In this document: one piece after another, positions 1 to 64,000 of the stretch
Numbering within the stretch: position 1 is the stretch's first letter
How the letters are laid out: every line of letters starts with the position of its first letter
Assembly: GCA_965215565.1 (NCBI GenBank)
Contig: CBDCDZ010000004.1
Location: 640,001-704,000, forward strand
Direction: 5' to 3'
Length of the DNA: 64,000 nt
Source of the DNA: Trueperaceae bacterium
GTDB lineage: Bacteria > Deinococcota > Deinococci > Deinococcales > Trueperaceae
Made by a program: the position numbers and the translations under genes
Notes under the pieces: generated by a model
The model's input: only the letters and a program-made list of their open reading frames with translations
What the model was told of the DNA's origin: nothing
The model's database searches: none

Positions 1-450
1 ACGGTTGAACAGTTCGAGGCGTTGTGCGCGGCGGTGGCTGAGGCGCGAGCGAAGCGAAGTGAAGAGGGCAAAGGGCGGCAGCGAGCCGTGGGCGGGGGAC
101 GCAAAGCGAAGCTGAGCTTAGAGCGACAACTGCTGGTTGTGCTGATGTACTACCGGCTCTATGTGACGCAGATACTCTTGGGCTATCTATTTGACCTAGA
201 CGATAGCAATGTCAGCCGTCTCATTGGCGAGTTGCGCCCTACGCTGCAAGCAGTTCTGCCCTTGCCGATTCAAGAAACGCTGCTCTTTGCCAAACCGAGA
301 AAGCGCATTGGAAGCTTAGAAGCGCTGCTCGAGAAGCATCCTGAACTCGAGGAAGTGCTTGTAGACGCTACCGAGCAGGCGTTACAGAAGCCTAAAGACA
401 AGGCGAGGCACAAAAGCAGGTATTCGGGCAAGAAGAAGCGGCATACGCTT

Positions 451-490
451 AGGTTAGAGCAAAGCTCAAAGGCTCTTAGCCTTCACCTAG
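451..490. mobile_element. 40-bp insertion with TAGG...CCTA ends and an internal hairpin
   Basis: Exact removal restores the transposase frame; boundary can shift by 1 nt. Confidence 0.65.
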
Positions 491-877
491 AAGACGCAGG
501 TCACAAGCACGCCTGAAGGTCTATTCCTCCACGTATCGCGCTCCATTGAGGGGCGTGTCAGTGACATCACCCTGCTAAGGGGCAGCGACCTGCTACGTGA
601 GTTGCCCCTCAAGCTAGACGTGCGCGTCGACCGTGGCTACGACGGCGTTGCACAAGACTATCCCAACAGGCACTTCGAGCAGCCCTACAAAGCCAGGCGT
701 AACAAACCCTTAGACCTCATCCAAAAGCTCGCCAACAGCCTACAGAACAAAGCTCGCGTCAAAGTGGAAAACGCGCTGGCTCACCTCAAGCGTTTCAAGC
801 TCCTAGCCGGTCTCTACCGAGGTCCAGAAAGGAGCTATGACGACACCTTCTTAACCATCGCCGGACTTCACAACAGA

Positions 878-1004
878 GCCTTTAGCAGGGCGTCTAGCGG
901 GAGCGCGCGCTTTTCCGCGCGACTTCATGCCGTTATCAACGCGCTAACTCAATGACCAGATGCGTCGCGCGTGGACCGCTCCCGCTAGACCTGCTGCTAA
1001 AGGC
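878..1004. mobile_element. MITE with 28-bp imperfect terminal inverted repeats
   Basis: GCCTTTAGCAGGGCGTCTAGCGGGAGCG (878-905) versus CGCTCCCGCTAGACCTGCTGCTAAAGGC (977-1004), 3 mismatches. Confidence 0.75.
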
Positions 1005-1096
1005 GCAAGCTAGATAGGCTCACTTGGTAAGCCAACCGCCTACCCCTCAGAAGCCTCGACGCTCGTTATGGATTTATTTCGCAGATTATTTATTGC

Positions 1097-1411
1097 ATGA
1101 GCTTACCCTATAAACTGCACATTGACCACATGGAGGACGGTGGCTTCTATGCACACTACTACGAGTTAGGGCGAGCCGTGGCACATGGTGACGACGCAAC
1201 GGTTGAAGAAGCTGTCAAAGAGGCATCTGTTTCTAAAGAACTCCTTTTTGAAGATATGTTGGAAGATGGCGACGCCATTCCCGAACCCAGCACCTACAGC
1301 GGACGCTTCCAAGTCCGCCTCCCCAAAAGCCTGCACCGCACTCTCGCCCAAGAAGCCGTGCGCGAAGGGGTCAGTCTCAACATGCTGGTCGTCAGCAAGC
1401 TCTCACGCTGA
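1097..1411 (+). CDS. hicB: HicB-family antitoxin, probably 5'-truncated by the IS
   Basis: EDGGFYA...HGD and YSGRFQVRLPKSLH..GVSLN motifs; lacks the N-terminal ~11 aa of paralog 3403-3759. Confidence 0.8.
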   Translation: MSLPYKLHIDHMEDGGFYAHYYELGRAVAHGDDATVEEAVKEASVSKELLFEDMLEDGDAIPEPSTYSGRFQVRLPKSLHRTLAQEAVREGVSLNMLVVSKLSR

Positions 1412-1505
1412 GGTATACTTTAACCAATCTGTCACTAGCATCGCGAGTTTGTGGGAAATAGCGGTTGAAGTCAGTACAGGCAAGCTCGAGCGAGGAATTC
1501 TATGA
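1410..1505 (+). pseudogene. PIN-domain (VapC-like) toxin fragment
   Basis: EVYF...SIASLWEIAVEVSTGKL resembles the PIN SxWEIxxKxxxGKL segment; no start. Confidence 0.5.
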
Positions 1506-2002
1506 AATGGCTCGTAAGGGATGTTCAACTCGAGGATGCAAGAGCAATTGTTGATATTCTCAATCCTATCATCGAGTCAGGCGCGTTTACTGTCTTAGAT
1601 AAGCCTTTTAGCCTGGACGCCGAGCGCGAATTTATAGCAAATTTTCCAGAAGAGGGTATTTTCCACGTTGCAGTGGACGAGAACGAGCATTGTATCGCTG
1701 GATTTCAAACTGTAGAGCCGTTTGCATCCTACACTCGATTTTTTGACCATGTTGGCGTGATTGGCACTTATGTAGACCTCAACGCCCTCCGACAAGGTGT
1801 TGCTTCTAGCTTGTTTCCTGCTACCTTCGCAGCCATGCGGCAAAAGGGTTACGAAAAAGTCTTTGCTTACGTACGAGGTGACAATCCAACAGCACTGAGC
1901 ACCTATCAAAAGCACGGGTTTTCCGTTGTTGGTACGGCTCAAAAACATGCCAAGATAGGTGAAAGATACGTTGATGAAACTATCATTGAGCGATTTATAT
2001 AG
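1502..2002 (+). CDS. GNAT acetyltransferase (YncA/Pat-like)
   Basis: YVDLNALRQGVAS motif A; N..AL..YQKHGF. Confidence 0.85.
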   Translation: MKWLVRDVQLEDARAIVDILNPIIESGAFTVLDKPFSLDAEREFIANFPEEGIFHVAVDENEHCIAGFQTVEPFASYTRFFDHVGVIGTYVDLNALRQGVASSLFPATFAAMRQKGYEKVFAYVRGDNPTALSTYQKHGFSVVGTAQKHAKIGERYVDETIIERFI

Positions 2003-2063
2003 TTACCTTTCCTGCAGTGATGAACTGTACACCTGGACGCGCAAAAGCCTTTAGGCTGATGAG

Positions 2064-3053
2064 GTGACACGCTCTTTTCGCTCTCGCCTCGAGCCCCTCC
2101 TCAGCCTCCTCTGCTCTCTCTACCTCTTCGCTTTAGCCGCGCTCAGCGTCATCACCCTCACGCGCCCTTTCAGCGACGCTTACGGCTTATGGACCCTCCC
2201 TGGACTTTGGCTCAACGTTTTACCTGTTCTTTTTCTGGCGGTTTTCCCTATTGCCCTCTTCGGCTTTCTGGTCAAACACCACAGCTTGATGCTGGGGTCT
2301 ACGCTCGCAGTCGCGCTCATGCTGTGGCTCTTCGCGCCCTATTTTCTCGCCAATCCTCCAGCGAATACGCCCGCCAACCTCTCTATCATGACTTTCAATA
2401 CGATCGTCAACCCTACAGCTTTAGAGGATGCGGTCAACGAATACGACACGGACCTCGTACTCATCCAGGAGACGCCGAGCCTGAGTGAGCTTCAGGAACT
2501 CGAGCTCATGAAACGCTATACCCTCGTTTATGGCGGAGAAAGGCGAGGCAACGCAGTCTTGTCAAAGTATCCCGTGCTCACTGAGCGCAATATCTCGCTA
2601 GGGAACGGCTGGGAGGCGCAGCGGCTAGTCATAGAGGTGGACGGGCGCGAACTCGCCGTGTACAACATCCACCTCTTGCTCCCGCTCAACTTGCGTCCGG
2701 TGGAGAGCACAGTAGGGCAGCTTCTCGGGGCGCGTTACGACGAGCGGACGCGCAACGCGCAGATTCGGACGCTTCTAGGGGAATTAGGGACCGAACCGCT
2801 CCCCTACCTCGTCGCAGGCGACTTCAACCTGAGCGAATACTCGCCCGTTTATAGTGAATTAGCTACTGTCATGAAGGACAGCTACCGCGAGTCGAGTCGG
2901 GGCTTTGGGTTCAGTTGGCACAGCGCTTTTACCTTCTTGCGCATCGACTATATTTGGCATTCGCCCGCGCTCGTCGCCGTAGAAAGTTTGCGCGGTGAGC
3001 GTTTTGCTTCCGACCACCATCCGGTTATCAGTGAGTTAGCTTGGGCTCGCTAG
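2064..3053 (+). CDS. Membrane-anchored endonuclease/exonuclease/phosphatase family protein
   Basis: N-terminal TM helices; MTFN, LIQE, AGDFN, RIDY and SDH motifs. Confidence 0.85.
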   Translation: MTRSFRSRLEPLLSLLCSLYLFALAALSVITLTRPFSDAYGLWTLPGLWLNVLPVLFLAVFPIALFGFLVKHHSLMLGSTLAVALMLWLFAPYFLANPPANTPANLSIMTFNTIVNPTALEDAVNEYDTDLVLIQETPSLSELQELELMKRYTLVYGGERRGNAVLSKYPVLTERNISLGNGWEAQRLVIEVDGRELAVYNIHLLLPLNLRPVESTVGQLLGARYDERTRNAQIRTLLGELGTEPLPYLVAGDFNLSEYSPVYSELATVMKDSYRESSRGFGFSWHSAFTFLRIDYIWHSPALVAVESLRGERFASDHHPVISELAWAR

Positions 3054-3125
3054 ATTGCTGCACACCACTTTGTTAAGCCAATGCAAACCTCGACTTCATA
3101 ACACTGTATGTAGTATCATAAAGGT

Positions 3126-3365
3126 GTGAGCCGCACGGATAAGCTCGTTCAAAAATTCTTGCAATTTCCCAAAACGATGCGTTTCAGTGAGGTGAAAAAA
3201 GTTCTGGAGCACTTTACGAAGTTTTCGCTACTGCGAAACGGTTATGAAGAGGTACGCATAGCAGGGAGTCACCACATTTTTCAGAAAGCCGGGGCTACGC
3301 TTATCAACGTGCCTACAATTCGCGGTAGAGAGGTCAAAGTAGAGTATCAAGGCAATTGCCGCTGA
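3126..3365 (+). pseudogene. hicA: HicA mRNA interferase, likely inactivated
   Basis: GSHHIF motif; in-frame 24-bp insert at 3214-3237; apparent frameshift at VEY near 3345, with KAIAADLDL continuing in another frame. Confidence 0.7.
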
Positions 3366-3402
3366 CCTCGATTTACAAGGAGCCTCGATAGAAGGAGTAT
3401 GT

Positions 3403-3759
3403 ATGGCTGTCCAAGATAAAACGCTCGAGCACTACATGAGCCTCAACTATCCCGTAGAGATTCGTCCGATGGAGGACGGCGGCTACTACGCCCGAATGCC
3501 CGACTTCGGCAGAGCTGCTGTTCACGCTGACGGCGAGAACATTGAGAAAGCGCTCAAGGAGCTGAACGTGGTCAAGCGACTTATCTTAGAGGTGATGCTC
3601 GAGCACGGCGATTCTATCCCCGAACCAGGCTCCTACAACACCTACAGCGGACGCTTCCAAGTCCGCCTCCCTAAAAGCCTACACCGCGCCCTAGCCCAAG
3701 AAGCCGAGCGCGAAGGGGTCAGTCTCAACATGTTAGTCGTCAGCAAGCTCTCTCGCTAA
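3403..3759 (+). CDS. hicB: HicB antitoxin
   Basis: YPVEIRPMEDGGYYA, YSGRFQVRLPKSLH; follows hicA; AGGAG RBS. Confidence 0.9.
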   Translation: MAVQDKTLEHYMSLNYPVEIRPMEDGGYYARMPDFGRAAVHADGENIEKALKELNVVKRLILEVMLEHGDSIPEPGSYNTYSGRFQVRLPKSLHRALAQEAEREGVSLNMLVVSKLSR

Positions 3760-3845
3760 ACCCTGCTTTGACAGCAACATTAAATTTTACACTGAGCATC
3801 TTTTTAAGAGAGAGGTCCTCGCGTTCGTTGAGGTATACTCCTCGT

Positions 3846-3899
3846 ATGCACCTCTCGCCTTTCTGGAAGTCAGGGTCCCAACGATGGCGTCGCTGTTAG
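3846..3899 (+). promoter_or_regulatory. Candidate Trp leader peptide MHLSPFWKSGSQRWRRC, leaderless
   Basis: TATACT at 3834-3839, ATG 6 nt later, two TGG codons, upstream of trpE. Confidence 0.45.
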
Positions 3900-4048
3900 A
3901 TTGACGGTGTACCACAAATTGCGTTCCATAGCCTAAAAAGAGCTTCAAGAACACAGACGCGAACCTCTTTAGAATGCGCAATTTGGGACACCTTCCGGTT
4001 TCGCCCATCTGTATAAAGCACGAGGTTCTACGCCAGAAAAAGCGAGGT

Positions 4049-5488
4049 ATGTCCGTGACGCTTGCAGGTATCCGTACCAGAGTTAAACCCATCTACAAAG
4101 AGGTTCTAGCCGATTTAGAAACGCCTCTGACCGCTTACCTCAAGGTGGCGGGGCATCCGTCGTTCTTGCTAGAAAGCGTCGAACAGGGCGAGCGTGTAGC
4201 GCGGTACTCGTTTATCGGGACGGGCGAACGGCGGCGTATTGAAGCGAGAGGTGAACACCTCACCGTCACCACGGCGGAGGGCGCAGAGACGTTTGAGTCT
4301 AATGACCCTTTGCGCGTGCTCTGGGACTTGACGGTTAAAGACGCCGTTCAAGACCCCGTTCTTCCCGACTTCTGGGCGGGCGCAGTCGGCTACGCAAGCT
4401 ACGACCTCATTCGGTGTTACGAGACCCTACCGGACAACAATCCCGACGAACTAAGCATCCCCGACCTCTTATTTATCGAACCCGAGGCGCTCATCATCTT
4501 CGACCACCTCAAGCGGCGTATCTTCATCGTCGCGCCTGCGGAGGTGGACGACGAGGCGGATGAGGTGCGGGCTCGAGACCTCGTCGAACGCCTCTACACG
4601 CGGCTGCGCGGTCCGTTGCCAGGTGTACCGGGCGATAGGGCAGGGATACGCACTGAGTTTAAGAGCAATTTTACGCAAGAGGGCTTCAAAGCTGCCGTTT
4701 CGAAAGCGGTGGAGTACATTCACGCAGGCGACATCTTCCAAGTGGTGCCGAGTCAACGTTTGACCTCTGACTTGGGCGTGCATCCGTTTGCGCTCTACCG
4801 CGCTTTGAGGACCGTCAACCCAAGCCCGTATCTGGGCTATCTGGACTTGGGTCCGGTGACGTTGGTCTCGAGCAGCCCCGAGAGCTTAGTGCGCAGTGAC
4901 GGCAAGCGCGTAGATACCTTACCCATCGCGGGTACACGAAAACGCGGCGCGACGCCCCAAGAAGACGCCGCATTAGCCGCAGAACTTCTAGCTGACGAAA
5001 AGGAACGCGCTGAACACATTATGTTGGTGGATTTAGGGCGCAACGACCTGGGGCGCGTCTGCGAGTTCGGCAGCGTGAAAGTCACCGATCTCATGCGCGT
5101 CGAGCGTTATAGCCACGTGATGCACATCGTTTCGGAGGTGACGGGGACGCTCGCTGAGGGTAAAACACCGCTTGACGCGCTCGCGAGTACGCTACCGATG
5201 GGCACAGCGTCGGGCGCACCCAAGATTCGGGCGATGGAGATCATTGACGAGTTAGAGTCCGTACGTCGTGGACCCTACGCGGGCGCGTTCGGCTACTTGA
5301 GCGTGTCGGGTGCGATGGATATGGCGCTGACGCTCCGCACGGCTGTCATCGCCAAGGGCAAACTTCACCTGCAAGCAGGCGGCGGCATTGTGGCGGATTC
5401 TGACCCCGAGTTTGAATATCAGGAATCGATGAATAAGTTGGCGGCATTGGTGCGAGCCGTTGAACTCGCCACCGAAGGATTAGCGTGA
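4049..5488 (+). CDS. trpE: Anthranilate synthase component I
   Basis: LLES, RYSF, GDIFQVV, NPSPY, PIAGT, KERAEHIMLVDLGRND and SGAPK motifs; start could be 4055. Confidence 0.95.
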   Translation: MSVTLAGIRTRVKPIYKEVLADLETPLTAYLKVAGHPSFLLESVEQGERVARYSFIGTGERRRIEARGEHLTVTTAEGAETFESNDPLRVLWDLTVKDAVQDPVLPDFWAGAVGYASYDLIRCYETLPDNNPDELSIPDLLFIEPEALIIFDHLKRRIFIVAPAEVDDEADEVRARDLVERLYTRLRGPLPGVPGDRAGIRTEFKSNFTQEGFKAAVSKAVEYIHAGDIFQVVPSQRLTSDLGVHPFALYRALRTVNPSPYLGYLDLGPVTLVSSSPESLVRSDGKRVDTLPIAGTRKRGATPQEDAALAAELLADEKERAEHIMLVDLGRNDLGRVCEFGSVKVTDLMRVERYSHVMHIVSEVTGTLAEGKTPLDALASTLPMGTASGAPKIRAMEIIDELESVRRGPYAGAFGYLSVSGAMDMALTLRTAVIAKGKLHLQAGGGIVADSDPEFEYQESMNKLAALVRAVELATEGLA

Positions 5489-5946
5489 TTCGCGCTTGTC
5501 AACTCGAGGATGCAAGAGGTTTGACTTCTTTGCTTCACACGCTCGAGAACCTCTCCACCATCGCCACAGAATCTTTCGAAGTAACGCTGGCAAGGGTCAA
5601 AAAGCAGTTGGCGCACATCGTCAAAAGCGCAGAGCACACCCTTCTCGTTGCCGTAAACAGTGAGCGACTTAGCGCGTACATTAACGTTCACTGGCATCCT
5701 ACGCTCCTTCACGCCGACGGTGAAGGCTTCGTCTCGGAGCTTTTTGTGCATCCCGAGGCGCGTGGGGAAGGTTTAGGCACCTCTTTGCTTCATTCTATCC
5801 TTGAAGAGGGTAGGGTCAGGGGCTGCGCACGGCTGTCTCTTCTTAACATGCGCAATAAGTCTTCTTACGAGCGTGCGTACTATACTAAAAGAGGCTGGCA
5901 GGAGCGACCTCACGCGGCGAACTTCGTGCTCGAGTTAAAAGATTGA
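5485..5946 (+). CDS. GNAT acetyltransferase
   Basis: ELFVHPEARGEGLG motif. Confidence 0.85.
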   Translation: MIRACQLEDARGLTSLLHTLENLSTIATESFEVTLARVKKQLAHIVKSAEHTLLVAVNSERLSAYINVHWHPTLLHADGEGFVSELFVHPEARGEGLGTSLLHSILEEGRVRGCARLSLLNMRNKSSYERAYYTKRGWQERPHAANFVLELKD

Positions 5947-5952
5947 ACCCCT

Positions 5953-6531
5953 ATGAACATCCTCCTCATCCAAGGGCACCCTGACCCTGAAAGCTACTGC
6001 TTTGCCCTTGCCGAAGCGTATGAGCGAGGCGCATTAGCGAGCGGCGCTGAGGTCAAAGAAATTGTCGTTGCGCAGCTCAACTTCGACCCTAACTTGCGTT
6101 ACGGCTACCGAAAGCGCACCGACTTAGAGCCTGACTTGCTCGAAGCGCAAAGGCTCATCAAGTGGTCAGACCACATCGTCATGGTTCATCCCGTGTGGTG
6201 GGGCTCGGTGCCTGCGCTCCTCAAAGGGTTTTTAGATAGAGTCTTCTTACCGGGTTTCGCGTTCAAGAAGCACGAAGGCTCGAAGATTCGCTGGGACAAG
6301 CTGCTTAAAGGGCGCTCCGCGCGTATCATCGCAACCGCAGACCAGCCCGCCTGGTTTTACTGGTTGCGCTACAACCGCCCGAGCTACCATATGCTCAAAG
6401 GGCTTTTGTTCGAGTTTTGCGGTATTCGTCCGGTAAGAAGTACCTTTATCGGACCCGTCCGGCTCTCCTCGGATGCGTTTCGGAAGAGGTGGCTCGAGAA
6501 AGTCCATCAACTAGGCGCAAAGCGCAGTTAG
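5953..6531 (+). CDS. Flavodoxin-fold NAD(P)H:quinone oxidoreductase
   Basis: GHP..ES and PVWWGSVPALLKGFLDRV motifs. Confidence 0.9.
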   Translation: MNILLIQGHPDPESYCFALAEAYERGALASGAEVKEIVVAQLNFDPNLRYGYRKRTDLEPDLLEAQRLIKWSDHIVMVHPVWWGSVPALLKGFLDRVFLPGFAFKKHEGSKIRWDKLLKGRSARIIATADQPAWFYWLRYNRPSYHMLKGLLFEFCGIRPVRSTFIGPVRLSSDAFRKRWLEKVHQLGAKRS

Positions 6532-6557
6532 TTCCTCATCTTTAGAAGAGGTATTTC

Positions 6558-7133
6558 GTGAAAATCTTAGTCATTGACAACTACGACTCGTTTACCTACA
6601 ATCTCGTGCAATACCTGGGCGAACTCGGCATCACCCCGACAGTGTGGCGTAACGATCAGTTCAGCTTGGAGGACATTGACGACCTCAACCCTGACGGCAT
6701 CGTCGTCTCCCCAGGTCCTTGCACGCCAACTGAAGCGGGTCATTCCGTCGAGGTCATCAAACGCTACAGTGAAAAGACACCCATCTTCGGCGTGTGCTTG
6801 GGTCATCAGAGCATCGGACAGGCCTACGGCGCGAGCGTCGTGCGTGCGCCTAAAATCATGCACGGCAAGACGAGCGAGATTCGTCACGACGGGACGGCGT
6901 CGTTTAAGGATTTGGGCGAGAGTGTCACAGCGACGCGCTACCACTCGCTCATCGTCAAGGATTTGCCCAATGTTTTAGAAGCGAACGCTTGGGTGAACGA
7001 CGGCGGCGAAGAGGTCATCATGGGGCTGCGTCACAAGACCTATCCAGTGTGGGGCGTGCAGTTTCACCCCGAGAGCATCCTGACCGAAACAGGGAAACAG
7101 ATGCTGCAAAACTTTTTGGATGTCTGCAAGTGA
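6558..7133 (+). CDS. trpG: Anthranilate synthase component II (glutamine amidotransferase)
   Basis: IDNYDSFTYNL, SPGP, GVCLGHQ, RYHSL and QFHPES motifs. Confidence 0.95.
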   Translation: MKILVIDNYDSFTYNLVQYLGELGITPTVWRNDQFSLEDIDDLNPDGIVVSPGPCTPTEAGHSVEVIKRYSEKTPIFGVCLGHQSIGQAYGASVVRAPKIMHGKTSEIRHDGTASFKDLGESVTATRYHSLIVKDLPNVLEANAWVNDGGEEVIMGLRHKTYPVWGVQFHPESILTETGKQMLQNFLDVCK

Positions 7134-7648
7134 TACACCCTCCTACGGTGATTACACTCAACTTGGAGGCAAAGACAAAGGTGCGCGACAAAGGCGAAGA
7201 GGTCGAGCGGTACGCCTTGGACTTTGCTCATCCTCGAGCTTACGGACTGGCCTACGCGCATCCGGTAGAAAACAAGTATGTGACGCGCCACGACTCTCAG
7301 GTGCTTCCTTCTCTCAACTTGCAAATCACGCGTTTTGACTGGCGCACGGACGACCATCCTTACGGCAAATACGACTACTACATCGATATTATTGGAGAGG
7401 TTGAGCAGAACGAAGAGGTCTGGACCGTGCGCGACCTCTACCTCGATGTTCTAGTTCTCGAGGGAAAGTGGGCTAAGGTGGTTGACACGGAGGACTACCT
7501 ACAGGCTGTAGACGCAGGGCACTTCCTCGCCGACGAGCGCGAGCTGACCTTACAGCGTACGCATTGGCTCGTCAACCAACTCGGTGAACACGGCTATTCG
7601 TTAGAACGCTTTTTGGCACAACACGACATACGCTTGGAGTGGGACTGA
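7130..7648 (+). CDS. DUF402 family protein
   Basis: YYIDI...VRDLYLDV...VDTEDY; GTG overlaps the trpG stop. Confidence 0.75.
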   Translation: MIHPPTVITLNLEAKTKVRDKGEEVERYALDFAHPRAYGLAYAHPVENKYVTRHDSQVLPSLNLQITRFDWRTDDHPYGKYDYYIDIIGEVEQNEEVWTVRDLYLDVLVLEGKWAKVVDTEDYLQAVDAGHFLADERELTLQRTHWLVNQLGEHGYSLERFLAQHDIRLEWD

Positions 7649-8283
7649 TGCTCGACCTCACCACGATTCTCGTCTTTTCAGCCGCTGCGCTGCTCCTTAG
7701 CATCACCCCCGGGCCGGACATGCTCTACATCATCGCGCGGAGCGTCGGGCAGGGTCGCGGGGCGGGCTTGGTCTCGATTCTCGGGATTTATACGGGCGTC
7801 GTGGTGCATATTGCGGCGGCGGTGCTGGGGCTTTCGGCGCTGCTTGCATCCTCAGCATTAGCGTTTAGCATCGTGAAGTACTTGGGCGCGGCGTACCTCA
7901 TCTACTTGGGCGTGCGCACATTATTGAGCAAAGATGAAGAGGTGGAGAAGCTCGAGCTGTCCCGCGCTGGCTCTTACAAAATCTACTACCAGGGCATGAT
8001 TACAAACGTCCTGAATCCTAAAATCGCCCTCTTCTTCCTCGCCTTCTTACCGCAATTTGTGGATTCAGGAAACGGCGCAGTCGTTACGCAAATCCTCTTG
8101 CTCGGTCTGCTTTTCGTGGTGAACGGCGCACTTGTAGACATTGCGGTTGCGCTGCTCGCAGGTGCACTCGGCAACTGGCTCAAGGCGAAGACGGTCTTTT
8201 GGCAAGCGCAACGCTGGTTTACGGGGACGGTTTTTATCGCGCTGGGCATCGGCACGGCGTTCACAGATACGCGCAAGACGTAA
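7648..8283 (+). CDS. LysE/RhtB family exporter
   Basis: ITPGPD, GAAYLIYLG and NPK..LFF motifs. Confidence 0.9.
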   Translation: MLDLTTILVFSAAALLLSITPGPDMLYIIARSVGQGRGAGLVSILGIYTGVVVHIAAAVLGLSALLASSALAFSIVKYLGAAYLIYLGVRTLLSKDEEVEKLELSRAGSYKIYYQGMITNVLNPKIALFFLAFLPQFVDSGNGAVVTQILLLGLLFVVNGALVDIAVALLAGALGNWLKAKTVFWQAQRWFTGTVFIALGIGTAFTDTRKT

Positions 8284-8670
8284 ATGGCGCAGGTTGTAGT
8301 TTACGGGCTAAGAGGTCATTTGGAAGAGGTTAGGACTGAACTTTCCGATGTAATTCATAGCTGCTTGGTGGACACTCTAGGATTCCCCGCCGACAAGAGG
8401 TTTCAGCGGTTTGTGGGGCTCGAGCCCCACGACTTTATCTCTCCCGCGAATCGAACAAAGAGGTATACGATTCTCGAAATCAGCATGTTCGAAGGGCGTA
8501 GTGTAGAGAGTAAGAAGAGATTCATCCGGCTGCTTTTTGAGAGGTGCAGCGCGTTAGGTATCGCAGAAAACGACTTAGAAATCACGATTTTTGAAATGCC
8601 CAAACACAATTGGGGCATTCGCGGCGTACCCGGAGATGAGCTAGACCTCTCGTACAAGGTTGAGGTTTAG
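8284..8670 (+). CDS. Tautomerase-family protein
   Basis: KRFQRF, EISMFEGRS and NWGIRG motifs. Confidence 0.8.
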   Translation: MAQVVVYGLRGHLEEVRTELSDVIHSCLVDTLGFPADKRFQRFVGLEPHDFISPANRTKRYTILEISMFEGRSVESKKRFIRLLFERCSALGIAENDLEITIFEMPKHNWGIRGVPGDELDLSYKVEV

Positions 8671-8696
8671 TACACTGTCAGCTAAATAATGAAACA

Positions 8697-8798
8697 TGTC
8701 CTGAACGAAACGAAGTGGAGTGAAAGAATCTCTGCCCTTACCCTCTCCCCTGTCAGAGATTGCGAAACGAGACCCCTCGACTGGGCTCGGGGTGACAA
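8697..8798. repeat. Degenerate TGTC(A)..CTGA..GA..C..GA..TGACA-type palindromic repeat
   Basis: tgtcctgaacgaaacgaagtggagtgaaagaatctc ... gagacccctcgactgggctcggggtgaca; resembles a widespread REP-like repeat. Confidence 0.45.
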
Positions 8799-8827
8799 AC
8801 ATAATGTAAATCTTGGAGGAACCCAAC

Positions 8828-9862
8828 ATGGAAGCAACCGACTTCGACATCGCCCCCTTACTCACCGATGTCTTCGAAGGCAAAACGTTAGGTCAAGACC
8901 GAGCGCAACAGGTCATGGGGCAACTCATGGACGGTATTCTCAGCCAGATGCAAGCCGCCGCACTTTTGGCCGCCTTACGCACAAGAGGTGAAACGGTGGA
9001 TGAAATCATCGGCTTCGCCCAAGCGATGCGTAAGCGTGCTATCAAAGTTCATGCAAATGTTGACGGACCTCTTTTAGACACCTGCGGCACGGGCGGCACG
9101 GGCGTCAGCACGATTAACATCAGCACGGCGAGCCTCTTCGTGGTGGCGGCGGGCGGCGTAAAGGTTGCCAAGCACGGCAACCGCGCTGTAACGCGCAAGT
9201 CGGGGGCAGCGGATGTGTTGGAGGCGTTCGGCGTCAACCTGGAGGCGACGCCCGAACGCTTAGCCGAGAGCATCCGGGAGGTGGGGCTAGCGTTTATCTA
9301 CGCCCGCGCTCACCACCCCGCTATGAAGTTCGTCGCGCCGATTCGGGCGAACCTCAAAGCGCGTACCATCTTTAACTCACTCGGACCTCTTACGAACCCG
9401 GCCGGGGCGAATAGACAACTTTTGGGCGTCTACGATCCGGCGCTGACCGAACCTCTTGCGCAAGTTTTAGGCGGGCTCGGCGCAGAACGTGCGATGGTTG
9501 TCTACGGTGACGGCATTGATGAGCTTACTGTGTGCGGCGAGACGAAGGTGACAGAACTTGACGCAGAGGGTACGCTCCGCAGCTACGTCGTGCATCCTAG
9601 AAGCGTCGGCTTGGCGGTCTATGACCGCGCCGAAATCATGGGCGGCACGCCCGAGGAGAATGCGGTCATGATTCGAGGCATTTTGCAAGGCGAGGTGCAC
9701 GGCGCGAAGCGTGACGTGGTGCTCCTCAATGCAGGCGCAGCGCTCTACTTGGCGAATAAAGCGCCAACGCTTGCGGAGGGTGTCGTGCTGGCGACTGAGT
9801 TGATTGAGGAGGGTAAGGCGGCGCGGAAGTTGGAGGAGTATGTCGCGTTTAGCCAAGGATAG
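8828..9862 (+). CDS. trpD: Anthranilate phosphoribosyltransferase
   Basis: DTCGTGG, NISTA, KHGNR, HHPAMK and GPLTNP motifs; GGAGG RBS. Confidence 0.95.
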   Translation: MEATDFDIAPLLTDVFEGKTLGQDRAQQVMGQLMDGILSQMQAAALLAALRTRGETVDEIIGFAQAMRKRAIKVHANVDGPLLDTCGTGGTGVSTINISTASLFVVAAGGVKVAKHGNRAVTRKSGAADVLEAFGVNLEATPERLAESIREVGLAFIYARAHHPAMKFVAPIRANLKARTIFNSLGPLTNPAGANRQLLGVYDPALTEPLAQVLGGLGAERAMVVYGDGIDELTVCGETKVTELDAEGTLRSYVVHPRSVGLAVYDRAEIMGGTPEENAVMIRGILQGEVHGAKRDVVLLNAGAALYLANKAPTLAEGVVLATELIEEGKAARKLEEYVAFSQG

Positions 9863-9890
9863 AAGAGGTCTCGAGCTAAGACCCTAACCG

Positions 9891-10244
9891 CTATTCTGGA
9901 CGCACTTCATCTGGTTCTGGGTCAACCTCAAATTGAACTGCTTGAGTTTCTTTCATACCAAGCAACCACGCTTTCGCGATTCTATGCCCGCCGTCCATCA
10001 AATGACCTTCGGCTGACAGAATGATGGGATAAGACGAATCAGCCTCATAAATCCGTTTGGCGTGAGCGGCTACGGCTCGGCAAGTGGGCGTATCAGTCTG
10101 ATCGAACCAACAGTTCTGGTCAAACTCTGCGACGTTTTCGATAAGAATAGTCTTAACCGGGAGACCTTCTGCAAGCCGCCAAAGCCGCTCCACATACCAA
10201 ACATACCACCCATCCGATTTTAACCGTGAATGTTTGTGTACCAC
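9891..10244 (-). CDS. Hypothetical protein (ParB/Srx-like PIIL..DGGHR motif)
   Basis: YPIILS...LMDGGHRIAKA. Confidence 0.6.
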   Translation of the reverse strand: MVHKHSRLKSDGWYVWYVERLWRLAEGLPVKTILIENVAEFDQNCWFDQTDTPTCRAVAAHAKRIYEADSSYPIILSAEGHLMDGGHRIAKAWLLGMKETQAVQFEVDPEPDEVRPE

Positions 10245-10281
10245 GGGCTTTAATTGTATCGCACGAAGCTAAGTAGCGTAG

Positions 10282-10746
10282 CTACAGATGAACCTCTCGC
10301 CCATCTTGGAGCCGCACGTGTCCCGTTTCCAGCAGCACCTTGAGCTTCAGCAAGTTCTCCGCCACTGCCCCTTTAACCTTACGCTCGGCGAAGCCCTTGA
10401 AGAGCCCTAGCGACGCGCCGCCTAGCGTCCACTCGTCGGTGAGTTTGGTGCTGCCGTTCGTTTCTACAAGCGTGAAGCGCATCTTGAGCATCCGCGCAGG
10501 TGGCAATGTTTCGACGGTAACGGCGCGGTTGGGGCTGTATTCGACGACTTCATAATCTTGCGTGTCCGTTTTGCGCACTTGGCGGTAGACCGTGCCGGTC
10601 TTGCTCACACGCCCTGAAAGTTTGTTGACGGTGAGCACGTGGTAGTTCCACTTAGGCATGTTGCGAAAGTCCGCGAGAAAAGCGAAGACCTCTTCACAGG
10701 GGCGGTCGATGAGAAGGCTGTTTTTGAAGGTGATGATGCGCGTCAT
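10282..10746 (-). CDS. SRPBCC/polyketide cyclase family protein
   Basis: IDRP.EEVFAFLAD..N.PKW; C-terminal L..LK.LLE. Confidence 0.8.
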   Translation of the reverse strand: MTRIITFKNSLLIDRPCEEVFAFLADFRNMPKWNYHVLTVNKLSGRVSKTGTVYRQVRKTDTQDYEVVEYSPNRAVTVETLPPARMLKMRFTLVETNGSTKLTDEWTLGGASLGLFKGFAERKVKGAVAENLLKLKVLLETGHVRLQDGREVHL

Positions 10747-10965
10747 CTAACCGCGCTCGTTTCCACGTTTGAAATTGCCCGTCAGCTTTGCCATGATGAG
10801 CTGAGCATTTTGGGAGGTTGCGTGCTCGAGCCTCCCCACCACCCTCTTCGCCTCTTTCCCTTTGAGGATTTTTACGCGCCTACCCTCCCAAAAGATAAAG
10901 AGGGTATCCTTACCTGCCTGATAAGAGAAAGGTGCTTCGCCCAGCTTGCCTCGTTTGTCAACCAC
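10747..10965 (-). CDS. Small hypothetical protein
   Basis: QLIMAKLTGNFKRGNER; GAGG RBS; abuts the next gene. Confidence 0.65.
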   Translation of the reverse strand: MVDKRGKLGEAPFSYQAGKDTLFIFWEGRRVKILKGKEAKRVVGRLEHATSQNAQLIMAKLTGNFKRGNERG

Positions 10966-10990
10966 CTCTTCAGTTTACGACAAACTCGGG

Positions 10991-11560
10991 TCATGAAGAC
11001 TGAACGAACGCCTTGACCTCTTCTTTCGAGTCGCGCCCAAATTTCTTCTGCACGAGCCGCGCAAAGGGGTGACCCAACCTCGCGAGCAGATGCTTCGGCT
11101 TGGAGACCGCGAAGACCTCGTACCAGACCGAATCATCTGAGAGCCACTCCACCAAGAAGCGCTCTTCGCCGCTCTCGACGTGCTTGGGCAGCGTGCCAAG
11201 GGCGAAGCAGTAGCGCCGCTTATCGTCGACGACATAGACGATTCTCACTGCACTTTTCACCCATACCCCAGGCAGGTGCGCGAGAATCCCCACGGACACG
11301 CCCTCTTTAATCGGCACGTCCGGCGGGTAGAGCGTCATCCAGGCGCTCGGGTAGACCTTCCAGGTGCGCACCGCCTCTACCGCGCGCTCAAACACCTCTT
11401 TCCCCTCACCGAGTTTGACGCGGTAGCGGTCAACAGCGTACTTGTCAGGCACGCTGTCCTCTTGCGACATGCCGATGTCGTCATAAGAGAAGGGCTCGGC
11501 GCTCTGCTGGGCTAAAAAGGTGCGCATCTCACGCTCTGACGGTTGGCGGAGGGAAAACAT
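10991..11560 (-). CDS. DUF1990 family protein
   Basis: LGEG..VFERA and GTLPKHVESGEERF motifs. Confidence 0.85.
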   Translation of the reverse strand: MFSLRQPSEREMRTFLAQQSAEPFSYDDIGMSQEDSVPDKYAVDRYRVKLGEGKEVFERAVEAVRTWKVYPSAWMTLYPPDVPIKEGVSVGILAHLPGVWVKSAVRIVYVVDDKRRYCFALGTLPKHVESGEERFLVEWLSDDSVWYEVFAVSKPKHLLARLGHPFARLVQKKFGRDSKEEVKAFVQSS

Positions 11561-11604
11561 AGCACTAGTGTGGCGCGTTTTCGTGGTGAGGACTAGGGGG
11601 TAAA

Positions 11605-11727
11605 GAGCAATGAGTTGAAAGCAATGAGCAATGAGTCTAAAGTCCTTGAATTCCACTCATTGCTCATATAGGTGAGCACGTAAAGTGCTACGGGCGCAGC
11701 CCTTAACCTAGCTCGGTACTCATTGCT
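11605..11727. repeat. Heptamer-built hairpin repeat (GAGCAAT/GAGT units), copy 1
   Basis: gagcaatgagt...actcattgctc; related copies at 14632, 27875, 35661 and 57171. Confidence 0.75.
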
Positions 11728-11839
11728 TCTTTTCTCCTCGTTGCTGTCTTTCGTAAACACAGATGAAGTCTCAACGCTACTTGCAAGGTACACTAAAGAG
11801 GTTAAAAGAACCACGAACCTAGTCTTAGAGAGGACCAAT

Positions 11840-13225
11840 ATGGACTACGAACTACTGATTATCGGCTCAGGACCGGGCGGCTACCACGCGGCGATTCGCG
11901 CGGCGCAGCTCGGGATGAAAGTGGCGTGTGTGGAACAGGAGTATGTGGGCGGTGTGTGCCTCAACGTCGGCTGCATCCCTACCAAAGCGCTCCTCCACGT
12001 TGCCGAAGACTTGCGTGAAGCGAAGCACGCGGAGGATTACGGCATCAAGTTCGGTGAGCCGGAAATTGATCTCAAGGCGATGGACAAATGGAAGGACGGC
12101 GTCGTCAAGAAGCTCACAGGCGGTGTGCGCAGCCTCTTCAAAGGCAACAAGGTCGAACTGATCGAGGGGACCGCCAAGTTCAAGGACGAAAATACGGTAG
12201 AGGTCGGCGACAAGACCGTCACAGCGGACAAAATTATTGTGGCGACGGGCTCGGAGCCAATTGAAATTCCCGGTTTCGAGACGAACGGCGAGACGATTGT
12301 CAACTCGACGGGTGCGCTTCTGGTCTCCGAAGTGCCGGAGCGCTTTCTAGCCATCGGCGGCAGCGCCATCGGCTTAGAGTTCTCGGACATTTATAACGCA
12401 CTAGGCTCCGAAGTGACCGTCGTCGAACTCATGGACCAGATCGTCCCGACGTCCGACCCCGACGCGGCGAAGGAGTTGCGCAAGTCGTTCGAGAAGCGCG
12501 GCATCAATATTAAGACGGGCGCGAAGGCGACGGGGCAGAAGGAGACCGATGACGGGCTAGAGGTCACGCTCGAGACTGAAGACGGTGAAGAGACCATCAC
12601 CGTGGACAAGATTCTCGTCGCGGTAGGGCGCAAGCCGAGGGGGGAAAACTTAGGGCTCGAGGACATCGGCGTCAAAGTCGAGCAGGGTTTCATTCCCACG
12701 AACAACCACATGCAGACCAACGTCCCGCATATCTACGCCATCGGCGACGTGGCGCGTCCGCCCCTCTTGGCGCATAAAGCCATGAAAGAGGGCTTAGTCG
12801 CCGCCGAGCACGCCTCCGGCAAACCGAGCGCGTACGACACTATCGTACCGAGCGTCGTCTACACGAGCCCCGAACTCGCGTCCGTCGGCATGAGCGAGCA
12901 GGAGGCGAAAGACGCGGGACACAACGTCATCGTGGGTAGCTTCCCGATGCAAGCCTCCGGGCGCGCCATGACGCTAGGCGTCACCGAGGGCATCGTTAAA
13001 GTCATCGCCGACGAAGAGTCGGACCAGCTTTTAGGCTTTCACATGGTTGGACCGAGCGCGGGAGATATGGTCTCCGAGGCAGCACTCGCCATCGAGATGG
13101 GCGCGACGCTAGGTGACATCTCGCTGACGCAGCACGCGCATCCCACCATCGCTGAGAGCTTTATGGAGGCGGCGGAGGCGGCGCACGGCGAGGCGATTCA
13201 TATTGCAAATAAGAAGAAAAAGTAG
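11840..13225 (+). CDS. lpdA: Dihydrolipoamide dehydrogenase
   Basis: [19 protein letters not shown] and HPTIAE motifs. Confidence 0.95.
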
Positions 13226-13366
13226 CAGGTATCATCTGGTCACATCACAGCAGATATCAAAGCCTGTCTCCCGCTGGTCGGAGCTGGTCATAGATAAACC
13301 AAGTTGAACAGGCGTTATAGTAGGCAATCGATGTGATGGTACCTGTGATCATTTCTTAATCAAACG

Positions 13367-13400
13367 AAAAGAGGTAGCGCTGAGCTACCTCTTCTTTTTT
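13367..13400 (+). terminator. Intrinsic terminator after lpdA
   Basis: AAGAGGTAGC-gctga-GCTACCTCTT followed by a T run. Confidence 0.75.
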
Positions 13401-13422
13401 GCGTCATATCGTAGCAAGGGGT

Positions 13423-13582
13423 TATACGGATTCCGGTTGATTGCTACATAAACTCCGACGCTTCGCGCTTCGTTGGAGTCGGAGTTTCTTCCGCAATCAC
13501 CGGAATCCGTCACTGTTTTTACTCGCATCCGCTCGGGATTAAACACGCTACTTTGTAGCGTGTTTAATCGGAAAGGGTATTA
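13423..13582. repeat. ATACGGATTCCG-type palindromic repeat, copy 1
   Basis: Inverted homolog at 58919-59056; internal hairpins; overlaps the stop codon of ORF 13580. Confidence 0.85.
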
Positions 13583-14509
13583 CAACCCTTTGTTAGCGAA
13601 CGTCACCCAATCGGGTTCAATCTCGAAGCCGAGTTTGCGCAAAACATACTGCGTAGAGGCGTTTTCTTTTGCGCCGCCACCCGCGTTGAGTTCGGTGTAG
13701 CCTCTGGATTGAGCGAACTCAGCGACTAGGGCCCCTAACACCGTTCCAATTCCTCGGTTACGGTAAGCGCGTGAAACGCCTAGAAAAGCGATGGCTGTCG
13801 TTGTTCTGTCGTCCACCTCGAGCCCCGCATATCCAACATACTGCTCGTTATGCACAGCGACAAAAATGCTGCTCCGATTTATCTCAGGACTATGAATGTC
13901 AGGGTGATGTTTGGGAATAATCGGCTCATGATAGGGGGCGTCGGCTTCTGTTTCAGCGTGAAGCGCTAAGAGTTTTTCGTCTCTCTCAGCGTCACCCAAG
14001 AGGTCAGGAAAAGGTTTGATGGCGACGCCTTCTGCCTCCAACCTCTCTGTCAGAGGTGAAAACTCGGTAGCGTCAAACTGCGAGAGGTTAAGCTCGCCGC
14101 CGAAGCTGCGGAACTGTTCTGTAAATCCTTCCAGATAACCCGACATCGGCACGAAGTCCTCACGGACGCAGCTCCAGACCTCTTTAGCGGATAAGTTAAA
14201 ATGGGTTAGGGCGTACTCGAGCACCCGCGTGTCTACACCTGTGTTGCGGTGGTCGGCTCGAGTCACAATCCCCGTCCACGTGCGCCCTGAAACGGTTGTC
14301 CCCGCCCAATTTGTCGTGAGATACCCTGTCGCGATGACCTCACCGTCTTTTTCGGCAACGTAGCGCCGATAGTGTGGGTCACTGCGCCGCTTGATCTTAT
14401 CCGAACACTGCATCTGCTCGGGTGTAATCTGAAAGTGAGGTTCGTTTTGGGCGTTATGAACCTTTGCTGCTTGGGGGTAGTCCTGTTCTGCAATGCTGCG
14501 AATAAGCAA
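13580..14509 (-). CDS. Tandem GNAT acetyltransferase
   Basis: Two motif-A segments (RADHRNTG; VSRAYRNRGIG) and N......RKLGF. Confidence 0.8.
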   Translation of the reverse strand: MLIRSIAEQDYPQAAKVHNAQNEPHFQITPEQMQCSDKIKRRSDPHYRRYVAEKDGEVIATGYLTTNWAGTTVSGRTWTGIVTRADHRNTGVDTRVLEYALTHFNLSAKEVWSCVREDFVPMSGYLEGFTEQFRSFGGELNLSQFDATEFSPLTERLEAEGVAIKPFPDLLGDAERDEKLLALHAETEADAPYHEPIIPKHHPDIHSPEINRSSIFVAVHNEQYVGYAGLEVDDRTTTAIAFLGVSRAYRNRGIGTVLGALVAEFAQSRGYTELNAGGGAKENASTQYVLRKLGFEIEPDWVTFANKGL

Positions 14510-14631
14510 GATGTGCTCCTCTGATTGAGTGAGACGTTAAAGGCTGCTGGTCGTAAAGGTACTCAGTCATCAAAACACCTGCTTTCTGCTGAGCACTCTA
14601 GCACGAAAGGAAGCAATCCAGTCGAGCTGGA

Positions 14632-14707
14632 CGAACGGTGAGAAACGAGCAATAAGTTGAAAGTAGAAAGCCTGAAGGTTTCAACTCATTGCTCACCGTT
14701 CGTTCCT
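14632..14707. repeat. Heptamer-built hairpin repeat, copy 2
   Basis: cgaacggtgag..gagcaataagttgaaa...tttcaactcattgctcaccgttcg. Confidence 0.7.
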
Positions 14708-14729
14708 ACAGCTAGTGAGAGCATATGTA

Positions 14730-14948
14730 TAGCAATTAACATAAGTACTGATTGGAATAGCGTAAGTCTCAGCCTGCTAAGGTTAGCGGGATTTCATTCT
14801 CAAATGTGCGTGCTGCTTTCTGAAAGCCCGTAGGGACGAAGTTTTCGCAAAGCGAATGACGTAGTTTGCCGTTAGGCAACGGTGTTCTACATCGTGAGAG
14901 CGTCTCTTCGCAAAACTTACGTACACTCAAACTAAATAATACTTGCTA
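14730..14948. mobile_element. MITE subfamily A' (TAGCAA...TTGCTA) with nested hairpin inserts
   Basis: Homologous to 23030-23388, 31075-31185 and 22334-22446; TA on both flanks. Confidence 0.75.
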
Positions 14949-14959
14949 TAGCTGTAGAA

Positions 14960-15190
14960 TTCGCCCCCGAGAAGGTGCTTAATTTGTTTATCTTCGAAGG
15001 GTCCAAGTTCAATCTCCGTCCGTTTTCCGTACCTCTTTACAGCTTCACGAACTTTCTCTAAAGCGTAATCGCGAACGCTAGCCACGATCTTGAACTTTTG
15101 ATCTGTCCTCTGGTCATAAAGAAGCTGAAGCACGTAGTTAAAGCCGCTTACACGGTTTGCATCATCGGCAAAAATGAGGTACTCGCTTGA
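14960..15190 (-). pseudogene. Fragment of a P-loop NTPase (Walker B LIFADDAN)
   Basis: EYLIFADDANRVSGFNYVLQLL...KIVASVRDYALEKV; cut by the MITE. Confidence 0.45.
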
Positions 15191-15603
15191 GTCGGATTGC
15201 TCAGGTGACCCTCTGGACCGATGACCACGCTCTGAACCGAGATGAAGTGATTTAGGGGTGCGCTCTCATCCAGTTGGTTCGTCTCTGCGTCAGGGTAGGG
15301 GACGACTTCGCCATCTATGACCTCCGCGACGGTTGTGGGCACCCCCTCTTCCCAGCGCGGGAAGTTGACGAACACGCGCCCGTCCTCAGACACCGTGACG
15401 CCTGTAGGCATCAGCTCGGGAAAGGTCGCGACGACTTCGGGTTCACCAATGGGGCGGCGTTCGGGTAGATTCTGCGGTGCGCCGAGTGTTGCACCGCCTG
15501 TCATCTCGCTTACCGTACCACCTGACGATGTACCGCCCGTTTGAGCGAACGCGCCCGTTGTCAGTAAAGTGATAGTGAGTGCTGCGAGTAAACTTCGGTT
15601 CAT
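15148..15603 (-). pseudogene. Secreted major-royal-jelly/SMP-30-like beta-propeller, truncated
   Basis: Signal peptide; MPTGVTVSEDGRVFVNFPRW...SVQSVV; runs into unrelated DNA after about 135 aa. Confidence 0.7.
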
Positions 15604-15808
15604 ACGGTCTGCGTCTCCGCGACGTTGTGACCGAACAAAGCCAAGGTGTCCGCGTGGTCGGTGTAGGAACCGGGCTAACCTTCGCTGCCGAAGGTCGCCT
15701 TGAGCGCAGCGGCGGCGGTGCAGAGCCGCGTATTGCCGTCCATGTGCAGCGTGCCTGAGCCCGCCTTACCGATGACGCCCAGCGTGTAGTACTCCTCACA
15801 ACGCCTAA

Positions 15809-16327
15809 TTAACGATTAACTTTGCCGCGCAACGCCTTCACCGCCCGCCACACCTCAGGCGCGGCGAGCGCAGCAGAAACGACCGAGGCGAGCGTCGCCA
15901 CCTGACAGTACTGGCAAAACGCCCCGTTCTCCGCCCACTCCTCGCGAGCGAGTTGCAAGGTCGTGCCCACGTCGTAGAGGAGCTTCGCGCCCATCGCGAT
16001 GGGCAAAAGCGGCGTCTCGTCCGCCCGGTCCTCGCCACCTGCGCCCGCGAGCCAGGTCGTGACGGCGTAGGTCGTCACCATCGCCACACCGTCGGGGCTA
16101 CGGTAGCGCTTATAGGCGTAGTCCGAGGCGTCCACTTTGGTGGCGTTAAAGACCTTGCCGAGCTTGCCGGGTGGGTCGGGCAGACGGGGGACGAGGCCCA
16201 TCTGATAGGCCGAGACGAGCTGGCCCATCGAGACGCCCACGAGGTTTAGTCCGACGATCCAGCGGCGGCGGGTCAGGTCAGGCGTTTTGTGATTGCGCAG
16301 TTCACGGCTGAGTTGCGTTGGGTTCAT
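15809..16327 (-). CDS. Vitamin K epoxide reductase (VKOR)-family protein
   Basis: VDASDYAY...PDG and C-terminal FCQYC. Confidence 0.75.
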   Translation of the reverse strand: MNPTQLSRELRNHKTPDLTRRRWIVGLNLVGVSMGQLVSAYQMGLVPRLPDPPGKLGKVFNATKVDASDYAYKRYRSPDGVAMVTTYAVTTWLAGAGGEDRADETPLLPIAMGAKLLYDVGTTLQLAREEWAENGAFCQYCQVATLASVVSAALAAPEVWRAVKALRGKVNR

Positions 16328-16472
16328 CTTTCTCCTTTATTCACAGTGTCGAGCGGTCCTTATGCGGCGGCGAGCGTTTAGCCGCCTCTTCGTTGTGCAG
16401 TTTCGTTGTGCGGCGCAGCAGGCTTCAGCGGTGCTCTTTGCTCTTCACCTCTCTAGTAGAATCAGCCTTCAC

Positions 16473-17504
16473 TTACCGCCGCGAGGCGTACCAGAGCGCG
16501 GCAGCGAATCCTGTACCAGCGAGCAAAGTCCCGGCGAGCCCTGGACGCAACGAGGCGGCGGTGTAGGGGCTCGAGCCGATGACTACCCCCTCGTAGCCGC
16601 CGCGCGCCTCCAGCTTGCCTGCTGGCTTATCCAAGCCGTTCTGTTCCAGGGGGAGGGGCGGCTGGTCTTTGCGCTCCTGCTTTACAAACACCGTCTCCAT
16701 CACCTTGTCTAAAAAGCTCGGCGCGTAGTAGCCAAGCATGGCCAAGCTTTTGCCACCCGAGCCGACGAACGCGCCCCGCTTAGGGTGCTCAGCGCAGTAC
16801 AAGATGGTGCGGGCGACGGTCTCCGGCGCGTAGACGGGTGGCGGCAGCGTCGCCGCCTCTTCCATATGGTTCTTCGCGTGGCGAGCGTAGGGCGTGTCGA
16901 TAGCGCTCGGCTTGATGAGCGTGACGGACACGGGCGCACCCTCGTTTTCCAGCTCCATGCGCAGCGACTCGGTGAAGCCTTTCACCGCGTGTTTTGACGC
17001 ACTGTAGATACCTTGTAGTGCGATGGCCCGCTCCGAGAGAACGCTGCCAAGGTTGATCAGCGCGCCTCCGTATTCTCCGCCGTGCTGTTTTCTACTGCGC
17101 TGTTTAAGATGCTTCACTGCCTCTAACGAACCATAAACGAGCCCCCAGACGTTCGTCTCGAAGAGCTTGCGCATCTCCTCTACGGGTATGTCCTCGAGCT
17201 TGCCGTAGATGGAAACGCCCGCGTTATTCACCCAGGTGTCGAAGCCGCCAAAGGTCTCCTGGGCAGTCCGCGCGACCTCACGCACATCTTCTGGCTTGCT
17301 CACGTCACAGACGACGTAAACAGCCTGAGCACCGCCTCTATTCAGCTCTTCGGTCAGTTCCCGGAGCGCGTTCTCGCTCCGCGCCGCCAGCACCAGCCGA
17401 GCACCCCGCGCCGCTGCGAGCCGCGCCGTTACTAACCCGGTGCCCGAGGACGCGCCCGTAATAACCACCACTTGGTCTTCTAGCTTCTTTAGTTTTACGC
17501 TCAC
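16473..17504 (-). CDS. SDR oxidoreductase
   Basis: TGASSGTG, NNAG and YSASK motifs. Confidence 0.9.
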   Translation of the reverse strand: MSVKLKKLEDQVVVITGASSGTGLVTARLAAARGARLVLAARSENALRELTEELNRGGAQAVYVVCDVSKPEDVREVARTAQETFGGFDTWVNNAGVSIYGKLEDIPVEEMRKLFETNVWGLVYGSLEAVKHLKQRSRKQHGGEYGGALINLGSVLSERAIALQGIYSASKHAVKGFTESLRMELENEGAPVSVTLIKPSAIDTPYARHAKNHMEEAATLPPPVYAPETVARTILYCAEHPKRGAFVGSGGKSLAMLGYYAPSFLDKVMETVFVKQERKDQPPLPLEQNGLDKPAGKLEARGGYEGVVIGSSPYTAASLRPGLAGTLLAGTGFAAALWYASRR

Positions 17505-17727
17505 TGCTTACCCCCTCCACAAATGGACCCTGTACCCTCCGCTTTAGAAACATATAGCAGCACCAATGACGTGAGTAGCGGACGGATTAAATGAGCTAGT
17601 AGCTATCTGTACCCCTCAATAGGTTATTTTAGCCCTCCTTTAGGAAGGCTAAACTTTGGAACGCAAAACTTGACTACGCTGTTTTTGCTTCCCCAGGTTT
17701 TTCTAACTGGCTGACGTGGACACAAAA

Positions 17728-18108
17728 CTAAGGGTTAACTTGCTGACGGTAGCCTGTTCTATACGAGGGCACGCGGCGGGTGGCGATGGCGGCTACAACC
17801 TCAAGCAGCCCTAACGTGAGGTGGGGCCAGATGATGAGGTCGTCGAAGCCGAAGAGCCAGGGCGACACCGCTAAGAGCGAGCCGCTCAGCACGTCGAGCC
17901 AGAGGTGGGCGCTCATGCTGAAGACTTTAGCTACCCCTAACTCGTAGTTGGTCAGCAAGCTGTAGAGTAGCGCCCCGGCTCCCAGGACCACCGGTACCCA
18001 AGTCTCCGCGCCGCCCGCTGCGAAGCCGAACAGCCACGGCGCGGCGATAAGCAATGCGCCCATCAAATAATCTAAAACGCCGTGAATACGTGTTGGAATA
18101 AATCTCAT
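17728..18108 (-). CDS. SPW-repeat membrane protein
   Basis: HGVLDY..APWLFGF and SPWLFGF. Confidence 0.8.
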   Translation of the reverse strand: MRFIPTRIHGVLDYLMGALLIAAPWLFGFAAGGAETWVPVVLGAGALLYSLLTNYELGVAKVFSMSAHLWLDVLSGSLLAVSPWLFGFDDLIIWPHLTLGLLEVVAAIATRRVPSYRTGYRQQVNP

Positions 18109-18191
18109 GGACCCCCCTAGGGCTATGCGGACATGCTCCGCTCGAAGGCTGCTCCGTTCCTAATTGCTTTTTATGACAAACTAATGGCGAC

Positions 18192-19004
18192 TCACTGACC
18201 GGCGTTCTGCTGACCTGCCGACTCGAGCACCCCAGCGAAGTCCTCCAAGGCGTCTTGCAAAGCTGGATCGACCTCTTCGGCTACCCCACGTGTGCTTTCT
18301 GCGAGCGAGCTGAAAATCTCGCCTAGCTGCGCCTGGTCGGGCTGCTCGGCTTGCAGCGCGTTCTGTAACTCCTCCAGGTCTTCTACAAGCTGCTCCGCCG
18401 CGTCGCCCTCTATATTCGTCAGGATGCGCCCCTGCCACGCCTCGATGTTGAGCAGCGCTGCCGCGAGCGAGGCGCTGGCGAGGTCGCCCTGCAAAAACTG
18501 GGCCGTCCGGCCGAGCACAGGCGGCACCACCGGGATGACGTTGGAGAGGTCAGCTTGTGGCTGCTGCTGGACCGTCTGCCCGACCTCTTGCAGGACGTAA
18601 CTGAGCGTCGAGAGGCGTCTGGCGAGGTCCTCGTCGTCTACATTTGAGGCGATTTCATCCGTCTGCTCGCCCAGGCCGACGAGCTGTTCAGCAATAGCAG
18701 CGCGGTCAAGCGAAGAGGCTTGCAGCGCTTCGGCGAGGCTTCCCAAGTCTCCCGACAGGCTCATTAGTTGCTCGTCGCCCGTCGCCTCTAAGCGCGCCTG
18801 CCAGCCCTGGATGTTCTGTACAGCAGCCTGCACCGAGGCCTGCCCCAGACCCATCGTGAAGAGCCCAAAGGTCTCCGATACGGTAGAAACGTTGTAGACC
18901 TCTTGCGAGCCGCCCGTCTGCGCCCCGCCCGTCTGCAACCCACCCGTCTCCTGCGCAAAAGCGACAGGCAGCAGACCTATAAGCAAAACCTTTGTTACAT
19001 TCAT
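18192..19004 (-). CDS. Secreted helical protein with an internal duplication and QTGG repeats
   Basis: Signal peptide; two NI..WQ.R(L/I) helical repeats. Confidence 0.7.
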   Translation of the reverse strand: MNVTKVLLIGLLPVAFAQETGGLQTGGAQTGGSQEVYNVSTVSETFGLFTMGLGQASVQAAVQNIQGWQARLEATGDEQLMSLSGDLGSLAEALQASSLDRAAIAEQLVGLGEQTDEIASNVDDEDLARRLSTLSYVLQEVGQTVQQQPQADLSNVIPVVPPVLGRTAQFLQGDLASASLAAALLNIEAWQGRILTNIEGDAAEQLVEDLEELQNALQAEQPDQAQLGEIFSSLAESTRGVAEEVDPALQDALEDFAGVLESAGQQNAGQ

Positions 19005-19184
19005 CCTTACCCCCCCTGGTGTAATGCCGTTAAGCGGTAACGTGCATGACCTTCTCCGTGCTCCGCTGTGCGACACCTCGAGGGTAAAGCAGGGGGGCGG
19101 ATGCGAAAGTACGCCCGCCCCCCTTCGCTGCTGAGCAGGTCACGGGTTTTCATCATGGGTGTAAGCGAGTATGGACCTCCTCTC

Positions 19185-20978
19185 TCAACCCGTTGGTAGT
19201 TGATTAGTCTTTTTCATAAACGTTGTTGCTCGTTTGGCGTTCAGGGGCTCCGAAAACAGATACCCCTGTCCGAACGCGCAGCCGAGCGCTTTAAGCTGAG
19301 CCAACTCCTCCTCGCTCTCGATTCCCTCGGCTACTACCCTCATGCCCAGCGTCCGCGCCATCATGAGGATGGTCCGCACCAGTTCGCCTCCCTGAGCACT
19401 GCGGGTCAGTTGCTGGGTGAAGGAGCGGTCGATCTTGAGCCTATCCGCCGGGAAGCGTTGCAGATAGGCGAGTGACGAATAGCCCTTACCGAAGTCGTCG
19501 AGGTGGAGCCCCACGCCGAGCGCCTTGAGTTGTGTGACGGTGGTATCGACGGGCTCTTGGTGGTTCATCAGCAGGTTCTCGGTGATCTCCAGGTTGAGGC
19601 GCGCCGGGTCCAGCTCGAGCTGCTCCAAGGTGCGTCCTACGTAGGCCACGAGGTCGGGGCGCGTGAACTGACGGCTCGACAGGTTGACGCTGAGGGATAG
19701 GCGCTCAGGTGCGCCCCAGTTTCGCCACCAACTGAGCTGCTGGCACGCTTCTCGCAGAACGTAGCGGTCAATGCGCACGATGAGCGCGGTTTCTTCCGCT
19801 GTAGCGAGAAAGTCGGCGGGTAGGAGCAGTCCCCGCTCGGGGTGTCGCCAGCGGAGCAGCGCCTCGAAACCGTGCAGAGAACCGTCAGTTAGGGACAAAA
19901 TCGGCTGGTAATGCACCTCCAGCTCCTGCCGCTCTAGCGCCTCGCGCAGCTCGGTCTCGAGCGCCAAGCGCCGGACAGCCCCCTCGCGCATGGCCTGGTC
20001 GAAAACCTGGTGCTGCCCGGCGTGGTGCACCTTAGCCCTGTACATGGCGATGTCGGCGTCGCGCAGGACCTCTTCCGGACGCTCGTAGCCGACTTCGGAA
20101 TGCACCACGCCGATGCTGGCGGTGACGAAGAGCCGGTGGTCTTCGTAGCTGAAAGGCTGCAGAAAAGTCGCCTGGAGCCGCTCGACCACCTCGTTCGCGC
20201 GTTCCGGGTCGCAGTCCTCCAACAAGATGGTGAACTCGTCGCCGCCCAAACGGGCGATGATGTCCATCTCCCTCAGGCAGCTCGCCAGACGCCGACTAAC
20301 GTCTATGAGCAGTGTATCGCCAACCTCGTGACCGAGGCTGTCGTTGATGACCTTGAAATGGTCGAAATCCAGGAACAGAACGGCGAAGCTTCTCTCAAAA
20401 TGCCGCCTGGTACGCTCAATGGCTTTACCTAGGTGATCCATGAAGAGCGTTCGGTTGGGCAGGCCGGTCAGGGCGTCGTGGAAGGCGTCGTGGCGGAGCT
20501 GCCGGTTGAGCGCCTCCAGCTCCGCCGTGCGCTCTTTAACGCGCTGCTCGAGCCGCTCGTTGGCCTCTCGCAAGGCCCGCTCAGCCCGCTTGCGGTCGCT
20601 GATGTCGTCCACCACGTAGGAGAAGCGCGCCCCGCCCGAGTTCTGCCCGATAGTGTTGACGGTGACCGCGAGCCAGCCCAAGCCCTCGTGCTCGTAATCG
20701 AAGCGCGTGGGCTCACCCGAAGTTAGGCTAGCCCGGTAAGCCCCTAACCACATGGCGACGTAGCGCTCCGGCACCCCCAGCTCCCGCGCCGTCTTGCCCC
20801 GCATGGCGTCCGGGGTAGTATCAAAGAAGGTCGCCGTGGCTTGATTGTCTGAGACGTGGAGGATGTCGTCGTCTGTGATCTCGACGGTGCCCATCATGAC
20901 CGTGGCACTCTCGAAAAAGCTGCGCAGGGTGTCGTCCTTGTCACGCAGCTGCGCGAGGGCGTGTTCGCGGTCGCTCAT
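19185..20978 (-). CDS. PAS-GGDEF-EAL diguanylate cyclase/phosphodiesterase
   Basis: GGDEF, EALLRW, DDFGKGYSSL and KIDRSF motifs. Confidence 0.92.
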   Translation of the reverse strand: MSDREHALAQLRDKDDTLRSFFESATVMMGTVEITDDDILHVSDNQATATFFDTTPDAMRGKTARELGVPERYVAMWLGAYRASLTSGEPTRFDYEHEGLGWLAVTVNTIGQNSGGARFSYVVDDISDRKRAERALREANERLEQRVKERTAELEALNRQLRHDAFHDALTGLPNRTLFMDHLGKAIERTRRHFERSFAVLFLDFDHFKVINDSLGHEVGDTLLIDVSRRLASCLREMDIIARLGGDEFTILLEDCDPERANEVVERLQATFLQPFSYEDHRLFVTASIGVVHSEVGYERPEEVLRDADIAMYRAKVHHAGQHQVFDQAMREGAVRRLALETELREALERQELEVHYQPILSLTDGSLHGFEALLRWRHPERGLLLPADFLATAEETALIVRIDRYVLREACQQLSWWRNWGAPERLSLSVNLSSRQFTRPDLVAYVGRTLEQLELDPARLNLEITENLLMNHQEPVDTTVTQLKALGVGLHLDDFGKGYSSLAYLQRFPADRLKIDRSFTQQLTRSAQGGELVRTILMMARTLGMRVVAEGIESEEELAQLKALGCAFGQGYLFSEPLNAKRATTFMKKTNQLPTG

Positions 20979-21146
20979 GTAGCTGAGGCGTTGGGTAGAC
21001 AGGCGGAGAATCGTCCGGCGTATGACCCGCCCACGCCTCTACCTACATATTCACAGCGCGGCATTAAGTTGGCCCCTCGTCTACGCTCCATAAGGCTGTG
21101 TCCCCTTTGGAGGCAGTGTAGCAGAAAGGGACAGTCGTAGGCGTAT

Positions 21147-21184
21147 GGAGGGGCTTCACGGTAGCGCTACCGTGAAGCCCCTCC
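21147..21184. terminator. 38-bp perfect palindrome, probable terminator of the SDR gene
   Basis: GGAGGGGCTTCACGGTAGC|GCTACCGTGAAGCCCCTCC. Confidence 0.6.
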
Positions 21185-21210
21185 TTTCCTGAAGTTGAAG
21201 ACGCAGCAGC

Positions 21211-22254
21211 TTAGCCAGGGAAGCCGGTCCCGCCCGTAGCCCCGAAAACCTGACCCGTCACGTAGCTCGTGGCGTCCCTTGAGGCGAGCATGACGTAGAT
21301 GGGGGCCAGCTCAACTGGCTGTCCGGGACGTCCCAGTGGCGTGCTGCTGCCGAATGAGGTGATGTTCTCGAGCTTCTGCCCAGTGGTCACCTGGAGCGGC
21401 GTCCAAAAGGGGCCGGGCGCGACAGCGTTCACGCGGACGCCCTGCCCGGCGAGCTGTTTAGCTAGCGACTGAACGAAGTTCGCAAGCGCCGCTTTGGTCT
21501 GTGCGTAATCGAAGAGAATCTCGGGGGGGTCAAAGGCCACAACCGAAGAGGTGTTGATGATCGAGGACCCTTGCGAGAGGTGCGCGAGCGCGGCCTTGGT
21601 GATCCAAAAGGGCGCATAAACGTTGGTCTTGAGGGTCCGGTCGAACTGCTCGGTGGTGATATCGAGGATCGAGGGTTGCCACCGCTGAAACGAGGCGTTA
21701 TTCACCAACACGTCGAGCCCGCCCAGTTCGCGCACGGCAGTATTAACGAGTTCTTGACAGAAGGCCTCGTCGCGAATGTCACCGGGTATGGGGACAGCCT
21801 TTCGGCCCTCCGCCTCGATAAGCGCTACGACCTCTTGAGCGTCCGGTTCTTCAGCGCTCAGGTAGTTGATGGCGACGTCGGCCCCTTCGCGGGCGTAGGC
21901 AATAGCCGCGGCGCGGCCGACGCCCGAGTCCCCACCGGTAATGAGCGCCTTGCGCCCGACTAACCGCCCAGAGCCCTGATAGCTTGTCTCGCCGTGGTCG
22001 GGCACGGGCTCCATGCGGCTCGTAAGGCCCGGCCACTCCTGCTGCTGGGGCGGAAAGGGCGGCTCCGGGTACTGGGGATACGCGCCTTGCTGGGCGATCT
22101 GCCCCCCCGTAGCTTGCCCCCCAGTAGCACCTCCCGTAGCCTCTTGGCCGAACGCCGAGGTAGTGAGCGCCGTGACAAGACCAGCCCCAATGCCACCTAA
22201 AACCCGGCGGCGTGAGAGCTTGGTAGGCGTTAGCTTAGTATTTTCTGGTTTCAT
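21211..22254 (-). CDS. YghA-like SDR oxidoreductase with a Tat-like signal peptide
   Basis: SRRRVL + hydrophobic segment + AFG; PDHGETSYQGSGRL, TGGDSGVG and YAQTK motifs. Confidence 0.88.
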   Translation of the reverse strand: MKPENTKLTPTKLSRRRVLGGIGAGLVTALTTSAFGQEATGGATGGQATGGQIAQQGAYPQYPEPPFPPQQQEWPGLTSRMEPVPDHGETSYQGSGRLVGRKALITGGDSGVGRAAAIAYAREGADVAINYLSAEEPDAQEVVALIEAEGRKAVPIPGDIRDEAFCQELVNTAVRELGGLDVLVNNASFQRWQPSILDITTEQFDRTLKTNVYAPFWITKAALAHLSQGSSIINTSSVVAFDPPEILFDYAQTKAALANFVQSLAKQLAGQGVRVNAVAPGPFWTPLQVTTGQKLENITSFGSSTPLGRPGQPVELAPIYVMLASRDATSYVTGQVFGATGGTGFPG

Positions 22255-22333
22255 CGCTTTTCCCCCGAATTGGTTTTTGTACATGCGGAATGTAACCGCG
22301 CAAGATTCCTGTCAGAGCTTCTACCGCTCTATA

Positions 22334-22446
22334 TAGCAAGTATCATTTGGTTTGAGCCGGTCCCACACTAGAGAACTTGGGCGAACACGTACATTCTTAA
22401 ATGATGCTTGCGCTCTTCCAATTCAGTACTTCTGTGAACTGCTTTA
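22334..22446. mobile_element. MITE subfamily A' copy, inverted
   Basis: TAGCAAGTATCATTTGGTTTGAG end and CAGTACTT motif. Confidence 0.65.
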
Positions 22447-22729
22447 TTATGAATGGGCCCCGTAAAAGCAGTTGTGCTCTCTCAAGTACCAGTGACCACA
22501 CAGCCCATAGCGCCGCTCGCGACCACGCTGATGGCCTTACGCGCCTAGCAGCTACAGGGGCGCTTTCAGATGCTGTTGCGCCGAGTTTCGTTAGGTCTTG
22601 GCGGTCTCAGGCCGCTGGCTTTTCGGACACGGAGCCCTCTGGCGCGTGAGAAAGCTTGAGCCTGCTCTGCGGCTCCTCCCGGAATTTATCAGGCACCTGT
22701 TTTGCCCGATGCTGCCGTGCGCAACCCGT

Positions 22730-22827
22730 TGACGAACGTGTGCGCCCTCAAAGGCGAACTTATGCGCGCTCGCTTCCCCGGTACCCGCACCCGTAACGAT
22801 AGTTGCTTTTCCTTCAAGTCGTCCCAT
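22730..22827 (-). pseudogene. SDR N-terminal fragment
   Basis: MGRLEGKATIVTGAGTG(E)ASAHKFAFEGAHV, then similarity is lost. Confidence 0.65.
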
Positions 22828-23029
22828 GCTGCCCCCTAAAAGTGAACCTAATGTTACCGACCCGCGGGTCGGTCCTCCTAAAGTAGTTCAAGGAGGAGGT
22901 AAGGAACAGACCCGTATGCCACAATTCGGACTTTAGTGACGAACCTCTACTTCAAACCTTTCGCTTTCAGGCTCACTTTGCCATTCTTTCAGCCAGTTGA
23001 TACCTTCCTTCCGGATAAAGTCCTCACTG

Positions 23030-23388
23030 TAACAATTAAGATTAAGTACTGAGCTTGAACTACGCAAGTCTCAGCCGCAGCCATCCCGCTCTCAGGCGAA
23101 GCCGTCCCGCTAGGCTTCCCCTGAGAGCGGGATTTCATTTCCTAAAGTGCGTGCTAGAGCGTGTTTTCTCTTCTCGGATTGGCTCAAACCAAATGATATA
23201 GCAGTTCCACGACATACTGAGACAAAGTGCCGCTTTCTGCAAGCTGCCGCTAGGCAGACGAAGTTTTGCCTTTTGCATCCGCAAAAATTTCATAACCGGC
23301 AAGGGTATCATCTCGAAAAGTGCGTGCTAGAGCGTGCTGTTCAAAGTGAGAGTATCTCAAATTAGATGATACCTGCTAATACTTGTTA
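23030..23388. mobile_element. MITE A' copy holding a 64-bp hairpin insert (23073-23136) and a nested MITE A (23199-23378, ATA duplication)
   Basis: Aligns with the empty copies 31075-31185 and 53328-53428. Confidence 0.8.
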
Positions 23389-23729
23389 TATTTCGTACCG
23401 CTTGCCTCAAAGCCGACGAAGGGCGTTTATTGTCCTTGACAAGCTCATCTCCGCCCGTCGCTTTCAAGAAGTCATGAATAGCTTGGGCCGAGAACCCTTT
23501 TCCTGTGCTGTAGAGCTTACCTCATTCAGTTAGAGCGATATAGACGTAACCCGCTATGTATTCTGCACCTTTGTAGGAAACATCAGCGCGTAAGCCCTGA
23601 TCATAAACCGTCTCGAAGACTATTCATATACAGTCGTTTGTGATATTATGCAGGCGTGTACTACTTGAGCCAAAGCAATTCTAAGAGTTCTCTACCTCTT
23701 CTCAGCATTCTCTGTTTTTAACACTGATC

Positions 23730-24203
23730 ATGTTCTACACCACAGACCTCAGCGACGACAACAGCAACCTCCAACATTGCGCCCCCATCTTCCGCAACTT
23801 CGGCGGGAAGGTAAAGTTTCACGGTCCGATTCACACGGTAAGCTTGTTCGAGGATAACGTCTTGTACGAGGAGGCGCTCACTTCTGTTGCCGAAGGAACC
23901 GTCATCGTTGTGGACGGGGGCGGCTCGCTGAACTGTGCGCTTATGGGGGACCGTCTGGGCGGGATTGCGGTCTTGCGTAATCTCCCCGGCGTCATCATCA
24001 ACGGCTGCGTGAGGGATACGGCGGAGCTTGCCGAGTTGGACGTGGGCATCCTTGCGCTCGCGCCGCACCCGAAAAAGAGCAGTAAAAAGGGCGAAGGGAT
24101 GCGCAATCCGATTGTCAATTTCGGCGGGGTATTGTGGCAGCCTGGGTTCTTCGTCTATGCGGATGAAGACGGCGTGATTTTGAGTGAGAAGGCGTTGGTA
24201 TAA
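23730..24203 (+). CDS. rraA: RraA family protein (HMG aldolase/RNase E regulator)
   Basis: FEDN, VVDGGGS..CALMGD, GCVRD and YADEDG motifs. Confidence 0.9.
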   Translation: MFYTTDLSDDNSNLQHCAPIFRNFGGKVKFHGPIHTVSLFEDNVLYEEALTSVAEGTVIVVDGGGSLNCALMGDRLGGIAVLRNLPGVIINGCVRDTAELAELDVGILALAPHPKKSSKKGEGMRNPIVNFGGVLWQPGFFVYADEDGVILSEKALV

Positions 24204-24434
24204 GGTTGGCTAAAATTTGGAGAGGTCTCGAGTAAGACAGGGATAAAGCAGCAGTCAGTAGCTTCCCACGTACTGACTGCTGAATTCTGACGACTGATAA
24301 CTGCCATTCAACAAACTCCAAGCACTACTTTTTAATTTTGTCAGCCGCCCTACACCCCTTAAACTTGCAAGGTGTAGTATTTGCGTTGTGCAAGTATTGC
24401 GCCTAGCAGCAATATGAGAGGTGATGGAGCGGAA

Positions 24435-24872
24435 ATGACCCTTACCAACAGCCGGCGGTTTATCCACAGCTTTTGGCAACTGCGCCAGCAGATTATCAGT
24501 CAGGTCAACCCACGTGTGCGTGAGGCGCACGGCGTGGACTTCTTGGAGGTGATGCTCTTGGAGCAAATCGGCAGTACGGACATGAGCCCGTCAGAAATTG
24601 CCGAGGCAATGCAGATTCCCGCTCACAATATCTCACGCAAGATAGGCGCTCTGGAGAAGGGCGGGCTGATTCGGCGCAGCCTCGACCCGAACGACGCGCG
24701 GCGGCGGGTGCTGAGTTTGACCGCTAAGGGTAAAGAGGTCTCGAGCCAAGCTCAAACAGCACTGGACGAAGAGGTCGGACGGATGCTCGCCACCCTCTCC
24801 CAAAAGGACGCCGCCATCATGATTCGTTCTTTAGAAGCGATTGCACAAAAACGTATACAGGAGACCGCATGA
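24435..24872 (+). CDS. MarR family regulator
   Basis: LEKGGLIRR..DPNDARR..L.LT..G. Confidence 0.9.
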   Translation: MTLTNSRRFIHSFWQLRQQIISQVNPRVREAHGVDFLEVMLLEQIGSTDMSPSEIAEAMQIPAHNISRKIGALEKGGLIRRSLDPNDARRRVLSLTAKGKEVSSQAQTALDEEVGRMLATLSQKDAAIMIRSLEAIAQKRIQETA

Positions 24873-26686
24873 ACTTGTCAGCGAGAGACAAAAATTTTAC
24901 CCTTATCGGTATTTTGTTAGCGCTCTTTTTGGGCGCATTAGACCAGACCATCGTCTCGACGGCGCTCCCTCGCATCGTCGAGGACTTGCAGGGCGTGAGC
25001 CGCTACGCTTGGGTGGCGACCTCTTATCTGCTCGCCTCAACCGTACTCGTACCGATTTACGGCAAGCTCTCGGACATGGTTTCGCGCAAACGAATCGAAC
25101 TCTGGGCCATCGGGATTTTCCTCACAGGCTCCTTCTTGTGTGGGTTAGCAGGCGAGTTCGGAACGCTGCCGCTCCTCGGCGACGGCATGAATCAGCTCAT
25201 CATTTTCCGAGCGATTCAGGGTTTGGGCGGCGCGGGGCTTTTAGGCATGGCCTTTATCATTATCGCCGACCTCTATCCGCCTTCGGTACGCGGCAAGTAT
25301 CAGGGCTTCGTCGGGGCGACCTTCGGGATTGCGAGCGTATTAGGGCCGCTCATCGGCGGCTTCTTGACGGACTACGGCGGCTCGATTATCCCCGGTATCG
25401 CTGGGTGGCGCTGGGTTTTTTATGTGAACGTGCCCTTCGGGGCGTTGGCGCTCTGGTTCATCATTACGAAGATGCCCAAGCTCGAGCCCGCTGGCGAAAA
25501 ACAACCTCTAAGCTACCTCTCCGCCTTTTTGCTCATCGCCGGACTCGTGCCTTTTATCCTGGCGCTCCAACTCGATAAGACGGCGTACCCCTGGGACGGC
25601 GTCGTTACCTTGTCGCTCTTTGCAGTTGCGGCAGTGTCGCTTACCCTGTTCGTATTCCGCTCCCTGCGCGAGAAAAATCCGATTTTAGACCTCTCGCTTT
25701 TCAAGAACAAGGTCTTCAGCACCGCGAACTTGGCGCTCTTCTTCTTCGGCGCAGGTTTCCTGAGCATCCTCATCTTCTTGCCGCTCTTTATGGTGAACGT
25801 CGTCGGTGTATCGGCGACGAGCGCCGGGGTGAGCCTCATTCCGCTCTCGCTCGGGCTGGTCTTCGGAGCCATCGTCTCGGGGCAACTCGTTTCGAAGTTT
25901 GGGCACTACCGCCGCTTGATGCTTCTTGGCGGGGCGGTATTGATCCTCGGGACGTACTTGCTCTCGAGCATGACCCCCGACATCCCCTACTGGCAGGTCA
26001 CCCTCTACATGATCGTGTGCGGCCTCGGCTTGGGTCCCTCGCTACCTCTTTACACTTTGGCGATTCAAAACGCGGTGGACGTGCGCAGGATTGGGCAGGC
26101 GACCTCGTCCAGCCAGTTCTTTCGGCAGATCGGCGGGACAGTCGGGGCGGCAATTATGGGCACAGTTTTAGCGACGACGTTGGCGGCGTCCTTTGCAGGG
26201 ATGCAACTGCCAGGAGGAGCACCGGGCGGCGGAGCAGGGTCAGCAGAACGGCTCGGCTCGACGGGCGGCGCGAATATTACCGAGACGGTTCAGACCTCGT
26301 TTGACCAGCAGTATCAGGCGATTACCCAAGCGGTGCAGCGGGGCGACAACGGAGCGTTAGAAGAGGTTTTGGCAAACAGCTCTCTTCCAGCGGAGGCTAG
26401 GGCGGGTATTCAGCAAGGCGCAAGCCAAGTGATGGGCAATCCGCAAGCAACGCAAAGCTTTTTAGCGCAACTTAGAACGACCTTTGATGAACAAGCTACG
26501 CAGGTGAGCGCCCAGGTTACGAGGGCGACGAAACAAGCCTTTACCACGGCGATTACCCGGATTTACTTTTACAGCATCTTCATCGTGGCGATCGCTTGGC
26601 TTGTGACGCTCTTCATCCCCGAGTTGACCTTGCGGCAGACGAACGCGGAGCCGGAGGTGGGACCAGAGGCAGTGGCGGCGGATTGA
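24869..26686 (+). CDS. DHA2-family MFS efflux transporter
   Basis: LDQTIVSTALP, GKLSD, RAIQGLG and WRWVFYVNVP motifs; 14-TM pattern. Confidence 0.92.
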   Translation: MNLSARDKNFTLIGILLALFLGALDQTIVSTALPRIVEDLQGVSRYAWVATSYLLASTVLVPIYGKLSDMVSRKRIELWAIGIFLTGSFLCGLAGEFGTLPLLGDGMNQLIIFRAIQGLGGAGLLGMAFIIIADLYPPSVRGKYQGFVGATFGIASVLGPLIGGFLTDYGGSIIPGIAGWRWVFYVNVPFGALALWFIITKMPKLEPAGEKQPLSYLSAFLLIAGLVPFILALQLDKTAYPWDGVVTLSLFAVAAVSLTLFVFRSLREKNPILDLSLFKNKVFSTANLALFFFGAGFLSILIFLPLFMVNVVGVSATSAGVSLIPLSLGLVFGAIVSGQLVSKFGHYRRLMLLGGAVLILGTYLLSSMTPDIPYWQVTLYMIVCGLGLGPSLPLYTLAIQNAVDVRRIGQATSSSQFFRQIGGTVGAAIMGTVLATTLAASFAGMQLPGGAPGGGAGSAERLGSTGGANITETVQTSFDQQYQAITQAVQRGDNGALEEVLANSSLPAEARAGIQQGASQVMGNPQATQSFLAQLRTTFDEQATQVSAQVTRATKQAFTTAITRIYFYSIFIVAIAWLVTLFIPELTLRQTNAEPEVGPEAVAAD

Positions 26687-26709
26687 TTGGCTAGCAACTA
26701 AGCATTTTA

Positions 26710-26735
26710 GGGCGAGAGCACCTCTCGCCCTTTTT
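26710..26735 (+). terminator. Intrinsic terminator
   Basis: GGGCGAGAG-cac-CTCTCGCCC-TTTTT. Confidence 0.75.
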
Positions 26736-26905
26736 ACCGTTAAGCTCGAGGTATTGGTACTTTCGGTAAGCTCGAGAATCTGCCTAAACGTCACGCGCGT
26801 CTCCTCGTCACCTCAGAGCAAGTCGTACTCTAACCGCCAGTTTTATCTACCTCCTCACCTCACTGCGTCTCCATTACCTCGCCCATCCTCCACATCCGCA
26901 ACTTT

Positions 26906-27059
26906 TAGCAGGTCTCAGGCGAAGCCGTCCCGCTAGGCTTTGCCTGAGAGCGGAACCTCATCTGGTCCGAAACACGCTCGCTGTAGAAAACATTGATAAG
27001 CACCCACTTTCGGAGATGAGAACTGCGGCAGTCTGCCTCAGTATGGTTTGGAACTGCTA
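26906..27059. mobile_element. MITE A copy (TTT duplication) with a 43-bp hairpin insert at 26917-26959
   Basis: TAGCAG...CTGCTA ends. Confidence 0.8.
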
Positions 27060-27093
27060 TTTCATCAGAAACCACCTGTGTTAAACCTTAGAG

Positions 27094-27873
27094 ATGTCTA
27101 CTCACGCAACCTCTACGTCGACCTCTCAAAACGTCGACCTCATGCTCATCGTCCCCCACCCCGACGATGAAGTTTTTAGCTGCGGTGGGATTTTCACCAA
27201 GATGGCAGACGCAAGCAGGCGCGTCGCTACAGTGACGCTCACAAGGGGCGGCGCAGGGCGCACGTTAGGGATATGCCCGCAAGCCGAACTGCCGAATGTG
27301 CGCGAGGCAGAGCTTCGCGCGTCGTTGGACGCTTTAGGCGTCGGCGACGTGCACATCTTCGACTACCCCGACTTCGTCCCGGCGGCGGACAGGGGCATGG
27401 CGACGAACAGAGGGCTCGCGGGCGAAAGCGAGGAAGAGGTCGCGGCGCGCCTTATTTCACTTTTGGAAACCCATAAGCCGAGGGCGCTCATCACCTTTCC
27501 GCCGAACGGCGCGAACGGTCATCCTGACCACGTCGCTACAAATCAACTTGTACTGAAAGCGTTGAAAGACGCGGAACACGAGGTTGAGTCTCTCTATTAC
27601 TTCGCCGCCGAAAAACCCTATAGCGGCGCGGCGAGGGAGGGTTTTTTGAGCCCGGAAGAGATTCGCGCCTCGCACCTGCCGCCCACACACGTTTTCGACG
27701 CGAGCCCCTTTGTAGAGAACAAACTGCGGGCGATGGGACAGCACGAAACGCAGGCGCGGAGCGTCTTGACCTTTATGCGCTCCTTTCCGCGCCGCCTACT
27801 CGCCGAGTCCTTTCACCGCGCTAAGCCCGACTACCCCGAGAGCGAGGGTCCGAGGACGGTGGCTTGGTTATAG
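27094..27873 (+). CDS. PIG-L/LmbE family deacetylase
   Basis: PHPDDE, R.AEL, GHPDH and H.TQ motifs. Confidence 0.9.
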   Translation: MSTHATSTSTSQNVDLMLIVPHPDDEVFSCGGIFTKMADASRRVATVTLTRGGAGRTLGICPQAELPNVREAELRASLDALGVGDVHIFDYPDFVPAADRGMATNRGLAGESEEEVAARLISLLETHKPRALITFPPNGANGHPDHVATNQLVLKALKDAEHEVESLYYFAAEKPYSGAAREGFLSPEEIRASHLPPTHVFDASPFVENKLRAMGQHETQARSVLTFMRSFPRRLLAESFHRAKPDYPESEGPRTVAWL

Positions 27874-27874
27874 G

Positions 27875-27930
27875 GAGCAATGAGTACCGAGCAATGAGTC
27901 TAAAGGTTTTCACTCATTGCTCGTTGCTAC
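27875..27930. repeat. Heptamer-built hairpin repeat, copy 3
   Basis: gagcaatgagt-ctaaaggttttc-actcattgctc. Confidence 0.75.
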
Positions 27931-28025
27931 TTCCTCCTCTATGAAACACCTCATTCGACTTCACATTTTGTCCTTCCAAATGAAATGCCTTGCAGCGTCA
28001 TGAAAGAGGCGTGCTAGGCTAACTT

Positions 28026-29438
28026 ATGTTCTTTCGCCGCTCTCCGACTGCTGAACTCGAGCCCGCCCGCCGTGCGCTCGCTGAGGGGCGTTACGAGGCG
28101 GCGCTGGCGCTCCTGGAGGGCGCGGCGAAGCGGGGACGGCAGCGCAGCGTTCAGGCGCAGTTGGAACTGCACATCGCGGCGACGTATGCGCTTTACGGTG
28201 AGGGCGGTCTGGAGGGGGGGCTGGGACACCTCGCGGACGCCGCTCACGCGGACGCCGCCGTCGCCCACACCCCGCTCTACCGGGCGCTCTACTGGGAATT
28301 CGCAGCGTACCGGGGCGAAGCGGCGGGCGACGTGAAGCGGGGCGCGGCTGCGGCGGCTGAGGCGGGCGAAGGCGTCGCGACGTATCACGCGGCGAGCGCC
28401 CTCACCGCGGTTCACGCCTTTAAGCGCGCCGCGCAGGTGCTTTTAGAGGTGGACCCGGGGACGCTGCCCGACTACCTCAAGTGGCGCTACTGGTCCCTGC
28501 TGGGGCGCAGCTACGAGGCGCGCGGGCGCTTTGAGGAAGCGTCGGACGCTTTCGAGCGGTCTGCCGCGCTAAGTCAAGGCGCGGACACGTTCGGTGAACT
28601 GCTCAACTTAGCGGCCAACCGCTTAGAGGCGCATCAGCCTATCGGAGCGTTAGAAGCCCTGGAACGTGCCCAACATACTGCCCCTTCCGAAAGCGCCGCT
28701 GACGGGGCGGTGCAGCGCTACCTGACCGGGCGCGCCCACCTCTCCCTCGGCAACCCAAACACCGCGCTGAACCTCTTTTTAGAGGCGAGTGTGTTGGAGA
28801 GCGCTACTGGCGAGCCCTCGTTCAGCTTGCAGCTCGCTTTAGGTCAAACTTATAGCGCGCTCGGCAAGACGCGCCGCGCCGAGGAGCGCTACCAGGAAGC
28901 GGTGCAGCTCGCCTCCAAGCGCCAGCGCGCCCTCGCGCTCCATGAATACGCGCTGGTGATGCTGGAAGCGGACAACTTAGAACGCGCGAAAGAGCTGCTC
29001 ACGCGAGCCGCGAGCGACGAACATTACGACTACCACGCCGAAGTCTACGCCGACCTGGCCGACGTTGAACTCAAGCTCGGCAACTTGCGCGCCGCGAGCA
29101 GTCTCGCGCACCGCGCCCTCGACTTGGGCGCTACTGCGCCCGCCTGTTTGACGCTCGGCAGCGTCGCCCACGAGTACTACCGCTTCGACGAGGCGATCGG
29201 CTGGTTCGAAAAGGCGGCGAGCGCGAGCATAGAGGGTCAGCACGAGTGGGTGTTCGCTAAAGAGATGCTCGTCGACAGCTTTGTGCAGCAAGGCTATAAG
29301 TACCCCGACAGAATCATCCACCACGCTGAAGCCGCCCTGCGCTATCTGCCCCCAGCGAGCGAGTGGACGCTGCTCTTGCAGGGCTACATCATGCGCGCGA
29401 AAACGCTCCTAGGCGGGTATCAAAGGATGCTGAATTAG
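28026..29438 (+). CDS. TPR-repeat protein
   Basis: Multiple LG..Y...G...A...Y..A repeats; leaderless TAGGCT-N5-ATG. Confidence 0.85.
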   Translation: MFFRRSPTAELEPARRALAEGRYEAALALLEGAAKRGRQRSVQAQLELHIAATYALYGEGGLEGGLGHLADAAHADAAVAHTPLYRALYWEFAAYRGEAAGDVKRGAAAAAEAGEGVATYHAASALTAVHAFKRAAQVLLEVDPGTLPDYLKWRYWSLLGRSYEARGRFEEASDAFERSAALSQGADTFGELLNLAANRLEAHQPIGALEALERAQHTAPSESAADGAVQRYLTGRAHLSLGNPNTALNLFLEASVLESATGEPSFSLQLALGQTYSALGKTRRAEERYQEAVQLASKRQRALALHEYALVMLEADNLERAKELLTRAASDEHYDYHAEVYADLADVELKLGNLRAASSLAHRALDLGATAPACLTLGSVAHEYYRFDEAIGWFEKAASASIEGQHEWVFAKEMLVDSFVQQGYKYPDRIIHHAEAALRYLPPASEWTLLLQGYIMRAKTLLGGYQRMLN

Positions 29439-29493
29439 CGCCTCAGTTTAGAGCGTGTCCCTCAACTTTGGGCCGACACGTTAGACTGAGCAC

Positions 29494-31053
29494 ATGGAAG
29501 GTCTCCTCATCGCCGAGCAGCTCAGGATGCTCGAGCCTCAGCTTCCCGCCTCACGCTACGCCTGGCGTTTCCCCGACCCTTACACCTTCGTCTTACCTCT
29601 TCAAAAAGGCGCGCTCTGGCTCTACAACAAGCCGCCGAACCCGCGCGCGGCGTTCAAGGACGAGGTGCCTCCAGCGAGAGGGTCGCACACCGGCTTTCAG
29701 GATTTGTTGGTAGCGAGGGCTTCGGGCAGGCTCGAGGGCGTAACCCAACCCAAGCTCGACCGCGCCCTGTCGCTCCACTTCGCCGCCGCCGAGGGCTTCG
29801 TCAGCACGCCGCCCGTGGTGCTCATCGCCGAACTGACCGGGCGCAACTGCAACCTTATCCTGACGGATACGGACGGACTCATCCTGGGCGTTGCGAGAGA
29901 AGTCACCTCTGAGATCAACCGCTTCCGCCAGCTCCGCGCCGGTCTGCGCTATCAGCCGCCGCCGCCATACGAAAAGTTGGACCCAAGAACCGTGCCAGAC
30001 GAAGCGCTCAAAGAGGCGCTGGCAGGGCGCACCTTAAATAATGTCCGCAAAGTCGTGGACGGCGTCGGACCGGACCTCACGCGGGCGCTGTCGCTGCAAA
30101 CGGGCTTTGCGAAAGATTACAGAGTAGAGGGCGCGGACGCGGACACGCTCCTAGCCGCCCTGCGCCGCCTCGCGAAAGAGCCGAGCGGCGTGATGCGCGA
30201 GGTGGTGGGACTGCCCGACCTCGAGACGGTGCGCGAGACGGAGGCGCGCGACCTCAAGCTCCAGCGGCTCAGGAGCGCGCTGGAGAAGCAGCGCCACCTT
30301 TTGGAGAAGCGCTTAGACGACATCGAGAAGACGCGCAGAGCCGCCGCCGAAACGGACGCGCTGCGCGCTCAGGCGGACGTGCTCATGGCGTTTCAAAAGC
30401 AGGTGCCGCCGCACGCGGATGAGGTGACGCTGACTGGCTTTGCGGGAGAAACGCTCAACATTGAACTCGAGCCCCGCTTGGACGCTATCGGCAACGCCCA
30501 AGCTCTTTATGAGCGGGCCAAGAAGCGCGAGCAGCGGCAGACCCAAGCGGAAGCGAGGGAGGAAGACATCTTTACTGAGCTGGAAAAAGTGGAGGATTTA
30601 TTGGAAGAATTGGCGTCCCTCTCCCCCACCCGCTTAGACGACCTCTCCGAAACCTACATTGTTAAACCAAAAAAACAGGTGAGGGCACAGCCCGGTATTC
30701 GCTATAAAAGCCCGCAAGGGTATAACGTCCTCGTTGGACGCAACTCCCGCGACAACGACACCATCACCTTTCGCTTGGCACGGAGCCGCGACGTATGGCT
30801 GCACGTGCAGGGCTACACGGGCTCACACGTCGTCGTTCAGGCGGAGAATAAAGAGGTTCCCTTCGAGACCGTGCTCTACGCCGCGCAGCTCGCCGCTGCG
30901 TACTCCAAAGCGGGAGGGTCTGACAACGTACCTGTAGACTACACCCTTAAAAAAAACGTCTGGAAACCCAAAGGTGCGCCCGCTGGCGCGGTGAATTTCA
31001 CCCAGCAGAAAACGGTCTACGTCACGCCGAGCCGCCGCCCCGAGGCGGTCTAA
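29494..31053 (+). CDS. rqcH: RqcH/NFACT (Rqc2) ribosome quality-control factor
   Basis: LDR..., ELTGRNCN, VGRN...ND, WLHV....GSHV and VDYT motifs. Confidence 0.88.
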   Translation: MEGLLIAEQLRMLEPQLPASRYAWRFPDPYTFVLPLQKGALWLYNKPPNPRAAFKDEVPPARGSHTGFQDLLVARASGRLEGVTQPKLDRALSLHFAAAEGFVSTPPVVLIAELTGRNCNLILTDTDGLILGVAREVTSEINRFRQLRAGLRYQPPPPYEKLDPRTVPDEALKEALAGRTLNNVRKVVDGVGPDLTRALSLQTGFAKDYRVEGADADTLLAALRRLAKEPSGVMREVVGLPDLETVRETEARDLKLQRLRSALEKQRHLLEKRLDDIEKTRRAAAETDALRAQADVLMAFQKQVPPHADEVTLTGFAGETLNIELEPRLDAIGNAQALYERAKKREQRQTQAEAREEDIFTELEKVEDLLEELASLSPTRLDDLSETYIVKPKKQVRAQPGIRYKSPQGYNVLVGRNSRDNDTITFRLARSRDVWLHVQGYTGSHVVVQAENKEVPFETVLYAAQLAAAYSKAGGSDNVPVDYTLKKNVWKPKGAPAGAVNFTQQKTVYVTPSRRPEAV

Positions 31054-31074
31054 CGGTACGCGGTCCTGCAAGTA

Positions 31075-31185
31075 AAGCAAATAACATAAATACTGGGTTT
31101 GAATCACGCAAGTATCATTTTCTAAAGTGCGTGCTAAACTGTGTTCTCTCTTCTCAGATTGGCTCAAACCAAATGATACTTGCTA
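31075..31185. mobile_element. MITE A' copy without inserts
   Basis: Ends CCAAATGATACTTGCTA; internal GCAAGTATCATTT site is empty. Confidence 0.75.
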
Positions 31186-31470
31186 TACGTGGCTGATTCT
31201 ATAGAGTGAATCTTCTCAGAGCGGACCCGCGGTGCGCCTCAGCGCCGAAAGTGCAGGCGACGAGCAAGGGGAGGCGCGAGCGCCCCGGTTCAGTGCGGTA
31301 TATCACACCAGTGAGAAACTTTACATATGAGTAGGGGTACTGCGACGGTATAGTTGTACCAGGTAAGCAAGCCACCTTTGCAGTCGCCGCGCTTTCACCC
31401 TACTTCTTTGCGCGCCTGTAACGAGGACATCGACACCGCAAGATAGACCTAAAGGAGTAGCTTTCCTCTC

Positions 31471-32583
31471 ATGCTGTCACCACCCGACCACCAAGCGTCG
31501 CCACTCTTCGAGCGCAAGTACTACGTGGCGCTGGCGCTCTTTGGCATCACAGCGGCGCTGACCGAGCTGCTCTTTTTAGGGGGAGAATCGCCCTTAGGTT
31601 CGGTTTTTCTAGGCCTATTTATCGTGTTTAACTTAGGGCTTTTGGTCCTGCCACGCAGGTGGCTGGGGCGGCGTCTTTATGAGAGTTTGCCCTACGCCTA
31701 CTTCGGGTTGCTCTTCCCACTCTGGCTCGTGGCGCTCTACGGGATCGACCAAGATATCTACGCGCTCGTCGGGCTCCTCTCCATCAAGGTCTATCTCACG
31801 GTCTACTACGCGCTGACCTTTCTTATCCTCCCGCCGCCCAAAGCGCTTCGCTTTACGCTGCTCGTCCTCGCTGTGTTCGTCGCCTCGAGCCTGCCTAGCG
31901 TCGCCACCGCAAGTTTAACGAGCATCAACTTACTCATCCCCCTCACGATGACGCTCGCGCATGTCATGCTGATTTTCGCCCTCAACGCCTTTGCCCGCCT
32001 CGAGCCTGAACTGCGCAGGACGCGCCGCAACGCGGAGCAGTTAGAGCGTCTGGCGTACCACGACTTCTTAACGGGCATCGCCAACCGCCGTCAGGTCGAG
32101 GTCTTGGCGCAAATTGCCCTCGCCTCGGCGCAGCGGCGGCGCGAGAGCTTCTCCGTCTTGATGCTCGACATCGACCGCTTCAAGCAGGTCAACGACACGT
32201 ACGGTCACTACGTCGGCGACGAGATTTTGCGCGAACTCGCCGCTAGGCTTAGAGGCGAGTTGCGCGAGAGCGACATCTTTGGGCGTTGGGGCGGCGAGGA
32301 GTTCATCGTCATCACGCCTGTATCCGCAACGGAGGAGGGGCGCGCCCTCGGCGAGCGGCTCAGGCTGAGCCTCAGAGCGAGACCGCTCGCCAAACGTCAC
32401 AAGGTCACAGTAAGTTGCGGCGTGGCGAGCTACAGGCCGGGCGACTCGCTAGATACGCTCATAAGCAGGGCTGACGCCGCGCTCTACCGCGCCAAGGAGG
32501 GTGGGCGAGACCGAGTTGCCGTCTCCGAATTCGATAGGGTGGACCTCAGCTCTCCTGCTGGCTCGCCTCCGAGCCGTGTTTAG
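31471..32583 (+). CDS. Membrane diguanylate cyclase (GGEEF)
   Basis: N-terminal TM helices; DIDRFK, RESD I-site and RWGGEEF. Confidence 0.92.
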   Translation: MLSPPDHQASPLFERKYYVALALFGITAALTELLFLGGESPLGSVFLGLFIVFNLGLLVLPRRWLGRRLYESLPYAYFGLLFPLWLVALYGIDQDIYALVGLLSIKVYLTVYYALTFLILPPPKALRFTLLVLAVFVASSLPSVATASLTSINLLIPLTMTLAHVMLIFALNAFARLEPELRRTRRNAEQLERLAYHDFLTGIANRRQVEVLAQIALASAQRRRESFSVLMLDIDRFKQVNDTYGHYVGDEILRELAARLRGELRESDIFGRWGGEEFIVITPVSATEEGRALGERLRLSLRARPLAKRHKVTVSCGVASYRPGDSLDTLISRADAALYRAKEGGRDRVAVSEFDRVDLSSPAGSPPSRV

Positions 32584-32902
32584 CCTCTTCGGACGCCCTC
32601 TCCTCCTCGTCTGCGTCTTCTGAATCGTCCACCGCACCCGTCGAGGCTTTCGCCACCTCTTCCGCCTCCTCCGGGTCTTGGGTCTCCTCGCCGGGTCCGT
32701 GTTCGATAGAGGAGCGGAAATAAGGTCCGGTGGACTTAATCTTGAGGTTGCGCAAAAAGACTTGGGTGCGCTCTTCGTCGTCGGTCTGGAGGGTGTGACC
32801 ACCCTCGAGATACACCGTCAGACTCCCGTCCTTATGCGTATACGCAACAATGCGCTCTTGCCCTAAAATGATCTGCCCGTTGCCTAAGTCGATCTCTTCC
32901 AT
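32546..32902 (-). CDS. Hypothetical protein with an acidic tail
   Basis: Plausible RBS (AAGGGG) and protein-like N-terminal domain. Confidence 0.6.
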   Translation of the reverse strand: MEEIDLGNGQIILGQERIVAYTHKDGSLTVYLEGGHTLQTDDEERTQVFLRNLKIKSTGPYFRSSIEHGPGEETQDPEEAEEVAKASTGAVDDSEDADEEERASEEAKHGSEASQQES

Positions 32903-33113
32903 GTTTCCCCTTAATATTGCGACGTGCTGCTAAAGTGTTGCTTTAATAGCTGACAGAAAGCGATTAGCTTTTAGCTGTTAGGTATTGGCAAAACCCTTTA
33001 AGCTAAAAGCCAATGGCTAAGCGCTAACAGCTTTTCATCTCGAGTTTCTACTCACATCACAGTGCCTATAACGGGATGCTACCCCCTGCGCATCTATAAT
33101 GGGCTGCTACCCC

Positions 33114-34034
33114 CTACGCCTTCCCCGCCGACTTAAACAACTCCATCCGCTTTTTCACCACATTCTTCATCTCATCCCTCGCTGGTCCCAAAATCTTGCG
33201 CGGGTCGAACTCTTCGGGCTTGTTGATTAAAATTTCGCGCACTCTGGTTGTAAAGGCTAAGCGAAGGTCCGTATCTGTGTTGATTTTCGCAATGCCTTCC
33301 GTGACAGCTTTCTCCACATCCTCTTCGTGGATGCCGGAGGCGTATTCAAGCTGCCCCCCCGCCGCACGGAGCCGCTCGACGATGTCGTTGGGCACGCCGC
33401 TCGCCCCGTGCATGACGAGAGGTTGGGGGAGGCGATTCGCAATCTCTACAATGCGCTCGTGGTCGATGTAGGGGCGTCCTTTCCCCTTGTTCGCACCGTG
33501 AGAGGTGCCGATAGCGACGGCAAGATAATCTGCCCCGCTCTGCTCCATAAACCGCTCGGCTTCGTCAGGTTTAGTGAGAATCGCGTCCTCTTCGGAAACG
33601 ACGACGTGCTCTTCAACGCCACCCAAACGCCCGATCTCCGCCTCGACGGTCGCACCAACGGCGTGCGCCGCCTCGACGACGCGCTTCGTCTCCCTGATAT
33701 TCGTCTCTTCATCCTCATGCGACTTGTCGATCATCACCGAGGTGAGCCCGTAGCGGAGCGAGCGCAAGCACGACTCGTAGGAGGAGCCGTGGTCTAAGTG
33801 AACGCAGACAGGCACGCTCGCCTCGTCGCCCAGTTTGACCACCATATCCACCAAATCCTTGCCGCCGTACTTGATTGCGCCCTCAGAAAGCGCCAAAAGG
33901 ACAGGACTTCTCGTCTCCTCCGCCGCCTCCAAAATCGCTTGAGTAATTTCCATGTTGTTCGTGTTGAACGCGCCGACGCCGTAGTTGCCCTTGCGGGCCG
34001 CTGCTAAGATGTCTAAACCTGTGTGAAGTGCCAT
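33114..34034 (-). CDS. fba: Class II fructose-bisphosphate aldolase
   Basis: HLDHG, SVMID, EAEIG, GTSHG, HGAS and KINTDTD motifs. Confidence 0.95.
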   Translation of the reverse strand: MALHTGLDILAAARKGNYGVGAFNTNNMEITQAILEAAEETRSPVLLALSEGAIKYGGKDLVDMVVKLGDEASVPVCVHLDHGSSYESCLRSLRYGLTSVMIDKSHEDEETNIRETKRVVEAAHAVGATVEAEIGRLGGVEEHVVVSEEDAILTKPDEAERFMEQSGADYLAVAIGTSHGANKGKGRPYIDHERIVEIANRLPQPLVMHGASGVPNDIVERLRAAGGQLEYASGIHEEDVEKAVTEGIAKINTDTDLRLAFTTRVREILINKPEEFDPRKILGPARDEMKNVVKKRMELFKSAGKA

Positions 34035-34089
34035 GCGTGAAGTATAGCTTACCGTCTGCCCAAGAGGTCAACAGCGGTAGAGATGGGGA

Positions 34090-34408
34090 TTGGTGGAGTT
34101 GTCTTTTACCGCACGGCAAAGGTGGCAAAAAATATTTGACCTTTGGTATGTCTCACGACTTGCGTAAGCGAGGGGGCTACGATGTGTCTGTCATCGGTAT
34201 AGCTCCTGGCTGGCTACGCAATGAGCAGTTTAAGCAACACCTTGAGACAGGTATGCTTGCTCGAGAAGACCTGAAACATACCGAATCTATAGAAAGCGTG
34301 GGCAGAGCTGTTATTGCCCTGGCGACTGACCGCAACGTTCATGAAAAGTCAGGGAAGACAATCTTAGTGCGTGACCTAGCTGCGGAGTACGGGTTCGATT
34401 ATAAGTAG
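34090..34408 (+). pseudogene. C-terminal fragment of a DHRS1-like SDR
   Basis: PGWLRNE...TES...VGRAVIALATD...SGK....DLA.EYGF; N-terminus missing; start approximate. Confidence 0.6.
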
Positions 34409-34469
34409 AAACCCCTTCCCAAATACGGAAGGGGTCAAATACACGAAGTTATTTAGGGTTGAGCAATAC

Positions 34470-35060
34470 TTACGCCTTCTGCGCCAACTTCTCTAGCACC
34501 AACTTCGACACGCCGCGCAAGGGCTCAAAGACACCCTCGAACTTAGCGGCGACTGCGTCATAAAACTGGACCGTACCCGTCGGGTCGAGCACCTGCTTGA
34601 TCATCTCGGAAGGCACGGCGTTCGGCAAATCACGCTTGTTGATCTGGATGACGTAAGGGATTTCGCCCAGCGTGAGGTTGTACTCTTTGAGGTTCTCGCG
34701 CAGGTTGCGCAGGCTTTCCGCGTTGGCGCGGAGGCGGTCAGGACCGGAGTCCGCGACGAAGACGATACCGTCCACACCGCGCAAGATGAGCTTGCGCGAG
34801 GAGTTATAGAAAACCTGTCCGGGGACCGTGTAGAGGTGAAAGCGCGTCTTAAAACCGTTGACGCTGCCCAAGTCGAGAGGTAGGAAATCGAAGAAGAGCG
34901 TGCGCTCGTCCTCCGTCGCGAGGCTAACCATCTCACCTTTGCTCTCATCGGGGACTTTCTCGTAAATTTTCTTGATGTTCGTCGTCTTACCCGACATACC
35001 ACAGCCGTAGTAAACGATCTTAAAGTTGATTTCGCGGGCGGCAAAGTTAATGGTGCTCAT
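34470..35060 (-). CDS. mglA: MglA small Ras-like GTPase
   Basis: KIVYYG.G.SGKTT, RTLFFDF, YTVPGQ and NKRD motifs. Confidence 0.95.
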
Positions 35061-35554
35061 GCGTCTTTCCCAAAGATTCCGTCGAGAAGTGAGTCGGTGG
35101 AGCCTTTCCAGGCGTCGTCAAAAGCGAGTTCGGGGGGCGCGTCGGTGGAGTTGGCGAGCGCCTCGCGAATGGCCTCGACCGTCTTTTTCGTGAACAGCTT
35201 GACCTTGCCGAGCGCCGAAGAGGAGTCAAACACGGTGATGAGGAGCGCCTTTTCGCCGAGTTCTTCGATGTAGGTGCCGATTTCGCTGCCCTGCTGCACC
35301 ATCTCGCGGAAGCCCGGCTCACCCAAAAGTTGAGCGATGGCGGCGTTCGCGGAGTAGTTCGAGGCGACTAAAGTGGCGAGCGAGTCCAAGGAGGGGGGCT
35401 TAGGAGCCCACAGCGCGCGGTTATGCATGAGGACGAAACCTTTGAGGTCGATGACTAGCGCGTAGCGCGCGTGCGTCTTGGTCAACAACTCTTCCAAGAG
35501 CGCGTCCACCTTATCAAAGGTCTCGCCGTAGAGTTCTAGGGACGGTTCTAACAT
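35057..35554 (-). CDS. mglB: MglB roadblock/LC7 GAP
   Basis: [11 protein letters not shown] and LGKVKL motifs; coupled to mglA; TATAGT-N7-ATG. Confidence 0.9.
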
Positions 35555-35660
35555 AAGGTTGACTATACGGGTACGAGGAGCGATGTGACGTGGAAATCTG
35601 CATTTGTGAGAGGGAGAGTGTACCGACGTCACAACTGGGAGAGATTGGGGCGCAGATAGG

Positions 35661-35730
35661 TAGCAATGAGCAACGAGCAATGAGTAAAACCTTTTGGACT
35701 CATTGCTCGTTGCTTTCAACTCATTGCTTT
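35661..35730. repeat. Heptamer-built hairpin repeat, copy 4
   Basis: agcaacgagcaatgagt...actcattgctcgttgct. Confidence 0.75.
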
Positions 35731-35789
35731 TTTCTAGCAAGCAAGCTTACAGCGATAGGTCTCTTTAGAGGTCATGCTCGAGTTTATAG

Positions 35790-36392
35790 ATGGAAACACC
35801 CGACCTCAACGTCGTCATCGTCGCCTTAGATCCTCTCGTACGCATGGGACTAGCGGCGGCGCTGGGGTCCGAACTCGAGATAGTCGGACAAACTGCAACC
35901 TTAGCAGAAGCAGACCTCTTCGAGCCTGACGTGATTCTGTGGGACTTTAACGTAGACAAAAATAAAGAGGTGGACGAAGAGGTGGACGCACTCAGCGTGC
36001 CTATCGTCGCCCTCATTCAAGAGGTTGAGGTGAGTGTGACGGACGCGCTGAATGCAGGTGCAACGGGCGTTCTCTACAGGAACGCTGAGGCTGACAAAAT
36101 CGTCGCCGCGCTTCAGGCAGCGTTGAAGGGGTTGGTGGTGCTCGAGCCTACCCTCACCTCTTCGTTACAAGAGGTTGTCTCAGACATCAACGTTGAACCT
36201 CTCACCGCCAGAGAGCAAGAGGTCTTGCAACTGCTCGCGCAGGGCGCGTCGAATAAAACCGTCGCTAAGGAACTGGGCATCAGCGAGTCCACCGCGAAGT
36301 TTCACACGAGCGCGATTTTGGGGAAGTTGGGCGCGAAGAGTCGGACGGAGGCAGTGGTTAGAGCAGCGCAGTTGGGGTTGATTCTTTTGTGA
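35790..36392 (+). CDS. NarL/LuxR-type response regulator with an atypical receiver
   Basis: LTAREQEVL HTH; acidic pocket and conserved Lys look degenerate. Confidence 0.85.
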   Translation: METPDLNVVIVALDPLVRMGLAAALGSELEIVGQTATLAEADLFEPDVILWDFNVDKNKEVDEEVDALSVPIVALIQEVEVSVTDALNAGATGVLYRNAEADKIVAALQAALKGLVVLEPTLTSSLQEVVSDINVEPLTAREQEVLQLLAQGASNKTVAKELGISESTAKFHTSAILGKLGAKSRTEAVVRAAQLGLILL

Positions 36393-37165
36393 CGGAAGTT
36401 ACTACTGTGCTCGAGCCCACCACTCCACCTCTTCCCGTCGTCGCCAGCATCCCGCACAGCAGCGCGTTCGTACCGGAAGAGGTCAGAGCATGTTTCGTCC
36501 CCCGATACCGCACCGCTCAACCCAACGTGGATTGGTACTTGGACAAGCTCTACGACTTCTTACCCTCGCTCGGCGTCACCGTGATTAAAGCCGACTTCAG
36601 CCGCTACGTTGCCGATGTGAACCGCCCTCTGCGCGAACCTCTTTATGGGTCTTACAAGACTTCGGTGGTCTATGAAAGCTCGACCTGGGGCGAACCTCTC
36701 TACACGCAACCTCTTGACGCAGAAGAGGTTCAGCGCCGCATCGAAACGTTTTACCTCCCCTATCACGCCAAACTAGCCGAACTTTTAGAGCGCTCGAGGC
36801 GCACCTTTGGCAAGGTTTATCTGCTCGATTTGCACAGCTTTATGGGACCGATTGCCGATGACATTTGCTTGGGCGATGATAATGGGCGCGTGAACGCTGA
36901 GACGTTGATGCCGAAGTTAGAGAGAAGTTTTCGAGGACATGGCTTTGGCGTGGTCGGAAACAAGGTCTTTACAGGTGGATATATCGTCAAGCACTATGGG
37001 CGGCTGCCGCAGACCGAAGCGGTGATGGTGGAGGTGCGTTATACAGCGTATTTACGGCACGAGGAGTTAGATAAGGATGTACCGCCAAGGGCGCAAGTGA
37101 GAGAGTTGGAGGAGGCGAAGGGGAGGTTGCGAGAGGTCTTTAAGGAGTTCTTACCTCAGTTGTGA
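36389..37165 (+). CDS. N-formylglutamate amidohydrolase family protein
   Basis: SIPHS, DW, SRYVADVNR, PYH, DLHS and GGYI motifs. Confidence 0.88.
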   Translation: MTEVTTVLEPTTPPLPVVASIPHSSAFVPEEVRACFVPRYRTAQPNVDWYLDKLYDFLPSLGVTVIKADFSRYVADVNRPLREPLYGSYKTSVVYESSTWGEPLYTQPLDAEEVQRRIETFYLPYHAKLAELLERSRRTFGKVYLLDLHSFMGPIADDICLGDDNGRVNAETLMPKLERSFRGHGFGVVGNKVFTGGYIVKHYGRLPQTEAVMVEVRYTAYLRHEELDKDVPPRAQVRELEEAKGRLREVFKEFLPQL

Positions 37166-37201
37166 CAAATATGCTTAGAAGAGAACTAGAAATAGTGAAT
37201 G

Positions 37202-37645
37202 TTAATCGTGAATTTTTTTGTAAGCGCTCTCTACTCTCGGATAAAAATACCAAAGCATCGAAAAGAGAACTGGAATTAAAAGAATAATGAAGACGATACC
37301 TGACCAGTTAGCTTGAGCAAACGTAAGAGCAAGCGCATAAGCAGAAATCAATGACATAGCAAAGAACATATTTCTGACCATCTGCCACCAGGCTGATTTA
37401 TTTTCCTCTGTAAAAGGTGCTTCGATAAGCATAGTGAGGAAGTGGTACGCAAAACCTCCAGTAAAAAGGAGAAGGGAAATCCTAACAAACGATAGGAGGT
37501 TGAAAGGGGGAGCGCCCTGGCTTGCGTCAATCACCCAGATAGTCGTAGTGCTTAGTAAAATCCAGAACACTATCGCTAACATTCGAGGTGCATCCGGCGC
37601 TATTTCAAACTTGAAGTTGTTCTTGCTGTTGAATAGGCGTCTCAC
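37202..37645 (-). CDS. AT-rich 4-TM hypothetical membrane protein
   Basis: Four hydrophobic segments; start uncertain. Confidence 0.55.
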   Translation of the reverse strand: MRRLFNSKNNFKFEIAPDAPRMLAIVFWILLSTTTIWVIDASQGAPPFNLLSFVRISLLLFTGGFAYHFLTMLIEAPFTEENKSAWWQMVRNMFFAMSLISAYALALTFAQANWSGIVFIILLIPVLFSMLWYFYPRVESAYKKIHD

Positions 37646-37704
37646 ACCGATAGTTTACTCTCTAAAAGAAAAAGTTACATCTGACTAAAATTGCATTTCA
37701 GTTA

Positions 37705-37776
37705 GGAGTATCATCCGAAGCGCTGATTCAGGCGTGGCTTAGGGAGAGGCTCGAGGACGAGAAAAACGCTGCTTGA
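37705..37776 (+). pseudogene. CopG/BrnA-like antitoxin C-terminal relic
   Basis: GVSSEALIQAWLRERLEDEKNAA*. Confidence 0.45.
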
Positions 37777-37820
37777 AAGTTCCCAAGCAGCGCCCTCTCT
37801 ACCTCTTTATTCCCCACCTC

Positions 37821-39941
37821 TTAACGCGGCGGCACCGCCTTCAGCACCGAGAGCTGTCTAGGCGGCAAGACGATTCGCGAGCCCGCGTTAAGGTAGCGGG
37901 TGCGCCTGCGCCGCGCTTCGGTGGCCCAGACCTCTTCCCAGAGCCAACTAGGTTCGTTGGGCGGCTCGGGTAATATAAAGCGGCTGGCCTGTTTGCCGTG
38001 AAAGAGCATCAAAAAAGTTTCGTGCTCGGGTGTGCCGCCGCGCATGAGTTCGCTCGAGGCTTCGCCGCACAGCAGCATCCCCAACCCCTTGAGCTTAGGG
38101 TCGTTCCAGTCGCCGTCAGCCATCTCGCGCCCGTCCGAATGCCACCACGATACGTCGCGGCAACCTTCCTCTTCGCGCCCGGTCAGGAAGTGGCGACGGT
38201 GAAAGACGGGGTGCGCCTTGCGAAAGGCGATGAGGTCTTTAACGAACGAGAGGAACTTCCGCTCGCGCTCGTCCAAGCTCCAGTCGTACCAGTTGAGTTC
38301 GTTGTCTTGGCAATAGGTGTTGTTGTTGCCACCTTTCGTGCGCGAGAGTTCGTCGCCGCCCAGCATCATCGGCGTGCCCTGCGAGAGAAAGAGCGTCGCC
38401 AAAAAGGTGCGCTTGCGCGTTTCGCGGTCGCGTAAGACGTTTTCGTCCTCGCTCTCGCCCTCTTCACCGCCGTTATAGCTCATGTTGTGGTCTTCGCCGT
38501 CGCGGTTGTCTTCACCGTTGGCTTCGTTGTGCTTCTGGTTGTAGCTGACCAGGTCTTGCAGCGTGAAGCCGTCGTGCGCGGTGATGAAGTTCACTGAGTG
38601 ATACGGTCTGCGCCCGTTGTGCGCGTAGAGGTCGCTGCTGCCCGTGGTGCGCGTAGCAAGTTCGGGCGTTGAGCCCGCGTCGCCGCCGCCATGCCAGTAG
38701 CCGCGCACCGTGTCGCGGTAGCGCCCGTTCCACTCGGCCCAGTACCAGGGGTAGCCGCCGACTTGGTAGCCGTACGGACCGATGTCCCAGGGCTCTGCGA
38801 CGAGCTTGACCTTGGATAAAACCGGGTCTTGCTCGAAGGCCTGCATCATAACCGAGCGCATCTCCACATCGTGCTGTTCGCGAGCCAAGGTTGTCGCGAG
38901 GTCGAAGCGGAAGCCGTCCACCTGCATCTCCTGGACCCAGTAGCGCAGCGAGTCGGTGATGAGCCGTACGACTTGGGGATGCCCGGCGTCGAGCGTGTTA
39001 CCTGTGCCCGTATAGTCCATATAAAAGCGGGCGTCTTCGGGGTTCATCTTGTAGTAGCTGTGGTTGTCGATGCCCTTGAATGAGAGCGTCGGTCCCATGT
39101 GATTGCCTTCGCCCGTATGGTTGTAGACGACGTCCATGATGACCTCTAAGCCCGCGTCGTGCAGGGCGCGCACCATCATCTTGAATTCGCGCACCGCCAT
39201 CTTGGGGTCATGCGCATAAGAGGGTTCGGGGGCGAAGTAGTTGAGCGGGTTGTAACCCCAGTAGTTCGACAAACCCTGCTCAACCAAGTAGCGGTCGTTG
39301 GTAAAGGCTTGGCAGGGGAGCAGTTCGATAGAGGTGACGCCCAACGAGGTGAGGTGCTCGATGATGGGCTCCGAGGCGAGCCCTAAGTACGTCCCGCGAA
39401 GGGCTTCGGGCACGTCGGGGTGAAGCTTGCTGATGCCCTTGACGTGGGTTTCGTAGAAGATAGTCTCTTCCCAGGGGACGTTCGGGCGGCGGTGATCGCC
39501 CCAGGCAAAGGCGTCCTCGACGACCATTCCGAGGGGTGCATAAGGGGCGCTATCCGCGCCACTCATGGCGAGGTCTTCGTTTTCATCACCGACCTCATAG
39601 CCGAACAGCGCGTCGTCCCAGGTGAGAGAGCGTCCCAGCGCTTTGGCGTAAGGGTCTAGGAGAACCTTGTTGGGGTTGAAGCGGTGGCCGTTTGTAGGGT
39701 CGTAGGGTCCGTGGACGCGGTAGCCGTAGAGCTGACCCGGACGCACACCGGGCAAGAAGCCGTGCCAGACAGGTCCGGTGCGTTCAGGTAGCGTGACGCA
39801 GCTCGCTTCTTCCGTGTCGTCAGGATGGTTGAATAGGAGCAACTCGACGCGCTCGGCGTGTTGGCTGCTGAGGGCGAAGTTGACGCCCAAGCCGTTCCAG
39901 GTTGCGCCCAAGGGGTAGGGGTGTCCAGGTCGTAAAATCAT
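37821..39941 (-). CDS. glgX: Glycogen debranching enzyme
   Basis: [24 protein letters not shown] and TAHDGFTL motifs; TAGCAT-N7-ATG. Confidence 0.95.
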
Positions 39942-40450
39942 CCTCACCATGCTACGTTGCAAGGTCTTTTACAAAGGCGTGAAGCTTACAATTTCAGGTG
40001 ACGTGTCCGCAAAAGCAGGGTTTGCCGAGAGGTATCTCTGCTGCCTACGTCATATGTAATGTATAGCCTATGTACAGTCTGGGCTACGCTTTAGGGCAAA
40101 CTCGAGCTGCAGACCCCAGCAACGAGGTTACCGACGCGCAGCGAGGCTCAGAGCGGACCACCAAACTGAATGAAGACAGTGTCATGCTCCTATCAGAAAA
40201 AGAGAGGGTGTTCCCCATACAATGTTCGGGAGTGACGAACGCAGATAGAGCCACGGTGCCAACTTGCTACAGTGAAAGTTTGGGTGAAACTTCGTCAGAA
40301 CGAAACGCCACTGTAGCAAAACCGTGACGAAGCTGTGACGAAAAGCCTGCGCCCGAGCGGGCGTCTTCGTTACCCTTGTAGACACAGCGCTCATCCGAAA
40401 CAGGAGGGCGGACTCCAAACCACACGCATCACGACTCCAACAGGAGGATC

Positions 40451-41221
40451 ATGTCAATTGCAGCAAACTATCTCAAAACTACGGCGACGATGCTGTTAGG
40501 GCTCTCCCTCATCACCGTCTGCCTCGCCGCGAGCCAAAGCGACGCGGACTTCTACAGTTCAGGCTCGACTGACGGGTGGTCCAGGGAGTTTTCAGTCGGT
40601 GAGCCCTACAACGTCAAGCGCGTCTCCGCCCCAACCAGACGCGGCGCGTCGGCGCTGCGCATGGAGACGCGCTACGGCGACGCGGGCAACGGCTACCACA
40701 CCGAGATGGAAAAGCTAGACGCGGGGGTCCCAGGCGAAACCGCTTGGTACGGCTTTAGCACCTACGTGCCCACCTCTTGGGTGGACAGTGAGCAGATCGT
40801 GATCGTCGCGCAGTGGTGGAGCCATAACTCAGCAGGTCCGCCCCTCAGCTTTGAAATCAGGGGCGACGAGTGGCTCCTTGCGCAGCGTTGGCAAGAGCGG
40901 CCAAGCGGCAAGGTGAAAGAACCTGTCAGCGCTGTGCGTAAGGGGGAGTGGACCGACTGGGTCATCGAGGCGCACTGGTCAGACAGGGACAGCGGCTACC
41001 TCAAGGTGTGGCGTAACGGCGAGGTAGTCTATGAGCGGCGCGGACCAAACATCTACCGCAGGACCAAGAGCTTGCGCTTCAAGCTCGGTCTCTACGTATG
41101 GCCCTGGAAGGACGAACGCCCCTCACCGACGCGCAGCAGCCCGCGCGTCATCTACCACGACGAGGTCCGCATCGGCGGTGAAGACGCGAGTTATGACGCG
41201 GTCAGCCCGGCTCGCCCGTGA
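40451..41221 (+). CDS. Secreted polysaccharide lyase-like beta-sandwich protein
   Basis: Signal peptide; WYGFS.YVP, AQW, W.DW, G.LKVW.NG, FKLG.Y and Y.DEVRI motifs. Confidence 0.75.
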   Translation: MSIAANYLKTTATMLLGLSLITVCLAASQSDADFYSSGSTDGWSREFSVGEPYNVKRVSAPTRRGASALRMETRYGDAGNGYHTEMEKLDAGVPGETAWYGFSTYVPTSWVDSEQIVIVAQWWSHNSAGPPLSFEIRGDEWLLAQRWQERPSGKVKEPVSAVRKGEWTDWVIEAHWSDRDSGYLKVWRNGEVVYERRGPNIYRRTKSLRFKLGLYVWPWKDERPSPTRSSPRVIYHDEVRIGGEDASYDAVSPARP

Positions 41222-41222
41222 G

Positions 41223-41465
41223 CTAGCGCCCCGTAAACGAGTGCGAGGTGAGCGGCATCCGCTGCTCACGCAAGGTGCCCGCTTCGTCCACCGAAAGCTC
41301 CCACACGGCGAGTTCGGGGCGCAGCTCGTACGCCCGCAGCTCGAGCCGCCGCCGGAACTCCGCGTCCCAGAGGTGCCGGTGCGCCAAGAGGTGCTCCAAA
41401 AAACGCGGCGGCACGCAGCCCCCTAGTGCAAAGTCGAGCACCTCGAGCAAGTCACGCTTATCCAT
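41223..41465 (-). CDS. Small hypothetical protein
   Basis: TATAAT-N8-ATG leaderless start. Confidence 0.5.
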   Translation of the reverse strand: MDKRDLLEVLDFALGGCVPPRFLEHLLAHRHLWDAEFRRRLELRAYELRPELAVWELSVDEAGTLREQRMPLTSHSFTGR

Positions 41466-41681
41466 CTGACGCTATTATAGCGCGTCGCTACCGCCATAGC
41501 TGTTTCGGGACGAGCGGCGAAACGTGGTCACGGTCTCAAATAAACAGCAGTTCCAAAACATACTGAGACAAAGTGTCGCAGGTATCATTACCGAACGTGT
41601 GCTGCTTACGCAGTTTTCCGAAGGAAACGACGTTCTCAAAAGTAAGAGTGTCTCAAACCAGATGAACTTAGTATAGAGTTG

Positions 41682-42620
41682 TCAAGCCCCCTTCCACCTC
41701 TGTGGGTGCTGCTGAGTGACTTGCAGCATGAAACGAAAGAGTTCTCTTGCGAGATAGGTTTTGAGACTTCTTAGAGCAGCCCGGCGGGTCTTGCCTTGCT
41801 GCTGTTTCTTGTCGAGATAGGCTCTTGTCGGTTCGCTGTGGCGCAGTCTGACTTGGGCAATCATGTGAAAGGTGCGGTTGAGCCGACGGTTGCCGCCGAT
41901 GTTGAGTTGCCTTCTCTTCTGACCACCAGAAGAGCGCTCGACAGGCGCACAACCTGAATACATGGCAAAGGCGTGTTGTGAACGAAAGCGTCGGATGTCA
42001 CCTGCTTCAGCAAGTAGCGTGGCGGCGTGAACGACGCCGACGCCAAAGACCTCTAAGAGTTCAGGCATCAGTTCGTCAACGAGGGCTTTCATCGCCTGCT
42101 CGAGCGTCTTGAGTTGTTCTTTAAGCACTGCAATAACGGCTTCGACGGCTTGGCGAGCCACCTCTAGCTCAAGGCTCGCTAAGCTCAGCTTGTGCGCTGT
42201 AAGCTGTTTAGCTAGCGCTTCTCGGGTGCGGGTCAGATGTTTGAGGTCTTCAACCGCTTGCCGAGGTGCAAACGTAGTCAGCTCAGGATTAGCCAAAGCA
42301 GCCCGAGCTACGTTTTCAGCGTCTACCTCATCACTCTTCTTGCGTCCTCTTTTGCTGCGGTACTGACTCGTCAGACTCGGACTAATGTCCACAACCTTAT
42401 GGTCCTGCCCGAGCAACGCTTGACTCAACCTCCGAGCAAAGGGGTTATTCGCCCCTTCAATAGCGCACCGCTGAACGTCATAGCGCTTTATCCAGTGCTC
42501 CAAAGTTGCCAAGCCCTCAGCCGTATTCGTAACGGTGCAGTGACCTAATACCTTGCCCTGTTTATCTAACGCTGCTGCGGTATGGCTCTGCGGATGTGGA
42601 TCAACCCCTATAATGACCAT
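41682..42620 (-). CDS. IS110 DEDD recombinase (bridge recombinase)
   Basis: IGVD, AIEG, KSDEVDA, APVERSSG (catalytic Ser) and GGNRRLN motifs; AAGGAGG RBS. Confidence 0.95.
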   Translation of the reverse strand: MVIIGVDPHPQSHTAAALDKQGKVLGHCTVTNTAEGLATLEHWIKRYDVQRCAIEGANNPFARRLSQALLGQDHKVVDISPSLTSQYRSKRGRKKSDEVDAENVARAALANPELTTFAPRQAVEDLKHLTRTREALAKQLTAHKLSLASLELEVARQAVEAVIAVLKEQLKTLEQAMKALVDELMPELLEVFGVGVVHAATLLAEAGDIRRFRSQHAFAMYSGCAPVERSSGGQKRRQLNIGGNRRLNRTFHMIAQVRLRHSEPTRAYLDKKQQQGKTRRAALRSLKTYLARELFRFMLQVTQQHPQRWKGA

Positions 42621-42780
42621 ACAACCTCCTTAGGTTGCTGCTCACGGTAGCTGCTTATCCGTCTATGAGGCTACTAAGCGTCTTAGTATCAGGCAAGCTC
42701 CGTGTAGCTTAGTGAGCGAGGTGTGCAGTTCATCTGTTAGCCCTAAAGCTGATACTTGCTGGGCATCACCTCGCTTCTCT
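42621..42780 (-). ncRNA. Predicted IS110 bridge RNA with target- and donor-binding loops
   Basis: Stem GCGAGGTG/CACCTCGC encloses AGCAAGTATC and CAGATGA (target guides); a second stem encloses ATACTAAG and TAGACGGA (donor guides); RNA ends approximate. Confidence 0.8.
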
Positions 42781-42807
42781 TAATATACGGATACCTGCTA
42801 AAAAAAC

Positions 42808-42841
42808 GGAAGAGGTCCGCTTTCTAAAGCGGACCTCTTCC
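42808..42841 (-). terminator. Intrinsic terminator after aconitase
   Basis: GGAAGAGGTCCGCTTT/AAAGCGGACCTCTTCC with a T run on the minus strand. Confidence 0.8.
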
Positions 42842-42865
42842 CTCTATTCTCAGTTCTCTGTAGAC

Positions 42866-44815
42866 CTAACCCGCCGCGCCCAAACGCTCGCGCACTTGGT
42901 TGATCAGGCTACCCGCCAAGACCATATCGACTTGACGCGCGCTCATCTCGTGCTCCGCTTTGTAGCTCTCCCCTTTCGTCTCGTTGACGACTGTGACCGT
43001 AGCGCTCCCTTCGAGGGCGTCACGCACGCCCTCGAGTTTCAACGTGTCCCCTTGTTCGATCTTATCGAAGTCGGCTGGGTCAGCGAAGGTGAGGGGCAAG
43101 ATGCCGAAGTTATTGAGGTTCTGCCAGTGGATGCGGGCGAAGCTCTTAGCTAAAACGGCTTTGACACCCAGATAGCGCGGGGCGATGGCGGCGTGTTCGC
43201 GGCTCGAGCCTTGCCCGTAGTTGTCGCCACCGACAATCATCGAGCCGCCCTCGTCTTTGACCTCTAGCGCCCGCTCCGTATACGACGGGTCCACCTGATA
43301 GTAGACGAACTCGCTGATCTTAGGAATGTTCGAGCGGTAGGGCAGCACGTTGGAGCCGGCGGGCATGATCTCGTCCGTGGAGATGTCGTCGCCCACTTTG
43401 AGAAGGACGGGCAGCGTCAACGTATCGGACAGCGGCTCGAAGGGGGGCAGGTCTTGAACGTTGGGTCCTTTGATGATCTCGACCTCTTCCCCGTCTTGGG
43501 GCGGCTCGTGGATCATGCGGGCGTTGACGGTGATCTCAGACGGCTCTTTATACTGCGGGTAGGGCATGTCCAGCGTGCGCGGGTCGGTGATGACGCCTGT
43601 AAGCGCCGAAGCCGTCGCCGTTTCGGGGCTGCAGAGGTGCACCGCGTCCTCTTCGGTGCCGCTGCGCCCAGGGAAGTTGCGCGGCACGGTGCGCAAGCTG
43701 ATGCGCCCCGTCGCGGGCGCTTGACCCATGCCGATGCAGCCGTTACAGCCCGCCTGGTGAAGGCGTCCGCCGCTGCGGATGAGCGAGGCGAGGTGGCCCT
43801 CTTCGGTTAAGTTTTCTAGGATTTGCCTCGAGCTGGGATTGATATCGAAGGACACGTCGGTGTGAACCTGCTTGTCCTCGACCATCATCGCGGGCACCGC
43901 GAAGTCGCGCATCCCAGGGTTCGCCGACGAGCCGATATAGGCTTGGTAGATTTTCTTGCCCGCCACGTCGCTGACCGGCACGACGTTTCCGGGGCTCGAA
44001 GGCAACGCGATCATCGGCTCGACCGTGGCGAGGTCAAGCTCCTCAATCTTATCGTACTCCGCGCCCTCGTCCGCGACGATTTCTACCCAGTTGTCCTCGC
44101 GCCCTTGCGACTTGAGGAAGCGCTTGATCTCGCCGTCGGACGGGAAGACTGTGCTCGTCGCGCCCATCTCAGTGCCCATGTTCGCAATCACGTGGCGGTC
44201 CATCGCCGAGAGGTTGTCTAAACCGGGTCCGAAATACTCGATGACGTAGCCCTTCGCGCCGTCCACGTCGTAGCGGCGCAGCATCTCCAGCACAACATCT
44301 TTGGCGCTGACCCAGTCTTGCAGTTCGCCCATGAGCTTCACGCCTAAAACTTTGGGCATCTTGATGTATAAGGGCTCGCCCGCCATCGCCAAGCAGACCT
44401 CTAAACCGCCCGCGCCGATAGCCAGCATGCCCATCGAGCCCGCAGCGGGCGTGTGCGAGTCGGAGCCTACGAGCGTCTTGCCAGGAATGCCGAAGCGCTC
44501 CATATGGACGGCGTGCGAGATGCCGTTGCCGGGGCGCGAGAAGTAAACGCCGAACTTTTCGCAGGCGCTCTGTAAGAAGAGGTGATCGTCCGGGTTCTTG
44601 TGATCCGCTTGGATGAGGTTGTGGTCCACGTACTGCGCGGAGAGTTCGGTTTTGACCTTGGGGAGACCCAACGCTTCGAACTCGAGCATCACCAGCGTCC
44701 CCGTTGCATCTTGCGTCAAGGTCTGGTCCATCTTGAGCCCGATCTCTTGGCCCGCCGTCATCTCGCCGTCGACGAGGTGGCTTTTGGTGAGTTTTTGTGT
44801 GACGTTTTGCGCCAT
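42866..44815 (-). CDS. Aconitate hydratase (short ~650-aa type)
   Basis: TQDATG, DHN, GSDSHT, C.GCIG and NYGQGSSREHA motifs. Confidence 0.93.
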   Translation of the reverse strand: MAQNVTQKLTKSHLVDGEMTAGQEIGLKMDQTLTQDATGTLVMLEFEALGLPKVKTELSAQYVDHNLIQADHKNPDDHLFLQSACEKFGVYFSRPGNGISHAVHMERFGIPGKTLVGSDSHTPAAGSMGMLAIGAGGLEVCLAMAGEPLYIKMPKVLGVKLMGELQDWVSAKDVVLEMLRRYDVDGAKGYVIEYFGPGLDNLSAMDRHVIANMGTEMGATSTVFPSDGEIKRFLKSQGREDNWVEIVADEGAEYDKIEELDLATVEPMIALPSSPGNVVPVSDVAGKKIYQAYIGSSANPGMRDFAVPAMMVEDKQVHTDVSFDINPSSRQILENLTEEGHLASLIRSGGRLHQAGCNGCIGMGQAPATGRISLRTVPRNFPGRSGTEEDAVHLCSPETATASALTGVITDPRTLDMPYPQYKEPSEITVNARMIHEPPQDGEEVEIIKGPNVQDLPPFEPLSDTLTLPVLLKVGDDISTDEIMPAGSNVLPYRSNIPKISEFVYYQVDPSYTERALEVKDEGGSMIVGGDNYGQGSSREHAAIAPRYLGVKAVLAKSFARIHWQNLNNFGILPLTFADPADFDKIEQGDTLKLEGVRDALEGSATVTVVNETKGESYKAEHEMSARQVDMVLAGSLINQVRERLGAAG

Positions 44816-45079
44816 GCTTCACCCTCCTTGTGGTGACAAATTAACTGTATCTGCTGCTCTAAGCGTAGCGCATGGCGGGCGTTAATAACGTAGTTCATCT
44901 CTAAGTCGCACCTATTGTCACTCCACAAAGGGCGAGGTCCGGTTTAGCCTCACAACCCGCGCCCTATCTATCTCCTCGCCGAAAAGTGGTGCCAGCGCAA
45001 GCGCGACGCACCTTGAACCAAGCGAGATGGGCTGCTCTAAGCCCGTCAGCGCGGCGCTGCGATTTCTCGGCGGCTACAT

Positions 45080-45988
45080 TTAGTCGTCCGCGCCGCCACT
45101 CACCGAGTCGCCCGGTATGTCCCCACCAAAGTCACCTCCGGTGGCGCTCTCATCCCCTATCTCTCCGCCGGGACCTTCTTCGCCATCTTCATCAGGTGCG
45201 CCGCCCGTCTCGGACCCTCCGGTGAACTCACCTACGTCCTCGTCAAAGTCCTCTTCGTCCTCCTCGAAGTCATCCTCGAAATCCTCGTCGAACTCGCCGT
45301 CCGGCGCGCCGCCCGTCTCGTCACCGCCGCTAGGGTCTAGCTCGGCGGGCGCGCCGAATACGTAGGCTTCGCGCAGGCGCGCCACGTCGTCGTCGTCCAC
45401 GACGCCGTCACCGTTGAGGTCGCCCGAGACGCCGACGCCACTCTGCCCGAAGGCGGCGGCGAGGTCTGCGAGGTCGTAGAAGTCCACAGTGCCGTCGCGG
45501 TTGACATCTTCGGCGGCGAAGCTCTCGAGGCTCGAGATCGCCCCCCTGTCCGCTTCGCTCAGGCTCGCGGCTGCGCCCGCCGGGAAGACGGGATTCATGA
45601 CGCCGCTCTCGTCGCCGCTCAGTGTGCCCAGACCGAGCAAGACGCCCGTCTCGTGCAAGAGGGCGCGGCGGCGGAGGTCGTTTTGAGGCTCCAACGTCGG
45701 GTTGAGCAGAATGACGACGCGGCGGGTGTCGGCTTCCGTGCGCTGCACGGTCAGCGAATACGTCTCCGGTCCGAAGTCGTCACCGCCGCCGTAGCGGACG
45801 CGGTTCTGCGCCTCTTCGGTGACGTCCGCTTCGATGTTCGCGCCCTCGACACCCTCCCACGTCGAGAACGCCGCCGCCACCGCGTCCGCCAAGTTGGGCG
45901 GACCCCCTTCGCCGTTCACCTGATAGTCGATGGCGAGCACCAAGCCGCCCAGAATGAGACTGCCCAGCGCAATACCTAACCGCCTCAC
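45080..45988 (-). CDS. Secreted matrixin-like pseudo-peptidase with a dockerin domain and an acidic tail
   Basis: Degenerate zinc motif HETGVLLGLG and VMNP Met-turn; DVNRDGTVDFYD and DLNGDGVVDDDD loops. Confidence 0.75.
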   Translation of the reverse strand: MRRLGIALGSLILGGLVLAIDYQVNGEGGPPNLADAVAAAFSTWEGVEGANIEADVTEEAQNRVRYGGGDDFGPETYSLTVQRTEADTRRVVILLNPTLEPQNDLRRRALLHETGVLLGLGTLSGDESGVMNPVFPAGAAASLSEADRGAISSLESFAAEDVNRDGTVDFYDLADLAAAFGQSGVGVSGDLNGDGVVDDDDVARLREAYVFGAPAELDPSGGDETGGAPDGEFDEDFEDDFEEDEEDFDEDVGEFTGGSETGGAPDEDGEEGPGGEIGDESATGGDFGGDIPGDSVSGGADD

Positions 45989-46551
45989 TGGGGGTCCTCG
46001 AAGCGCGTCACGAGCGCGTCTAGGAGGGCGTCGGTGCCCGCGCCCGCGCCGTCACGGGTGACCTCGCCCGCTTCGTCTAAGCTGAGTACGCGCCCCGTTT
46101 CGTCGCGAAAGCCCTCCTCGGACAGCCGCCACAGCCCCTGCGAAAAGCCCACGATAGGCGAGTAGTAGGGCGCGTCGTATGCGAACACGATGACCTCTTC
46201 GCCCAAGTTGAGCTGCGGCATCCCCGTTACGACGAGCGAGCGCCCGTCGTCCAACGTACCGCCCAAAAAGGCGAGCGTCGCCGTTTCGCCCAGCTCGCCC
46301 GTCAGCGCGCGCGTTACATCGAAGGTGACGACGGTGTAGGGGTCTCCGTCACGCTCCTCGACGTTCACCTCGGAGACCGTACCGTAAAAAGCGGTCTCGG
46401 CGCGCGTGGTGAGTTCGTCCAGCGTGAGTTCGGCGTAGGTCGTAGCGAAGGCGCACGCCGCGGTGAGAAGGGCTAGGGCGGCGACGAGGAGACGGCGCTG
46501 TCCTCTCGCCCACTGTATTCTGGCTTGCTCAGAGGTCGTTGGTAGTTTCAT
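45985..46551 (-). CDS. Secreted hypothetical protein (L.LDEL...A....GTV; GG...G.P....GEE..VF family)
   Basis: Signal peptide; translationally coupled on both sides. Confidence 0.7.
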   Translation of the reverse strand: MKLPTTSEQARIQWARGQRRLLVAALALLTAACAFATTYAELTLDELTTRAETAFYGTVSEVNVEERDGDPYTVVTFDVTRALTGELGETATLAFLGGTLDDGRSLVVTGMPQLNLGEEVIVFAYDAPYYSPIVGFSQGLWRLSEEGFRDETGRVLSLDEAGEVTRDGAGAGTDALLDALVTRFEDPQ

Positions 46552-47396
46552 CAGTCGTTATCTCCGTCAATGTTGGGGTCATCGGTAGGGTCTCCCGAAC
46601 CGCCCGTCTCGTCGCCACTCGCGTCGTCCAAGGTGTCGTCAAGGGTGTCATCGTCAAACGTATCTGGCGCAACGCCGCGCGTGACCTCCGCGAAGGCAAA
46701 GGCGCTATCGGCGGCGCGGAACTCGGTGCGGGCGGTGACTTCGGTTGTGCTGGGCTCGAGGGGTCTCAAATCGAAGGTGAAGATGCGAGCGCCCCCCGAA
46801 AACGCCTCGCCTAAAAACGCCACGTCCACGTTGAGTTCGCCCTCCTCGGCCTCCCTGAAGAACGCGATACGTCCGCGCGTCGCGCGGACGCTACCCGGCA
46901 CGAGTTCGAAGCGGTTGGCGTCCCAGGTGAGGAGCGTGCGAAACGCCCTCAAGTCGCGGGCGTCGCTTATGCTCACAGGCACGGTGAACACCTCGCTCAT
47001 CTCGGTCTCCGGGACGCTGAGGTCGAGCGTGGCGGGGGGCGGCACCGTGACCTCTAAGGTGTACTCCTGGAAGGTCTCGGAGAGGTTGGCGTCCGAAACG
47101 CTCACCGTGAAGGTAAAGGAGCCCGCTTCGGTGGGCGTGCCGCGCAGCGTCGCCCCTTGCAATTCCAGACCTGGCGGCAGCGCGCCTCGGCTCACCTCGT
47201 AATTGTAAGGACCGAGCCCCCCAAGGACCTCGACGTCGTCGCTATATACTTCACCGATAAAGGCGGGGTCTAAGGTCTGCTCGAAGATGCGCAGCCGCTC
47301 GCCCGGCGTGTCGATTTCGGTGCCGCAGCTTAGCAGCGCGCCCGCGAGCAGGCTGAACACGAGGACCGAAAGAGAATGGCGGAAGGGATGGGTCAT
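46551..47396 (-). CDS. Lipoprotein with a putative-Ig (He_PIG) domain and a cohesin-like domain
   Basis: LLSC lipobox; GG.GPY..G.LPPGL..GTPT.AG.FTFTV.V.D; FTVPVSI...L.WD...FEL. Confidence 0.75.
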   Translation of the reverse strand: MTHPFRHSLSVLVFSLLAGALLSCGTEIDTPGERLRIFEQTLDPAFIGEVYSDDVEVLGGLGPYNYEVSRGALPPGLELQGATLRGTPTEAGSFTFTVSVSDANLSETFQEYTLEVTVPPPATLDLSVPETEMSEVFTVPVSISDARDLRAFRTLLTWDANRFELVPGSVRATRGRIAFFREAEEGELNVDVAFLGEAFSGGARIFTFDLRPLEPSTTEVTARTEFRAADSAFAFAEVTRGVAPDTFDDDTLDDTLDDASGDETGGSGDPTDDPNIDGDND

Positions 47397-47466
47397 GCTG
47401 CTCAGCGTATCAGGTTCGGCTTAGAGGAGTTTTAGAACGGGGACAATGTGAGGTTTTTGGCAAGAA

Positions 47467-47693
47467 CAGCAGGTATCCGTATATTAAATGAGGTGCTGCT
47501 AGGCAGCAAACTGCGTAACTAAGTACTCCAGCCTAAATAATCTAAACTATTTTGGAAAGATTTCTCCCTGTAAGATGCGTTTCGTCAACCTCTTTAGTTT
47601 AGGTTATTTCCACGCACCTACTTATCATGTATATTCTGAGATGAGATTCCGTTAAGCTGCGCCTAACTGTCTCAATATGTCACGGAACTGCTC
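47467..47693. mobile_element. Chimeric MITE A relic with an IS110 left-junction sequence
   Basis: 47468-47487 is identical to the reverse complement of 42780-42799; MITE left end at 47669-47693. Confidence 0.65.
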
Positions 47694-47753
47694 TCATAAA
47701 GACGCATACATGAAGACGCGTAGCGCGGTTCACCGCACTGATAAGATGCCCCT

Positions 47754-48338
47754 ATGAATATCGCTACAGTGCTCTATCACGAGGTTCACGAGCTGGATGT
47801 GGTCAGTGTGTATAGCGTGATCCGTGCGGCGTCGAATTCCGTAGCAGAAGATGACCTCAACCTCTTCACCACGGCGAAGTCGCGCAACTCGGTGCAGACC
47901 TCCGGCGGGCTGACCGTCACACCGCAGTGGGCGTTCATGAGCGCGCCCGAGCCAGACGTGCTCGTCATTCCGGGGGGCGCAGGCGTGGACGCGGCGAGCC
48001 GCGACAAGGCGCTGACCTCTTACTTGAAGGACAGAGCGGCGGGGGCGCGGCTGCTCGTGAGCGTCGGCACGGGCGCGTTTTTGCTGGGCGAACTTGGGCT
48101 TTTGCGCGATCTGCGGGCGACGACGTGGCTGCCACTCCGTGAGCGGCTACTAGACTACGAAGTCGGCGAGGTGGTCGAGGCGAGAGTCGTTAAAAACGAG
48201 CGCATCTGGTGCGCGGGCGGCGCGTCGGCGGGGTTGGACGTGGGGTTGGAGCTGCTGCACGAGTTTTACGGTGAAGAAATCGCGGCGAAGGCGGCGGAAC
48301 GCCTCGCGTATCCCTTTTGGCAGCCCGTAGCGCTGTAA
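47754..48338 (+). CDS. DJ-1/PfpI family protein lacking the catalytic Cys
   Basis: ELD, IPGG and SVGTGA (usually SVCTGA). Confidence 0.85.
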   Translation: MNIATVLYHEVHELDVVSVYSVIRAASNSVAEDDLNLFTTAKSRNSVQTSGGLTVTPQWAFMSAPEPDVLVIPGGAGVDAASRDKALTSYLKDRAAGARLLVSVGTGAFLLGELGLLRDLRATTWLPLRERLLDYEVGEVVEARVVKNERIWCAGGASAGLDVGLELLHEFYGEEIAAKAAERLAYPFWQPVAL

Positions 48339-48342
48339 GGTC

Positions 48343-49254
48343 ATGCAGGTCTTGAACTGCCCGGTTGACGAAGCGATGTGGCGACGGTGGGAGGCGCATT
48401 TTGCGCCCCAAGCGCAACCTTTCTTTCTCTCTGAAGGTTGCGCAGGTATGTTTGCGTCACAGGTGCGCTGGACGCGGCGCGAGTTCGGCGAGATGCGTGC
48501 GCCACTCAGTCTCAGTGATACGTTTCAGCTTTATGAGGTCAGGGCCGAAGCAACGTGGGCGTTGTGGTTGGACGAAGCAGCGTTCTTTAGCCTGTCGGCG
48601 TCGGCGCGGCGTCTGCTGCTTGAGGAGCAGCGACGTTTAGGGCGCGGCGGTGTGGTTGCTTTGGATGATTGGCTGGATAAGGCTGGACCTGCTGACAGCG
48701 TTCTGCTCGAGGCGGCGGCGGACGGCAGTTCGTTCGTCTGGTGGACCTCTTTGTGGCGCAAGCTTACGCCCGCTCTTCGTCGGCGTGTCTTACTGTCCTT
48801 CGTCGCATCTGAACGGCTACCTTGCGAGCGCCACAACCTTTCTAAGGAACGTTGGCAAGAGGTTGACGCCCGCTTTCCGGCTGTTCGCTCCTTAACGGGC
48901 ATGTTCGTTTCTGAAAGCGGCGCGAACTGCTTGAGCACGGTGGTGGCGGCGTGCGGCGTTCCTGCGGTAGCTGAGGTCTGGCTCCACTCGGCTCCTTTTT
49001 CGAGGTGGTTAGAGGCTCGAGCGACAGAGACGGACGATCTCGACGCGCTAGGAACAGTTCTGGTGTGGCGGTCGCAGGATGAAGTTCAACACGCGGCACT
49101 TTGTTTGGGTGACGGCTGGGCGCTCCACAAGGAGGCGCAGGCGTGGTTCGCGCCGCGTCAGGTGGCGGCGCTGAGTGACGTGAGAAAACGTTGGGACACA
49201 CCGGACAGTTCGGTCACGGGGTACGCCGTAGAGTGGAGCCATAGAAAGAGGTGA
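48343..49254 (+). CDS. Hypothetical protein with a C-terminal NlpC/P60-like Cys-His domain
   Basis: GANCL...G.VLVW...HAA..LGDG..LHK. Confidence 0.55.
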   Translation: MQVLNCPVDEAMWRRWEAHFAPQAQPFFLSEGCAGMFASQVRWTRREFGEMRAPLSLSDTFQLYEVRAEATWALWLDEAAFFSLSASARRLLLEEQRRLGRGGVVALDDWLDKAGPADSVLLEAAADGSSFVWWTSLWRKLTPALRRRVLLSFVASERLPCERHNLSKERWQEVDARFPAVRSLTGMFVSESGANCLSTVVAACGVPAVAEVWLHSAPFSRWLEARATETDDLDALGTVLVWRSQDEVQHAALCLGDGWALHKEAQAWFAPRQVAALSDVRKRWDTPDSSVTGYAVEWSHRKR

Positions 49255-49935
49255 GTGATGGCCCGAGTCATCGTCTTTGATGTGAATGAAACGCTTTTAG
49301 ACTTGAACGATCTAGCCCCGTATTTCGAGCGTGCGTTTGGCGATAGAGCGGTGCTGGACGCTTGGTTCAAGCAGATGATTGAGTCCGCGATGGTCGGCGT
49401 GATTACGGGTGCGTACGCGGACTTCGGTGAGGTGGCGCGAGCGGCTTTGGAGATGACCGCTAAGCGCGAAGGGGTTGACCTCTCCGAGGAAGACAGAAAC
49501 GCCATTTTGATGGGCGTGCGTAAATTGCCCCCGCATCCCGAGGTGAGAGACGCACTAGAAACCTTACAAGAGGGTGGTTTACGCCTCGCCGCCTTGACCA
49601 ATTCAACATTAGAGGTGGCGCAGTCACAACTGACACAAGCAGGCTTAGCAGGGCTTTTCGAACAGATTCTTTCGGCCGACAGCGTCAAGCAGCTTAAACC
49701 CGCCGCTGAGGTTTATGAAGAAGCTGCCAAAGCTCTTGGTGTTGAGACCTCTGAGATGCGGCTCGTAGCGGCGCACGCTTGGGATATCGCGGGGGCGATG
49801 AGGGCGGGCTGCGCGGGCGCGTTCGTGGCGCGTCCGGGCAAGGTTTTAGACCCGCTCGCGCCCGAGCCGGATGTGGTGGGGGATGATTTGTTGGAGGTGG
49901 CGCGGAAGATTCTCGAGGTGGAGGGCGCGGTGTAG
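49255..49935 (+). CDS. Haloacid dehalogenase type II
   Basis: FDVNETLLD, LTNS, KP and AAHAWD motifs. Confidence 0.9.
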   Translation: MMARVIVFDVNETLLDLNDLAPYFERAFGDRAVLDAWFKQMIESAMVGVITGAYADFGEVARAALEMTAKREGVDLSEEDRNAILMGVRKLPPHPEVRDALETLQEGGLRLAALTNSTLEVAQSQLTQAGLAGLFEQILSADSVKQLKPAAEVYEEAAKALGVETSEMRLVAAHAWDIAGAMRAGCAGAFVARPGKVLDPLAPEPDVVGDDLLEVARKILEVEGAV

Positions 49936-49983
49936 GGACCGCGAGGTAGCGCTGCGCACGAACCGATGTGAGACAGCGCTGAT

Positions 49984-50012
49984 GTAAGGGAGGGTTTCAA
50001 ACCCTCCCCTAC
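49984..50012. repeat. GTAG-type REP-like palindrome
   Basis: GTAAGGGAGGGTTT-c-AAACCCTCCCCTAC. Confidence 0.55.
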
Positions 50013-50085
50013 GCCGCTCACTTCATCCCCAAAGACCTCTTGACACCTTCGCCTCGAGCCTGCTAACCTCTTAATATATGAAGAT

Positions 50086-50400
50086 ATGTTCAGATATAAG
50101 GCTATGAACAACGAATTCACACAAAACACTGCGATTCAACTCGCCGAACTCTTCCGTACGCTCGGCGACAGCGCCCGCATCCTCATCCTCGCCGCGCTGA
50201 GCGAACGCGAGCACAGCGTGAGCGACCTCGCCGAACGCGCCAACCTGAGCGAGTCCGCCGCCTCACATCACCTGCGGCATCTGCGGCAGACGCGGCTCGT
50301 CAAAGCGAGGAAAGAGGGGCGTCACGTCTTCTATAGCCTGGACGACGAGCACGTAGAGCAGCTCTTGAGGTGCGGACTCGAGCACGTCTTGCACGGCTGA
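50086..50400 (+). CDS. ArsR/SmtB metalloregulator
   Basis: SESAASHHLR and alpha5 site DDEH...EH. Confidence 0.9.
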   Translation: MFRYKAMNNEFTQNTAIQLAELFRTLGDSARILILAALSEREHSVSDLAERANLSESAASHHLRHLRQTRLVKARKEGRHVFYSLDDEHVEQLLRCGLEHVLHG

Positions 50401-50428
50401 AACCGAGCTTCGCCGAACGCTTAATCTC

Positions 50429-51361
50429 ATGGGGGGAATAGTGGCACACGCTCACTCAGATGGTCACGCGCACTCTCACGCGCCTAAAAACTTCGGACGC
50501 GCCTTCGCGATTGGCATCGGGCTGAATACGCTCTACGTCATCGTCGAAGTCGTCATCGGTCTGAGCATCGGCTCGCTGGGTCTCATCGCCGATGCGGGTC
50601 ATAACGCTAGCGACGTGCTCTCGCTCATCATCGCTTGGGTGGGTGCGAGTTTGGCGCGGCGCAGCCCGAGCGCGCGTTACACGTACGGCTTAAAGCGCTC
50701 ACCGATCATCGCCTCGCTCTTCAACGCGCTCTTACTCTTCGGCGCGATGAGCGTCGTGACCTGGGAGGCGGTTCAGCGACTGCAAGACCCCGCGCCGCTG
50801 CCTGGTCTGACGATAGTCTGGGTGACGCTCGTCGGGCTCGTGGTGAATTTCGGCACGGCGTTTTTGTTCGTGCGCGGGCGCGAAGACCTCAATATCAGGG
50901 GCGCGTTCTTGCACATGATGGCGGACGGGCTCGTGACGCTGGGCGTGCTTCTCGCGGGCGTCGCCTTTATCTTCACGGACGCCTACTGGCTCGACCCCGT
51001 CATCAGCCTCGTCATCGTCGCCGTTGTGCTATGGAGCACCTGGGGGCTCTTCGCGGACGCTATACGTTTGTCGCTCGACGCTGTGCCGGAAGGCATCGAG
51101 CCCGACGAGGTGCATGACTACCTCAGGGGTCTGCCGAGTGTCAAAGAGGTCCACGACCTCCACATCTGGGCGATGAGCACGACTGAAACCGCGCTCACCG
51201 CGCACCTCGTTCTAACCGATGAGGCGGCAGCGGGCAATGGGCTGCTCGAGAGAGCGAACGAGGGCTTGCACGACCGCTTCGAGATCGTGCATACGACGTT
51301 GCAGCTCGAGTACGGCGAGCCCGCCGACCCCTGCGGTCAAGCCTCGCCCGAGGTTGTTTAG
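50429..51361 (+). CDS. czcD: CDF family Zn/Co/Cd efflux transporter
   Basis: His-rich N-terminus; ADAGHN.SD, AFLH..AD, HDLHIW and H.TLQ.E motifs. Confidence 0.9.
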   Translation: MGGIVAHAHSDGHAHSHAPKNFGRAFAIGIGLNTLYVIVEVVIGLSIGSLGLIADAGHNASDVLSLIIAWVGASLARRSPSARYTYGLKRSPIIASLFNALLLFGAMSVVTWEAVQRLQDPAPLPGLTIVWVTLVGLVVNFGTAFLFVRGREDLNIRGAFLHMMADGLVTLGVLLAGVAFIFTDAYWLDPVISLVIVAVVLWSTWGLFADAIRLSLDAVPEGIEPDEVHDYLRGLPSVKEVHDLHIWAMSTTETALTAHLVLTDEAAAGNGLLERANEGLHDRFEIVHTTLQLEYGEPADPCGQASPEVV

Positions 51362-51489
51362 GAAGGGCGAGAGCTATACCGTTCGCACCGTTTAGGCGAA
51401 TTTATCGGTGGCGTCGAGGTGACCATTGTCCCCCGGACAGCGTGACAAAATGAATCGATGGACTTTCACCGAGAGAGAACCCCCTAGTT

Positions 51490-52134
51490 ATGACCCGCCC
51501 CCAGAAACTCACCTTAGCCACCTTAGCCGTCCTGATACTCGCGGCTCTGGGGTGGTTGGTCTATATCCTCTTCGCCCCCCAAGAAGACCCGCTCGCCAGC
51601 ACGCTGCAACGCGGTTACGAAGGTCAGCCTACGCTCGGCAACGACGACGCGCCCGTCAAGGTCATCTTCTTCGAAAACTTTTTGTGTGAGCACTGTCGGG
51701 CGTTCGAGGCAAACGTCATGCCGCAGCTTAAACGCGACTATATCGACACGGGAGACGTCGAGGCGTACTACGTCAACCTTGCGTGGGGCGGCGAACGCGC
51801 TCTCCTAGCGGGTCTAGCGGGCGAGTGCGCCTACGCACAGGATGAGGCGGCGTTTTGGGACTACAAGTCCGCGCTCTACGAGGCGCAAGAGACCTGGCAG
51901 GGAGTGAACGATTTAGCGGCGGCAGCTCGAGATATCGACGCTTTGGACGCCGACGCGCTCCGCACTTGCGTCCAAGAGGCGCGCTACCAAGAGGAGGTTC
52001 AGCGCGACTTGGACCTCGCCGAGCGCGTCGGCGTGCAGGGTACGCCCTCGCTCGTGGTGGGTAATCAAGGCTTCCAAGGTCCGAGCTACCACACGTTGCG
52101 GCGCGAAATTGAGGCGCAGCTTCGCGGGAGCTAA
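51490..52134 (+). CDS. Membrane-anchored DsbA-family thioredoxin
   Basis: G.DDAPV, CEHC and GVQGTP motifs. Confidence 0.88.
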   Translation: MTRPQKLTLATLAVLILAALGWLVYILFAPQEDPLASTLQRGYEGQPTLGNDDAPVKVIFFENFLCEHCRAFEANVMPQLKRDYIDTGDVEAYYVNLAWGGERALLAGLAGECAYAQDEAAFWDYKSALYEAQETWQGVNDLAAAARDIDALDADALRTCVQEARYQEEVQRDLDLAERVGVQGTPSLVVGNQGFQGPSYHTLRREIEAQLRGS

Positions 52135-52202
52135 CGCGGCACCCTACCTCGGCTGTTGCGCGGTTTCTTCGCTGAAAAGATGCGCGTGCTAAGCTCGAGG
52201 TC

Positions 52203-53270
52203 ATGGACACGCGCCCCAGCCTCCTAGACCTCAACCTCGCGGACCTCCCGACGGACGGACCGAGCTACCGCCGCACGCAGCTCGCCGGGTGGCTCTACGA
52301 GCGGGGCGCGCTCGACTTTGAGGAGATGAGCAACCTGCCGAGAGGCTGGCGCGAAACGCTCGCGGCGCACTACACGGTGAGCCCGTTCGCGCGTTCCGAA
52401 CGCTTCCCCTCGAAAGACGGCTCGGTGCGCTATCTCTTCACGCTCGCTGACGGCAAGCAGACTGAAGCCGTCTATATGCCCTACGCGGACCGCAAGACGG
52501 TCTGCATCTCCTCGATGGTGGGCTGCCCGGCGGGGTGCGCCTTCTGCGCGACGGGGGCGCTAGGCTTCGGGCGCAACTTGACGCGGGCGGAAACCTTGGC
52601 GCAACTCCTAGACGTGGCGAGAGCCGAAGGCTTCGCGCCTAAAGAGATTCGCAACGTCGTCTTGATGGGGATGGGCGAGGCGCTCCTCAACTACGACAAC
52701 GCGGTGGGCGCGATTCGCACGATGGTCCACCCGCAGGGGCTCGACATGTCGCCGCGCCGCATCACCTTATCCACGGTAGGCTTGCCGCAGAAGATTCGGC
52801 GGCTCGCCGGCGAGGACCTCTCGCTCGTGCTGGCGGTGAGCCTGCACGCGCCCGACGAGGAGACGCGCCGCGCCATCATCCCTACAGCGCACGCGCATTC
52901 GATAGACGACATCATCGCGTCGCTGCACGCCTGGTTTGAGGCGACGGGGCGGCGGGTGACGGTCGAATACACGATGTTGCAAGGCGTCAACGACGCGCTC
53001 TGGCAAGCGGAGGCGCTCGTGGAGCGTTTGGACGGACTTTTGGCGCACGTCAACCTCATCCCTTTCAACCCGTGGCAGGCGTCTCGGTTTCGCTCGAGCA
53101 CCACCGCTCAAATCAAAGCCTTTGAAACAACCCTGCGCCGCGCGGGGCTCTCCGTCTCGGTGCGCTTTAGTCGCGGGCGCGACGCGGGCGGCGCGTGCGG
53201 TCAACTCGCTCTGACGCAAACCCCTAGCCCACTGCCGAGCGGTGCGACGGGCGGACTATCTCCTCTGTAG
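52203..53270 (+). CDS. rlmN: 23S rRNA m2A2503 methyltransferase
   Basis: C.AGC.FC, MGMGE, SLH, NLIPFN and ACGQL motifs. Confidence 0.95.
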
Positions 53271-53327
53271 TTTGAATCTATAGCTTAGACCTCTTCATGG
53301 TTTGATTGACCACGCCGCTCTATTATT

Positions 53328-53428
53328 TAGCAGTTCCACGACATACTGAGACAAAATGCCGCAGATATCATCTCGTAAAGTGCGTGCTACTCAAAGTGAG
53401 AGCGTCTCAAACCAGATGATACCTGCTA
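53328..53428. mobile_element. Minimal 101-bp MITE A (ATT duplication), empty IS110 target
   Basis: TAGCAGTTCC...CCAGATGATACCTGCTA. Confidence 0.85.
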
Positions 53429-53701
53429 ATTCTTTCAGGCGGTGTACCACGTTTCGTATGTGCAGTAACGCAAGAGCCGCGAGAGAGGCAGATCAGTTTT
53501 TGCGTACACATAAAATGGGACACCTTCCCTTTCACGGCTGTGTTCTCCGCCACATCAAGTGGAGTGAAGATTCGGACACTCGCGCCCGAAAAGCCGTGCT
53601 CGTGTCGGATTTAATATATGAGGGTGTGCAAGGCGTACTACCATGTCCCGAATCTCGCTGTGTTTGCGCTCTCACGTAGGCGGCACACTTTGGAGGCATG
53701 A

Positions 53702-55282
53702 ATGAAGAGCATTACTTGCGGCGTTCTGATCATAGCGTCGGCTTGCGTGACTCTAGGTTACGCGCAGCCTAGCTGGGCTGAACCTGCTGCGCCCGCACCG
53801 TCACAAGCGTCGTCTTCGGACGAGCGGACGAGCTTGTCGGCGCTCATCAGAGAGACGCGCAGCAACCCCAAAAATGTTGAAGCGTGGCTCGCTTTGGGTC
53901 AGCGCTACCTGGATAACGGTGTGCTGGAGAAAGCCAAGGAGAGCTTTTTAGAGGCGGTCACGCTCGATTACCTCTCGGCGGAGGCGCATTTCGGCTTGGG
54001 GCTGACCGAGTACGCGCGGGGTGACTTCGCGGCTGCTCTATTCGAATTCGGCGAAGTGGCGCGTCTCTTCCCAACGCGCTTCGACGGTCACTACAACCGC
54101 GCCGTCACCCTAGCGAAGCTGCGCCGCACCGAGGAAGCGGTGAGCGCGTTTCAAGAGGCGATCGCCCAAGCCGAGCCCGAAGCGAGCGCCGAGGCGCGAG
54201 TAGACGCCTATTTGGGGCTCGCCGAACAGCTCAAGACGTTAGAGCGTTTCGGCGAGGCTGCTGAAGCCTACACCGCTGCGAGCGACGTGACGCAGGATAG
54301 TCAGCAGCGCGACGAGTTGACCTATAGACGCGCCGACGCGCTCTACCGCGCGGGGCAAGGGCTAGACGCGCTGCCCAGCTTGGGCGCTCTGGAGGGTGAC
54401 TACCGCGCCGACACGCTCGTCGCCGATATCTACGCGCAAGCCGGACAGAACGACTACGCCTTGCGTTCACTCAACCGCGCGATTCGCAACGCGGCGTCTG
54501 CGGGTGACACGGACGCGCAAGCTCGCCTCTTGACGGAACTCGGAACGTTGCAGCGCGAACTCGGGCGCGAGGCGGACGCGGTTAGCTCGTTCGAGCGGGC
54601 GGTGGAAGTTGACGGGGACTCGGGCCAAGCTCTATACAACTTAGGGCGCAGCCTCTTAGAGAGCGGACAGCCCGAAGCGGCGCGAGCGCCGCTCCAGCGG
54701 GCGCTCAAGGCGGAGAGCGCCGCTGAAACCGAAGGCGCGGTCTACCTCGCTCTAGCCAACGCCTTCGAGCAGCTTTCCCAGTTCGACGAAGCGCGCCGCA
54801 ACGCCGAAGCCGCCGCGCAGCGCCTTAGCGACGCTAGCGCGCGCAGCGACGCAACCTTTATCACCGGGCGCTCGCTCTACCGACTCGGCGACTACCGGGG
54901 CGCGCTCATCGCCCTAGAAGACGTTGTTGCCGCGCAGCCCGGAAACGCCGACGCGCAGCTCTGGGCGGGCTTGGCACACTATCAAGCGGAACAGTACAGG
55001 AGCGCCGCGCAGTTCTTTGAACGCGCCGTGCAACTGAACCCCGAAAGCGCCGAGGCGCGCGTCAACTTAGGCGCGGCGTACCTCGCAGCGGAGCGCTACG
55101 AAGACGCCGAGTTGGTCTACGAACTCCTCATCCAGCAGACCGGCGGCGACGCGGACACCTACTACAACCTGGGCTGGTCCCTCCTCTCGCAAGGGCGCGG
55201 CAACGAGGCGCGCCAAGCGTGGCAGCGTTCGTCGGAGCTAGGGTACACGCCCGCTCGCACCGCGCTGAGGCAGTATTTCTGA
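53702..55282 (+). CDS. Secreted TPR-repeat protein
   Basis: Signal peptide and many TPR repeats. Confidence 0.88.
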   Translation: MKSITCGVLIIASACVTLGYAQPSWAEPAAPAPSQASSSDERTSLSALIRETRSNPKNVEAWLALGQRYLDNGVLEKAKESFLEAVTLDYLSAEAHFGLGLTEYARGDFAAALFEFGEVARLFPTRFDGHYNRAVTLAKLRRTEEAVSAFQEAIAQAEPEASAEARVDAYLGLAEQLKTLERFGEAAEAYTAASDVTQDSQQRDELTYRRADALYRAGQGLDALPSLGALEGDYRADTLVADIYAQAGQNDYALRSLNRAIRNAASAGDTDAQARLLTELGTLQRELGREADAVSSFERAVEVDGDSGQALYNLGRSLLESGQPEAARAPLQRALKAESAAETEGAVYLALANAFEQLSQFDEARRNAEAAAQRLSDASARSDATFITGRSLYRLGDYRGALIALEDVVAAQPGNADAQLWAGLAHYQAEQYRSAAQFFERAVQLNPESAEARVNLGAAYLAAERYEDAELVYELLIQQTGGDADTYYNLGWSLLSQGRGNEARQAWQRSSELGYTPARTALRQYF

Positions 55283-55348
55283 GTTAGGAAGTCTCGAGTC
55301 CAGATGCGCAGAGTCAAGTCCTGTGTTGACGAATAAAAGAGCTTGTGA

Positions 55349-55381
55349 AGCAGCGCCCTCGGTTGAGGGCGCTGCTATTTT
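55349..55381 (+). terminator. Intrinsic terminator
   Basis: AGCAGCGCCCTC-ggtt-GAGGGCGCTGCT-ATTTT. Confidence 0.75.
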
Positions 55382-55410
55382 GCACCTTTTAACTTAGCTG
55401 AGGCTTGATT

Positions 55411-55705
55411 TAGCGTTTCCACTTATCGTTGCTTGGACGAAGTCATTCCCGGAGGGAAACTTCGTAAGCGAAGCAACACTTCTTCGCAGATTTCACAGCT
55501 TGCTGTAACGGAACTTCATCATAATCAAGTGCGTGCTACATTTCTAAAAGCTGCTCCGCGTGAGCGAGCAGACGGAGTTTTCGCAAGGCGAATTACGAAG
55601 TTTTCCGATTACGTAGTTTTTGCGCAGCAAAAGGAAACAGTGTTTTCTACAGTGAGGGTGTTGCTTTGCAAAACTACGCATACTCAGACTAGATAATACC
55701 TGCTA
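55411..55705. mobile_element. Expanded MITE A derivative with stacked ACG(A/G/T)AGTTTT hairpin units
   Basis: Right end AGATAATACCTGCTA; homologous to 14800-14948; left end uncertain. Confidence 0.55.
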
Positions 55706-56048
55706 CTTATCGCTAAAATCTCCAATTCCCGCTAGCGAACAAAGGGTTGCAACTCCTTGTTCATATTCAGTGAGCATTCCAGAGTAAAGCCACTACCATA
55801 TTTACAACGAGAAGCTCGAGAGAATTCCCCATGACCTCTTCTGCTCAGTCCGTCCAAGCGGAACGCACAGCAGGTCCAAACTATACTGCGGCGGATGAAC
55901 GCAGGTGGCATCTCCAAACGTATAGGCTAGTCGGTGTTTTCTCGAGTGTGCGCGTTTTTGACCAGATGAACTTAGTATGAAGGCACCGAAGAGATATCCC
56001 AACACAGCTTACACCCCTCTCGCCGCGAGGTTCGTTAAAATTGAGGTC

Positions 56049-56558
56049 ATGAAGCGACTTCTGATGCTAAGCTTCCTCCTAACCTCATTCGCCCTTGCTC
56101 AGCCCACCTGCGAAACTCTAGTGGATGACCTAGAGACCGCCTTTGGCGAAGCCGAGAGCCTCATGTCCGAAGTCGAAGTCGTCGCCAACGGGCGCGAGAT
56201 GGGCTACCAGAAAGCGCGGCTCTACCGGGACGACGCGGGCGAATTGCAGAGCGAAGTCATCGAGGAGCGCGGACAGCGCCCACCAGAGGACGAGGGCGAA
56301 GACGAGGGCGACGAGGAGTTTAGCTTTAGCTGCGAGGGCAACGAGTTGGAACTCTTAGGCAGCGACGGTTCGTACCGCTTGACCTTACAAGAGGACGACG
56401 AGGAGATTCCGGTGGACGAGTACCGGCTCGAGTTCACCCCCCGAGAGGGTCGCTACGTGCCGCGCTCTATCATCGCGAACTTCAATACGACGTTCGTGCT
56501 CATTCCGGTGAGGGGCACATTTACGACGAAGCTGAGCGAGTGGACGTTTCCTGAGTAG
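56049..56558 (+). CDS. Secreted acidic hypothetical protein
   Basis: MKRLLMLSFLLTSFALA signal; TAAAAT-N7-ATG. Confidence 0.7.
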   Translation: MKRLLMLSFLLTSFALAQPTCETLVDDLETAFGEAESLMSEVEVVANGREMGYQKARLYRDDAGELQSEVIEERGQRPPEDEGEDEGDEEFSFSCEGNELELLGSDGSYRLTLQEDDEEIPVDEYRLEFTPREGRYVPRSIIANFNTTFVLIPVRGTFTTKLSEWTFPE

Positions 56559-56612
56559 CATTTCAGCGAGTCAGCCAATCAGCTTGTCAGGAAAAGCGAA
56601 AACCCTTGACCG

Positions 56613-57173
56613 ATGATAGAACCTACGAACTCATTCTTGATGACAGATTTCTACGCGAGAGACGCCGAAACCGTCGCTAGAGACCTCTTGGGTACAACGC
56701 TCGTTCATCGCCACAACGGTTTATCTCAGCGCTCCCGCATCGTCGAAACAGAAGCCTACATCGGCACGCACGACCTCGCCTCGCACGCCTCGAAAGGCAG
56801 AACGAAGCGCACCGAGGTCATGTTCGGTCCACCGGGACGCGCCTACGTCTATCTGATTTACGGTATGTATGACATGCTCAACGTCGTAACCGGACGAGAG
56901 GGTGACGCCCAAGCGGTATTGATTCGGGCGGTGGAACCCCTCGAGAACGTCACGGGCAAAACGGATGGTCCGGGCAAATTGACGAGAGCTTTGGGAATCA
57001 CTCGAGACTTGAACCGCCACGACCTCACAGAAGAACCGCTCTGGTTGGGGCCCGGCACCCCGCCCCAAGAGGTCATCACCACCACGCGCATCGGTATCGA
57101 CTACGCCAAGGAGTGGAAGGACGCGCCGCTGCGGTTCTATGACGCGGGAAGCCGGTTTGTCTCGAGAAGATAG
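56613..57173 (+). CDS. mpg: DNA-3-methyladenine glycosylase
   Basis: IVETEAY, YVYLIYG, AVLIRA, GPGKL and RIGI motifs. Confidence 0.93.
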   Translation: MIEPTNSFLMTDFYARDAETVARDLLGTTLVHRHNGLSQRSRIVETEAYIGTHDLASHASKGRTKRTEVMFGPPGRAYVYLIYGMYDMLNVVTGREGDAQAVLIRAVEPLENVTGKTDGPGKLTRALGITRDLNRHDLTEEPLWLGPGTPPQEVITTTRIGIDYAKEWKDAPLRFYDAGSRFVSRR

Positions 57174-57336
57174 CAATGAGTGAAAAGCAATCTAGTCAAG
57201 CTGGTGGCTTTAGCTTCTGAAGGAACGATTACGAAGTTTTCGCAGAAGCGAAACGGTGAGCAGCGAGTAAAAAGCGTTTGACTTTAGCTTTCAACTCACT
57301 GCTCGTTGCTTTCAACTATCTTTTACTCATTACTCA
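57171..57336. repeat. Heptamer-built hairpin repeat, copy 5, with a 24-bp insert at 57229-57252
   Basis: Homology to 14632-14707 and 35661-35730. Confidence 0.7.
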
Positions 57337-57383
57337 AAAACGACAACCTCTCCCCCTAGTCCGATACCCTGTTACAGTGGCCT

Positions 57384-57809
57384 ATGCTCGACACCCGAAC
57401 CTTCAGAAGTATCATCGAAGACCTCATCCCCATGAACCGTTTTTTGGGGCTCAAGTTAGAAAACTTCGACATGGACACGGGCGACGTGACGACGCGCTTA
57501 GAGATGCGCCCCGAATATTTAGGCAACGCCCGCCGCGCCATGCCCCACGGCGGGCTCATCTCCTTTTTGATTGACGCCACAGCGGGCGCGTCCGCCGCGC
57601 TTTCTCTGGACGACTATTCGCTCATCGACCGCGTCGCCACGATCGACATGCGCGTGGACTACCTCAAACCTGCGAAGGGAGGGGTGCTCCTGACCTCTTC
57701 GACGGTCATGCGCCCCGGCAACCGCATCATCAATGTGCGCAGTGAAATCAGCGATGAGGTGGGCACGCTCGTCGCGCTCGGCTCGAACACCTTTAACGTG
57801 GCGCGGTAA
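57384..57809 (+). CDS. PaaI-like hotdog thioesterase
   Basis: GN....HGG....LID and TIDMRVDYL motifs. Confidence 0.88.
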   Translation: MLDTRTFRSIIEDLIPMNRFLGLKLENFDMDTGDVTTRLEMRPEYLGNARRAMPHGGLISFLIDATAGASAALSLDDYSLIDRVATIDMRVDYLKPAKGGVLLTSSTVMRPGNRIINVRSEISDEVGTLVALGSNTFNVAR

Positions 57810-57813
57810 CGCA

Positions 57814-57990
57814 GTGGATTTACAGCGCTTAGCCACCTCCTTTCTGCTCTTCACCGTCGCCATGCTCGGCTTTAATACCATCGGCTCGGAGCGGACGTTT
57901 ACTGAAGCCATCCCCTTGAGCCTCTTTCAAGGCGTCGTTTTCGCCTCACTTGTTTACGCTTGGGAGTGGTACCGCAGCAGGAAGAAATGA
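57814..57990 (+). CDS. Small 2-TM membrane protein
   Basis: Hydrophobic ORF between co-oriented genes. Confidence 0.55.
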   Translation: MDLQRLATSFLLFTVAMLGFNTIGSERTFTEAIPLSLFQGVVFASLVYAWEWYRSRKK

Positions 57991-58012
57991 CCCGAAGAGA
58001 TGACCCAAAGAA

Positions 58013-58921
58013 ATGAAAGGTGAACTTAGTGCGGCTGAATTAGAAACCCTGAGCCACCGCTACGGCTGGACGGACGCAACCGCTTCACTTCTTCACAGCG
58101 GGGAAAACGAGACCTTTTCGGCTGAGTCACAAGAGGTGCGCTGCGTAGTCCGAAAGTATCGCCAACGCACCCTCTCCCCCATCCGCGCCGAACTCGCCTG
58201 GATATCGGAATTGTCAAAAGAGGTGGCTGCGCCCCTAGTCCTCCCCACAAAACAAAACGCCCTCTTCACGCAGATAGACGGTCAAATTTACGCAGCGTTC
58301 GAGTACCTCGAGGGTCACTTTATCGAGGAGAACACCGCCGCCAATCTCTTCCGTTTGGGGCAGCTTTTCAACAGACTTCACATCACCTCAGAAGGGGTCA
58401 TGAAGAGGATGCCACCAACTTGGATAGGCTGGCAGCGTCCAACTTTCGACCGTCAAGAGGTCATCCAAAAGCCGCTCGAGCACCTCACAACCGCCGACTT
58501 CTTGACTAGTCAAGATAAAGCGAGATGTGAGCGTGTAGCGGCGGAACTCAGCGAGCGGTGGCGACTCACAGAGAAGACCTTCATCCACGCAGATTTGCAT
58601 TTTGGAAACGTTTTAGAGCGAGAGGATAGTACGTGGTTCTGCTTGGACTTTGGTGAATGTGGCTTCGGCTCGAGATATTTTGACCTGGGCGTCGTCAAGT
58701 TTCACCTCATGGCGGAGAGTGGGCTCGAGTATCTTCCCGACTTTTTAAGAGGTTACGGCGAGACTATTTCAGAGCAAGACTTGAGCCTCGGCACGGCGGC
58801 GCGCATCTTTTACACGGCGGGTAAGGTTCCAAAGCGCTTGGATATTCCTGATTTGGCTAAAAATCCTCGGGCGGTCATTCAGCGCTATTTGGGGTATCTC
58901 GAGTCGGAGTTGGAAGGGTAA
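58013..58921 (+). CDS. APH/homoserine kinase type II-like phosphotransferase
   Basis: IHADLHFGNVL and LDFGEC motifs. Confidence 0.88.
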   Translation: MKGELSAAELETLSHRYGWTDATASLLHSGENETFSAESQEVRCVVRKYRQRTLSPIRAELAWISELSKEVAAPLVLPTKQNALFTQIDGQIYAAFEYLEGHFIEENTAANLFRLGQLFNRLHITSEGVMKRMPPTWIGWQRPTFDRQEVIQKPLEHLTTADFLTSQDKARCERVAAELSERWRLTEKTFIHADLHFGNVLEREDSTWFCLDFGECGFGSRYFDLGVVKFHLMAESGLEYLPDFLRGYGETISEQDLSLGTAARIFYTAGKVPKRLDIPDLAKNPRAVIQRYLGYLESELEG

Positions 58922-59056
58922 TACCCTTTCCGGTTAAACACGCGACTTTATCGCGTGTTTAATCCCGAGCGGATGCGAGTAGAAAAAGTACGGATTCCGG
59001 TGAGTACGGAATCAACTCCGAAGGAGTTTGTGCAGTAATCAACCGGAATCCGTATA
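58919..59056. repeat. ATACGGATTCCG-type palindromic repeat, copy 2
   Basis: Inverted homolog of 13423-13582; begins at the TAA stop of ORF 58013. Confidence 0.85.
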
Positions 59057-59445
59057 AGTGCTCACTCAGCACCGTGAGCTTCAAGACTTCACGCTGCCAC
59101 AAAGAGAGTTTCCTCTTCGTCAACTTCGCTAGTCTACATTCGCATTCTTACTGCGCTCCCAGGCGTCTCCCGAACCCTCTTAGGTGTTTCCGTGGGCACA
59201 TCTAACCCGTTGACCTCGCACTGCTCGGCGCGTCTGTGTGCGCTTCTCGCGTAACCTTCTCTATCCAAACCCACCTCATACCTCGTTATACCTCGTTGCT
59301 TAAACCGTCTAACTATGGGGACACCTCTTTAAGATGCGGAGCGACGCATCCAGAACCTGCGCTTTCAAGATGGGGCTTCGCGGCAGACCTAGCTCGTGAG
59401 CAGCCACAGGCGCAGCAAATCACTGGAGGCTCGAGGAGACGATGT

Positions 59446-60618
59446 ATGACACACATCTACCGAATTCTATCGTTTTTGCTCTTTGTAGGCTTTTTAGCGG
59501 GCTGTAGCAGCGGAACGCAAGAGGCTGTCGAGGAGCAGACCACCTTCGCGACGTACACCTTCGAGGCGGAGTCCGACGGGATGGCGCTCACGGGGCGCTT
59601 GGCACTCGACATTTTAGACAACGGACCGGAACGGCTCTTTACAGGCGCGCTCATCCTGGAGGACGGAACGCGGCTCCTCTCGAGCGGCACGATCCGGGGC
59701 AACTTCATCCGCATCGGCTTTCGCGGGGATAACATCGAAAGCTTGGGCGTGAAAGAGCTAGCCATCTTCGGGTGGGGCGCGCTGGAAGGTGACGGTGCGT
59801 ACGCAGGTGACTTCATTGCGGAAGCCACGCCTATGACCGAAGAGGGTGGACCGGAAGAGCGTACGACGGGCACCTGGAGCGCAACGCCGACCTCGCAAGA
59901 TGACGAACCCGACGAGGACAGTTCGGGCGGCGATACAGGGGGCAGCGAGCCCATTGACGAATCTATAACGCTAGCCGAACGCTACACATTAATTGCCTCG
60001 CTCGGAGGTAACAGCTCGGCTAGAGGTGAGCTTACCCTCGAGCCTACAGAAGGCGGCAGGTACGAAGGCGTCTGGACCCTCGAGGATGGCGCTCAACTTG
60101 CAGCGACGGCTGCTGTGGAGGGCGAAAACGTCGAATTCACCTTTTCTAACGAGGAATTGGAGATTGACATCGTCGGAACTGGACAAGCTGGCGACGACGG
60201 GCTACTCACGGGCAAGTACGAAGGCGAAGTCTTCGGCGAGCGTGTCACTGGGCGTAGCTGGACGGCTGAGCCACTTTCACCAGACGACGAACCTGGTGAG
60301 GACCCAGCCCCACCTTCTGACCCAGGCGACGGTGAGACAGAACCCGGCACAGTGCGCGTCGATATCACCGTGGATTCAGAGAACGTGAGCGGCACCGTTA
60401 CAATTGAGAGGATATTAGAAAGTGATGAGGTCGAAGTGGTCGCCTCGAGCGAGTTCGCTAGCTCGGGTCAGGGCAGCAGCGCAGCGCAGACGATTGAGCA
60501 GACGCTCGAGCCCGGCGACTACACCCTCAGGATCGCAATTGACGGCTTCGATAGTAACAATGTGATACCTTTCGAACTCGAGCCCGGTGAAGACGAAACG
60601 TTCAATCTAATCGTCTAA
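59446..60618 (+). CDS. Acidic lipoprotein with two repeated beta domains and an Ig/PEGA-like C-terminus
   Basis: LAGC lipobox; repeats G.L.L...G...LEDG..L...WSA/WTA; GAGGAG RBS. Confidence 0.75.
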   Translation: MTHIYRILSFLLFVGFLAGCSSGTQEAVEEQTTFATYTFEAESDGMALTGRLALDILDNGPERLFTGALILEDGTRLLSSGTIRGNFIRIGFRGDNIESLGVKELAIFGWGALEGDGAYAGDFIAEATPMTEEGGPEERTTGTWSATPTSQDDEPDEDSSGGDTGGSEPIDESITLAERYTLIASLGGNSSARGELTLEPTEGGRYEGVWTLEDGAQLAATAAVEGENVEFTFSNEELEIDIVGTGQAGDDGLLTGKYEGEVFGERVTGRSWTAEPLSPDDEPGEDPAPPSDPGDGETEPGTVRVDITVDSENVSGTVTIERILESDEVEVVASSEFASSGQGSSAAQTIEQTLEPGDYTLRIAIDGFDSNNVIPFELEPGEDETFNLIV

Positions 60619-60797
60619 CCTCTTCAACACTACCTGAACGTTCTTTGGGCGCTTCTTCGCAGTTTCGCAAGCGAGAGCCCAAAGAGCGTTTTTCTTGATC
60701 GCCTTTACACTTTACTGACTTGACACTTCACTGTCCTAAAACAATGTCGTACGCTCAGACCAAATAATGCTCGCCGTGCGTGTGATAGCGTACCCTC

Positions 60798-61886
60798 ATG
60801 ATTCACCCCATTCATGAAAAATACGCCAAACTTCTAGTCGAATACTGCACGAGCGTTCAAGAGGGCGAAAACGTCTCTGTCAACGTAGATACGCCCGCCG
60901 AACCGATGGCGCGGGCTGTCGTCCGTGAAGTTTTACGCGCAGGCGGCAACCCCGTGTTGCGCATGAACTACCCTGAAATGACGGAGGACGTGCTCGAGCT
61001 TGCCCCCGAGTCCTACTACGACGCCGAGCCGACCCTAGCTTTAAGCGAAATTAAACAAATCGACGCTTTCATCCGCGTGGGCGCACCCGTGAACAGCCGC
61101 GCTCTGCAAAACGCCGACAAAAGCAAGGTTTCGCGGCTCCAGAAGAAGAACCGCCCCGTTCAAAACATCCGTGTGCGCGAGACCAAGTGGTGCGGCACGC
61201 TCTACCCGACCCCTTCGGGCGCACAGGACGCGGGCATGAGCGTGTCCGAATACGAGCGGTTCGTCTACGGCGCGATGTTTTTGTTCGACGACGACCCTGT
61301 CGCCAAGTGGAAAGAGATTCACGACTTCCAAGCGCACCTCATCGAGCGTCTGAGTAAGGCGAAAGAGGTGCATATCAAAGCGGAAGGAACCGACCTCAAA
61401 CTGAACGTAGGCGGGCGCACCTGGGTCAACAGCGACGGACACAAGAACATGCCCTCGGGTGAGGTCTTCACAGGTCCGATTGAAGACAGCGCGAACGGGC
61501 ACATCACCTATATGGTCCCTAGCGCGGTGCGCGGCGTCGAGGTGGAGAACATCCGCGTGACCTTCCAGAACGGCAAAGCGGTGAAAGCCGAAGCCGAGAA
61601 GGGCGATGACCTCTTGCAGTCGCAGCTTGACACCGACGAAGGCGCACGTTACTTAGGCGAACTCGGCATCGGCACGAACTACAACATCCAAACCCCGACT
61701 AAGAGCATCCTTTATGACGAGAAAATAGGCGGGACGGTGCACCTAGCGCTCGGGCAGTCCTACCAGGAGACGGGCGGGACGAACGAGTCGGCGATTCACT
61801 GGGATATGATTTGTGATTTGCGTAAGGGTGGGGCGATTTATTTGGATGGGGAGTTGTTTCAGGAGGATGGGACGTTTAGGGTTTAG
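60798..61886 (+). CDS. Aminopeptidase, M29 family (AmpT/PepS-like)
   Basis: NMPSGEVF, LGELGIG, LYDEK, HLALG..Y and N.SAIHWD motifs. Confidence 0.92.
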   Translation: MIHPIHEKYAKLLVEYCTSVQEGENVSVNVDTPAEPMARAVVREVLRAGGNPVLRMNYPEMTEDVLELAPESYYDAEPTLALSEIKQIDAFIRVGAPVNSRALQNADKSKVSRLQKKNRPVQNIRVRETKWCGTLYPTPSGAQDAGMSVSEYERFVYGAMFLFDDDPVAKWKEIHDFQAHLIERLSKAKEVHIKAEGTDLKLNVGGRTWVNSDGHKNMPSGEVFTGPIEDSANGHITYMVPSAVRGVEVENIRVTFQNGKAVKAEAEKGDDLLQSQLDTDEGARYLGELGIGTNYNIQTPTKSILYDEKIGGTVHLALGQSYQETGGTNESAIHWDMICDLRKGGAIYLDGELFQEDGTFRV

Positions 61887-61904
61887 GAGCTTGTCAGCGG
61901 TTCA

Positions 61905-62804
61905 GTGAGTCAGATCATCAGGAGGATGATGAAGTTCGTTCAAACGAGTACAGAGTACGAGCAATATGTACGTGATATTCAGCAGGCGTTATTGAAAGCT
62001 CAGAAACTTGAAACAGTTGAGGCGCTTCATGACATTGAGCTGATGGGTAGTTCGGGACAACCTCATCAGATTGACGTTTACTGGGAGTATAGATTAGCAG
62101 GGGTTACACACAAAGTGGCTTTAGAGTGTAAGCTTCGCAGACGTAAAGTTGATTTGGGAATTGTTAGAGATTTCTGGGGCGTTATTGACGATATATCGGG
62201 CTTGCGAGGAGTCATAGTTTCACCTCTTGGATTTACGTCAGGAGCAGTTCGATACGCTCAAAGCAAAGGAATAGGCTTGAAAGTTATTCGCCCAGCAAAC
62301 GAAGAAGATTACGAAGGTCGTATAAGAGCAATCTGCGTGATTCTACTGCTCAAACAAGCTACAAATTTACACCTTTACATGAGCATTGACCAAGACTGGT
62401 ACAAACTAAACAGAACTCCCCAGCTTGAAGAATTCGTAGCAAATACATCTGGCAAGCTAATTCACACTGATGCAATAGTTGAAGACCGCGATTCTGGAGA
62501 AGTAATTGTAGTCGCAAAGCTGCAAAATCATGTTCCAGTGTTAGAGATAGAAGACATTTCTGGCACACATACTTGGACAAAAACCTTTGATAATGGTTAT
62601 ATTGTTTATCCCGACTATGAGCTAAAGCTAAATAGCATTGAGGTCAAGTACGAGATTCACCAGCTAGAGGAATCTGTAGTTGTAGGTGGCGAAGATGTCG
62701 CGCACGTGCTTGTCGAAGACGCCTTAGCTGGAACGCTATTATTTGTTGACGAACAGGGCTTGATTTCTGGTGACACTGATGAAGAAGGAATTATTGAAAA
62801 CTAA
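61905..62804 (+). CDS. Mrr_cat-type PD-(D/E)xK restriction endonuclease-like protein, AT-rich
   Basis: YEQ, G.SG..HQIDV, ECK and GFT.GA..YA motifs. Confidence 0.8.
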   Translation: MSQIIRRMMKFVQTSTEYEQYVRDIQQALLKAQKLETVEALHDIELMGSSGQPHQIDVYWEYRLAGVTHKVALECKLRRRKVDLGIVRDFWGVIDDISGLRGVIVSPLGFTSGAVRYAQSKGIGLKVIRPANEEDYEGRIRAICVILLLKQATNLHLYMSIDQDWYKLNRTPQLEEFVANTSGKLIHTDAIVEDRDSGEVIVVAKLQNHVPVLEIEDISGTHTWTKTFDNGYIVYPDYELKLNSIEVKYEIHQLEESVVVGGEDVAHVLVEDALAGTLLFVDEQGLISGDTDEEGIIEN

Positions 62805-62904
62805 ACAGTACTTTAGCCTCGAGCCCTACCCCTCAACCCAGAAACTCGAGCCTCCAAAACTATCTTCAAAGGGCGCGTGCTAGAATGATGAAAGGAGGTG
62901 TAGC

Positions 62905-63099
62905 GTGACGGTCAAACCTAAAACCATCGGCGCGTCTATGCGTCAGCTTCGTCAAAAATGCAGCTCCGGTGAGACCTCCTCCGCTATCCCACAAGCGATG
63001 GTCGAGAGTATCCGCCAGTCTATGAAGGTTGAAGGCTACGACCTCTCCGCCGAAGAGGTGCGCGAGGTGGCGGAACGCCTACTCGAAAAAGCGGCTTAG
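62905..63099 (+). CDS. VbhA/FicA-like antitoxin
   Basis: SMKVEG fits the (S/T)xxxE(G/N) inhibitory motif; AAGGAGG RBS; precedes Fic. Confidence 0.75.
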   Translation: MTVKPKTIGASMRQLRQKCSSGETSSAIPQAMVESIRQSMKVEGYDLSAEEVREVAERLLEKAA

Positions 63100-63103
63100 A
63101 CCT

Positions 63104-63787
63104 TTGTCAAAGCATGTGCGAAAAACTGAACCCTTGGAGACGCTCGAGGGGTTGCTCGTTGATTATGAGGAGATCGAGCCCTATCTCATCGAAGGGGAGA
63201 TAAAAGGACGCACATGGGCGCTAAACAAAGCAGTTTCGTATTGGCAAGCTGAACCAGGTACCGTTGCATCCATTCCTTCAGATGGAGACATCTACGCTTT
63301 GCACCGTGTGATGTTCGAGCACATTTTTGAGTGGGCAGGAAAACCGCGAACAAAGGATAAAGGACCAGGCGGCATCGTTCACGTACCTTTTTACGAAGTG
63401 CGTCAGCAGCTAAGGTTCAGATTTGAGAATTTGAACTTTCGAGTTTCCGAGCACCGAGCAGAAGAGGTTGATATAGACTTCGCCGCAAAGGTTATCGCAC
63501 AAGCGCATCACGACTTTGAATATGTACATCCTTTTACAGATACGAACGGACGCACGGGCAGGACGTTAGACCATTGCACCCTTTGGTACACGCTGGGTAT
63601 TGTGGGCGTAAATTTGCATACCTCACCTCAAATCCTGTATTTTCCTGATGAGGAATACGAGAAGATGTATTTTACGGCACTCAAAGATGCCGATAATAGC
63701 GGCGACCTTTCACTTCTCACGGCTTTTTATAGAGATAGAATTGATGCAGCTATTGAAGAGGTAGAAGAGCGAGTATCACAAGAATAA
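63104..63787 (+). CDS. Fic-domain protein
   Basis: LHRVMF...WAG..R and HPFTDTNGRTGR; start uncertain. Confidence 0.88.
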   Translation: MSKHVRKTEPLETLEGLLVDYEEIEPYLIEGEIKGRTWALNKAVSYWQAEPGTVASIPSDGDIYALHRVMFEHIFEWAGKPRTKDKGPGGIVHVPFYEVRQQLRFRFENLNFRVSEHRAEEVDIDFAAKVIAQAHHDFEYVHPFTDTNGRTGRTLDHCTLWYTLGIVGVNLHTSPQILYFPDEEYEKMYFTALKDADNSGDLSLLTAFYRDRIDAAIEEVEERVSQE

Positions 63788-63883
63788 CCTTCGAAACTTA
63801 TCATTTCAGCCCCCCGCCCCAACCCTCAACTCAGGAACTCGAGCCCCACGCTAAACTAGACGTCTAAGCGGAGGTCTAGCCAG

Positions 63884-64000
63884 ATGGCTTCAGAACAGCG
63901 AAAAGTTACCGTGACGTTGCCCGAGGGGTTACTCGAGCGTCTCAACAAAACCGTCCCTAACCGTCAGCGTAGCCTCTTTATCAGCGAAGCGATTGAGGAG
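63884..64000 (+). CDS. CopG/RHH antitoxin-like protein, cut by the window end
   Basis: MASEQRKVTVTLPEGLLERL....RS.FI.EAI; GGAGG RBS. Confidence 0.7.
   Translation, partial: MASEQRKVTVTLPEGLLERLNKTVPNRQRSLFISEAIEE

Follow-up and report, generated by a model that had tools for sequence, protein, structure and literature searches.

The closest described counterparts of the element reported here are IS621 and ISCro4/IS622. In IS621, recombination takes place at a CT core, the second T of which is nearly invariant and is read by residue G63 of the recombinase; a T is needed at this second position, which limits where IS621 can be aimed (PMC11208158). The left donor guide of its RNA pairs with P1-P8 of the donor, and mismatches there are poorly tolerated, with the exception of P7 (PMC11208160). 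Work on IS621 also indicates that the handshake pairing state promotes strand exchange. A copy-out mode of excision has been argued for (10.1101/2025.10.25.684509 and 10.64898/2026.08.31.748434), so that the excision step proposed below is a tentative one.

Other members of the family provide further points of comparison. ISPpu9 and ISPpu10 of Pseudomonas putida, likened here by published descriptions rather than by sequence, offer a seven-copy IS110 element inserted only in intergenic repeats, in that case REP palindromes, and ISPpu9 recombines at a non-CT core (AG). IS4321 and IS5075, of the IS1111 group, use as their target a terminal inverted repeat that belongs to a different mobile element (the Tn21 family), but they carry their RNA in the right end and have long subterminal repeats, in contrast to the left-end RNA and MITE target described below. 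Natural reprogramming is known from ISEc11 and ISXne4, related elements in which guides have been replaced along with matching new targets (PMC11187229); there the target itself is replaced, whereas in the present elements the repeat stays the same and the guides move along it by 3 nt. The mechanism considered here is the known bridge RNA one, and repeat targeting, non-CT cores and natural reprogramming are already in print. A first-pass annotation of this DNA overstated its novelty, as IS110 elements at REP repeats or transposon ends, and cores other than CT, had been published. We found no published description of a TC-core IS110 clade or of an IS110 element at a MITE end, and preprint supplements could hold the clade; those supplements of PMC11208160 that are searchable gave no match for Deinococcota. 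A mining of 32,190 bridge RNAs (10.64898/2026.10.21.760802) may already include the clade without describing it. Further papers accompany the IS110 comparison (10.1101/2025.05.14.653916, PMC13626964, 10.64898/2026.08.14.744561).

The window, a stretch of 64,000 nucleotides from a Trueperaceae bacterium (genome G000), contains on its minus strand an IS110-group element of 1,126 bp (41664..42789, one copy of the TC core counted), the features of which are collected in Table 1. The long non-coding end that holds the RNA lies 5' of the gene, which places the element in the IS110 group and not in IS1111; judged by its core, 5' stem-loop and left donor pairing, it falls outside the narrow IS621 clade. 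We regard it as very probable that this is an IS110-group insertion sequence using an IS621-type bridge mechanism and guided to the 5' end of a resident MITE. The first-pass annotation had proposed an IS110 bridge recombinase with a TC core at a MITE end, and genome-wide mapping, tests on the MITE and guide-flank covariation all agree with this; every motif that it cited lies on the minus strand at its coordinates, and the 17-mer of the empty site has exact matches at 13223 and 53412-53428.

Table 1. Features of the element and its surroundings (positions in the window)
Feature	Positions	Strand	Remarks
Recombinase, 312 aa	41682..42620	minus	D7, E55, D97, D100, S230; stop codon inside -35 box
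Intrinsic-terminator-like hairpin of upstream gene	42808..42841	minus	directly before MITE head
Left junction: MITE head TAGCAGGTA and core TC (42791-42790)	42790..42800	minus	all 7 full copies; last 10 bases in 4 left-end remnants
Putative -10 box TATATT of end-joining promoter	42782..42787	minus	18 nt from TTGACA in the reconstructed circle
Target-binding loop	42716..42774	minus	outer stem 42774-42767 / 42723-42716; fold
Left target guide GCAAGTATC	42751..42759	minus	8/9 to used sites, mismatch at P4
Right target guide CAGATGA with handshake guide AC (42729-42728)	42728..42736	minus	guide 7/7; AC pairs donor P6-P7
Donor-binding loop	42640..42708	minus	consensus fold with compensatory pairs
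Left donor guide	42680..42689	minus	ACTAAG pairs donor P1-P6, P7/P8 unpaired; AT before it also fits donor
Right donor guide ATAGACGGA (42666-42658) with handshake TA (42657-42656)	42656..42666	minus	7 pairs, 2-nt flip-out; TA pairs target P6-P7
Conserved hairpin over recombinase GGAGG ribosome-binding site	42622..42637	minus	consensus fold, 8 left ends; function inferred
Right end: -35 box TTGACA (41685-41680), left-donor site ACTAAGT (41672-41666), core TC (41665-41664)	41664..41685	minus	with 42791-42790, the two TCs of the filled site
Remainder of host MITE (to 41545) and 3-bp duplication TTT (41544-41542)	41542..41663	minus	partner duplication 42803-42801
Left-junction remnant of element in another MITE copy	47467..47495	plus
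Empty 111-bp MITE copy	53318..53428	minus	AAT duplication
Right-junction remnant of element, then MITE body	55968..55978	minus

The recombinase matches Pfam PF01548 and PF02371, both above cut-off (DEDD RuvC-like and Transposase_20 domains), and NF033542 with 171 bits against a cut-off of 140. Its relatives were found by an alignment-based contig search, a contig search with the single protein having given none; those that carry a name indicate that the host belongs to the Deinococcota. Across the 42 that were aligned, out of 120 relatives listed, D7, E55, D97 and D100 are invariant and S230 is present in at least 90%; these residues align with D11, E60, D102, D105 and S241 of IS621. The structure model (pLDDT 91) finds its best matches in IS621 and ISCro4, at TM scores of 0.70-0.74 and 23-26% identity, with 0.73 for IS621. 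At 312 aa the protein is barely shorter than IS621 (a 328-residue PDB chain), and "compact", the term originally applied to it, does not set it apart.

With IS621 and ISCro4/IS622, from which it differs in having only ~25% protein identity, the element shares the fold and the combination of DEDD domain and Tnp serine, an RNA in the left end with one loop for the target and one for the donor, target guides of 9 nt (left) and 7 nt (right), handshake guides, a right donor guide with a 2-nt flip-out, a (here predicted) junction promoter, and the use of a multicopy intergenic repeat as insertion site. The non-canonical pair at target P4 is shared with IS621. It departs from IS621 in its TC core, in the absence of the 5' stem-loop that precedes the target loop, in pairing six of the eight left donor positions rather than all of P1-P8 (P7-P8 unpaired), and in targeting a MITE with target duplications instead of REP. 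Its natural guides, in distinction to those of IS621/ISCro4, already have the 7-nt right target guide and both handshake pairs.

The target repeat falls into a sharp 111-bp size class, and its termini are inverted repeats of 6 bp. Of the 195 copies whose tail is intact, 134 are flanked by a 3-bp duplication (1,000 shuffles gave a mean of 6.2 and a maximum of 14); these properties identify it as a MITE, and it also has many copies and lacks coding capacity. Its head occurs 209 times exactly in G000, with 441 matches at up to three mismatches; within the family, 16 of 128 genomes have it, and these belong to 7 of 36 genera. The window alone has six matches to the empty 17-mer at up to three mismatches, against 0.04 expected, a number reached in none of 100 shuffles. 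Matching duplications are kept in four of the six IS-bearing MITE copies that have a tail, from which it follows that the IS entered pre-existing MITE copies. Only 19 of the 286 target sites overlap ORFs of at least 150 aa, which make up 74% of the chromosome; of the suggestion that the MITE serves as a safe harbor, it is the intergenic placement that has held up. Among the repeated elements and head-tail pairs of G000 there was no parent transposase with MITE ends. Repeated IS-like elements at C4:1813833-1814713, 837813-838839 and 2098471-2099296 have TAG...CTA ends like those of the MITE, differ from the fourth base onwards, and are possibly distant kin of its parent, as far as their termini indicate.

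G000 contains seven full copies of the element, six identical over 1,125 bp and one with a single change, together with six junction remnants (four left-end and two right-end) at the same position as the full copies, two of them inside the window. Mapping of the genomic copies to their flanks, a check proposed at the outset, placed all 11 left junctions at a single TC, 9 nt inside the MITE, and all nine MITE-type right junctions at that same TC; two donor-like 11-mers, at C4:2776231 and 1360313, were excluded from the count, ~2 being expected by chance. In all seven full copies the left junction is TAGCAGGTA-TC and the right one TC-ATCTGG, with the core TC at both, and there are no long terminal inverted repeats, as in the IS110 family. 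Beside the TC, target and donor no longer agree, so the core is limited to these two bases. A core shifted by 1 nt (NT) was ruled out, as target and donor differ at that base. The non-coding ends measure 169 nt on the left and 16 nt, from stop codon to core, on the right.

Not every one of the seven full copies stands for a target choice of its own. In two pairs of IS-bearing MITEs the partners have stretches of 76 and 52 nt, respectively, in common that are absent from every empty copy, for which conversion or carry-over of flanks is the likely cause, and at least five of the seven copies are thus separate choices of target. There is an appreciable chance, well short of even, that part of the copy number has other origins: gene conversion, circles carrying flanking DNA, or a MITE transposase moving MITE and IS as a unit. 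The shared stretches speak for such copying, as none of 5,000 random draws of eight empty copies gave two such pairs, as do the outer MITE inverted repeat, which is intact after insertion, and a locus at C4:3452615, where an IS fragment lies between two copies of 67 nt of MITE. On the other hand, at least five distinct MITE bodies hold full copies, the same site is used in genome G257 and in a metagenome locus (L031), and copying leaves the guide covariation described below unexplained. Transposition of the whole unit fits less well than conversion, since the shared stretches break off within the MITE and are followed by different tails. The C4:3452615-3453450 locus consists of a MITE head and the 67-nt duplication on either side of a 3' IS fragment with many small deletions, and may be a recombination product or an assembly artefact. 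Outside the window, C4:421041-421985 holds another IS110 relative, present once and 56% identical, which contains an internal stop and has A for D97. Its left end is set apart by different guides and a longer first loop, and the donor-side motif and the right end change together.

Folding the left end and checking for covariation, as had been recommended, gave z = -4.07 and, from eight left ends, a consensus of two symmetric loops in which 17 of 35 pairs show compensatory change; there is no 5' stem-loop, and only 15 nt separate the core from the first stem. The left end was placed in the guide register of IS621, as given in PMC11208158 and PMC11208160. The right donor guide, first described as matching at seven of eight positions, is better drawn as ATAGACGGA, 7/7 with a 2-nt flip-out in the IS621 layout, and this arrangement is the same in nine rows of at least 63% identity, with P12 varying. 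Two handshake guides had been missed altogether; both dinucleotides pair with P6-P7 of the opposite partner. Rfam returned no match within the window at gathering scores, and a covariance model used in looking for orphan bridge RNAs matched only the seven full copies in G000 (150 of 198 candidates scored).

In essence, we propose that excision would join the ends of the element in a circle and so create a promoter, TTGACA-N18-TATATT. In reconstructed circles, TTGACA-N18-TATA(T/A)T has the same spacing in all nine parsed elements of at least 63% identity, and homologues with the -35 box nearer the core have a weaker -10 box further in. A promoter scan of the linear element gave nothing, as expected for a junction promoter; the assembled contigs of four sequencing runs contained no end-to-end joint, and contigs are unable to show a rare circle. 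The junction promoter would transcribe an RNA of ~135 nt that has two internal loops and lacks a 5' stem-loop, a structure that covariation supports. Its first loop would pair with the 5' end of the 111-bp MITE, on both strands, and its second with the joined ends of the element, whereupon the recombinase would exchange strands at the shared TC, with both handshake dinucleotides favoring the exchanged state. Targeting of the MITE would offer ~290 near-matching sites, nearly all outside genes. The lineage appears to have kept to this MITE family, its guides changing with the local variant and with the choice between two adjacent TCs.

The left donor guide is the least regular part of the RNA. 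It was originally said to miss the three core-proximal bases; the mismatch is real, but it comprises two bases (P7 and P8), as IS621 pairs only P1-P8. P8 is unpaired in all nine rows of at least 60% identity and paired in all 18 rows below that value; L035 (56%, outside the P8 table) pairs its left donor 8/8 and L226 pairs P8, so the loss of left donor pairing is variable. An alternative, which we consider rather unlikely, is that the guide is an 8-nt one lying 2 nt further from the core (ATACTAAG), the clade reading a 16-bp donor and the protein handling the left side of the core. The register of the scaffold makes ATACTAAG the 8 nt after the stem, with an 8/8 match, and puts the two variable bases at the place of the 2-nt linker of IS621; but the AT is invariant in the DNA, so covariation has nothing to offer, in L013, L037, L038 and L035 the IS621 register gives full pairing at P7 and P8, and P8 pairing below 60% identity is without exception.

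The relation between guides and flanks was examined in 36 non-duplicate close loci. TC was found at both junctions in 28 of these, which were kept; the other eight were truncated, disrupted or otherwise different, one having a different right end and one an apparent CC core. The junctions were located by patterns containing TC, and core positions were therefore excluded from the covariation tests. The 27 rows with a target loop fall into 15 target classes by right guide, one of which is the present element. Over these classes the left target guide matches its cognate site at 85 of 105 positions (43.0 when permuted) and the right target guide at 68 of 75 (26.5), and for the left donor P1-6 the figures are 89 of 90 against 77.5. 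The handshake base at P7 fits the opposite partner in 27/27 and 26/28 rows or, by class, in 15/15 (11.4 permuted) and 13/15 (7.3), and the cognate strand in just 1/15 and 0/15; the two-base test of the donor-loop handshake was not significant (15/30 vs 11.9, p 0.08). The homologues are related, so that permutation p-values overstate the case, and the effect sizes are large. Two loci found later fit as well (L218, left guide 8/9; L226, left 8/9 and right 7/7), and the left guide fits poorly at the sites of some homologues (L121, L116 and L111). That protein or MITE structure picks the site and the RNA matches are incidental is most improbable: ISPpu10 is described as requiring a target stem-loop besides base pairing, and a perfectly matching MITE subfamily is unused here, but guides follow flanks over 15 classes, a shift by 3 nt within one repeat among them. 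A structural determinant acting beside the guides, not replacing them, is possible.

The site spelled by the guides has two perfect and 290 one-mismatch matches in G000, against 0.6 expected, and 286 of the 290 are two variants of the MITE head (234 and 52 sites), each off at a different base. That one guide lies a single mismatch from each of two MITE subfamilies is new. The left target guide is mismatched at P4 at every used site, and the A variant, which it matches fully (52 sites), holds none of the 11 left junctions. Avoidance of this subfamily was considered and dropped, 0/11 not being significant (~0.11 for random choice among 286). The same guide pair is retained at 92% and 71% protein identity.

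Also new is the use of the same repeat, at another position, by relatives in other genera. The MITE head holds two TCs, 3 nt apart. The three copies (75% identity) in genome G260 lie in members of the same MITE family but occupy the second TC, and their two guides are shifted; this second TC is also the site of remnants in G246 and G257. The G246 guide spells a head variant with 57 copies in that genome and five in G000, and many of the G246 copies sit in short tandem arrays, not in full MITEs. The tree, for which 12 of 18 proteins were used, is unresolved inside the clade as to the direction of the slide. Another branch of the clade (L032, L184, L187 and L191) targets a different intergenic hairpin repeat (GAAGCAA-TC), which indicates that repeat targeting is general in the clade. 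We thus have an RNA-guided element that takes the end of another element as its landing site, and in the register slide and the two-subfamily compromise there are directly testable cases of bridge guide change.

The E60-A61-T62-G63 segment of IS621 aligns with an invariant E55-G56-A57-N58 in the present clade, and N58 in place of G63 may account for the TC core. A broader proposal, offered tentatively and at somewhat less than even weight, is that these elements form an undescribed clade of TC-core bridge recombinases, ~25% identical to IS621 and with a minimal RNA of ~135 nt, in which Asn in place of G63 would set the core preference, the core-proximal left donor bases would go unread by the RNA, and the target guides would track one MITE family across genera, with a compromise guide here and a 3-nt slide elsewhere. 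If so, the clade would open cores not accepted by IS621 and ISCro4 to a reprogrammable recombinase, and would provide a natural record of guide evolution against a moving target. A TC-core relative with a shorter RNA and both handshake pairs present is, on the sequence, a plausible new tool, and a TC core in place of the CT of the versions in laboratory use could widen the sites that such tools reach. In a Chloroflexota record (L122, 42% identical), the left junction and guide suggest a CC core.

Several observations concern the repeats themselves. Many MITE copies contain hairpin modules, small (20-70 nt) and stereotyped, that are inserted at a limited set of positions (41545-41663 and 55640-55705 hold examples), giving size classes near 130, 150, 180 and 200 bp. 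The MITE head also occurs as body-less head-to-tail arrays with a period of 22-33 bp, in G000 (C4:179865-179946 and 1994337-1994432) and in L193, L200 and L202, and thus in several genera. A second, unrelated family of intergenic palindromic repeats, with a GCAATGAG motif, is found in the window at 11602-11641, 27870-27935, 35656-35742 and 57289-57317, and a third, with a GGATTCCG motif, lies in inverted orientation at 13422-13583 and 58918-59057.
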